DNA from: Auanema rhodensis
Lineage: Eukaryota; Animalia; Nematoda
Assembly: GCA_964057225.1 (NCBI GenBank)
Contig: OZ059894.1
Span: 19,034,001-19,098,000, forward strand
Length of the DNA: 64,000 bases
Direction of reading: 5' to 3'
This document shows, one piece after another, positions 1 through 64,000 of this stretch (positions are counted from its first letter, which is position 1; each line of letters opens with the position of its first letter). Position numbers and translations under genes: made by a program. The notes under the pieces were generated by a model. It was not told the DNA's origin, ran no database searches, and saw nothing but the letters and a program-made list of their open reading frames with translations.

Positions 1-3000
1 TCAATACAAAAATTAGTTATGATCAATTGAAAAATGATGCATTAGTGTATGTTGAGTTTCCATGTACACTCAACATTGCTTCCAAAAACATTTTGACAAA
101 AATTTTTTCGAAAAATTTCAGAATAATTTAGCAAAAAGTAGATGTTTTTAGATTCCTTTTTTTAAGGCAAAGACGATGGACAATGTTATTCAACGGAAAA
201 ATTAATTCTTCAGGGTGAAAATCGAGGATATAAGTGTGAACTTATATCAGTTGATATCTCGGTGCATTTTTAAGCTAGCGCAAATCTGATAACACAGATC
301 GACGCAGCTTAAAAATCCGCATCGAATGCACTATACTACATTGAGAAACGCTTAATACAAAAATTAGTTATGATCGTTTGAAAAATGATGCATTATTGTA
401 TGTTGAGTTTCCATGTACACTCAACATTGCTTCCAAAAACATTTTGACAAAAATTTTTTCAAAAAATTTCAAAATAAATTAGCAAAAAGTAGATGTTTTT
501 AGATTCCTTTTTTCAAGGCAAAGACGATGGACAATGTTATTCAACGAAAAAATTAATTCTTCAGGGTGAAAATCGAGGATATAAGTGTGAACTTATATCA
601 GTTGATATCTCGGTGCATTTTTAAGCTAGCGCAAATCTGATAACACAGATCGACGCAGCTTAAAAATCCGCATCGAATGCACTATACTACATTGAGAAAC
701 GCTCAATACAAAAATTAGTTATGATCGTTTGAAAAATGATGCATTAGTGTATGTTGAGTTTCCATGTACACTCAACATTGCTTCCAAAAACATTTTGACA
801 AAAATTTTTTCGAAAAATTTCAGAATAATTTAGCAAAAAGTAGATGTTTTTAGATTCCTTTTTTTAAGGCAAAGACGATGGACAATGTTATTCTACGAAA
901 AAATTAATTCTTCAGGGTGAAAATCGAGGATATAAGTGTGAACTTATATCAGTTGATATCTCGGTGCATTTTTAAGCTAACTCAAATCTGATAACACAGA
1001 TCGACGCAGCTTAAAAATCCGCATCGAATGCACTATACTACATTGAGAAACGCTCAATACAAAAATTAGTTATGATCGTTTGAAAAATGATGCATTAGTG
1101 TATGTTGAGTTTCCATGTACACTCAACATTGCTTCCAAAATATTTTGACAAAAATTTTTTCAAAAAATTTCAAAATAAAATAGCAAAAAGTAGATGTTTT
1201 TAGATTCCTTTTTTCAAGGCAAAGACGATGGACAATGTTATTCAACGAAAAAAATAATTCTTCAGGGTGAAAATCGAGGATATAAGTGTGAACTTATATC
1301 AGTTGATATCTCGGTGCATTTTTAAGCTAGCGCAAATCTGATAACACAGATCGACGCAGCTTAAAAATCCGCATCGAATGCACTATACTACATTGAGAAA
1401 CGCTTAATACAAAAATTAGTTATGATCGTTTGAAAAATGATGCATTAGTGTATGTTGAGTTTCCATGTACACTCAACATTGCTTCCAAAAACATTTTGAC
1501 AAAAATTTTTTCGAAAAATTTCAGAATAATTTAGCAAAAAGTAGATGTTTTTAGATTCCTTTTTTTAAGGCAAAGACGATGGACAATGTTATTCATCGAA
1601 AAAATTAATTCTTCAGGGTGAAAATCGAGGATATAAGTGTGAACTTATATCAGTTGATATCTCGGTGCATTTTTAAGCTAGCGCAAATCTGATAACACAG
1701 ATCGACGCAGCTTAAAAATCCGCATCGAATGCACTATACTACATTGAGAAACGCTTAATACAAAAATTAGTTATGATCGTTTGAAAAATGATGCATTAGT
1801 GTATGTTGAGTTTCCATGTACACTCAACATTGCTTCCAAAAACATTTTGACAAAAATTTTTTCAAAAAATTTCAAGATAAATTAGCAAAAAGTAGATGTT
1901 TTTAGATTCCTTTTTTCAAGGCAAAGACGATGGACATTGTTATTCAACGAAAAAATTAATTCTTCAGGGTGAAAATCGAGGATATAAGTGTGAACTTATA
2001 TCAGTTGATATCTCGGTGCATTTTTAAGCTAGCGCAAATCTGATAACACAGATCGACGCAGCTTAAAAATCCGCATCGAATGCACTATACTACATTTAGA
2101 AACGCTTAATACAAAAATTAGTTATGATCGTTTGAAAAATGATGCATTAGTGTATGTTGAGTTTCCATGTACACTCAACATTGCTTCCAAAAACATTTTG
2201 ACAAAAATTTTTTCAAAAAATTTCAAAATAAATTAGCAAAAAGTAGATGTTTTTAGATTCCTTTTTTCAAGGCAAAGACGATGGACAATGTTATTCAACG
2301 AAAAAATTAATTCTTCAGGGTGAAAATCGAAGATATAAGTGTGAACTTATATCAGTTGATATCTCGGTGCATTTTTAAGCTAGCGCAAATCTGATAACAC
2401 AGATCGACGCAGCTTAAAAATCCGCATCGAATGCATTATACTACATTGAGAAACGCTTAATACAAAAATTAGTTATGATCGTTTGAAGAATGATGCATTA
2501 GTGTATGTTGAGTTTCCATGTACACTCAACATTGCTTCCAAAAACATTTTGACAAAAATTTTTTCAAAAAATTTCAAAATAAATTAGCAAAAAGTAGATG
2601 TTTTTAGATTCCTTTTTTCAAGGCAAAGACGATGGACAATGTTATTCAACGAAAAAATTAATTCTTCAGAGTGAAAATCGAGGATATAAGTGTGAACTTA
2701 TATCAGTTGATATCTCGGTGCATTTTTAAGCTAGCGCAAATCTGATAACACAGATCGACGCAGCTTAAAAATCCGCATCGAATGCACTATACTACATTGA
2801 AAAACGCTTAATACAAAAATTAGTTATGATCGTTTGAAAAATGATCCATTAGTGTATGTTGAGTTTCCATGTACACTCAACATTGCTTCCAAAAACATTT
2901 TGACAAAAATTTTTTCGAAAAATTTCAAAATAAATTAGCAAAAAGTAGATGTTTTTAGATTCCTTTTTTCAAGGCAAAGACGATGGACAATGTTATTCAA

Positions 3001-6000
3001 CGAAAAAATTAATTCTTCAGGGTGAAAATCGAGGATATAAGTGTGAACTTATATCAGTTGATATCTCGGTGCATTTTTAAGCTAGCGCAAATCTGATAAC
3101 ACAGATCGACGCAGCTTAAAAATCCGCATCGAATGCACTATACTACATTAAGAAACGCTTAATACAAAAATTAGTTATGATCGTTTGAAAAATGATGCAT
3201 TAGTGTATGTTGAGTTTCCATGTACACTCAACATTGCTTCCAAAAACATTTTGACAAAAATTTTTTCGAAAAATTTCAAAATAATTTAGCAAAAAGTAGA
3301 TGTTTTTAGATTCCATTTTTCAAGGCAAAGACGATGGACAATGTTATTCAACGAAAAAATTAATTCTTCAGGGTGAAAATCGAGGATATAAGTGTGAACT
3401 TATATCAGTTGATATCTCGGTGCATTTTTAAGCTAGCGCAAATCTGATAACACAGATCGACGCAGCTTAAAAATCCGCATCGAATGCACTATACTACATT
3501 AAGAAACGCTTAATACAAAAATTAGTTATGATCGTTTGAAAAATGATGCATTAGTGTATGTTGAGTTTCCATGTACACTCAACATTGCTTCCAAAAACAT
3601 TTTGACAAAAATTTTTTCGAAAAATTTCAAAATAATTTAGCAAAAAGTAGATGTTTTTAGATTCCATTTTTCAAGGCAAAGACGATGGACAATGTTATTC
3701 AACGAAAAAATTAATTCTTCAGGGTGAAAATCGAGGATATAAGTGTGAACTTATATCAGTTGATATCTCGGTGCATTTTTAAGCTAGCGCAAATCTGATA
3801 ACACAGATCGACGCAGCTTAAAAATCCGCATCGAATGCACTATACTACATTAAGAAACGCTTAATACAAAAATTAGTTATGATCGTTTGAAAAATGATGC
3901 ATTAGTGTATGTTGAGTTTCCATGTACACTCAACATTGCTTCCAAAAACATTTTGACAAAAATTTTTTCGAAAAATTTCAAAATAATTTAGCAAAAAGTA
4001 GATGTTTTTAGATAGATTCCATTTTTCAAGGCAAAGACGATGGACAATGTTATTCAACGAAAAAATTAATTCTTCAGGGTGAAAATCGAGGATATAAGTG
4101 TGAACTTATATCAGTTGATATCTCGGTGCATTTTTAAGCTAGCGCAAATCTGATAACACAGATCGACGCAGCTTAAAAATCCGCATCGAATGCACTATAC
4201 TACATTGAGAAACGCTTAATACAAAAATTAGTTATGATCGTTTGTAAAATGATGCATTAGTGTATGTTGAGTTTCCATGTACACTCAACATTGCTTCCAA
4301 AAACATTTTGACAAAAATTTTTTCGAAAAATTTCGAATTAATTTAGCAAAAAGTAGATGTTTTTAGATTTCATTTTTTAAGGCAAAGACGATGGACAATG
4401 TTATTCAACGAAAAAATTAATTCTTCAGGGTGAAAATCGAGGATATAAGTGTGAACTTATATCAGTTGATATCTCGGTGCATTTTTAAGCTAGCGCAAAT
4501 CTGATAACACAGATCGACGCAGCTTAAAAATCCGCATCAAATGCACTATACTACATTGAGAAACGCTTAATACAAAAATTAGTTATGATCGTTTGTAAAA
4601 TGATGCATTAGTGTATGTTGAGTTTCCATGTACACTCAACATTGCTTCCAAAAACATTTTGACAAAAATTTTTTCGAAAAATTTCGAATTAATTTAGCAA
4701 AAAGTAGATGTTTTTAGATTTCATTTTTTAAGGCAAAGACGATGGACAATGTTATTCAACGAAAAAATTAATTCTTCAGGGTGAAAATCGAGGATATAAG
4801 TGTGAACTTATATCAGTTGATATCTCGGTGCATTTTTAAGCTAGCGCAAATCTGATAACACAGATCGACGCAGCTTAAAAATCCGCATCGAATGCACTAT
4901 ACTACATTGAGAAACGCTTAATACAAAAATTAGTTATGATCGTTTGAAAAATGATCCATTAGTGTATGTTGAGTTTCCATGTACACTCAACATTGCTTCC
5001 AAAAACATTTTGACAAAAATTTTCTCAAAAAATTTCAAAATAAATTAGCAAAAAGTAGATGTTTTTGGATTCCTTTTTTCAAGGCAAAGACGATGGACAA
5101 TGTTATTCAACGAAAAAATTAATTCTTCAGGGTGAAAATCGAGGATATAAGTGTGAACTTATATCAGTTGATATCTCGGTGCATTTTTAAGCTAGCGCAA
5201 ATCTGATAACACAGATCGACGCAGCTTAAAAATCCGCATCGAATGCACTATACTACATTGAGAAACGCTTAATACAAAAATTAGTTATGATCGTTTGAAA
5301 AATGATGCATTAGTGTATGATGAGTTTCCATGTACACTCAACATTGCTTCCAAAAACATTTTGACAAAAATTTTTTCGAAAAATTTCAAAATAATTCAGC
5401 AAAAAGTAGATGTTTTTAGATTCCTTTTTTCAAGGCAAAGACGATGGACAATGTTATTCAACGAAAAAATTAATTCTTCAGGGTGAAAATCGAGGATATA
5501 AGTGTGAACTTATATCAGTTGATATCTCGGTGCATTTTTAAGCTAGCGCAAATCTGATAACACAGATCGACGCAGCTTAAAAATCCGCATCGAATGCACT
5601 ATACTACATTGAGAAACGCTTAATACAAAAATTAGTTATGATCGTTTGAAAAATGATGCATTAGTGTATGATGAGTTTCCATGTACACTCAACATTGCTT
5701 CCAAAAACATTTTGACAAAAATTTTTTCGAAAAATTTCAAAATAATTCAGCAAAAAGTAGATGTTTTTAGATTCCTTTTTTCAAGGCAAAGACGATGGAC
5801 AATGTTATTCAACGAAAAAATTAATTCTTCAGGGTGAAAATCGAGGATATAAGTGTGAACTTATATCAGTTGATATCTCGGTGCATTTTTAAGCTAGCGC
5901 AAATCTGATAACACAGATCGACGCAGCTTACAAATCCGCATCGAATGCACTATACTACATTGAGAAACGCTTAATACAAAAATTAGTTATGATCGTTTGA

Positions 6001-9000
6001 AAAATGATGCATTAGTGTATGATGAGTTTCCATGTACACTCAACATTGCTTCCAAAAACATTTTGACAAAAATTTTTTCGAAAAATTTCAAAATAAATTA
6101 GCAAAAAGTAAATGTTTTTAGATTCCTTTTTTCAAGGCAAAGACGATGGACAATGTTATTCAACAAAAAAATTAATTCTTCAGGGTGAAAATCGAGGATA
6201 TAAGTGTGAACTTAAATCAGTTGATATCTCGGTGCATTTTTAAGCTAGCGCAAATCTGATAACACAGATCGACGCAGCTTAAAAATCCGCATCGAATGCA
6301 CTATACTACATTGAGAAACGCTTAATACAAAAATTAGTTATGATCGTTTGAAAAATGATCCATTAGTGTATGTTGAGTTTCCATGTACACTCAACATTGC
6401 TTCCAAAAACATTTTGAAAAAAATTTTTTCGAAAAATTTCAAAATAATTTAGCAAAAAGTAGATGTTTTTAGATTCCTTTTTTCAAGGCAAAGACGATGG
6501 ACAATGTTATTCAACGAAAAAATTAATTCTTCAGGGTGAAAATCGAGGATATAAGTGTGAACTTATATCAGTTGATATCTCGGTGCATTTTTAAGCTAGC
6601 GCAAATCTGATAACACAGATCGACGCAGCTTACAAATCCGCATCGAATGCACTATACTACATTGAGAAACGCTTAATACAAAAATTAGTTATGATCGTTT
6701 GAAAAATGATGCATTAGTGTATGTTGAGTTTCCATGTACACTCAACATTGCTTCCAAAAACATTTTGACAAAAATTTTTTCGAAAAATTTCAAAATAAAC
6801 TAGCAAAAAGTAGATGTTTTTAGATTTATTTTTTCAAGGCAAAGACGATGGACAATGTTATTCAACGAAAAAATTAATTCTTCAGGGTGAAAATCGAGGA
6901 TATAAGTGTGAACTTATATCAGTTGATATCTCGGTGCATTTTTAAGCTAGCGCAAATCTGATAACACAGATCGACGCAGCTTAAAAATCCGCATCGAATG
7001 CACTATACTACATTGAGAAACGCTTAATACAAAAATTAGTTATGATCGTTTGAAAAATGATGCATTAGTGTATGTTGAGTTTCCATGTACACTCAACATT
7101 GCTTCCAAAAACATTTTGACAAAAATTTTTTCGAAAAATTTCAAAATAAATTAGCAAAAAGTAGATGTTTTTAGATTCCTTTTTTCAAGGCAAAGACGAT
7201 GGACGATGTTATTCAACGAAAAAATTAATTCTTCAGGGTGAAAATCGAGGATATAAGTGTGAACTTATATCAGTTGATATCTCGGTGCATTTTTAAGCTA
7301 GCGCAAATCTGATAACACAGATCGACGCAGCTTACAAATCCGCATCGAATGCACTATACTACATTGAGAAACGCTTAATACAAAAATTAGTTATGATCGT
7401 TTGAAAAATGATGCATTAGTGTATGTTGAGTTTCCATGTACACTCAACATTGCTTCCAAAAACATTTTGACAAAAATTTTTTCGAAAAATTTCAAAATAA
7501 TTCAGCAAAAAGTAGATGTTTTTAGATTCCTTTTTTCAAGGCAAAGACGATGGACGATGTTATTCAACGAAAAAATTAATTCTTCAGGGTGAAAATCGAG
7601 GATATAAGTGTGAACTTATATCAGTTGAAATCTCGGTGCATTTTTAAGCTAGCGCAAATCTGATAACACAGATCGACGCAGCTTAAAAATCCGCATCGAA
7701 TGCACTATACTACATTGAGAAACGCTTAATACAAAAATTAGTTATGATCGTTTGAAAAATGATGCATTAGTGTATGATGAGTTTCCATGTACACTCAACA
7801 TTGCTTCCAAAAACATTTTGACAAAAATTTTTTCGAAAAATTTCAAAATAAATTAGCAAAAAGTAGATGTTTTTAGATTCCTTTTTTCAAGGCAAAGACG
7901 ATGGACGATGTTATTCAACGAAAAAATTAATTCTTCAGGGTGAAAATCGAGGATATAAGTGTGAATTTATATCAGTTGATATCTCGGTGCATTTTTAAGC
8001 TAGCGCAAATCTGATAACACAGATCGACGCAGCTTACAAATCCGCATCGAATGCACTATACTACATTGAGAAACGCTTAATACAGAAATTAGTTATGATC
8101 GTTTGAAAAATGATCCATTAGTGTATGTTGAGTTTCCATGTACACTCAACATTGCTTCCAAAAACATTTTGACAAAAATTTTTTCGAAAAATTTCAAAAT
8201 AAATTAGCAAAAAGTAGATGTTTTTAGATTCCTTTTTTCAAGGCAAAGACGATGGACAATGTTATTCAACGAAAAAATTAATTCTCCAGGGTGAAAATCG
8301 AGGATATAAGTGTGAACTTATATCAGTTGATATCTCGGTGCATTTTTAAGCTAGCGCAAATCTGATAACACAGATCGACGCAGCTTACAAATCCGCATCG
8401 AATGCACTATACTACATTGAGAAACGCTTAATACAGAAATTAGTTATGATCGTTTGAAAAATGATCCATTAGTGTATGTTGAGTTTCCATGTACACTCAA
8501 CATTGCTTCCAAAAACATTTTGACAAAAATTTTTTCGAAAAATTTCAAAATAAATTAGCAAAAAGTAGATGTTTTTAGATTCCTTTTTTCAAGGCAAAGA
8601 CGATGGACAATGTTATTCAACGAAAAAATTAATTCTCCAGGGTGAAAATCGAGGATATAAGTGTGAACTTATATCAGTTGATATCTCGGTGCATTTTTAA
8701 GCTAGCGCAAATCTGATAACACAGATCGACGCAGCTTAAAAATCCGCATCGAATGCACTATACTACAATGAGAAACGCTTAATACAGAAATTAGTTATGA
8801 TCGTTTGAAAAATGATCCATTAGTGTATGTTGAGTTTCCATGTACACTCAACATTGCTTCCAAAAACATTTTGACAAAAATTTTTTCGAAAAATTTCAAA
8901 ATAAATTAGCAAAAAGTAGATGTTTTTAGATTCCTTTTTTCAAGGCAAAGACGATGGACAATGTTATTCAACAAAAAAATTAATTCTTCAGGGTGAAAAT

Positions 9001-10533
9001 CGAGGATATAAGTGTGAACTTATATCAGTTGATATCTCGGTGCATTTTTAAGCTAGCGCAAATCTGATAACACAGATCGACGCAGCTTAAAAATCCGCAT
9101 CGAATGCACTATACTACATTGAGAAACGCTTAATACAAAAATTAGTTATGATCGTTTGAAAAATGATCCATTAGTGTATGTTGAGTTTCCATGTACACTC
9201 AACATTGCTTCCAAAAACATTTTGACAAAAATTTTTTCGAAAAATTTCAAAATAAATTAGCAAAAAGTAGATGTTTTTAGATTTTTTTTTTCAAGGCAAA
9301 GACGATGGACAATGTTATTCAACGAAAAAATTAATTCTTCAGGGTGAAAATCGAGGATATAAGTGTGAACTTATATCAGTTGATATCTCGGTGCATTTTT
9401 AAGCTAGCGCAAATCTGATAACACAGATCGACGCAGCTTACAAATCCGCATCGAATGCACTATACTACATTGAGAAACGCTTAATACAAAAATTAGTTAT
9501 GATCGTTTGAAAAATGATGCATTAGTGTATGATGAGTTTCCATGTACACTCAACATTGCTTCCAAAAACATTTTGACAAAAATTTTTTCGAAAAATTTCA
9601 AAATAAATTAGCAAAAAGTAAATGTTTTTAGATTCCTTTTTTCAAGGCAAAGACGATGGACAATGTTATTCAACAAAAAAATTAATTCTTCAGGGTGAAA
9701 ATCGAGGATATAAGTGTGAACTTAAATCAGTTGATATCTCGGTGCATTTTTAAGCTAGCGCAAATCTGATAACACAGATCGACGCAGCTTAAAAATCCGC
9801 ATCGAATGCACTATACTACATTGAGAAACGCTTAATACAAAAATTAGTTATGATCGTTTGAAAAATGATCCATTAGTGTATGTTGAGTTTCCATGTACAC
9901 TCAACATTGCTTCCAAAAACATTTTGAAAAAAATTTTTTCGAAAAATTTCAAAATAATTTAGCAAAAAGTAGATGTTTTTAGATTCCTTTTTTCAAGGCA
10001 AAGACGATGGACAATGTTATTCAACGAAAAAATTAATTCTTCAGGGTGAAAATCGAGGATATAAGTGTGAACTTATATCAGTTGATATCTCGGTGCATTT
10101 TTAAGCTAGCGCAAATCTGATAACACAGATCGACGCAGCTTAAAAATCCGCATCGAATGCACTATACTACATTGAGAAACGCTTAATACAAAAATTAGTT
10201 ATGATCGTTTGAAAAATGATCCATTAGTGTATGTTGAGTTTCCATGTACACTCAACATTGCTTCCAAAAACATTTTGACAAAAATTTTTTCGAAAAATTT
10301 CAAAATAAATTAGCAAAAAGTAGATGTTTTTAGATTCCATTTTTCAAGGCAAAGACGATGGACAATGTTATTCAACGAAAAAATTAATTCTTCAGGGTGA
10401 AAATCGAGGATATAAGTGTGAACTTATATCAGTTGATATCTCGGTGCATTTTTAAGCTAGCGCAAATCTGATAACACAGATCGACGCAGCTTAAAAATCC
10501 GCATCGAATGCACTATACTACATTAAGAAACGC

Positions 10534-13500
10534 TTAATACAAAAATTAGTTATGATCGTTTGAAAAATGATGCATTAGTGTATGTTGAGTTTCCATGTAC
10601 ACTCAACATTGCTTCCAAAAACATTTTGACAAAAATTTTTTCGAAAAATTTCAGAATAAATTAGCAAAAAGTAGATGTTTTTAGATTCCTTTTTTCAAGG
10701 CAAAGACGATGGACAATGTTATTCAACGAAAAAATTAATTCTTCAGGGTGAAAATCGAGGATATAAGTGTGAACTTATATCAGTTGATATCTCGGTGCAT
10801 TTTTAAGCTAGCGCAAATCTGATAACACAGATCGACGCAGCTTACAAATCCGCATCGAATGCATTATACTACATTGAGAAACGCTTAATACAAAAATTAG
10901 TTATGATCGTTTGAAAAATGATGCATTAGTGTATGTTGAGTTTCCATGTACACTCAACATTGCTTCCAAAAACATTTTGACAAAAATTTTTTCGAAAAAT
11001 TTCAAAATAAATTAGCAAAAAGTAGATGTTTTTAGATTCCTTTTTTCAAGGCAAAGACGATGGACAATGTTATTCAACGAAAAAATTAATTCTTCAGGGT
11101 GAAAATCGAGGATATAAGTGTGAACTTATATCAGTTGATATCTCGGTGCATTTTTAAGCTAGCGCAAATCTGATAACACAGATCGACGCAGCTTACAAAT
11201 CCGCATCGAATGCATTATACTACATTGAGAAACGCTTAATACAAAAATTAGTTATGATCGTTTGAAAAATGATGCATTAGTGTATGTTGAGTTTCCATGT
11301 ACACTCAACATTGCTTCCAAAAACATTTTGACAAAAATTTTTTCGAAAAATTTCAAGATAAATTAGCAAAAAGTAGATGTTTTTAGATTCCATTTTTCAA
11401 GGCAAAGACGATGGACAATGTTATTCAACGAAAAAATTAATTCTTCAGGGTGAAAATCGAGGATATAAGTGTGAACTTATATCAGTTGATATCTCGGTGC
11501 ATTTTTAAGCTAGCGCAAATCTGATAACACAGATCGACGCAGCTTACAAATCCGCATCGAATGCACTATACTACATTGAGAAACGCTTAATACAAAAATT
11601 AGTTATGATCGTTTGAAAAATGATGCATTAGTGTATGTTGAGTTTCCATGTACACTCAACATTGCTTCCAAAAACATTTTGACAAAAATTTTTTCGAAAA
11701 ATTTCAAAATAATTCAGCAAAAAGTAGATGGTTTTAGATTCCTTTTTTCAAGGCAAAGACGATGGACAATGTTATTCAACGAAAAAATTAATTCTTCAGG
11801 GTGAAAATCGAGGATATAAGTGTGAACTTATATCAGTTGATATCTCGGTGCATTTTTAAGCTAGCGCAAATCTGATAACACAGATCGACGCAGCTTACAA
11901 ATCCGCATCGAATGCACTATACTACATTGAGAAACGCTTAATACAAAAATTAGTTATGATCGTTTGAAAAATGATCCATTAGTGTATGTTGAGTTTCCAT
12001 GTACACTCAACATTGCTTCCAAAAACATTTTGAAAAAAATTTTTTCGAAAAATTTCAAAATAAATTAGCAAAAAGTAGATGTTTTTAGATTCCTTTTTTC
12101 AAGGCAAAGACGATGGACAATGTTATTCAACGAAAAAATTAATTCTTCAGGGTGAAAATCGAGGATATAAGTGTGAACTTATATCAGTTGATATCTCGGT
12201 GCATTTTTAAGCTAGCGCAAATCTGATAACACAGATCGACGCAGCTTGAAAATCCGCATCGAATGCACTATACTACATTGAGAAACGCTTAATACAAAAA
12301 TTAGTTATGATCGTTTGAAAAATGATCCATTAGTGTATGTTGAGTTTCCATGTACACTCAACATTGCTTCCAAAAACATTTTGACAAAAATTTTTTCGAA
12401 AAATTTCAAAATAAATTAGCAAAAAGTAGATGTTTTTAGATTTTTTTTTTCAAGGCAAAGACGATGGACAATGTTATTCAACGAAAAAATTAATTCTTCA
12501 GGGTGAAAATCGAGGATATAAGTGTGAACTTATATCAGTTGATATCTCGGTGCATTTTTAAGCTAGCGCAAATCTGATAACACAGATCGACGCAGCTTAC
12601 AAATCCGCATCGAATGCACTATACTACATTGAAAAACGCTTAATACAAAAATTAGTTATGATCGTTTGAAAAATGATGCATTAGTGTATGTTGAGTTTCC
12701 ATGTACACTCAACATTGCTTCCAAAAACATTTTGACAAAAATTTTTTCGAAAAATTTCAAAATAAATTAGCAAAAAGTAGATGTTTTTAGATTCCTTTTT
12801 TCAAGGCAAAGACGATGGACAATGTTATTCAACGAAAAAATTAATTCTTCAGGGTGAAAATCGAGGATATAAGTGTGAACTTATATCAGTTGATATCTCG
12901 GTGCATTTTTAAGCTAGCGCAAATCTGATAACACAGATCGACGCAGCTTAAAAATCCGCATCGAATGCACTATACTACATTGAGAAACGCTTAATACAAA
13001 AATTAGTTATGATCGTTTGAAAAATGATCCATTAGTGTATGTTGAGTTTCCATGTACACTCAACATTGCTTCCAAAAACATTTTGAAAAAAATTTTTTCG
13101 AAAAATTTCAAAATAAATTAGCAAAAAGTAGATGTTTTTAGATTCCTTTTTTCAAGGCAAAGACGATGGACAATGTTATTCAACGAAAAAATTAATTCTT
13201 CAGGGTGAAAATCGAGGATATAAGTGTGAACTTATATCAGTTGATATCTCGGTGCATTTTTAAGCTAGCGCAAATCTGATAACACAGATCGACGCAGCTT
13301 ACAAATCCGCATCGAATGCACTATACTACATTGAGAAACGCTTAATACAGAAATTAGTTATGATCGTTTGAAAAATGATGCATTAGTGTATGTTGAGTTT
13401 CCATGTACACTCAACATTGCTTCCAAAAACATTTTGACAAAAATTTTTTCGAAAAATTTCAAAATAAATTAGCAAAAAGTAGATGTTTTTAGATTCCTTT

Positions 13501-16500
13501 TTTCAAGGCAAAGACGATGGACAATGTTATTCAACGAAAAAATTAATTCTTCAGGGTGAAAATCGAGGATATAAGTGTGAACTTATATCAGTTGATATCT
13601 CGGTGCATTTTTAAGCTAGCGCAAATCTGATAACACAGATCGACGCAGCTTAAAAATCCGCATCGAATGCACTATACTACATTGAGAAACGCTTAATACA
13701 AAAATTAGTTATGATCGTTTGAAAAATGATCCATTAGTGTATGTTGAGTTTCCATGTACACTCAACATTGCTTCCAAAAACATTTTGAAAAAAATTTTTT
13801 CGAAAAATTTCAAAATAAGTTAGCAAAAAGTAGATGTTTTTAGATTCCTTTTTTCAAGGCAAAGACGATGGACAATGTTATTCAACGAAAAAATTAATTC
13901 TTCAGGGTGAAAATCGAGGATATAAGTGTGAACTTATATCAGTTGATATCTCGGTGCATTTTTAAGCTAGCGCAAATCTGATAACACAGATCGACGCAGC
14001 TTACAAATCCGCATCGAATGCATTATACTACATTGAGAAACGCTTAATACAAAAATTAGTTATGATCGTTTGAAAAATGATGCATTAGTGTATGTTGAGT
14101 TTCCATGTACACTCAACATTGCTTCCAAAAACATTTTGACAAAAATTTTTTCGAAAAATTTCAAAATAAATTAGCAAAAAGTAGATGTTTTTAGATTCCA
14201 TTTTTCAAGGCAAAGACGATGGACAATGTTATTCAACGAAAAAATTAATTCTTCAGGGTGAAAATCGAGGATATAAGTGTGAACTTATATCAGTTGATAT
14301 CTCGGTGCATTTTTAAGCTAGCGCAAATCTGATAACACAGATCGACGCAGCTTAAAAATCCGCATCGAATGCACTATACTACATTGAGAAACGCTTAATA
14401 CAAAAATTAGTTATGATCGTTTGAAAAATGATGCATTAGTGTATGTTGAGTTTCCATGTACACTCAACATTGCTTCCAAAAACATTTTGACAAAAATTTT
14501 TTCGAAAAATTTCAGAATAAATTAGCAAAAAGTAGATGTTTTTAGATTCCTTTTTTCAAGGCAAAGACGATGGACAATGTTATTCAACGAAAAAATTAAT
14601 TCTTCAGGGTGAAAATCGAGGATATAAGTGTGAACTTATATCAGTTGATATCTCGGTGCATTTTTAAGCTAGCGCAAATCTGATAACACAGATCGACGCA
14701 GCTTACAAATCCGCATCGAATGCATTATACTACATTGAGAAACGCTTAATACAAAAATTAGTTATGATCGTTTGAAAAATGATGCATTAGTGTATGTTGA
14801 GTTTCCATGTACACTCAACATTGCTTCCAAAAACATTTTGACAAAAATTTTTTCGAAAAATTTCAAAATAAATTAGCAAAAAGTAGATGTTTTTAGATTC
14901 CTTTTTTCAAGGCAAAGACGATGGACAATGTTATTCAACGAAAAAATTAATTCTTCAGGGTGAAAATCGAGGATATAAGTGTGAACTTATATCAGTTGAT
15001 ATCTCGGTGCATTTTTAAGCTAGCGCAAATCTGATAACACAGATCGACGCAGCTTACAAATCCGCATCTAATGCATTATACTACATTGAGAAACGCTTAA
15101 TACAAAAATTAGTTATGATCGTTTGAAAAATGATGCATTAGTGTATGTTGAGTTTCCATGTACACTCAACATTGCTTCCAAAAACATTTTGACAAAAATT
15201 TTTTCGAAAAATTTCAAGATAAATTAGCAAAAAGTAGATGTTTTTAGATTCCATTTTTCAAGGCAAAGACGATGGACAATGTTATTCAACGAAAAAATTA
15301 ATTCTTCAGGGTGAAAATCGAGGATATAAGTGTGAACTTATATCAGTTGATATCTCGGTGCATTTTTAAGCTAGCGCAAATCTGATAACACAGATCGACG
15401 CAGCTTACAAATCCGCATCGAATGCACTATACTACATTGAGAAACGCTTAATACAAAAATTAGTTATGATCGTTTGAAAAATGATGCATTAGTGTATGTT
15501 GAGTTTCCATGTACACTCAACATTGCTTCCAAAAACATTTTGACAAAAATTTTTTCGAAAAATTTCAAAATAATTCAGCAAAAAGTAGATGGTTTTAGAT
15601 TCCTTTTTTCAAGGCAAAGACGATGGACAATGTTATTCAACGAAAAAATTAATTCTTCAGGGTGAAAATCGAGGATATAAGTGTGAACTTATATCAGTTG
15701 ATATCTCGGTGCATTTTTAAGCTAGCGCAAATCTGATAACACAGATCGACGCAGCTTACAAATCCGCATCGAATGCACTATACTACATTGAGAAACGCTT
15801 AATACAAAAATTAGTTATGATCGTTTGAAAAATGATCCATTAGTGTATGTTGAGTTTCCATGTACACTCAACATTGCTTCCAAAAACATTTTGAAAAAAA
15901 TTTTTTCGAAAAATTTCAAAATAAATTAGCAAAAAGTAGATGTTTTTAGATTCCTTTTTTCAAGGCAAAGACGATGGACAATGTTATTCAACGAAAAAAT
16001 TAATTCTTCAGGGTGAAAATCGAGGATATAAGTGTGAACTTATATCAGTTGATATCTCGGTGCATTTTTAAGCTAGCGCAAATCTGATAACACAGATCGA
16101 CGCAGCTTGAAAATCCGCATCGAATGCACTATACTACATTGAGAAACGCTTAATACAAAAATTAGTTATGATCGTTTGAAAAATGATCCATTAGTGTATG
16201 TTGAGTTTCCATGTACACTCAACATTGCTTCCAAAAACATTTTGACAAAAATTTTTTCGAAAAATTTCAAAATAAATTAGCAAAAAGTAGATGTTTTTAG
16301 ATTTTTTTTTTCAAGGCAAAGACGATGGACAATGTTATTCAACGAAAAAATTAATTCTTCAGGGTGAAAATCGAGGATATAAGTGTGAACTTATATCAGT
16401 TGATATCTCGGTGCATTTTTAAGCTAGCGCAAATCTGATAACACAGATCGACGCAGCTTACAAATCCGCATCGAATGCACTATACTACATTGAAAAACGC

Positions 16501-18570
16501 TTAATACAAAAATTAGTTATGATCGTTTGAAAAATGATGCATTAGTGTATGTTGAGTTTCCATGTACACTCAACATTGCTTCCAAAAACATTTTGACAAA
16601 AATTTTTTCGAAAAATTTCAAAATAAATTAGCAAAAAGTAGATGTTTTTAGATTCCTTTTTTCAAGGCAAAGACGATGGACAATGTTATTCAACGAAAAA
16701 ATTAATTCTTCAGGGTGAAAATCGAGGATATAAGTGTGAACTTATATCAGTTGATATCTCGGTGCATTTTTAAGCTAGCGCAAATCTGATAACACAGATC
16801 GACGCAGCTTAAAAATCCGCATCGAATGCACTATACTACATTGAGAAACGCTTAATACAAAAATTAGTTATGATCGTTTGAAAAATGATCCATTAGTGTA
16901 TGTTGAGTTTCCATGTACACTCAACATTGCTTCCAAAAACATTTTGAAAAAAATTTTTTCGAAAAATTTCAAAATAAATTAGCAAAAAGTAGATGTTTTT
17001 AGATTCCTTTTTTCAAGGCAAAGACGATGGACAATGTTATTCAACGAAAAAATTAATTCTTCAGGGTGAAAATCGAGGATATAAGTGTGAACTTATATCA
17101 GTTGATATCTCGGTGCATTTTTAAGCTAGCGCAAATCTGATAACACAGATCGACGCAGCTTACAAATCCGCATCGAATGCACTATACTACATTGAGAAAC
17201 GCTTAATACAGAAATTAGTTATGATCGTTTGAAAAATGATGCATTAGTGTATGTTGAGTTTCCATGTACACTCAACATTGCTTCCAAAAACATTTTGACA
17301 AAAATTTTTTCGAAAAATTTCAAAATAAATTAGCAAAAAGTAGATGTTTTTAGATTCCTTTTTTCAAGGCAAAGACGATGGACAATGTTATTCAACGAAA
17401 AAATTAATTCTTCAGGGTGAAAATCGAGGATATAAGTGTGAACTTATATCAGTTGATATCTCGGTGCATTTTTAAGCTAGCGCAAATCTGATAACACAGA
17501 TCGACGCAGCTTAAAAATCCGCATCGAATGCACTATACTACATTGAGAAACGCTTAATACAAAAATTAGTTATGATCGTTTGAAAAATGATCCATTAGTG
17601 TATGTTGAGTTTCCATGTACACTCAACATTGCTTCCAAAAACATTTTGAAAAAAATTTTTTCGAAAAATTTCAAAATAAATTAGCAAAAAGTAGATGTTT
17701 TTAGATTCCTTTTTTCAAGGCAAAGACGATGGACAATGTTATTCAACGAAAAAATTAATTCTTCAGGGTGAAAATCGAGGATATAAGTGTGAACTTATAT
17801 CAGTTGATATCTCGGTGCATTTTTAAGCTAGCGCAAATCTGATAACACAGATCGACGCAGCTTACAAATCCGCATCGAATGCATTATACTACATTGAGAA
17901 ACGCTTAATACAAAAATTAGTTATGATCGTTTGAAAAATGATGCATTAGTGTATGTTGAGTTTCCATGTACACTCAACATTGCTTCCAAAAACATTTTGA
18001 CAAAAATTTTTTCGAAAAATTTCAAAATAAATTAGCAAAAAGTAGATGTTTTTAGATTCCATTTTTCAAGGCAAAGACGATGGACAATGTTATTCAACGA
18101 AAAAATTAATTCTTCAGGGTGAAAATCGAGGATATAAGTGTGAACTTATATCAGTTGATATCTCGGTGCATTTTTAAGCTAGCGCAAATCTGATAACACA
18201 GATCGACGCAGCTTAAAAATCCGCATCGAATGCACTATACTACATTGAGAAACGCTTAATACAAAAATTAGTTATGATCGTTTGAAAAATGATGCATTAG
18301 TGTATGTTGAGTTTCCATGTACACTCAACATTGCTTCCAAAAACATTTTGACAAAAATTTTTTCGAAAAATTTCAGAATAAATTAGCAAAAAGTAGATGT
18401 TTTTAGATTCCTTTTTTCAAGGCAAAGACGATGGACAATGTTATTCAACGAAAAAATTAATTCTTCAGGGTGAAAATCGAGGATATAAGTGTGAACTTAT
18501 ATCAGTTGATATCTCGGTGCATTTTTAAGCTAGCGCAAATCTGATAACACAGATCGACGCAGCTTACAAA
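10534..18570. repeat. Higher-order repeat: 11-monomer unit (3861 bp), slightly over 2 tandem copies
   Basis: Diagnostic variants recur at exactly 3861 bp: CAGAATAAA (G at 10654/14515/18376), GCTTGAAA (12248/16109), ATACAG (13350/17211), and the TAG>CAG monomer (ORF-track starts 11613/15474). Confidence 0.9.
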
Positions 18571-18606
18571 TCCGCATCGAATGCACTATACTACATTGAG
18601 AAACGC

Positions 18607-21063
18607 TTAATACAAAAATTAGTTATGATCGTTTGAAAAATGATGCATTAGTGTATGTTGAGTTTCCATGTACACTCAACATTGCTTCCAAAAACATTTT
18701 GACAAAAATTTTTTCGAAACATTTCAAAATAAATTAGGAAAAAACAGATGTTTTTAGATTCCTTTTTTCAAGGCAAAGACGATGGACAATGTTATTCAAC
18801 GAAAAAATTAATTCTTCAGGGTGAAAATCGAGGATATAAGTGTGAACTTATATCAGTTGATATCTCGGTGCATTTTTAAGCTAGCGCAAATCTGATAACA
18901 CAGATCGACGCAGCTTAAAAATCCGCATCGAATGCACTATACTACATTGAGAAACGCTTAATACAAAAATTAGTTATGATCGTTTGAAAAATGATGCATT
19001 AGTGTATGTTGAGTTTCCATGTACACTCAACATTGCTTCCAAAAACATTTTGACAAAAATTTTTTCGAAAAATTTCAAAATAAATTAGCAAAAAGTAGAT
19101 GTTTTTAGATTCCTTTTTTCAAGGCAAAGACGATGGACATTGTTATTCAACGAAAAAATTAATTCTTCAGGGTGAAAATCGAGGATATAAGTGTGAACTT
19201 ATATCAGTTGATATCTCGGTGCATTTTTAAGCTAGCGCAAATCTGATAACACAGATCGACGCAGCTTACAAATCCGCATCGAATGCATTATACTACATTG
19301 AGAAACGCTTAATACAAAAATTAGTTATGATCGTTTGAAAAATGATGCATTAGTGTATGTTGAGTTTCCATGTACACTCAACATTGCTTCCAAAAACATT
19401 TTGACAAAAATTTTTTCGAAAAATTTCAAGATAAATTAGCAAAAAGTAGATGTTTTTAGATTCCATTTTTCAAGGCAAAGACGATGGACAATGTTATTCA
19501 ACGAAAAAATTAATTCTTCAGGGTGAAAATCGAGGATATAAGTGTGAACTTATATCAGTTGATATCTCGGTGCATTTTTAAGCTAGCGCAAATCTGATAA
19601 CACAGATCGACGCAGCTTACAAATCCGCATCGAATGCACTATACTACATTGAGAAACGCTTAATACAAAAATTAGTTATGATCGTTTGAAAAATGATGCA
19701 TTAGTGTATGTTGAGTTTCCATGTACACTCAACATTGCTTCCAAAAACATTTTGACAAAAAGTTTTTCGAAACATTTCAAAATAAATTAGGAAAAAACAG
19801 ATGTTTTTAGATTCCTTTTTTCAAGGCAAAGACGATGGACAATGTTATTCAACGAAAAAATTAATTCTTCAGGGTGAAAATCGAGGATATAAGTGTGAAC
19901 TTATATCAGTTGATATCTCGGTGCATTTTTAAGCTAGCGCAAATCTGATAACACAGATCGACGCAGCTTAAAAATCCGCATCGAATGCACTATACTACAT
20001 TGAGAAACGCTTAATACAAAAATTAGTTATGATCGTTTGAAAAATGATGCATTAGTGTATGTTGAGTTTCCATGTACACTCAACATTGCTTCCAAAAACA
20101 TTTTGACAAAAATTTTTTCGAAAAATTTCAAAATAAATTAGCAAAAAGTAGATGTTTTTAGATTCCTTTTTGCAAGGCAAAGACGATGGACAATGTTATT
20201 CAACGAAAAAATTAATTCTTCAGGGTGAAAATCGAGGATATAAGTGTGAACTTATATCAGTTGATATCTCGGTGCATTTTTAAGCTAGCGCAAATCTGAT
20301 AACACAGATCGACGCAGCTTACAAATCCGCATCGAATGCATTATACTACATTGAGAAACGCTTAATGCAAAAATTAGTTATGATCGTTTGAAAAATGATG
20401 CATTAGTGTATGTTGAGTTTCCATGTACACTCAACATTGCTTCCAAAAACATTTTGACAAAAATTTTTTCGAAAAATTTCAAGATAAATTAGCAAAAAGT
20501 AGATGTTTTTAGATTCCATTTTTCAAGGCAAAGACGATGGACAATGTTATTCAACGAAAAAATTAATTCTTCAGGGTGAAAATCGAGGATATAAGTGTGA
20601 ACTTATATCAGTTGATATCTCGGTGCATTTTTAAGCTAGCGCAAATCTGATAACACAGATCGACGCAGCTTACAAATCCGCATCGAATGCACTATACTAC
20701 ATTGAGAAACGCTTAATACAAAAATTAGTTATGATCGTTTGAAAAATGATGCATTAGTGTATGTTGAGTTTCCATGTACACTCAACATTGCTTCCAAAAA
20801 CATTTTGACAAAAAGTTTTTCGAAACATTTCAAAATATATTAGGAAAAAACAGATGTTTTTAGATTCCTTTTTTCAAGGCAAAGACGATGGACAATGTTA
20901 TTCAACGAAAAAATTAATTCTTCAGGGTGAAAATCGAGGATATAAGTGTGAACTTATATCAGTTGATATCTCGGTGCATTTTTAAGCTAGCGCAAATCTG
21001 ATAACACAGATCGACGCAGCTTAAAAATCCGCATCGAATGCACTATACTACATTGAGAAACGC
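18607..21063. repeat. Higher-order repeat: 3-monomer unit (1053 bp)
   Basis: The haplotype GAAACATTTC...TAGGAAAAAACAG recurs at ~18720, ~19773 and ~20826. The same 1053-bp spacing is seen at ~32758/33811 and ~36268/37321. Confidence 0.85.
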
Positions 21064-24000
21064 TCAATACAAAAATTAGTTATGATTGTTTGAAAAATGA
21101 TGCATTAGTGTATGTTGAGTTTCCATGTACACTCAACATTGCTTCCAAAAACATTTTGACAAAAATTTTTTCGAGAAATTTCAAAATAATTTAGCAAAAA
21201 GTAGATGTTTTTAGATTCCTTTTTTCAAGGCAAAGACGATGGACAATGTTATTCAACGAAAAAATTAATTCTTCAGGGTGAAAATCGAGGATATAAGTGT
21301 GAAGTTATATCAGTTGATATCTCGGTGCATTTTTAAGCTAGCGCAAATCTGATAACACAGAACGACGCAGCTTAAAAATTTGCATCGAATGCACTATACT
21401 ACATTGAAAAACGCTTAATACAAAAATTAGTTATGATCGTTTGAAAAATGATGCATTAGTGTATGTTGAGTTTCCATGTACACTCAACATTGCTTCCAAA
21501 AACATTTTGACAAAAATTTTTTCGAAAAATTTCGAAATAATTTAGCAAAAAGTAGATGTTTTTAGATTCCATTTTTCAAGGCAAAGACGATGGACAATGT
21601 TATTCAACGAAAAAATTAATTCTTCAGGGTGAAAATCGAGGATATAAGTGTGAACTTATATCAGTTGATATCTCGGTGCATTTTTAAGCTAGCGCAAATC
21701 TGATAACACAGATCGACGCAGCTTAAAAATCCGCATCGAATGCACTATACTACATTGAGAAACGCTCAATACAAAAATTAGTTATGATCGTTTGAAAAAT
21801 GATGCATTAGTGTATGTTGAGTTTCCATGTACACTCAACATTGCTTCCAAAAACATTTTGACAAAAATTTTTTCGAAAAATTTCAAAATAATTTAGCAAA
21901 AAGTAGATGTTTTTAGATTCCTTTTTTCAAGGCAAAGACGATGGACAATGTTATTCAACGAAAAAATTAATTCTTCAGGGTGAAAATCGAGGATATAAGT
22001 GTGAACTTATATCAGTTGATATCTCGGTGCATTTTTAAGCTAGCGCAAATCTGATAACACAGAACGACGCAGCTTAAAAATCCGCATCGAATGCACTATA
22101 CTACATTGAAAAACGCTTAATACAAAAATTAGTTATGATCGTTTGAAAAATGATGCATTAGTGTATGTTGAGTTTCCATGTACACTCAACATTGCTTCCA
22201 AAAACATTTTGACAAAAATTTTTTCGAAAAATTTCGAAATAATTTAGCAAAAAGTAGATGTTTTTAGATTCCATTTTTCAAGGCAAAGACGATGGACATT
22301 GTTATTCGACGAAAAAATTAATTCTTCAGGGTGAAAATCGAGGATATAAGTGTGAACTTATATCAGTTGATATCTCGGTGCATTTTTAAGCTAGCGCAAA
22401 TCTGATAACACAGAACGACGCAGCTTAAAAATTCGCATCGAATGCACTATACTACATTGAAAAACGCTTAATACAAAAATTAGTTATGATCGTTTGAAAA
22501 ATGATGCATTAGTGTATGTTGAGTTTCCATGTACACTCAACATTGCTTCCAAAAACATTTTGACAAAAATTTTTTCGAGAAATTTCAAAATAATTTAGCA
22601 AAAAGTAGATGTTTTTAGATTCCTTTTTTCAAGGCAAAGACGATGGACAATGTTATTCAACGAAAAAATTAATTCTTCAGGGTGAAAATCGAGGATATAC
22701 GTGTGAACTTATATCAGTTGATATCTCGGTGCATTTTTAAGCTAGCGCAAATCTGATAACACAGATCGACGCAGCTTAAAAATCCGCATCGAATGCACTA
22801 TACTACATTGAGAAACGCTCAATACAAAAATTAGTTATGATCGTTTGAAAAATGATGCATTAGTGTATGTTGAGTTTCCATGTACACTCAACATTGCTTC
22901 CAAAAACATTTTGACAAAAATTTTTTCGAAAAATTTCAAAATAATTTAGCAAAAAGTAGATGTTTTTAGATTCCTTTTTTCAAGGCAAAGACGATGGACA
23001 ATGTTATTCAACGAAAAAATTAATTCTTCAGGGTGAAAATCGAGGATATAAGTGTGAACTTATATCAGTTGATATCTCGGTGCATTTTTAAGCTAGCGCA
23101 AATCTGATAACACAGAACGACGCAGCTTAAAAATCCGCATCGAATGCACTATACTACATTGAAAAACGCTTAATACAAAAATTAGTTATGATCGTTTGAA
23201 AAATGATGCATTAGTGTATGTTGAGTTTCCATGTACACTCAACATTGCTTCCAAAAACATTTTGACAAAAATTTTTTCGAAAAATTTCGAAATAATTTAG
23301 CAAAAAGTAGATGTTTTTAGATTCCATTTTTCAAGGCAAAGACGATGGACATTGTTATTCGACGAAAAAATTAATTCTTCAGGGTGAAAATCGAGGATAT
23401 AAGTGTGAACTTATATCAGTTGATATCTCGGTGCATTTTTAAGCTAGCGCAAATCTGATAACACAGAACGACGCAGCTTAAAAATTCGCATCGAATGCAC
23501 TATACTACATTGGAAAACGCTTAATACAAAAATTAGTTATGATCGTTTGAAAAATGATGCATTAGTGTATGTTGAGTTTCCATGTACACTCAACATTGCT
23601 TCCAAAAACATTTTGACAAAAATTTTTTCGAGAAATTTCAAAATAATTTAGCAAAAAGTAGATGTTTTTAGATTCCTTTTTTCAAGGCAAAGACGATGGA
23701 CAATGTTATTCAACGAAAAAATTAATTCTTCAGGGTGAAAATCGAGGATATAAGTGTGAACTTATATCAGTTGATATCTCGGTGCATTTTTAAGCTAGCG
23801 CAAATCTGATAACACAGAACGACGCAGCTTAAAAATCCGCATCGAATGCACTATACTACATTGAAAAACGCTTAATACAAAAATTAGTTATGATCGTTTG
23901 AAAAATGATGCATTAGTGTATGTTGAGTTTCCATGTACACTCAACATTGCTTCCAAAAACATTTTGACAAAAATTTTTTTGAAAAATTTCAAAATAATTT

Positions 24001-27000
24001 AGCAAAAAGTAGATGTTTTTAGATTCCTTTTTTCAAGGCAAAGACGATGGACAATGTTATTCAACGAAAAAATTAATTCTTCAGGGTGAAAATCGAGGAT
24101 ATAAGTGTGAACTTATATCAGTTGATATCTCGGTGCATTTTTAAGCTAGCGCAAATCTGATAACACAGAACGACGCAGCTTAAAAATCCGCATCGAATGC
24201 ACTATACTACATTGAGAAACGCTTAATACAAAAATTAGTTATGATCGTTTGAAAAATGATGCATTAGTGTATGTTGAGTTTCCATGTACACTCAACATTG
24301 CTTCCAAAAACATTTTGACAAAAATTTTTTCGAAAAATTTCAAGATAAATTAGCAAAAAGTAGATGTTTTTAGATTCCATTTTTCAAGGCAAAGACGATG
24401 GACAATGTTATTCAACGAAAAAATTAATTCTTCAGGGTGAAAATCGAGGATATAAGTGTGAACTTATATCAGTTGATATCTCGGTGCATTTTTAAGCTAG
24501 CGCAAATCTGATAACACAGATCGACGCAGCTTACAAATCCGCATCGAATGCACTATACTACATTGAGAAACGCTTAATACAAAAATTAGTTATGATCGTT
24601 TGAAAAATGATGCATTAGTGTATGTTGAGTTTCCATGTACACTCAACATTGCTTCCAAAAACATTTTGACAAAAAGTTTTTCGAAACATTTCAAAATAAA
24701 TTAGGAAAAAACAGATGTTTTTAGATTCCTTTTTTCAAGGCAAAGACGATGGACAATGTTATTCAACGAAAAAATTAATTCTTCAGGGTGAAAATCGAGG
24801 ATATAAGTGTGAACTTATATCAGTTGATATCTCGGTGCATTTTTAAGCTAGCGCAAATCTGATAACACAGATCGACGCAGCTTAAAAATCCGCATCGAAT
24901 GCACTATACTACATTGAGAAACGCTTAATACAAAATTAGTTATGATCGTTTGAAAAATGATGCATTAGTGTATGTTGAGTTTCCATGTACACTCAACATT
25001 GCTTCCAAAAACATTTTGACAAAAATTTTTTCGAAAAATTTCAAAATAATTTAGCAAAAAGTAGATGTTTTTAGATTCCTTTTTTCAAGGCAAAGACGAT
25101 GGACAATGTTATTCAACGAAAAAATTAATTCTTCAGGGTGAAAATCGAGGATATAAGTGTGAACTTATATCAGTTGATATCTCGGTGCATTTTTAAGCTA
25201 GCGCAAATCTGATAACACAGATCGACGCAGCTTAAAAATCCGCATCGAATGCACTATACTACATTGAGAAACGCTCAATACAAAAATTAGTTATGATCGT
25301 TTGAAAAATGATGCATTAGTGTATGTTGAGTTTCCATGTACACTCAACATTGCTTCCAAAAACATTTTGACAAAAATTTTTTCGAGAAATTTCAAAATAA
25401 TTTAGCAAAAAGTAGATGTTTTTAGATTCCTTTTTTCAAGGCAAAGACGATGGACAATGTTATTCAACGAAAAAATTAATTCTTCAGGGTGAAAATCGAG
25501 GATATAAGTGTGAACTTATATCAGTTGATATCTCGGTGCATTTTTAAGCTAGCGCAAATCTGATAACACAGATCGACGCAGCTTAAAAATCCGCATCGAA
25601 TGCACTATACTACATTGAGAAACGCTCAATACAAAAATTAGTTATGATCGTTTGAAAAATGATGCATTAGTGTATGTTGAGTTTCCATGTACACTCAACA
25701 TTGCTTCCAAAAACATTTTGACAAAAATTTTTTCGAAAAATTTCAAAATAATTTAGCAAAAAGTAGATGTTTTTAGATTCCTTTTTTCAAGGCAAAGACG
25801 ATGGACAATGTTATTCAACGAAAAAATTAATTCTTCAGGGTGAAAATCGAGGATATAAGTGTGAACTTATATCAGTTGATATCTCGGTGCATTTTTAAGC
25901 TAGCGCAAATCTGATAACACAGAACGACGCAGCTTAAAAATCCGCATCGAATGCACTATACTACATTGAAAAACGCTTAATACAAAAATTAGTTATGATC
26001 GTTTGAAAAATGATGCATTAGTGTATGTTGAGTTTCCATGTACACTCAACATTGCTTCCAAAAACATTTTGACAAAAATTTTTTCGAAAAATTTCGAAAT
26101 AATTTAGCAAAAAGTAGATGTTTTTAGATTCCATTTTTCAAGGCAAAGACGATGGACAATGTTATTCAACGAAAAAATTAATTCTTCAGGGTGAAAATCG
26201 AGGATATAAGTGTGAACTTATATCAGTTGATATCTCGGTGCATTTTTAAGCTAGCGCAAATCTGATAACACAGATCGACGCAGCTTAAAAATCCGCATCG
26301 AATGCACTATACTACATTGAAAAACGCTTAATACAAAAATTAGTTATGATCGTTTGAAAAATGATGCATTAGTGTATGTTGAGTTTCCATGTACACTCAA
26401 CATTGCTTCCAAAAACATTTTGACAAAAATTTTTTCGAAAAATTTCGAAATAATTTAGCAAAAAGTAGATGTTTTTAGATTCCATTTTTCAAGGCAAAGA
26501 CGATGGACATTGTTATTCGACGAAAAAATTAATTCTTCAGGGTGAAAATCGAGGATATAAGTGTGAACTTATATCAGTTGATATCTCGGTGCATTTTTAA
26601 GCTAGCGCAAATCTGATAACACAGAACGACGCAGCTTAAAAATTCGCATCGAATGCACTATACTACATTGGAAAACGCTTAATACAAAAATTAGTTATGA
26701 TCGTTTGAAAAATGATGCATTAGTGTATGTTGAGTTTCCATGTACACTCAACATTGCTTCCAAAAACATTTTGACAAAAATTTTTTCGAGAAATTTCAAA
26801 ATAATTTAGCAAAAAGTAGATGTTTTTAGATTCCTTTTTTCAAGGCAAAGACGATGGACAATGTTATTCAACGAAAAAATTAATTCTTCAGGGTGAAAAT
26901 CGAGGATATAAGTGTGAACTTATATCAGTTGATATCTCGGTGCATTTTTAAGCTAGCGCAAATCTGATAACACAGAACGACGCAGCTTAAAAATCCGCAT

Positions 27001-30000
27001 CGAATGCACTATACTACATTGAAAAACGCTTAATACAAAAATTAGTTATGATCGTTTGAAAAATGATGCATTAGTGTATGTTGAGTTTCCATGTACACTC
27101 AACATTGCTTCCAAAAACATTTTGACAAAAATTTTTTTGAAAAATTTCAAAATAATTTAGCAAAAAGTAGATGTTTTTAGATTCCTTTTTTCAAGGCAAA
27201 GACGATGGACAATGTTATTCAACGAAAAAATTAATTCTTCAGGGTGAAAATCGAGGATATAAGTGTGAACTTATATCAGTTGATATCTCGGTGCATTTTT
27301 AAGCTAGCGCAAATCTGATAACACAGAACGACGCAGCTTAAAAATCCGCATCGAATGCACTATACTACATTGAGAAACGCTTAATACAAAAATTAGTTAT
27401 GATCGTTTGAAAAATGATGCATTAGTGTATGTTGAGTTTCCATGTACACTCAACATTGCTTCCAAAAACATTTTGACAAAAATTTTTTCGAGAAATTTCA
27501 AAATAATTTAGCAAAAAGTAGATGTTTTTAGATTCCTTTTTTCAAGGCAAAGACGATGGACAATGTTATTCAACGAAAAAATTAATTCTTCAGGGTGAAA
27601 ATCGAGGATATAAGTGTGAACTTATATCAGTTGATATCTCGGTGCATTTTTAAGCTAGCGCAAATCTGATAACACAGATCGACGCAGCTTAAAAATCCGC
27701 ATCGAATGCACTATACTACATTGAGAAACGCTTAATACAAAATTAGTTATGATCGTTTGAAAAATGATGCATTAGTGTATGTTGAGTTTCCATGTACACT
27801 CAACATTGCTTCCAAAAACATTTTGACAAAAATTTTTTCGAAAAATTTCAAAATAATTTAGCAAAAAGTAGATGTTTTTAGATTCCTTTTTTCAAGGCAA
27901 AGACGATGGACAATGTTATTCAACGAAAAAATTAATTCTTCAGGGTGAAAATCGAGGATATAAGTGTGAACTTATATCAGTTGATATCTCGGTGCATTTT
28001 TAAGCTAGCGCAAATCTGATAACACAGATCGACGCAGCTTAAAAATCCGCATCGAATGCACTATACTACATTGAGAAACGCTCAATACAAAAATTAGTTA
28101 TGATCGTTTGAAAAATGATGCATTAGTGTATGTTGAGTTTCCATGTACACTCAACATTGCTTCCAAAAACATTTTGACAAAAATTTTTTCGAGAAATTTC
28201 AAAATAATTTAGCAAAAAGTAGATGTTTTTAGATTCCTTTTTTCAAGGCAAAGACGATGGACGATGTTATTCAACGAAAAAATTAATTCTTCAGGGTGAA
28301 AATCGAGGATATAAGTGTGAACTTATATCAGTTGATATCTCGGTGCATTTTTAAGCTAGCGCAAATCTGATAACACAGATCGACGCAGCTTAAAAATCCG
28401 CATCGAATGCACTATACTACATTGAGAAACGCTCAATACAAAAATTAGTTATGATCGTTTGAAAAATGATGCATTAGTGTATGTTGAGTTTCCATGTACA
28501 CTCAACATTGCTTCCAAAAACATTTTGACAAAAATTTTTTCGAAAAATTTCAAAATAATTTAGCAAAAAGTAGATGTTTTTAGATTCCTTTTTTCAAGGC
28601 AAAGACGATGGACAATGTTATTCAACGAAAAAATTAATTCTTCAGGGTGAAAATCGAGGATATAAGTGTGAACTTATATCAGTTGATATCTCGGTGCATT
28701 TTTAAGCTAGCGCAAATCTGATAACACAGAACGACGCAGCTTAAAAATCCGCATCGAATGCACTATACTACATTGAAAAACGCTTAATACAAAAATTAGT
28801 TATGATCGTTTGAAAAATGATGCATTAGTGTATGTTGAGTTTCCATGTACACTCAACATTGCTTCCAAAAACATTTTGACAAAAATTTTTTCGAAAAATT
28901 TCGAAATAATTTAGCAAAAAGTAGATGTTTTTAGATTCCATTTTTCAAGGCAAAGACGATGGACAATGTTATTCAACGAAAAAATTAATTCTTCAGGGTG
29001 AAAATCGAGGATATAAGTGTGAACTTATATCAGTTGATATCTCGGTGCATTTTTAAGCTAGCGCAAATCTGATAACACAGATCGACGCAGCTTAAAAATC
29101 CGCATCGAATGCACTATACTACATTGAGAAACGCTCAATACAAAAATTAGTTATGATCGTTTGAAAAATGATGCATTAGTGTATGTTGAGTTTCCATGTA
29201 CACTCAACATTGCTTCCAAAAACATTTTGACAAAAATTTTTTCGAAAAATTTCAAAATAATTTAGCAAAAAGTAGATGTTTTTAGATTCCTTTTTTCAAG
29301 GCAAAGACGATGGACAATGTTATTCAACGAAAAAATTAATTCTTCAGGGTGAAAATCGAGGATATAAGTGTGAACTTATATCAGTTGATATCTCGGTGCA
29401 TTTTTAAGCTAGCGCAAATCTGATAACACAGAACGACGCAGCTTAAAAATCCGCATCGAATGCACTATACTACATTGAAAAACGCTTAATACAAAAATTA
29501 GTTATGATCGTTTGAAAAATGATGCATTAGTGTATGTTGAGTTTCCATGTACACTCAACATTGCTTCCAAAAACATTTTGACAAAAATTTTTTCGAAAAA
29601 TTTCGAAATAATTTAGCAAAAAGTAGATGTTTTTAGATTCCATTTTTCAAGGCAAAGACGATGGACATTGTTATTCGACGAAAAAATTAATTCTTCAGGG
29701 TGAAAATCGAGGATATAAGTGTGAACTTATATCAGTTGATATCTCGGTGCATTTTTAAGCTAGCGCAAATCTGATAACACAGAACGACGCAGCTTAAAAA
29801 TTCGCATCGAATGCACTATACTACATTGAAAAACGCTTAATACAAAAATTAGTTATGATCGTTTGAAAAATGATGCATTAGTGTATGTTGAGTTTCCATG
29901 TACACTCAACATTGCTTCCAAAAACATTTTGACAAAAATTTTTTCGAGAAATTTCAAAATAATTTAGCAAAAAGTAGATGTTTTTAGATTCCTTTTTTCA

Positions 30001-30130
30001 AGGCAAAGACGATGGACAATGTTATTCAACGAAAAAATTAATTCTTCAGGGTGAAAATCGAGGATATAAGTGTGAACTTATATCAGTTGATATCTCGGTG
30101 CATTTTTAAGCTAGCGCAAATCTGATAACA
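21064..30130. repeat. Satellite subtype domain (central island of distinct monomer variants)
   Basis: Monomers carry AATAATTT with CAGAACGAC, TCGAGAAA, TTTCGAAAT, GCTCAATAC, TTGAAAAACG and AAATTCGC variants, most of them rare or absent in the flanks. Two flank-type monomers interrupt the domain at 24223-24924. Confidence 0.85.
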
Positions 30131-33100
30131 CAGATCGACGCAGCTTACAAATCCGCATCGAATGCATTATACTACATTGAGAAACGCTTAATACAAAAAT
30201 TAGTTATGATCGTTTGAAAAATGATGCATTAGTGTATGTTGAGTTTCCATGTACACTCAACATTGCTTCCAAAAACATTTTGACAAAAATTTTTTCGAAA
30301 AATTTCAAAATAAATTAGCAAAAAGTAGATGTTTTTAGATTCCATTTTTCAAGGCAAAGACGATGGACAATGTTATTCAACGAAAAAATTAATTCTTCAG
30401 GGTGAAAATCGAGGATATAAGTGTGAACTTATATCAGTTGATATCTCGGTGCATTTTTAAGCTAGCGCAAATCTGATAACACAGATCGACGCAGCTTAAA
30501 AATCCGCATCGAATGCACTATACTACATTGAGAAACGCTTAATACAAAAATTAGTTATGATCGTTTGAAAAATGATGCATTAGTGTATGTTGAGTTTCCA
30601 TGTACACTCAACATTGCTTCCAAAAACATTTTGACAAAAATTTTTTCGAAAAATTTCAGAATAAATTAGCAAAAAGTAGATGTTTTTAGATTCCTTTTTT
30701 CAAGGCAAAGACGATGGACAATGTTATTCAACGAAAAAATTAATTCTTCAGGGTGAAAATCGAGGATATAAGTGTGAACTTATATCAGTTGATATCTCGG
30801 TGCATTTTTAAGCTAGCGCAAATCTGATAACACAGATCGACGCAGCTTACAAATCCGCATCGAATGCATTATACTACATTGAGAAACGCTTAATACAAAA
30901 ATTAGTTATGATCGTTTGAAAAATGATGCATTAGTGTATGTTGAGTTTCCATGTACACTCAACATTGCTTCCAAAAACATTTTGACAAAAATTTTTTCGA
31001 AAAATTTCAAGATAAATTAGCAAAAAGTAGATGTTTTTAGATTCCATTTTTCAAGGCAAAGACGATGGACAATGTTATTCAACGAAAAAATTAATTCTTC
31101 AGGGTGAAAATCGAGGATATAAGTGTGAACTTATATCAGTTGATATCTCGGTGCATTTTTAAGCTAGCGCAAATCTGATAACACAGATCGACGCAGCTTA
31201 CAAATCCGCATCGAATGCACTATACTACATTGAGAAACGCTTAATACAAAAATTAGTTATGATCGTTTGAAAAATGATGCATTAGTGTATGTTGAGTTTC
31301 CATGTACACTCAACATTGCTTCCAAAAACATTTTGACAAAAAGTTTTTCGAAACATTTCAAAATAAATTAGGAAAAAACAGATGTTTTTAGATTCCTTTT
31401 TTCAAGGCAAAGACGATGGACAATGTTATTCAACGAAAAAATTAATTCTTCAGGGTGAAAATCGAGGATATAAGTGTGAACTTATATCAGTTGATATCTC
31501 GGTGCATTTTTAAGCTAGCGCAAATCTGATAACACAGAACGACGCAGCTTAAAAATTCGCATCGAATGCACTATACTACATTGAAAAACGCTTAATACAA
31601 AAATTAGTTATGATCGTTTGAAAAATGATGCATTAGTGTATGTTGAGTTTCCATGTACACTCAACATTGCTTCCAAAAACATTTTGACAAAAATTTTTTC
31701 GAGAAATTTCAAAATAATTTAGCAAAAAGTAGATGTTTTTAGATTCCTTTTTTCAAGGCAAAGACGATGGACAATGTTATTCAACGAAAAAATTAATTCT
31801 TCAGGGTGAAAATCGAGGATATAAGTGTGAACTTATATCAGTTGATATCTCGGTGCATTTTTAAGCTAGCGCAAATCTGATAACACAGATCGACGCAGCT
31901 TACAAATCCGCATCGAATGCATTATACTACATTGAGAAACGCTTAATACAAAAATTAGTTATGATCGTTTGAAAAATGATGCATTAGTGTATGTTGAGTT
32001 TCCATGTACACTCAACATTGCTTCCAAAAACATTTTGACAAAAATTTTTTCGAAAAATTTCAAAATAAATTAGCAAAAAGTAGATGTTTTTAGATTCCAT
32101 TTTTCAAGGCAAAGACGATGGACAATGTTATTCAACGAAAAAATTAATTCTTCAGGGTGAAAATCGAGGATATAAGTGTGAACTTATATCAGTTGATATC
32201 TCGGTGCATTTTTAAGCTAGCGCAAATCTGATAACACAGATCGACGCAGCTTAAAAATCCGCATCGAATGCACTATACTACATTGAGAAACGCTTAATAC
32301 AAAAATTAGTTATGATCGTTTGAAAAATGATGCATTAGTGTATGTTGAGTTTCCATGTACACTCAACATTGCTTCCAAAAACATTTTGACAAAAATTTTT
32401 TCGAAAAATTTCAGAATAAATTAGCAAAAAGTAGATGTTTTTAGATTCCTTTTTTCAAGGCAAAGACGATGGACAATGTTATTCAACGAAAAAATTAATT
32501 CTTCAGGGTGAAAATCGAGGATATAAGTGTGAACTTATATCAGTTGATATCTCGGTGCATTTTTAAGCTAGCGCAAATCTGATAACACAGATCGACGCAG
32601 CTTACAAATCCGCATCGAATGCACTATACTACATTGAGAAACGCTTAATACAAAAATTAGTTATGATCGTTTGAAAAATGATGCATTAGTGTATGTTGAG
32701 TTTCCATGTACACTCAACATTGCTTCCAAAAACATTTTGACAAAAATTTTTTCGAAACATTTCAAAATAAATTAGGAAAAAACAGATGTTTTTAGATTCC
32801 TTTTTTCAAGGCAAAGACGATGGACAATGTTATTCAACGAAAAAATTAATTCTTCAGGGTGAAAATCGAGGATATAAGTGTGAACTTATATCAGTTGATA
32901 TCTCGGTGCATTTTTAAGCTAGCGCAAATCTGATAACACAGATCGACGCAGCTTAAAAATCCGCATCGAATGCACTATACTACATTGAGAAACGCTTAAT
33001 ACAAAAATTAGTTATGATCGTTTGAAAAATGATGCATTAGTGTATGTTGAGTTTCCATGTACACTCAACATTGCTTCCAAAAACATTTTGACAAAAATTT

Positions 33101-36100
33101 TTTCGAAAAATTTCAAAATAAATTAGCAAAAAGTAGATGTTTTTAGATTCCTTTTTTCAAGGCAAAGACGATGGACATTGTTATTCAACGAAAAAATTAA
33201 TTCTTCAGGGTGAAAATCGAGGATATAAGTGTGAACTTATATCAGTTGATATCTCGGTGCATTTTTAAGCTAGCGCAAATCTGATAACACAGATCGACGC
33301 AGCTTACAAATCCGCATCGAATGCATTATACTACATTGAGAAACGCTTAATACAAAAATTAGTTATGATCGTTTGAAAAATGATGCATTAGTGTATGTTG
33401 AGTTTCCATGTACACTCAACATTGCTTCCAAAAACATTTTGACAAAAATTTTTTCGAAAAATTTCAAGATAAATTAGCAAAAAGTAGATGTTTTTAGATT
33501 CCATTTTTCAAGGCAAAGACGATGGACAATGTTATTCAACGAAAAAATTAATTCTTCAGGGTGAAAATCGAGGATATAAGTGTGAACTTATATCAGTTGA
33601 TATCTCGGTGCATTTTTAAGCTAGCGCAAATCTGATAACACAGATCGACGCAGCTTACAAATCCGCATCGAATGCACTATACTACATTGAGAAACGCTTA
33701 ATACAAAAATTAGTTATGATCGTTTGAAAAATGATGCATTAGTGTATGTTGAGTTTCCATGTACACTCAACATTGCTTCCAAAAACATTTTGACAAAAAG
33801 TTTTTCGAAACATTTCAAAATAAATTAGGAAAAAACAGATGTTTTTAGATTCCTTTTTTCAAGGCAAAGACGATGGACAATGTTATTCAACGAAAAAATT
33901 AATTCTTCAGGGTGAAAATCGAGGATATAAGTGTGAACTTATATCAGTTGATATCTCGGTGCATTTTTAAGCTAGCGCAAATCTGATAACACAGATCGAC
34001 GCAGCTTAAAAATCCGCATCGAATGCACTATACTACATTGAGAAACGCTTAATACAAAAATTAGTTATGATCGTTTGAAAAATGATGCATTAGTGTATGT
34101 TGAGTTTCCATGTACACTCAACATTGCTTCCAAAAACATTTTGACAAAAATTTTTTCGAAAAATTTCAAAATAAATTAGCAAAAAGTAGATGTTTTTAGA
34201 TTCCTTTTTGCAAGGCAAAGACGATGGACAATGTTATTCAACGAAAAAATTAATTCTTCAGGGTGAAAATCGAGGATATAAGTGTGAACTTATATCAGTT
34301 GATATCTCGGTGCATTTTTAAGCTAGCGCAAATCTGATAACACAGATCGACGCAGCTTACAAATCCGCATCGAATGCATTATACTACATTGAGAAACGCT
34401 TAATGCAAAAATTAGTTATGATCGTTTGAAAAATGATGCATTAGTGTATGTTGAGTTTCCATGTACACTCAACATTGCTTCCAAAAACATTTTGACAAAA
34501 ATTTTTTCGAAAAATTTCAAGATAAATTAGCAAAAAGTAGATGTTTTTAGATTCCATTTTTCAAGGCAAAGACGATGGACAATGTTATTCAACGAAAAAA
34601 TTAATTCTTCAGGGTGAAAATCGAGGATATAAGTGTGAACTTATATCAGTTGATATCTCGGTGCATTTTTAAGCTAGCGCAAATCTGATAACACAGATCG
34701 ACGCAGCTTACAAATCCGCATCGAATGCACTATACTACATTGAGAAACGCTTAATACAAAAATTAGTTATGATCGTTTGAAAAATGATGCATTAGTGTAT
34801 GTTGAGTTTCCATGTACACTCAACATTGCTTCCAAAAACATTTTGACAAAAATTTTTTCGAAAAATTTCAAAATAAATTAGCAAAAAGTAGATGTTTTTA
34901 GATTCCTTTTTTCAAGGCAAAGACGATGGACAATGTTATTCAACGAAAAAATTAATTCTTCAGGGTGAAAATCGAGGATATAAGTGTGAACTTATATCAG
35001 TTGATATCTCGGTGCATTTTTAAGCTAGCGCAAATCTGATAACACAGATCGACGCAGCTTACAAATCCGCATCGAATGCATTATACTACATTGAGAAACG
35101 CTTAATACAAAAATTAGTTATGATCGTTTGAAAAATGATGCATTAGTGTATGTTGAGTTTCCATGTACACTCAACATTGCTTCCAAAAACATTTTGACAA
35201 AAATTTTTTCGAAAAATTTCAAGATAAATTAGCAAAAAGTAGATGTTTTTAGATTCCATTTTTCAAGGCAAAGACGATGGACAATGTTATTCAACGAAAA
35301 AATTAATTCTTCAGGGTGAAAATCGAGGCTATAAGTGTGAACTTATGTCAGTTGATATCTCGGTGCATTTTTAAGCTAGCGCAAATCTGATAACACAGAT
35401 CGACGCACCTTACAAATCCGCATCGAATGCACTATACTACATTGAGAAACCCTTAATACAAAAATTAGTTATGATCGTTTGAAAAATGATGCATTAGTGT
35501 ATGTTGAGTTTCCATGTACACTCAACATTGCTTCCAAAAACATTTTGACAAAAATTTTTTCGAAAAATTTCAAAATAATTCAGCAAAAAGTAGATGGTTT
35601 TAGATTCCTTTTTTCAAGGCAAAGACGATGGACAATGTTATTCAACGAAAAAATTAATTCTTCAGGGTGAAAATCGAGGATATAAGTGTGAACTTATATC
35701 AGTTGATATCTCGGTGCATTTTTAAGCTAGCGCAAATCTGATAACACAGATCGACGCAGCTTAAAAATCCGCATCGAATGCACTATACTACATTGAGAAA
35801 CGCTTAATACAAAAATTAGTTATGATCGTTTGAAAAATGATGCATTAGTGTATGTTGAGTTTCCATGTACACTCAACATTGCTTCCAAAAACATTTTGAC
35901 AAAAATTTTTTCGAAAAATTTCAAGATAAATTAGCAAAAAGTAGATGTTTTTAGATTCCATTTTTCAAGGCAAAGACGATGGACAATGTTATTCAACGAA
36001 AAAATTAATTCTTCAGGGTGAAAATCGAGGATATAAGTGTGAACTTATATCAGTTGATATCTCGGTGCATTTTTAAGCTAGCGCAAATCTGATAACACAG

Positions 36101-37558
36101 ATCGACGCAGCTTACAAATCCGCATCGAATGCACTATACTACATTGAGAAACGCTTAATACAAAAATTAGTTATGATCGTTTGAAAAATGATGCATTAGT
36201 GTATGTTGAGTTTCCATGTACACTCAACATTGCTTCCAAAAACATTTTGACAAAAAGTTTTTCGAAACATTTCAAAATAAATTAGGAAAAAACAGATGTT
36301 TTTAGATTCCTTTTTTCAAGGCAAAGACGATGGACAATGTTATTCAACGAAAAAATTAATTCTTCAGGGTGAAAATCGAGGATATAAGTGTGAACTTATA
36401 TCAGTTGATATCTCGGTGCATTTTTAAGCTAGCGCAAATCTGATAACACAGATCGACGCAGCTTAAAAATCCGCATCGAATGCACTATACTACATTGAGA
36501 AACGCTTAATACAAAAATTAGTTATGATCGTTTGAAAAATGATGCATTAGTGTATGTTGAGTTTCCATGTACACTCAACATTGCTTCCAAAAACATTTTG
36601 ACAAAAATTTTTTCGAAAAATTTCAAAATAAATTAGCAAAAAGTAGATGTTTTTAGATTCCTTTTTGCAAGGCAAAGACGATGGACAATGTTATTCAACG
36701 AAAAAATTAATTCTTCAGGGTGAAAATCGAGGATATAAGTGTGAACTTATATCAGTTGATATCTCGGTGCATTTTTAAGCTAGCGCAAATCTGATAACAC
36801 AGATCGACGCAGCTTACAAATCCGCATCGAATGCATTATACTACATTGAGAAACGCTTAATGCAAAAATTAGTTATGATCGTTTGAAAAATGATGCATTA
36901 GTGTATGTTGAGTTTCCATGTACACTCAACATTGCTTCCAAAAACATTTTGACAAAAATTTTTTCGAAAAATTTCAAGATAAATTAGCAAAAAGTAGATG
37001 TTTTTAGATTCCATTTTTCAAGGCAAAGACGATGGACAATGTTATTCAACGAAAAAATTAATTCTTCAGGGTGAAAATCGAGGATATAAGTGTGAACTTA
37101 TATCAGTTGATATCTCGGTGCATTTTTAAGCTAGCGCAAATCTGATAACACAGATCGACGCAGCTTACAAATCCGCATCGAATGCACTATACTACATTGA
37201 GAAACGCTTAATACAAAAATTAGTTATGATCGTTTGAAAAATGATGCATTAGTGTATGTTGAGTTTCCATGTACACTCAACATTGCTTCCAAAAACATTT
37301 TGACAAAAAGTTTTTCGAAACATTTCAAAATAAATTAGGAAAAAACAGATGTTTTTAGATTCCTTTTTTCAAGGCAAAGACGATGGACAATGTTATTCAA
37401 CGAAAAAATTAATTCTTCAGGGTGAAAATCGAGGATATAAGTGTGAACTTATATCAGTTGATATCTCGGTGCATTTTTAAGCTAGCGCAAATCTGATAAC
37501 ACAGATCGACGCAGCTTAAAAATCCGCATCGAATGCACTATACTACATTGAGAAACGC

Positions 37559-40500
37559 TTAATACAAAAATTAGTTATGATCGTTTGAAAAATGATGCAT
37601 TAGTGTATGTTGAGTTTCCATGTACACTCAACATTGCTTCCAAAAACATTTTGACAAAAATTTTTTCGAAAAATTTCAAAATAAATTAGCAAAAAGTAGA
37701 TGTTTTTAGATTCCTTTTTTCAAGGCAAAGACGATGGACAATGTTATTCAACGAAAAAATTAATTCTTCAGGGTGAAAATCGAGGATATAAGTGTGAACT
37801 TATATCAGTTGATATCTCGGTGCATTTTTAAGCTAGCGCAAATCTGATAACACAGATCGACGCAGCTTACAAATCCGCATCGAATGCATTATACTACATT
37901 GAGAAACGCTTAATACAAAAATTAGTTATGATCGTTTGAAAAATGATGCATTAGTGTATGTTGAGTTTCCATGTACACTCAACATTGCTTCCAAAAACAT
38001 TTTGACAAAAATTTTTTCGAAAAATTTCAAGATAAATTAGCAAAAAGTAGATGTTTTTAGATTCCATTTTTCAAGGCAAAGACGATGGACAATGTTATTC
38101 AACGAAAAAATTAATTCTTCAGGGTGAAAATCGAGGCTATAAGTGTGAACTTATGTCAGTTGATATCTCGGTGCATTTTTAAGCTAGCGCAAATCTGATA
38201 ACACAGATCGACGCACCTTACAAATCCGCATCGAATGCACTATACTACATTGAGAAACCCTTAATACAAAAATTAGTTATGATCGTTTGAAAAATGATGC
38301 ATTAGTGTATGTTGAGTTTCCATGTACACTCAACATTGCTTCCAAAAACATTTTGACAAAAATTTTTTCGAAAAATTTCAAAATAATTCAGCAAAAAGTA
38401 GATGGTTTTAGATTCCTTTTTTCAAGGCAAAGACGATGGACAATGTTATTCAACGAAAAAATTAATTCTTCAGGGTGAAAATCGAGGATATAAGTGTGAA
38501 CTTATATCAGTTGATATCTCGGTGCATTTTTAAGCTAGCGCAAATCTGATAACACAGATCGACGCAGCTTAAAAATCCGCATCGAATGCACTATACTACA
38601 TTGAGAAACGCTTAATACAAAAATTAGTTATGATCGTTTGAAAAATGATGCATTAGTGTATGTTGAGTTTCCATGTACACTCAACATTGCTTCCAAAAAC
38701 ATTTTGACAAAAATTTTTTCGAAAAATTTCAAAATAAATTAGCAAAAAGTAGATGTTTTTAGATTCCTTTTTTCAAGGCAAAGACGATGGACAATGTTAT
38801 TCAACGAAAAAATTAATTCTTCAGGGTGAAAATCGAGGATATAAGTGTGAACTTATATCAGTTGATATCTCGGTGCATTTTTAAGCTAGCGCAAATCTGA
38901 TAACACAGATCGACGCAGCTTACAAATCCGCATCGAATGCACTATACTACATTGAGAAACGCTTAATACAAAAATTAGTTATGATCGTTTGAAAAATGAT
39001 GCATTAGTGTATGTTGAGTTTCCATGTACACTCAACATTGCTTCCAAAAACATTTTGACAAAAATTTTTTCGAAAAATTTCAAGATAAATTAGCAAAAAG
39101 TAGATGTTTTTAGATTCCATTTTTCAAGGCAAAGACGATGGACAATGTTATTCAACGAAAAAATTAATTCTTCAGGGTGAAAATCGAGGATATAAGTGTG
39201 AACTTATATCAGTTGATATCTCGGTGCATTTTTAAGCTAGCGCAAATCTGATAACACAGATCGACGCAGCTTAAAAATCCGCATCGAATGCACTATACTA
39301 CATTGAGAAACGCTTAATACAAAAATTAGTTATGATCGTTTGAAAAATGATGCATTAGTGTATGTTGAGTTTCCATGTACACTCAACATTGCTTCCAAAA
39401 ACATTTTGACAAAAATTTTTTCGAAAAATTTCAAAATAAATTAGCAAAAAGTAGATGTTTTTAGATTCCTTTTTTCAAGGCAAAGACGATGGACAATGTT
39501 ATTCAACGAAAAAATTAATTCTTCAGGGTGAAAATCGAGGATATAAGTGTGAACTTATATCAGTTGATATCTCGGTGCATTTTTAAGCTAGCGCAAATCT
39601 GATAACACAGATCGACGCAGCTTACAAATCCGCATCGAATGCACTATACTACATTGAGAAACGCTTAATACAAAAATTAGTTATGATCGTTTGAAAAATG
39701 ATGCATTAGTGTATGTTGAGTTTCCATGTACACTCAACATTGCTTCCAAAAACATTTTGACAAAAATTTTTTCGAAAAATTTCAAAATAATTCAGCAAAA
39801 AGTAGATGGTTTTAGATTCCTTTTTTCAAGGCAAAGACGATGGACAATGTTATTCAACGAAAAAATTAATTCTTCAGGGTGAAAATCGAGGATATAAGTG
39901 TGAACTTATATCAGTTGATATCTCGGTGCATTTTTAAGCTAGCGCAAATCTGATAACACAGATCGACGCAGCTTACAAATCCGCATCGAATGCACTATAC
40001 TACATTGAGAAACGCTTAATACAAAAATTAGTTATGATCGTTTGAAAAATGATCCATTAGTGTATGTTGAGTTTCCATGTACACTCAACATTGCTTCCAA
40101 AAACATTTTGACAAAAATTTTTTCGAAAAATTTCAAAATAAATTAGCAAAAAGTAGATGTTTTTAGATTCCTTTTTTCAAGGCAAAGACGATGGACAATG
40201 TTATTCAACGAAAAAATTAATTCTTCAGGGTGAAAATCGAGGATATAAGTGTGAACTTATATCAGTTGATATCTCGGTGCATTTTTAAGCTAGCGCAAAT
40301 CTGATAACACAGATCGACGCAGCTTAAAAATCCGCATCGAATGCACTATACTACAATGAGAAACGCTTAATACAAAAATTAGTTATGATCGTTTGAAAAA
40401 TGATGCATTAGTGTATGTTGAGTTTCCATGTACACTCAACATTGCTTCCAAAAACATTTTGACAAAAATTTTTTCGAAAAATTTCAAAATAATTCAGCAA

Positions 40501-43500
40501 AAAGTAGATGGTTTTAGATTCCTTTTTTCAAGGCAAAGACGATGGACAATGTTATTCAACGAAAAAATTAATTCTTCAGGGTGAAAATCGAGGATATAAG
40601 TGTGAACTTATATCAGTTGATATCTCGGTGCATTTTTAAGCTAGCGCAAATCTGATAACACAGATCGACGCAGCTTAAAAATCCGCATCGAATGCACTAT
40701 ACTACATTGAGAAACGCTTAATACAAAAATTAGTTATGATCGTTTGAAAAATGATGCATTAGTGTATGTTGAGTTTCCATGTACACTCAACATTGCTTCC
40801 AAAAACATTTTGACAAAAATTTTTTCGAAAAATTTCAAAATAATTCAGCAAAAAGTAGATGATTTTAGATTCCTTTTTTCAAGGCAAAGACGATGGACAA
40901 TGTTATTCAACGAAAAAAGTAATTCTTCAGGGTGAAAATCGAGGATATAAGTGTGAACTTATATCAGTTGATATCTCGGTGCATTTTTAAGCTAGCGCAA
41001 ATCTGATAACACAGATCGACGCAGCTTACAAATTCGCATCGAATGCACTATACTACATTGAGAAACGCTTAATACAAAAATTAGTTATGATCGTTTGAAA
41101 AATGATCCATTAGTGTATGTTGAGTTTCCATGTACACTCAACATTGCTTCCAAAAACATTTTGACAAAAATTTTTTCGAAAAATTTCAGAATAATTTAGC
41201 AAAAAGTAGATGTTTTTAGATTCCTTTTTTTAAGGCAAAGACGATGGACAATGTTATTCATCGAAAAAATTAATTCTTCAGGGTGAAAATCGAGGATATA
41301 AGTGTGAACTTATATCAGTTGATATCTCGGTGCATTTTTAAGCTAGCGCAAATCTGATAACACAGATCGACGCAGCTTAAAAATCCGCATCGAATGCACT
41401 ATACTACATTGAGAAACGCTTAATACAAAAATTAGTTATGATCGTTTGAAAAATGATGCATTAGTGTATGTTGAGTTTCCATGTACACTCAACATTGCTT
41501 CCAAAAACATTTTGACAAAAATTTTTTCGAAAAATTTCAAAATAAATTAGCAAAAAGTAGATGTTTTTAGATTCCTTTTTTCAAGGCAAAGACGATGGAC
41601 AATGTTATTCAACGAAAAAATTAATTCTTCAGGGTGAAAATCGAGGATATAAGTGTGAACTTATATCAGTTGATATCTCGGTGCATTTTTAAGCTAGCGC
41701 AAATCTGATAACACAGATCGACGCAGCTTACAAATCCGCATCGAATGCATTATACTACATTGAGAAACGCTTAATACAAAAATTAGTTATGATCGTTTGA
41801 AAAATGATGCATTAGTGTATGTTGAGTTTCCATGTACACTCAACATTGCTTCCAAAAACATTTTGACAAAAATTTTTTCGAAAAATTTCAAGATAAATTA
41901 GCAAAAAGTAGATGTTTTTAGATTCCATTTTTCAAGGCAAAGACGATGGACAATGTTATTCAACGAAAAAATTAATTCTTCAGGGTGAAAATCGAGGCTA
42001 TAAGTGTGAACTTATGTCAGTTGATATCTCGGTGCATTTTTAAGCTAGCGCAAATCTGATAACACAGATCGACGCACCTTACAAATCCGCATCGAATGCA
42101 CTATACTACATTGAGAAACCCTTAATACAAAAATTAGTTATGATCGTTTGAAAAATGATGCATTAGTGTATGTTGAGTTTCCATGTACACTCAACATTGC
42201 TTCCAAAAACATTTTGACAAAAATTTTTTCGAAAAATTTCAAAATAATTCAGCAAAAAGTAGATGGTTTTAGATTCCTTTTTTCAAGGCAAAGACGATGG
42301 ACAATGTTATTCAACGAAAAAATTAATTCTTCAGGGTGAAAATCGAGGATATAAGTGTGAACTTATATCAGTTGATATCTCGGTGCATTTTTAAGCTAGC
42401 GCAAATCTGATAACACAGATCGACGCAGCTTAAAAATCCGCATCGAATGCACTATACTACATTGAGAAACGCTTAATACAAAAATTAGTTATGATCGTTT
42501 GAAAAATGATGCATTAGTGTATGTTGAGTTTCCATGTACACTCAACATTGCTTCCAAAAACATTTTGACAAAAATTTTTTCGAAAAATTTCAAAATAAAT
42601 TAGCAAAAAGTAGATGTTTTTAGATTCCTTTTTTCAAGGCAAAGACGATGGACAATGTTATTCAACGAAAAAATTAATTCTTCAGGGTGAAAATCGAGGA
42701 TATAAGTGTGAACTTATATCAGTTGATATCTCGGTGCATTTTTAAGCTAGCGCAAATCTGATAACACAGATCGACGCAGCTTACAAATCCGCATCGAATG
42801 CACTATACTACATTGAGAAACGCTTAATACAAAAATTAGTTATGATCGTTTGAAAAATGATGCATTAGTGTATGTTGAGTTTCCATGTACACTCAACATT
42901 GCTTCCAAAAACATTTTGACAAAAATTTTTTCGAAAAATTTCAAGATAAATTAGCAAAAAGTAGATGTTTTTAGATTCCATTTTTCAAGGCAAAGACGAT
43001 GGACAATGTTATTCAACGAAAAAATTAATTCTTCAGGGTGAAAATCGAGGATATAAGTGTGAACTTATATCAGTTGATATCTCGGTGCATTTTTAAGCTA
43101 GCGCAAATCTGATAACACAGATCGACGCAGCTTAAAAATCCGCATCGAATGCACTATACTACATTGAGAAACGCTTAATACAAAAATTAGTTATGATCGT
43201 TTGAAAAATGATGCATTAGTGTATGTTGAGTTTCCATGTACACTCAACATTGCTTCCAAAAACATTTTGACAAAAATTTTTTCGAAAAATTTCAAAATAA
43301 ATTAGCAAAAAGTAGATGTTTTTAGATTCCTTTTTTCAAGGCAAAGACGATGGACAATGTTATTCAACGAAAAAATTAATTCTTCAGGGTGAAAATCGAG
43401 GATATAAGTGTGAACTTATATCAGTTGATATCTCGGTGCATTTTTAAGCTAGCGCAAATCTGATAACACAGATCGACGCAGCTTACAAATCCGCATCGAA

Positions 43501-45050
43501 TGCACTATACTACATTGAGAAACGCTTAATACAAAAATTAGTTATGATCGTTTGAAAAATGATGCATTAGTGTATGTTGAGTTTCCATGTACACTCAACA
43601 TTGCTTCCAAAAACATTTTGACAAAAATTTTTTCGAAAAATTTCAAAATAATTCAGCAAAAAGTAGATGGTTTTAGATTCCTTTTTTCAAGGCAAAGACG
43701 ATGGACAATGTTATTCAACGAAAAAATTAATTCTTCAGGGTGAAAATCGAGGATATAAGTGTGAACTTATATCAGTTGATATCTCGGTGCATTTTTAAGC
43801 TAGCGCAAATCTGATAACACAGATCGACGCAGCTTACAAATCCGCATCGAATGCACTATACTACATTGAGAAACGCTTAATACAAAAATTAGTTATGATC
43901 GTTTGAAAAATGATCCATTAGTGTATGTTGAGTTTCCATGTACACTCAACATTGCTTCCAAAAACATTTTGACAAAAATTTTTTCGAAAAATTTCAAAAT
44001 AAATTAGCAAAAAGTAGATGTTTTTAGATTCCTTTTTTCAAGGCAAAGACGATGGACAATGTTATTCAACGAAAAAATTAATTCTTCAGGGTGAAAATCG
44101 AGGATATAAGTGTGAACTTATATCAGTTGATATCTCGGTGCATTTTTAAGCTAGCGCAAATCTGATAACACAGATCGACGCAGCTTAAAAATCCGCATCG
44201 AATGCACTATACTACAATGAGAAACTCTTAATACAAAAATTAGTTATGATCGTTTGAAAAATGATGCATTAGTGTATGTTGAGTTTCCATGTACACTCAA
44301 CATTGCTTCCAAAAACATTTTGACAAAAATTTTTTCGAAAAATTTCAAAATAATTCAGCAAAAAGTAGATGGTTTTAGATTCCTTTTTTCAAGGCAAAGA
44401 CGATGGACAATGTTATTCAACGAAAAAATTAATTCTTCAGGGTGAAAATCGAGGATATAAGTGTGAACTTATATCAGTTGATATCTCGGTGCATTTTTAA
44501 GCTAGCGCAAATCTGATAACACAGATCGACGCAGCTTAAAAATCCGCATCGAATGCACTATACTACATTGAGAAACGCTTAATACAAAAATTAGTTATGA
44601 TCGTTTGAAAAATGATGCATTAGTGTATGTTGAGTTTCCATGTACACTCAACATTGCTTCCAAAAACATTTTGACAAAAATTTTTTCGAAAAATTTCAAA
44701 ATAATTCAGCAAAAAGTAGATGATTTTAGATTCCTTTTTTCAAGGCAAAGACGATGGACAATGTTATTCAACGAAAAAAGTAATTCTTCAGGGTGAAAAT
44801 CGAGGATATAAGTGTGAACTTATATCAGTTGATATCTCGGTGCATTTTTAAGCTAGCGCAAATCTGATAACACAGATCGACGCAGCTTACAAATTCGCAT
44901 CGAATGCACTATACTACATTGAGAAACGCTTAATACAAAAATTAGTTATGATCGTTTGAAAAATGATCCATTAGTGTATGTTGAGTTTCCATGTACACTC
45001 AACATTGCTTCCAAAAACATTTTGACAAAAATTTTTTCGAAAAATTTCAG
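37559..45050. repeat. Higher-order repeat: second 11-monomer unit (3861 bp), ~2 tandem copies
   Basis: ORF-track starts pair at 3861 bp (38287/42148, 39691/43552, 40393/44254, 40744/44605). The variants GAGGCTAT/TTATGTCA/GCACCTT/AAACCC occur at ~38137 and ~41998, and GATGATTT...AAAAGTAA at ~40862 and ~44723. Confidence 0.9.
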
Positions 45051-45280
45051 AATAAATTAGCAAAAAGTAGATGTTTTTAGATTCCTTTTTTCAAGGCAAA
45101 GACGATGGACAATGTTATTCAACGAAAAAATTAATTCTTCAGGGTGAAAATCGAGGATATAAGTGTGAACTTATATCAGTTGATATCTCGGTGCATTTTT
45201 AAGCTAGCGCAAATCTGATAACACAGATCGACGCAGCTTAAAAATCCGCATCGAATGCACTATACTACAATGAGAAACGC

Positions 45281-48200
45281 TTAATACAGAAATTAGTTAT
45301 GATCGTTTGAAAAATGATCCATTAGTGTATGTTGAGTTTCCATGTACACTCAACATTGCTTCCAAAAACATTTTGACGAAAATTTTTTCGAAAAATTTCA
45401 AAATAAATTAGCAAAAAGTAGATGTTTTTAGATTCCTTTTTTCAAGGCAAAGACGATGGACAATGTTATTCAACGAAAAAATTAATTCTTCAGGGTGAAA
45501 ATCGAGGATATAAGTGTGAACTTATATCAGTTGATATCTCGGTGCATTTTTAAGCTAGCGCAAATCTGATAACACAGATCGACGCAGCTTAAAAATCCGC
45601 ATCGAATGCACTATACTACAATGAGAAACGCTTAATACAGAAATTAGTTATGATCGTTTGAAAAATGATCCATTAGTGTATGTTGAGTTTCCATGTACAC
45701 TCAACATTGCTTCCAAAAACATTTTGACAAAAATTTTTTCGAAAAATTTCAAAATAAATTAGCAAAAAGTAGATGTTTTTAGATTCCTTTTTTCAAGGCA
45801 AAGACGATGGACAATGTTATTCAACAAAAAAATTAATTCTTCAGGGTGAAAATCGAGGATATAAGTGTGAACTTATATCAGTTGATATCTCGGTGCATTT
45901 TTAAGCTAGCGCAAATCTGATAACACAGATCGACGCAGCTTACAAATCCGCATCGAATGCACTATACTACATTGAGAAACGCTTAATACAAAAATTAGTT
46001 ATGATCGTTTGAAAAATGATCCATTAGTGTATGTTGAGTTTCCATGTACACTCAACATTGCTTCCAAAAACATTTTGACAAAAATTTTTTCGAAAAATTT
46101 CAAAATAAATTAGCAAAAAGTAGATGTTTTTAGATTCATTTTTTCAAGGCAAAGACGATGGACAATGTTATTCAACGAAAAAATTAATTCTTCAGGGTGA
46201 AAATCGAGGATATAAGTGTGAACTTATATCAGTTGATATCTCGGTGCATTTTTAAGCTAGCGCAAATCTGATAACACAGATCGACGCAGCTTAAAAATAC
46301 GCATCGAATGCACTATACTACAATGAGAAACGCTTAATACAGAAATTAGTTATGATCGTTTGAAAAATGATCCATTAGTGTATGTTGAGTTTCCATGTAC
46401 ACTCAACATTGCTTCCAAAAACATTTTGACAAAAATTTTTTCGAAAAATTTCAAAATAAATTAGCAAAAAGTAGATGTTTTTAGATTCCTTTTTTCAAGG
46501 CAAAGACGATGGACAATGTTATTCAACAAAAAAATTAATTCTTCAGGGTGAAAATCGAGGATATAAGTGTGAACTTATATCAGTTGATATCTCGGTGCAT
46601 TTTTAAGCTAGCGCAAATCTGATAACACAGATCGACGCAGCTTACAAATCCGCATCGAATGCACTATACTACATTGAGAAACGCTTAATACAAAAATTAG
46701 TTATGATCGTTTGAAAAATGATCCATTAGTGTATGTTGAGTTTCCATGTACACTCAACATTGCTTCCAAAAACATTTTGACAAAAATTTTTTCGAAAAAT
46801 TTCAAAATAAATTAGCAAAAAGTAGATGTTTTTAGATTCCTTTTTTCAAGGCAAAGACGATGGACAATGTTATTCAACGAAAAAATTAATTCTTCAGGGT
46901 GAAAATCGAGGATATAAGTGTGAACTTATATCAGTTGATATCTCGGTGCATTTTTAAGCTAGCGCAAATCTGATAACACAGATCGACGCAGCTTAAAAAT
47001 CCGCATCGAATGCACTATACTACAATGAGAAACACTTAATACAGAAATTAGTTATGATCGTTTGAAAAATAATGCATTAGTGTATGTTGAGTTCCCATGT
47101 ACACTCAACATTGCTTCCAAAAACATTGTGACAAAAATTTTCCCGAAAAATTTCTGAATAATTTCACAAAAAGTAGATGTTTTTAGATTCATTTTTTCAA
47201 GGCAAAGACGATGGACAATGTTATTCAACGAAAAAATTAATTCTTCAGGGTGAAAATCGAGGATATAAGTGTGAACTTATATCAGTTGATATCTCGGTGC
47301 ATTTTTAAGCTAGCGCAAATCTGATAACACAGATCGACGCAGCTTACAAATCCGCATCGAATGCACTATACTACATTGAGAAACGCTTAATACAAAAATT
47401 AGTTATGATCGTTTGAAAAATGATCCATTAGTGTATGTTGAGTTTCCATGTACACCCAACATTGCTTCCAAAAACATTTTGACAAAAATTTTTTCGAAAA
47501 ATTTCAAAATAAATTAGCAAAAAGTAGATCTTTTTAGATTCATTTTTTCAAGGCAAAGACGATGGACAATGTTATTCAACGAAAAAATTAATTCTTCAGG
47601 GTGAAAATCGAGGATATAAGTGTGAACTTATATCAGTTGATATCTCGGTGCATTTTTAAGCTAGCGCAAATCTGATAACACAGATCGACGCAGCTTAAAA
47701 ATCCGCATCGAATGCACTATACTACAATGAGAAACGCTTAATACAGAAATTAGTTATGATCGTTTGAAAAATGATCCATTAGTGTATGTTGAGTTTCCAT
47801 GTACACTCAACATTGCTTCCAAAAACATTTTGACAAAAATTTTTTCGAAAAATTTCAAAATAAATTAGCAAAAAGTAGATGTTTTTAGATTCCTTTTTTC
47901 AAGGCAAAGACGATGGACAATGTTATTCAACAAAAAAATTAATTCTTCAGGGTGAAAATCGAGGATATAAGTGTGAACTTATATCAGTTGATATCTCGGT
48001 GCATTTTTAAGCTAGCGCAAATCTGATAACACAGATCGACGCAGCTTACAAATCCGCATCGAATGCACTATACTACATTGAGAAACGCTTAATACAAAAA
48101 TTAGTTATGATCGTTTGAAAAATGATCCATTAGTGTATGTTGAGTTTCCATGTACACTCAACATTGCTTCCAAAAACATTTTGACAAAAATTTTTTCGAA

Positions 48201-51200
48201 AAATTTCAAAATAAATTAGCAAAAAGTAGATGTTTTTAGATTCATTTTTTCAAGGCAAAGACGATGGACAATGTTATTCAACGAAAAAATTAATTCTTCA
48301 GGGTGAAAATCGAGGATATAAGTGTGAACTTATATCAGTTGATATCTCGGTGCATTTTTAAGCTAGCGCAAATCTGATAACACAGATCGACGCAGCTTAC
48401 AAATCCGCATCCAATGCACTATACTACATTGAGAAACGCTTAATACAAAAATTAGTTATGATCGTTTGAAAAATGATCCATTAGTGTATGTTGAGTTTCC
48501 ATGTACACTCAACATTGCTTCCAAAAACATTTTGACAAAAATTTTTTCGAAAAATTTCAAAATAAATTAGCAAAAAGTAGATGTTTTTAGATTCATTTTT
48601 TCAAGGCAAAGACGATGGACAATGTTATTCAACGAAAAAATTAATTCTTCAGGGTGAAAATCGAGGATATAAGTGTGAACTTATATCAGTTGATATCTCG
48701 GTGCATTTTTAAGCTAGCGCAAATCTGATAACACAGATCGACGCAGCTTAAAAATACGCATCGAATGCACTATACTACAATGAGAAACGCTTAATACAGA
48801 AATTAGTTATGATCGTTTGAAAAATGATCCATTAGTGTATGTTGAGTTTCCATGTACACTCAACATTGCTTCCAAAAACATTTTGACAAAAATTTTTTCG
48901 AAAAATTTCAAAATAAATTAGCAAAAAGTAGATGTTTTTAGATTCCTTTTTTCAAGGCAAAGACGATGGACAATGTTATTCAACAAAAAAATTAATTCTT
49001 CAGGGTGAAAATCGAGGATATAAGTGTGAACTTATATCAGTTGATATCTCGGTGCATTTTTAAGCTAGCGCAAATCTGATAACACAGATCGACGCAGCTT
49101 ACAAATCCGCATCGAATGCACTATACTACATTGAGAAACGCTTAATACAAAAATTAGTTATGATCGTTTGAAAAATGATCCATTAGTGTATGTTGAGTTT
49201 CCATGTACACTCAACATTGCTTCCAAAAACATTTTGACAAAAATTTTTTCGAAAAATTTCAAAATAAATTAGCAAAAAGTAGATGTTTTTAGATTCCTTT
49301 TTTCAAGGCAAAGACGATGGACAATGTTATTCAACGAAAAAATTAATTCTTCAGGGTGAAAATCGAGGATATAAGTGTGAACTTATATCAGTTGATATCT
49401 CGGTGCATTTTTAAGCTAGCGCAAATCTGATAACACAGATCGACGCAGCTTAAAAATCCGCATCGAATGCACTATACTACAATGAGAAACACTTAATACA
49501 GAAATTAGTTATGATCGTTTGAAAAATAATGCATTAGTGTATGTTGAGTTCCCATGTACACTCAACATTGCTTCCAAAAACATTGTGACAAAAATTTTCC
49601 CGAAAAATTTCTGAATAATTTCACAAAAAGTAGATGTTTTTAGATTCATTTTTTCAAGGCAAAGACGATGGACAATGTTATTCAACGAAAAAATTAATTC
49701 TTCAGGGTGAAAATCGAGGATATAAGTGTGAACTTATATCAGTTGATATCTCGGTGCATTTTTAAGCTAGCGCAAATCTGATAACACAGATCGACGCAGC
49801 TTAAAAATACGCATCGAATGCACTATACTACAATGAGAAACGCTTAATACAGAAATTAGTTATGATCGTTTGAAAAATGATCCATTAGTGTATGTTGAGT
49901 TTCCATGTACACTCAACATTGCTTCCAAAAACATTTTGACAAAAATTTTTTCGAAAAATTTCAAAATAAATTAGCAAAAAGTAGATGTTTTTAGATTCCT
50001 TTTTTCAAGGCAAAGACGATGGACAATGTTATTCAACAAAAAAATTAATTCTTCAGGGTGAAAATCGAGGATATAAGTGTGAACTTATATCAGTTGATAT
50101 CTCGGTGCATTTTTAAGCTAGCGCAAATCTGATAACACAGATCGACGCAGCTTACAAATTCGCATCGAATGCACTATACTACATTGAGAAACGCTTAATA
50201 CAAAAATTAGTTATGATCGTTTGAAAAATGATCCATTAGTGTATGTTGAGTTTCCATGTACACTCAACATTGCTTCCAAAAACATTTTGACAAAAATTTT
50301 TTCGAAAAATTTCAAAATAAATTAGCAAAAAGTAGATGTTTTTAGATTCCTTTTTTCAAGGCAAAGACGATGGACAATGTTATTCAACGAAAAAATTAAT
50401 TCTTCAGGGTGAAAATCGAGGATATAAGTGTGAACTTATATCAGTTGATATCTCGGTGCATTTTTAAGCTAGCGCAAATCTGATAACACAGATCGACGCA
50501 GCTTAAAAATCCGCATCGAATGCACTATACTACAATGAGAAACGCTTAATACAGAAATTAGTTATGATCGTTTGAAAAATGATCCATTAGTGTATGTTGA
50601 GTTTCCATGTACACTCAACATTGCTTCCAAAAACATTTTGACAAAAATTTTTTCGAAAAATTTCAAAATAAATTAGCAAAAATAAGATGTTTTTAGATTC
50701 CTTTTTTCAAGGCAAAGACGATGGACAATGTTATTCAACAAAAAAATTAATTCTTCAGGGTGAAAATCGAGGATATAAGTGTGAACTTATATCAGTTGAT
50801 ATCTCGGTGCATTTTTAAGCTAGCGCAAATCTGATAACACAGATCGACGCAGCTTACAAATCCGCATCGAATGCACTATACTACATTGAGAAACGCTTAA
50901 TACAAAAATTAGTTATGATCGTTTGAAAAATGATCCATTAGTGTATGTTGAGTTTCCATGTACACCCAACATTGCTTCCAAAAACATTTTGACAAAAATT
51001 TTTTCGAAAAATTTCAAAATAAATTAGCAAAAAGTAGATCTTTTTAGATTCATTTTTTCAAGGCAAAGACGATGGACAATGTTATTCAACGAAAAAATTA
51101 ATTCTTCAGGGTGAAAATCGAGGATATAAGTGTGAACTTATATCAGTTGATATCTCGGTGCATTTTTAAGCTAGCGCAAATCTGATAACACAGATCGACG

Positions 51201-51949
51201 CAGCTTAAAAATCCGCATCGAATGCACTATACTACAATGAGAAACGCTTAATACAGAAATTAGTTATGATCGTTTGAAAAATGATCCATTAGTGTATGTT
51301 GAGTTTCCATGTACACTCAACATTGCTTCCAAAAACATTTTGACAAAAATTTTTTCGAAAAATTTCAAAATAAATTAGCAAAAAGTAGATGTTTTTAGAT
51401 TCCTTTTTTCAAGGCAAAGACGATGGACAATGTTATTCAACAAAAAAATTAATTCTTCAGGGTGAAAATCGAGGATATAAGTGTGAACTTATATCAGTTG
51501 ATATCTCGGTGCATTTTTAAGCTAGCGCAAATCTGATAACACAGATCGACGCAGCTTACAAATCCGCATCGAATGCACTATACTACATTGAGAAACGCTT
51601 AATACAAAAATTAGTTATGATCGTTTGAAAAATGATCCATTAGTGTATGTTGAGTTTCCATGTACACTCAACATTGCTTCCAAAAACATTTTGACAAAAA
51701 TTTTTTCGAAAAATTTCAAAATAAATTAGCAAAAAGTAGATGTTTTTAGATTCATTTTTTCAAGGCAAAGACGATGGACAATGTTATTCAACGAAAAAAT
51801 TAATTCTTCAGGGTGAAAATCGAGGATATAAGTGTGAACTTATATCAGTTGATATCTCGGTGCATTTTTAAGCTAGCGCAAATCTGATAACACAGATCGA
51901 CGCAGCTTAAAAATCCGCATCGAATGCACTATACTACATTGAGAAACGC
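45281..51949. repeat. Satellite subtype domain with approximate 2-monomer (702 bp) alternation
   Basis: Nearly all monomers have ATGATCC. Roughly every second monomer carries ACAATGAG...ATACAGAAA...CAACAAAAAA. Confidence 0.75.
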
Positions 51950-54900
51950 TTAATACAGAAATTAGTTATGATCGTTTGAAAAATGATGCATTAGTGTATG
52001 TTGAGTTTCCATGTACACTCAACATTGCTTCCAAAAACATTTTGACAAAAATTTTTTCGAAAAATTTCAAAATAATTCAGCAAAAAGTAGATGGTTTTAG
52101 ATTCCTTTTTTCAAGGCAAAGACGATGGACAATGTTATTCAACGAAAAAATTAATTCTTCAGGGTGAAAATCGAGGATATAAGTGTGAACATATATCAGT
52201 TGATATCTCGGTGCATTTTTAAGCTAGCGCAAATCTGATAACACAGATCGACGCAGCTTAAAAATCCGCATCGAATGCACTATACTACATTGAGAAACGC
52301 TTAATACAAAAATTAGTTATGATCGTTTGAAAAATAATGCATTAGTGTATGTTGAGTTTCCATGTACACTCAACATTGCTTCCAAAAACATTTTGACAAA
52401 AATTTTTTCGAAAAATTTCAAAATAAATTAGCAAAAAGTAAATGTTTTTAGATTGCTTTTTTCAAGGCAAAGACGATGGACAATGTTATTCAATGAAAAA
52501 ATTAATTCTTGAGGGTGAAAATCGAGGATATAAGTGTGAACTTATATCAGTTGATATCTCGGTGCATTTTTAAGCTAGCGCAAATCTGATAACACAGATC
52601 GACGCAGCTTAAAAATCCGCATCGAATGCACTATACTACATTGAGAAACGCTTAATACAAAAATTAATTATGATCGTTTGAAAAATGATGCATTAGTGTA
52701 TGTTGAGTTTCCATGTACACTCAACATTGCTTCCAAAAACATTTTGACAAAAATTTTTTCGAAAAATTTCAAAATAATTTAGCAAAAAGTAGATGTTTTT
52801 AGATTCCTTTTTTCAAGGCAAAGACGATGGACAATGTTATTCAATGAAAAAATTAATTCTTGAGGGTGAAAATCGAGGATATAAGTGTGAACTTATATCA
52901 GTTGATATCTCGGTGCATTTTTAAGCTAGCGCAAATCTGATAACACAGATCGACGCAGCTTAAAAATCCGCATCGAATGCACTATACTACATTGAGAAAC
53001 GCTTAATACAAAAATTAGTTATGATCGTTTGAAAAATGATGCATTAGTGTATGTTGAGTTACCATGTACACTCAACATTGCTTCCAAAAACATTTTGACA
53101 AAAATTTTTTCGAAAAATTTCAAAATAAATTAGCAAAAAGTAGATGTTTTTAGATTCCATCTTTCAAGGCAAAGACGATGGACAATGTTATTCAACGAAA
53201 AAATTAATTCTTCAGGGTGAAAATCGAGGATATAAGTGTGAACATATATCAGTTGATATCTCGGTGCATTTTTAAGCTAGCGCAAATCTGATAACACAGA
53301 TCGACGCAGCTTAAAAATCCGCATCGAATGCACTATACTACATTGAGAAACGCTTAATACAAAAATTAGTTATGATCGTTTGAAAAATGATGCATTAGTG
53401 TATGTTGAGTTACCATGTACACTCAACATTGCTTCCAAAAACATTTTGACAAAAATTTTTTCGAAAAATTTCAAAATAAATTAGCAAAAAGTAGATGTTT
53501 TTAGATTCCATCTTTCAAGGCAAAGACGATGGACAATGTTATTCAACGAAAAAATTAATTCTTCAGGGTGAAAATCGAGGATATAAGTGTGAACATATAT
53601 CAGTTGATATCTCGGTGCATTTTTAAGCTAGCGCAAATCTGATAACACAGATCGACGCAGCTTAAAAATCCGCATCGAATGCACTATACTACAATGAGAA
53701 ACGCTTAATACAGAAATTAGTTATGATCGTTTGAAAAATGATTCATTAGTGTATGTTGAGTTTCCATGTACACTCAACATTGCTTCCAAAAACATTTTGA
53801 CAAAAATTTTTTCGAAAAATTTCAAAATAAATTAGCAAAAAGTAGATGTTTTTAGATTCCTTTTTTCAAGGCAAAGACGATGGACAATGTTATTCAACAA
53901 AAAAATTAATTCTTCAGGGTGAAAGTCGAGGATATAAGTGTGAACTTATATCAGTTGATATCTCGGTGCATTTTCAAGCTAGCGCAAATCTGATAACACA
54001 GATCGACGCAGCTTAAAAATCCGCATCGAATGCACTATACTACATTGAGAAACGCTTAATACAAAAATTAGTTATGATCGTTTGAAAAATGATGCATTAG
54101 TGTATGTTGAGTTTCCATGTACACTCAACATTGCTTCCAAAAACATTTTGACAAAAATTTTTTCGAAAAATTTCAAAATAAATTAGCAAAAAGTAAATGT
54201 TTTTAGATTGCTTTTTTCAAGGCAAAGACGATGGACAATGTTATTCAATGAAAAAATTAATTCTTGAGGGTGAAAATCGAGGATATAAGTGTGAACTTAT
54301 ATCAGTTGATATCTCGGTGCATTTTTAAGCTAGCGCAAATCTGATAACACAGATCGACGCAGCTTAAAAATCCGCATCGAATGCACTATACTACATTGAG
54401 AAACGCTTAATACAAAAATTAGTTATGATCGTTTGAAAAATGATGCATTAGTGTATGTTGAGTTTCCATGTACACTCAACATTGCTTCCAAAAACATTTT
54501 GACAAAAATTTTTTCGAAAAATTTCAAAATAATTCAGCAAAAAGTAGATGATTTTAGATTCCTTTTTTTCAAGGCAAAGACGATAGACAATGTTATTCAA
54601 CGAAAAAATTAATTCTTCAGGGTGAAAATCGAGGATATAAGTGTGAACATATATCAGTTGATATCTCGGTGCATTTTTAAGCTAGCGCAAATCTGATAAC
54701 ACAGATCGACGCAGCTTAAAAATCCGCATCGAATGCACTATACTACATTGAGAAACGCTTAATACAAAAATTAGTTATGATCGTTTGAAAAATGATGCAT
54801 TAGTGTATGTTGAGTTTCCATGTACACTCAACATTGCTTCCAAAAACATTTTGACAAAAATTTTTTCGAAAAATTTCAAAATAATTCAGCAAAAAGTAGA

Positions 54901-57900
54901 TGGTTTTAGATTCCTTTTTTCAAGGCAAAGACGATAGACAATGTTATTCAACGAAAAAATTAATTCTTCAGGGTGAAAATCGAGGATATAAGTGTGAACA
55001 TATATCAGTTGATATCTCGGTGCATTTTTAAGCTAGCGCAAATCTGATAACACAGATCGACGCAGCTTAAAAATCCGCATCGAATGCACTATACTACATT
55101 GAGAAACGCTTAATACAAAAATTAGTTATGATCGTTTGAAAAATGATGCATTAGTGTATGTTGAGTTTCCATGTACACTCAACATTGCTTCCAAAAACAT
55201 TTTGACAAAAATTTTTTCGAAAAATTTCAAAATAATTCAGCAAAAAGTAGATGGTTTTAGATTCCTTTTTTCAAGGCAAAGACGATGGACAATGTTATTC
55301 AACGAAAAAATTAATTCTTCAGGGTGAAAATCGAGGATATAAGTGTGAACTTATATCAGTTGATATCTCGGTGCATTTTTAAGCTAGCGCAAATCTGATA
55401 ACACAGATCGACGCAGCTTAAAAATCCGCATCGAATGCACTATACTACATTGAGAAACGCTTGATACAGAAATTAGTTATGATCGTTTGAAAAATGATCC
55501 ATTAGTGTATGTGGAGTTTCCATGTACACTCAACATTGCTTCCAAAAACATTTTGACAAAAATTTTTTCGAAAAATTTCAAAATAAATTAGCAAAAAGTA
55601 GATGTTTTTAGATTCCTTTTTTCAAGGCAAAGACGATGGACAATGTTATTCAATGAAAAAATTAATTCTTGAGGGTGAAAATCGAGGATATAAGTGTGAA
55701 CTTATATCAGTTGATATCTCGGTGCATTTTTAAGCTAGCGCAAATCTGATAACACAGATCGACGCAGCTTAAAAATCCGCATCGAATGCACTATACTACA
55801 TTGAGAAACGCTTAATACAAAAATTAGTTATGATCGTTTGAAAAATGATGCATTAGTGTATGTTGAGTTACCATGTACACTCAACATTGCTTCCAAAAAC
55901 ATTTTGACAAAAATTTTTTCGAAAAATTTCAAAATAAATTAGCAAAAAGTAGATGTTTTTAGATTCCATCTTTCAAGGCAAAGACGATGGACAATGTTAT
56001 TCAACGAAAAAATTAATTCTTCAGGGTGAAAATCGAGGATATAAGTGTGAACATATATCAGTTGATATCTCGGTGCATTTTTAAGCTAGCGCAAATCTGA
56101 TAACACAGATCGACGCAGCTTAAAAATCCGCATCGAATGCACTATACTACATTGAGAAACGCTTAATACAAAAATTAGTTATGATCGTTTGAAAAATGAT
56201 GCATTAGTGTATGTTGAGTTACCATGTACACTCAACATTGCTTCCAAAAACATTTTGACAAAAATTTTTTCGAAAAATTTCAAAATAAATTAGCAAAAAG
56301 TAGATGTTTTTAGATTCCATCTTTCAAGGCGAAGACGATGGACAATGTTATTCAACGAAAAAATTAATTCTTCAGGGTGAAAATCGAGGATATAAGTGTG
56401 AACATATATCAGTTGATATCTCGGTGCATTTTTAAGCTAGCGCAAATCTGATAACACAGATCGACGCAGCTTAAAAATCCGCATCGAATGCACTATACTA
56501 CATTGAGAAACGCTTAATACAAAAATTAGTTATGATCGTTTGAAAAATGATGCATTAGTGTATGTTGAGTTTCCATGTACACTCAACATTGCTTCCAAAA
56601 ACATTTTGACAAAAATTTTTTCGAAAAATTTCAAAATAATTCAGCAAAAAGTAGATGGTTTTAGATTCCTTTTTTCAAGGCAAAGACGATGAACAATGTT
56701 ATTCAACGAAAAAATTAATTCTTCAGGGTGAAAATCGAGGATATAAGTGTGAACTTATATCAGTTGATATCTCGGTGCATTTTTAAGCTAGCGCAAATCT
56801 GATAACACAGATCGACGCAGCTTAAAAATCCGCATCGAATGCACTATACTACATTGAGAAACGCTTAATACAAAAATTAGTTATGATCGTTTGAAAAATG
56901 ATCCATTAGTGTATGTTGAGTTTCCATGTACACTCAACATTGCTTCCAAAAACATTTTGACAAAAATTTTTTCAAAAAATTTCAGAATAAATTAGCAAAA
57001 AGTAGATGTTTTTAGATTCCTTTTTTCAAGACAAAGACGATGGACAATGTTATTCAACGAAAAAATTAATTCTTCAGGGTGAAAATCGAGGATATAAGTG
57101 TGAACTTATATCAGTTGATATCTGGGTGCATTTTTAAGCTAGCGCAAATCTGATAACACAGATCGACGCAGCTTAAAAATCCGCATCGAATGCACTATAC
57201 TACATTGAGAAACGCTTAATACAAAAATTAGTTATGATCGTTTGAAAAATGATGCATTAGTGTATGTTGAGTTTCCATGTACACTCAACATTGCTTCCAA
57301 AAACATTTTGACAAAAATTTTTTCAAAAAATTTCAAAATAAATTAGCAAAAAGTAGATGTTTTTAGATTCCTTTTTTCAAGGCAAAGACGATGGACAATG
57401 TTATTCAACGAAAAAATTAATTCTTCAGGGTGAAAATCGAGGATATAAGTGTGAACTTATATCAGTTGCTATCTCGGTGCATTTTTAAGCTAGCGCAAAT
57501 ATGATAACACAGATCGACGCAGCTTAAAAATCCGCATCGAATGCACTATACTACATTGAGAAACGCTTAATACAAAAATTAGTTATGATCGTTTGAAAAA
57601 TGATGCATTAGTGTATGTTGAGTTTCCATGTACACTCAACATTGCTTCCAAAAACATTTTGACAAACATTTTTTCGAAAAATTTCAAAATAAATTAGCAA
57701 AAAGTAGATGTTTTTAGATTCCTTTTTTCAAGGCAAAGACGATGGACAATGTTATTCAACGAAAAAATTAATTCTTCAGGGTGAAAATCGAGGATATAAG
57801 TGTGAACTTATATCAGTTGATATCTCGGTGCATTTTTAAGCTAGCGCAAATCTGATAACACAGATCGACGCAGCTTAAAAATCCGCATCGAATGCACTAT

Positions 57901-60900
57901 ACTACATTGAGAAACGCTTAATACAAAAATTAGTTATGATCGTTTGAAAAATGATCCATTAGTGTATGTTGAGTTTCCATGTACACTCAACATTACTTCC
58001 AAAAACATTTTGACAAAAATTTTTTCAAAAAATTTCAGAATAAATTAGCAAAAAGTAGATGTTTTTAGATTCCTTTTTTCAAGACAAAGACGATGGACAA
58101 TGTTATTCAACGAAAAAATTAATTCTTCAGGGTGAAAATCGAGGATATAAGTGTGAACTTATATCAGTTGATATCTCGGTGCATTTTTAAGCTAGCGCAA
58201 ATCTGATAACACAGATCGACGCAGCTTAAAAATCCGCATCGAATGCACTATACTACATTGAGAAACGCTCAATACAAAAATTAGTTATGATCGTTTGAAA
58301 AATGATGCATTAGTGTATGTTGAGTTTCCATGTACACTCAACATTGCTTCCAAAAACATTTTGACAAAAATTTTTTCGAAAACTTTCAAAATAATTTAGC
58401 AAAAAGTAGATGTTTTTAGATTTCTTTTTTCAAGGCAAAGACGATGGACAATGTTATTCAACGAAAAAATTAATTCTTCAGGGTGAAAATCGAGGATATA
58501 AGTGTGAACTTATATCAGTTGATATCTCGGTGCATTTTTAAGCTAGCGCAAATCTGATAACACAGATCGACGCAGCTTAAAAATCCGCATCGAATGCACT
58601 ATACTACATTGAGAAACGCTCAATACAAAAATTAGTTATGATCGTTTGAAAAATGATGCATTAGTGTATGTTGAGTTTCCATGTACACTCAACATTGCTT
58701 CCAAAAACATTTTGACAAAAATTTTTTCGAAAAATTTCAAGATAATTTAGCAAAAAGTAGATGTTTTTAGATTCCTTTTTTCAAGGCAAAGACGATGGAC
58801 AATGTTATTCAACGAAAAAATTAATTCTTCAGGGTGAAAATCGAGGATATAAGTGTGAACTTATATCAGTTGATATCTGGGTGCATTTTTAAGCTAGCGC
58901 AAATCTGATAACACAGATCGACGCAGCTTAAAAATCCGCATCGAATGCACTATACTACATTGAGAAACGCTTAATACAAAAATTAGTTATGATCGTTTGA
59001 AAAATGATGCATTAGTGTATGTTGAGTTTCCATGTACACTCAACATTGCTTCCAAAAACATTTTGACAAAAATTTTTTCAAAAAATTTCAAAATAAATTA
59101 GCAAAAAGTAGATGTTTTTAGATTCCTTTTTTCAAGGCAAAGACGATGGACAATGTTATTCAACGAAAAAATTAATTCTTCAGGGTGAAAATCGAGGATA
59201 TAAGTGTGAACTTATATCAGTTGCTATCTCGGTGCATTTTTAAGCTAGCGCAAATATGATAACACAGATCGACGCAGCTTAAAAATCCGCATCGAATGCA
59301 CTATACTACATTGAGAAACGCTTAATACAAAAATTAGTTATGATCGTTTGAAAAATGATCCATTAGTGTATGTTGAGTTTCCATGTACACTCAACATTGC
59401 TTCCAAAAACATTTTGACAAAAGTTTTTTCGAAAAATTTCAGAATAATTTAGCGAAAAATAGATGTTTTTAGATTCCTTTTTTCAAGGCAAAGACGATGG
59501 ACAATGTTATTCAACGAAAAAATTAATTCTTCAGGGTGAAAATCGAGGATATAAGTGTGAACTTATATCAGTTGATATCTCGGTGCATTTTTAAGCTAGC
59601 GCAAATCTGATAACACAGATCGACGCAGCTTAAAAATCCGCATCGAATGCACTATACTACATTGAGAAACGCTTAATACAAAAATTAGTTATGATCGTTT
59701 GAAAAATGATGCATTAGTGTATGTTGAGTTTCCATGTACACTCAACATTGCTTCCAAAAACATTTTGACAAAAATTTTTTCGAAAAATTTCAAAATAATT
59801 TAGCAAAAAGTAAATGTTTTTAGATTCCTTTTTTCAAGGCAAAGACGATGGACAATGTTATTCAACGAAAAAATTGATTCTTCAGGGTGAAAATCGAGGA
59901 TATAAGTGTGAACTTATATCAGTTGATATCTGGGTGCATTTTTAAGCTAGCGCAAATCTGATAACACAGATCGACGCAGCTTAAAAATCCGCATCGAATG
60001 CACTATACTACATTGAGAAACGCTTAATACAAAAATTAGTTATGATCGTTTGAAAAATGATCCATTAGTGTATGTTGAGTTTCCATGTACACTCAACATT
60101 ACTTCCAAAAACATTTTGACAAAAATTTTTTCAAAAAATTTCAGAATAAATTAGCAAAAAGTAGATGTTTTTAGATTCCTTTTTTCAAGACAAAGACGAT
60201 GGACAATGTTATTCAACGAAAAAATTAATTCTTCAGGGTGAAAATCGAGGATATAAGTGTGAACTTATATCAGTTGATATCTCGGTGCATTTTTAAGCTA
60301 GCGCAAATCTGATAACACAGATCGACGCAGCTTAAAAATCCGCATCGAATGCACTATACTACATTGAGAAACGCTTAATACAAAAATTAGTTATGATCGT
60401 TTGAAAAATGATCCATTAGTGTATGTTGAGTTTCCATGTACACTCAACATTGCTTCCAAAAACATTTTGACAAAAATTTTTTCGAAAACTTTCAAAAAAA
60501 TTTAGCAAAAAGTAGATGTTTTTAGATTTCTTTTTTCAAGGCAAAGACGATGGACAATGTTATTCAACGAAAAAATTAATTCTTCAGGGTGAAAATCGAG
60601 GATATAAGTGTGAACTTATATCAGTTGATATCTCGGTGCATTTTTAAGCTAGCGCAAATCTGATAACACAGATCGACGCAGCTTAAAAATCCGCATCGAA
60701 TGCACTATACTACATTGAGAAACGCTTAATACAAAAATTAGTTATGATCGTTTGAAAAATGATCCATTAGTGTATGTTGAGTTTCCATGTACACTCAACA
60801 TTGCTTCCAAAAACATTTTGACAAAAATTTTTTCGAAAACTTTCAAAAAAATTTAGCAAAAAGTAGATGTTTTTAGATTTCTTTTTTCAAGGCAAAGACG

Positions 60901-62161
60901 ATGGACAATGTTATTCAACGAAAAAATTAATTCTTCAGGGTGAAAATCGAGGATATAAGTGTGAACTTATATCAGTTGATATCTCGGTGCATTTTTAAGC
61001 TAGCGCAAATCTGATAACACAGATCGACGCAGCTTAAAAATCCGCATCGAATGCACTATACTACATTGAGAAACGCTCAATACAAAAATTAGTTATGATC
61101 GTTTGAAAAATGATGCATTAGTGTATGTTGAGTTTCCATGTACACTCAACATTGCTTCCAAAAACATTTTGACAAAAATTTTTTCGAAAAATTTCAAAAT
61201 AATTTAGCAAAAAGTAGATGTTTTTAGATTCCTTCTTTCAAGGCAAAGACGATGGACAATGTTATTCAACGAAAAAATTAATTCTTCAGGGTGAAAATCG
61301 AGGATATAAGTGTGAACTTATATCAGTTGATATCTGGGTGCATTTTTAAGCTAGCGCAAATCTGATAACACAGATCGACGCAGCTTAAAAATCCGCATCG
61401 AATGCACTATACTACATTGAGAAACGCTTAATACAAAAATTAGTTATGATCGTTTGAAAAATGATGCATTAGTGTATGTTGAGTTTCCATGTACACTCAA
61501 CATTGCTTCCAAAAACATTTTGACAAACATTTTTTCAAAAAATTTCAAAATAAATTAGCAAAAAGTAGATGTTTTTAGATTCCTTTTTTCAAGGCAAAGA
61601 CGATGGACAATGTTATTCAACGAAAAAATTAATTCTTCAGGGTGAAAATCGAGGATATAAGTGTGAACTTATATCAGTTGCTATCTCGGTGCATTTTTAA
61701 GCTAGCGCAAATATGATAACACAGATCGACGCAGCTTAAAAATCCGCATCGAATGCACTATACTACATTGAGAAACGCTTAATACAAAAATTAGTTATGA
61801 TCGTTTGAAAAATGATCCATTAGTGTATGTTGAGTTTCCATGTACACTCAACATTGCTTCCAAAAACATTTTGACAAAAATTTTTTCAAAAAATTTCAAA
61901 ATAAATTAGCAAAAAGTAGATGTTTTTAGATTCCTTTTTTCAAGGCAAAGACGATGGACAATGTTATTCAACGAAAAAATTAATTCTTCAGGGTGAAAAT
62001 CGAGGATATAAGTGTGAACTTATATCAGTTGATATCTGGGTGCATTTTTAAGCTAGCGCAAATATGATAACACAGATCGACGCAGCTTAAAAATCCGCAT
62101 CGAATGCACTATACTACATTGAGAAACGCTTAATACAAAAATTAGTTATGATCGTTTGAAA

Positions 62162-62221
62162 AATTATTCTATTTTACTAGTCTACGACGTTAAATAAGAA
62201 TTATATTTATTCGAAATGCTT
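62162..62221 (-). repeat. DIRS right terminus: rE extension (62162-62198) plus outer part of the right inverted terminal repeat (from 62199; inner boundary undetermined)
   Basis: 62162-62215 is the exact 54-bp reverse complement of 62593-62646. 62199-62221 (AATTATATTTATTCGAAATGCTT) is an exact 23-bp direct repeat of 62643-62665. The rE/ITR split is inferred from the DIRS1 model. Confidence 0.88.
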
Positions 62222-62592
62222 TATTTCGTAATAGGTCCTCACATAAAACAAACAAAAAAAAATTCAAATTATCTCTCAGGTTCCCTTTCCCACGTTTCTT
62301 TGGGCGGGAAATAGTGAGAGTAAGCGATCGTCCTTATTCATTTCAGGTGTCCAAAAAAGGAAGAATAGAAAGGCAGCATAACAATAACAAAATAAAAGAA
62401 CAATAGTAACAGAAGGAAAGGAAAGGCTGCGGATAGCAGGCAGCATGCTAACCTATCTCTTGCGGTCGTAGTTGGTGCGTTGTGCAGGCTTGAATCTGGA
62501 AAGTTATGATAAAGACATCGAAAGTGGGCGAGCTCGAGTGGAAGTCCTCAGGTTGGTTAGCGGGAGCGCAGTAGGGGTGGAGGTGGGAGATA

Positions 62593-62665
62593 TTCGAATA
62601 AATATAATTCTTATTTAACGTCGTAGACTAGTAAAATAGAATAATTATATTTATTCGAAATGCTT
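62593..62665 (-). repeat. DIRS internal complementary region (ICR)
   Basis: Begins 2 nt after the YR stop codon. One part (62593-62646) is complementary to the element's 3' end. The other (62643-62665) is complementary to the predicted left-ITR start. The two overlap in AATT (62643-62646). Confidence 0.92.
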
Positions 62666-62667
62666 CT

Positions 62668-63936
62668 TCAAAAAAGAATCTTGGACTGGAACGAGGTTCT
62701 TCGCTCATAGTGGGTGAAGAAGGTTTTTTCTGAAGCCCAGTTAGCCGCCTTGAGGATGTCGCCTATAGGTAGACCTTGCGCTAGTGCCTTCGAGGTCACA
62801 GCCGAGCGTGTTGAGTGAGCTTTGAAGGTAGTGGGTATGCCCGCGCTGTGCAGGGTCTTTCTAATCCAACCAGAAATGGTGGTGGGTTCCACTGCTGCTC
62901 CATTCTTTCTGTTAAGAAAGAGGCATCTTGTTCGGCGGAGTTCCATGGTTCGAGATAGGTATTCATTTATGCAGTTAATAGGGCACAGGTTATTGCGTGT
63001 GGGGAAGTTCTCGAACTTCGCTTCATGCGGGGGTCCCTTAGATCTGTTTTTATTGCGTTTATTTATGAAGAAAGTTAACCCTTCTGCGTCGATACGCATG
63101 TGATCTAGGGAGAAAACGGCCAATTCGCTCACCCTCTTTGGAGAGCATAGGGCCAATAGAGTGGCTAGCTTGTGAGTGAGAGACTCTAGGCTGAGTTGGA
63201 CGTTGGGGCCCAGCCTATCAAGGAAGTCCAAGACTTCGGAGGGGTCCCAGGTGTCTACGTACCTAGCCCCTGAAGGCTTCTCTCTGAACAAACCCCTCAT
63301 GAGGCGGAGGAGCAGCACGTTCTCCTTTAGGGAGGGGGAGACCCCTAGGTGATCGGCCAATGCGGATATCGCTACCTTGTGTATGCGTACTGTGGAGAAG
63401 GCCTTAGTTTGAGCGAGAAATGATAGATAGTTAGCAACCGTTACTGGGTTGGGAGTAAAAGGTATCTTCTGCTTATTGCAGTAAGCTTTCCAGTTCTTGA
63501 GAGCACAGCCGTACTGTTTGCGTGTTCCTGGGGCCCAGGATTCGTTTAGGAGTCTCTTAGTCTCTGCTGTTACTCCCTCAAAGGAGTTTGTTAAATCTTC
63601 CACGCTGCTAATTGGAAATTCGGCGACTGCAGGAGAGGATGTGGGTTTCCTTCCCGGTCGGACAGCAGGTTCGGGTGTTGGAGCAGCAAGGGAGGCTCCT
63701 TGGATCTCTCTTGGAGTAGGGGAAACCACATTTGGCTCTTCCAGAATGGTGCTATCACTATAGCCGACCTCTGGGAGCTGGCGAGCTTTCCTAAGGTCTT
63801 GTGCAGGAGGTGGAAAGGTGGAAATACGTAAAGTAATCCGTCTGGCAGCTGCTGCCAATTGAACAAGAGTGCGTTCACTCCTAATGCGGCGCAATCTGGA
63901 AAGAAGGAGTAGAAAAGGGCGCATTTGGCGTTCCAA
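62668..63936 (-). CDS. DIRS1-type tyrosine recombinase (phage-integrase family; N-terminal core-binding/SAM-like domain plus catalytic domain)
   Basis: Uninterrupted 422-codon frame; the track start is TTG and the first ATG is at 63924. Motifs: SWAPGTRKQY...VANYLSFL...STVRIHKVAIS (core-binding region), LLALCSPKRVSEL (Arg I), LCPINCINEYL, FKAHSTRS (HxxR, 62806-62817) and DILKAANWASEKTFFTHY (Trp and catalytic Tyr). True start uncertain. Confidence 0.93.
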   Translation of the reverse strand: MERQMRPFLLLLSRLRRIRSERTLVQLAAAARRITLRISTFPPPAQDLRKARQLPEVGYSDSTILEEPNVVSPTPREIQGASLAAPTPEPAVRPGRKPTSSPAVAEFPISSVEDLTNSFEGVTAETKRLLNESWAPGTRKQYGCALKNWKAYCNKQKIPFTPNPVTVANYLSFLAQTKAFSTVRIHKVAISALADHLGVSPSLKENVLLLRLMRGLFREKPSGARYVDTWDPSEVLDFLDRLGPNVQLSLESLTHKLATLLALCSPKRVSELAVFSLDHMRIDAEGLTFFINKRNKNRSKGPPHEAKFENFPTRNNLCPINCINEYLSRTMELRRTRCLFLNRKNGAAVEPTTISGWIRKTLHSAGIPTTFKAHSTRSAVTSKALAQGLPIGDILKAANWASEKTFFTHYERRTSFQSKILF

Positions 63937-63998
63937 GTGGACGCGAACAGGTCTATTTTGGGTTCACCCCATTTGGAAAATATTGATCTAGTGATCTC
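63591..63998 (-). CDS. C-terminus of DIRS pol ORF: DAM-like (N6-adenine) methyltransferase domain, 5'-truncated by window edge
   Basis: The 95-aa track ORF stays open upstream to the window end. My translation reads EITRSIFSKWGEPKIDLFASTWNAKCALFYSFFPDCAALGVNALLFNW...LLYVFPPF...AIVIAPFWKSQMWFPLL. DLFAS (63939-63953), YxFPPF (FPPF at 63813-63824) and APxWxxQxWF match the DIRS1 MT-domain pattern as I recall it. Confidence 0.9.
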   Translation of the reverse strand, partial: EITRSIFSKWGEPKIDLFASTWNAKCALFYSFFPDCAALGVNALLFNWQQLPDGLLYVFPPFHLLHKTLGKLASSQRSAIVIAPFWKSQMWFPLLQERSKEPPLLLQHPNLLSDREGNPHPLLQSPNFQLAAWKI

Positions 63999-64000
63999 CG

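Follow-up and report, generated by a model that had tools for sequence, protein, structure and literature searches.

The window, by which we mean the whole 64,000-nucleotide stretch of Auanema rhodense DNA that was analysed, is occupied over nearly its entire length by a single tandem array. Analysis with Tandem Repeats Finder (TRF) placed this array on the plus strand between positions 3 and 62164 and resolved it into 177 copies of a 351-bp satellite monomer with 98% matches between copies. The array gives way at 62165 to a mobile element of 4,427 bp on the minus strand, the 3' 1.8 kb of which makes up the remainder of the window (62165-64000). The complete element was read from the overlapping locus L031 (C1:19094001-19103000; window position equals L031 position plus 60000), where it spans positions 2165-6591. 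Its 3' end carries a 35-nt terminal extension (62165-62199, minus strand) beyond the right inverted terminal repeat (ITR), which begins at 62200 and extends over 147 nt to 62346 on the same strand; the partner ITR lies outside the window at C1:19100445-19100591, and an inverted-repeat search of L031 found the two arms (L031 2200-2346 and 6445-6591) to be 99% complementary over the 147 nt. An internal complementary region (ICR) with inverted repeats to both ends of the element is located at 62593-62665 on the minus strand, its first part (62593-62646) being complementary to the right end over 54 nt at 100% and its last part (62641-62665) to the left end over 25 nt at 96%. Read on the plus strand, the ICR consists of the right-end complement, a single ATT and the left-end complement, which is the sequence of the joined ends of a circle.

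Two overlapping open reading frames (ORFs), both on the minus strand, account for the coding part of the element. The ORF at 62668-63936, identified from the ORF list and by Pfam, encodes a tyrosine recombinase (YR) of 422 aa that matches PF00589 (Phage_integrase) with an E-value of 4.5e-8 and 33.5 bits, above the curated cut-off of 27.1, and in whose translation the KR...HSTR...HY motifs are readable. Comparison of the YR sequence with solved structures returned nothing useful, its one match (E=0.29) being attributable to chance. The other ORF, of 940 aa (L031 3591-6413), has its 3' part at 63591-64000, leaves the window and reaches C1:19100413, and it overlaps the YR ORF by 346 nt. It contains a putative Gag, a reverse transcriptase (RT) detected by Pfam as RVT_1 (E=1.1e-21, residues 398-560) and a weak Dam-like methyltransferase region at residues 798-902, where the match to PF05869 (E=0.01, 15.9 bits) falls below the cut-off of 28.1; a Pfam search of this ORF at a lax threshold gave no separate RNase H call. 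A consensus was built for the satellite monomer only, as a coordinate system, and the sequence of the element was left unrepaired. With its ITRs, ICR, RT ORF and YR ORF, the element is a complete DIRS1-type tyrosine-recombinase retrotransposon.

The junction between satellite and element can be read to the nucleotide. Uninterrupted monomers read ...gtttgaaaaatgatgc/gatcc, while the letters at the junction read ...gatcgtttgaaaaat/tattctatttt...; expressed at the 62164/62165 boundary, monomer sequence ending in GATCGTTTGAAAAAT is normally followed by GATGC or GATCC and is here followed by TATTCTATTTTACTAG. The last three satellite bases, AAT at 62162-62164 (ATT on the element strand; no strand is assigned to the feature itself), are at the same time the first bases of the ICR match, such that the 54-nt, 100% complementary arms at 62162-62215 and 62593-62646 include them, and they correspond to monomer positions 31-33 in the TRF register. 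At the far end, which lies outside the window at L031 6589-6591, the element reads ...CGAATAAATAT-AAT-gatccattag, and the satellite restarts with GATCCATTAG in exact phase, with 0 satellite bases lost or gained. The window element is thus flanked by AAT on both sides, and the trinucleotide occurs once in the ICR, between the complements of the two ends, and once on each side of each insertion. The initial annotation had described a satellite that halts after this AAT, an AAT common to satellite and element terminus, and a junction lacking filler and decay; the TRF end at 62164, the 54-nt ICR match, the letters themselves and the exact satellite phase at both ends bear out all three statements.

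In DIRS1-like elements the termini are NTT, mostly ATT, and equal the 3-bp circle junction; these elements integrate by recombining with the same 3 bp in the target, without target-site duplication (PMC3266345; PMC7192593). The structure and junction rule of the A. rhodense element are those described for this group (PMC3266345; PMC7192593). With Dictyostelium DIRS-1, DrDIRS1, TcDirs1 and others it has several features in common: its ITRs carry an extension at one end, its ICR reproduces the joined termini, its RT and YR ORFs overlap extensively, its terminal ATT/AAT is the trinucleotide of the circle junction, and there is no target-site duplication past the shared trinucleotide (PMC3266345). 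It differs from them in its nematode host, in its small size of 4.4 kb and in insertions that are resolved to the nucleotide within one satellite and recur at a hot spot. PAT-like elements (Panagrellus PAT, Pristionchus, C. briggsae) belong to the same order, DIRS, occur in the same phylum and likewise combine RT with YR; they carry split direct repeats, whereas the A. rhodense element, classed here by its structure, has ITRs and an ICR. A survey from 2011 found only PAT-like and no DIRS1-like elements in nematodes (PMC3266345). Within this established order the element is a new member, found in a phylum that was reported to be without the DIRS1-type structure.

Genome searches with both halves of the element recovered the same 12 loci, which constitute family 1 and are 97-100% identical; neither half detected further relatives above about 72% identity. 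All 12 copies have the 351-bp satellite on both flanks, with AAT on both sides in nine and AAG on the left in the three copies on C6. Five copies occupy what we term site A, GTTTGAAAAAT followed by GATGC, at monomer positions 31-33 in plus orientation: the window copy at C1:19096165 and those at C1:19280004, C1:19393784, C1:19399615 and C4:19251332. Site B, TTCG(A/G)nAAAAT followed by TTTTGTC, lies on the complement of positions 100-102 and is occupied at C1:5518031 and C1:5526296, and the three copies with AAG on the left (C6:1481160, C6:2000843 and C6:2013695) have the site B position on the same complement of 100-102 and are denoted B'. Site C, GCTTAAAAAT followed by CCGCAT (positions 312-314), is represented by C3:4558492, and site D, GGAAGCAAT followed by GTTGAG (complement of 73-75), by C5:18075135. 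Family 1 has therefore inserted at four monomer positions and in both orientations. Strict specificity for one monomer position was rejected on account of sites B, C and D, as was a strict requirement for AAAAAT on account of site D, which reads gcAAT. The original description of a young DIRS1 element is upheld. Ten of the 12 copies have an open YR frame. In the C4 copy, the YR frame (C4:19251837-19253103) is split into two overlapping pieces covering residues 1-347 and 336-422, and the C3 copy (C3:4558492-4596808) is divided into three pieces by two large insertions, each of about 17 kb. Within the 1.48-2.02 Mb interval of C6 that holds the three AAG copies, AAG at the target position also occurs in 1 of 23 uninterrupted local monomers; the AAG may reflect a variant target monomer or a later mutation.

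The general difficulty of assembling satellites raises the question of whether the junction could be an artefact in which unrelated reads were joined, and nothing else speaks for this. Against it, both ends of the window element are in exact satellite phase, one junction rule holds in 12 copies at four sites and the assembly is reported to be based on PacBio HiFi reads. As the two-sided structure is found in 12 of 12 copies, chance and misassembly are ruled out; we rejected misassembly on this ground and on that of the phase at both ends, and regard its probability as negligible.

The satellite that receives these insertions is a major component of the genome. A 35-mer of the monomer has 119,393 genome-wide matches with up to two mismatches, corresponding to a minimum of 41.9 Mb (23% of the 180,911,798-base assembly) distributed over several chromosomes, at both ends of several of which it forms multi-megabase blocks. 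The assembly is that of the A. rhodense APS4 germline (180.9 Mb, PacBio HiFi), for which all autosomal repeat blocks were reported to have low, germline-only coverage, terminal repeat blocks to disappear from somatic nuclei at the 12-cell stage and eliminated DNA to contain thousands of tRNA loci (bioRxiv 10.64898/2026.08.27.747507). The published FISH probe for AT-1, an eliminated autosomal repeat, has 138,553 matches with a 176-bp period, amounting to about 24 Mb or 13.5% of the assembly, and the start of the C1 scaffold (C1:1-17600) consists of a 176-bp satellite matching this probe. Because AT-1 is the 176-bp repeat, and in view of the description of terminal repeats in the preprint, the 351-bp repeat is probably the second autosomal-terminal germline-restricted repeat, AT-2. 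No DIRS copies were found in the 176-bp AT-1 satellite, and DIRS elements are unmentioned in the preprint (bioRxiv 10.64898/2026.08.27.747507). The DIRS copies are each presumed to lie in eliminated DNA. At C1:17.20 Mb (L044 5635-8909), a fragment of a second DIRS family adjoins a tandem array of 247-bp and 367-bp periodicity, the unit of which includes tRNA-like sequence, in keeping with the tRNA loci reported from eliminated DNA.

Copies within a satellite may multiply with the array that contains them, and we therefore considered how many separate integrations the 12 copies represent. The copies at C1:19393784 and C1:19399615, 5.8 kb apart, have their downstream flank in common with 1 mismatch in 1,400 nt, those at C1:5518031 and C1:5526296 have their upstream flank in common with 0 mismatches, and the C6 trio have in common both the AAG variant and substitutions within the element. 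To judge from these comparisons, array dynamics produced at least 4 of the 12 copies by simple duplication, and it is conceivable that one or very few insertions were spread to all 12 loci by unequal crossing-over, segmental duplication or gene conversion, a process for which these same pairs and trio, and a 221-bp DIRS fragment that has been taken up into a tandem unit on C3, provide precedent. The flanks of the site A events, however, show 20-35 mismatches per 1,400 nt, which equals the divergence of random in-register satellite pairs; their first differences appear 4-101 nt from the junction, as in controls, and on both sides begin as close as 4-8 nt from it. Spread from a single insertion is also at odds with the use of four monomer positions in both orientations and with the presence of an unrelated family at the identical nucleotide (see below). 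The element bodies at site A on C1 differ by 0-1 nt in 3.3 kb, and the site A copy on C4, another chromosome, differs from them by 9-10 nt. Flank divergence is an imperfect test of independence because two family-2 copies that have an internal deletion in common still differ by 1% in their flanks, and the independence of the site A copies is accordingly inferred from sequence comparison. By this measure there would have been about eight family-1 events, four at site A and one each at B, B', C and D, with five as a safe minimum. A single insertion followed by duplication was rejected as the whole story, holding for 4 of the 12 copies, and we consider it improbable as a general account.

Further DIRS families are present in the assembly. 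Family 2, the YR of which is 49% identical to that of family 1 at the amino acid level, has different termini (AAT followed by AGAATTTTTTTAC at one end, GTCGAATAAATAT followed by AAT at the other), and it is found at exactly site A in the same orientation at C3:4413147/4417934, C3:4849457 and C3:4946917/4885532 (loci L036, L039, L040 and L041), which represent at least three events. One further copy (C1:3137242, L035) occupies another AAAAAT site, ACAAAAAT followed by TAGTT. The remaining copies, about half of the family-2 events, all lie in a satellite of 199-200 bp (C4:13.62-13.65 Mb, L032 and L033; C6:15.89 Mb, L034; C6:4.71-4.73 Mb, L037 and L038), where AAT or ATT stands on the left and AAC or AAA on the right. 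Family 2 tolerates AAC, AAA and ATC as targets, with the element-derived base of the mismatched overlap always on the same side, and these sequences suggest that identity at the third position of the overlap trinucleotide may be unnecessary. A 221-bp piece of family 2 (element positions 3771-3991) recurs at least 10 times at C3:4967960-4996508 with a spacing of 1,473 or 1,824 bp, so that a higher-order tandem unit on C3 now incorporates the DIRS fragment; the breakpoint at 3991 also truncates both family-2 copies in L036. A third family is represented by one copy (C1:13195578-13199988, L042) with 71-72% identity to family 2, situated within a satellite of 173/345 bp, close to the chromosome's midpoint. 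A fourth YR family, with 46-52% amino acid identity and open frames of 300-413 aa, is located at C4:12014260, C4:12056486, C4:7887082, C1:12974778, C1:12997195, C3:5288080, C6:4253658 and C8:25845325.

Tabulation of the flanks of all family-1 copies agrees with the expectation of the initial annotation in that the satellite is present in 12 of 12, the family is not dispersed at ATT or NTT sites elsewhere and the monomer position occupied in the window was re-used in about four independent events. The strength of this association depends on the null that is applied. If insertions are weighted by the 23% share of the genome taken up by the satellite, eight of eight events in the satellite have a probability of 8e-6. 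AAAAAT, however, occurs eight times per monomer, and about 57% of its 1,662,597 sites in the genome belong to the 351-bp satellite; weighted by this share, the probability is 0.012 for eight of eight events and about 0.06 for a conservative five of five. Once these two shares (a minimum of 23% of the genome, about 57% of AAAAAT sites) are taken into account, the enrichment proves much weaker than it appears. The choice of site within the monomer also departs from chance: seven of eight events are at AAAAAT, a motif present at only 8 of the monomer's 27 oriented AAT sites (p=0.001), and site A received 7 of the 11 motif events of families 1 and 2 among eight AAAAAT sites (p about 8e-4). Family 1 is also more confined to the 351-bp satellite than family 2 (Fisher p=0.038). 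The restriction to the satellite thus appears to go only modestly beyond motif preference, and the hot spot is the stronger of the two signals; our reading of the sequences is that the preference would be real and sharper than AAAAAT itself.

These figures bear on an alternative in which there is no targeting, the element requiring loosely an A-run and AAT, the satellite holding most such sites and insertions in the compact, gene-rich retained DNA being purged quickly, which would leave survivors in repeats that the soma discards. The share of AAAAAT in the satellite is what this account would predict, and site D (gcAAT) shows the motif to be loose, as does the acceptance of AAC, AAA and ATC by family 2, which moreover lies in another satellite. 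All DIRS copies examined in the three families other than the fourth YR family are in tandem repeats, which retention explains as well as targeting does, and the genes in eliminated DNA are reported to be mostly TE-derived (bioRxiv 10.64898/2026.08.27.747507). On the other side, copies that are 99-100% identical have had little time to be purged, the eight events in the satellite have a probability of 0.012 even under the motif-weighted null, one nucleotide among the AAAAAT sites was re-used by two families, and the two families differ in their satellite share. We consider this alternative unlikely, with a real chance of being correct. The contributions of targeting and retention are inseparable in the present data, and retention in DNA that is lost from the soma probably adds to the pattern.

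A feature seen beside some of the insertion sites is GATCG 11-17 nt upstream of the crossover, which is found at sites A and C (window 62148-62164; monomer 19-33 and 295-314). Of the monomer's 27 oriented AAT sites, only three have GATC so near; GATC is also close to two of the four family-2 targets in the 200-bp repeat, and the weak Dam-like match in the element ORF is to a GATC methylase family. The upstream GATC is present at two of five distinct satellite sites, a post hoc comparison that is non-significant (p about 0.1).

We consider it likely that the element is a DIRS1-type retrotransposon whose recombinase prefers an A-run followed by AAT, with site A preferred most, and that it homes to the satellite by sequence and does not home to centromeres. 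Following the established DIRS model, a circular double-stranded cDNA would be closed on the ICR as template, and the YR would recombine this circle with the chromosome at AAT. The recombinase would favour an A-run and then AAT, and site A (GATCGTTTGAAAAAT followed by GATGC) above all. Because this preferred sequence belongs to a repeat that is present about 120,000 times, the element would effectively be satellite-homing through its sequence preference, and weak selection in DNA discarded from the soma would probably help copies to persist. The proposal in the initial annotation of a satellite-homing element is thus retained in part: the satellite is found in 12 of 12 copies and site A was re-used in about four events and by a second family, but the enrichment is weaker than it seemed. 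Likewise, the same target offered every 351 bp is indeed re-used at site A, but insertions have also gone into at least three further positions of the monomer, in both orientations.

R1 and R2 in rDNA, and TRAS and SART in telomeric repeats, are site-specific non-LTR retrotransposons of tandem repeats that rely on sequence-specific endonucleases and target-primed reverse transcription. Like them, the A. rhodense element re-uses one nucleotide of a tandem host repeat that offers thousands of identical targets. It would differ from them in using YR recombination of a circle, and it is less specific, with at least four positions used per monomer.

The initial annotation had also suggested that the element might home to centromeres, and by analogy with Dictyostelium DIRS-1 the satellite would then be the centromere. 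DIRS-1 is confined to centromeres in Dictyostelium (PMC7192593), and a pericentromeric accumulation of DIRS1 has been published for nototheniid fish. Nematode chromosomes outside Clade I are, however, holocentric (review, PMC9071541), the 351-bp satellite occupies both ends of several chromosomes in multi-megabase blocks and such blocks are reported to be lost from the soma at the 12-cell stage (bioRxiv 10.64898/2026.08.27.747507). From the literature and the layout of the repeat, namely holocentric rhabditid chromosomes and terminal, soma-eliminated blocks, this part of the earlier proposal was rejected, and we hold it to be highly improbable. The parallel with the 'safe-site' integration of Dictyostelium DIRS-1 is of another kind: in both cases a YR retrotransposon resides in heterochromatic repeat DNA where it does little harm. 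DIRS-1 clusters in itself, and its clusters act as centromeres, whereas the target in A. rhodense is a non-centromeric host satellite that the soma discards, and, unlike in DIRS-1, the preference can be written out as a short sequence, an A-run and AAT. As an analogy, the comparison holds for the safe site and not for centromere function.

A stronger proposal, which we put forward tentatively and regard as somewhat doubtful, is that the A. rhodense DIRS elements are specialised on germline-restricted satellite DNA, with recombinases that would recognise a particular sequence of the repeat unit, perhaps GATCG and then an A-run and AAT, and that they live wholly in DNA eliminated from every somatic cell. 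If true, DNA elimination would have opened a niche for retrotransposons, and these would be the first of the YR type for which a host satellite is the defined target. The literature that we searched contains no description of two YR families that re-use a host satellite at the nucleotide level in germline-restricted DNA. Very little is known of how YR retrotransposons choose their targets, the evidence beyond the 3-bp match being cytological clustering. Here the target is readable at single-nucleotide resolution from dozens of junctions in two families, and with junctions resolved to this degree the recognition sequence becomes testable. Active-looking retrotransposons that lie wholly inside DNA discarded from the soma would, in addition, bear on how DNA elimination and mobile elements shape each other.
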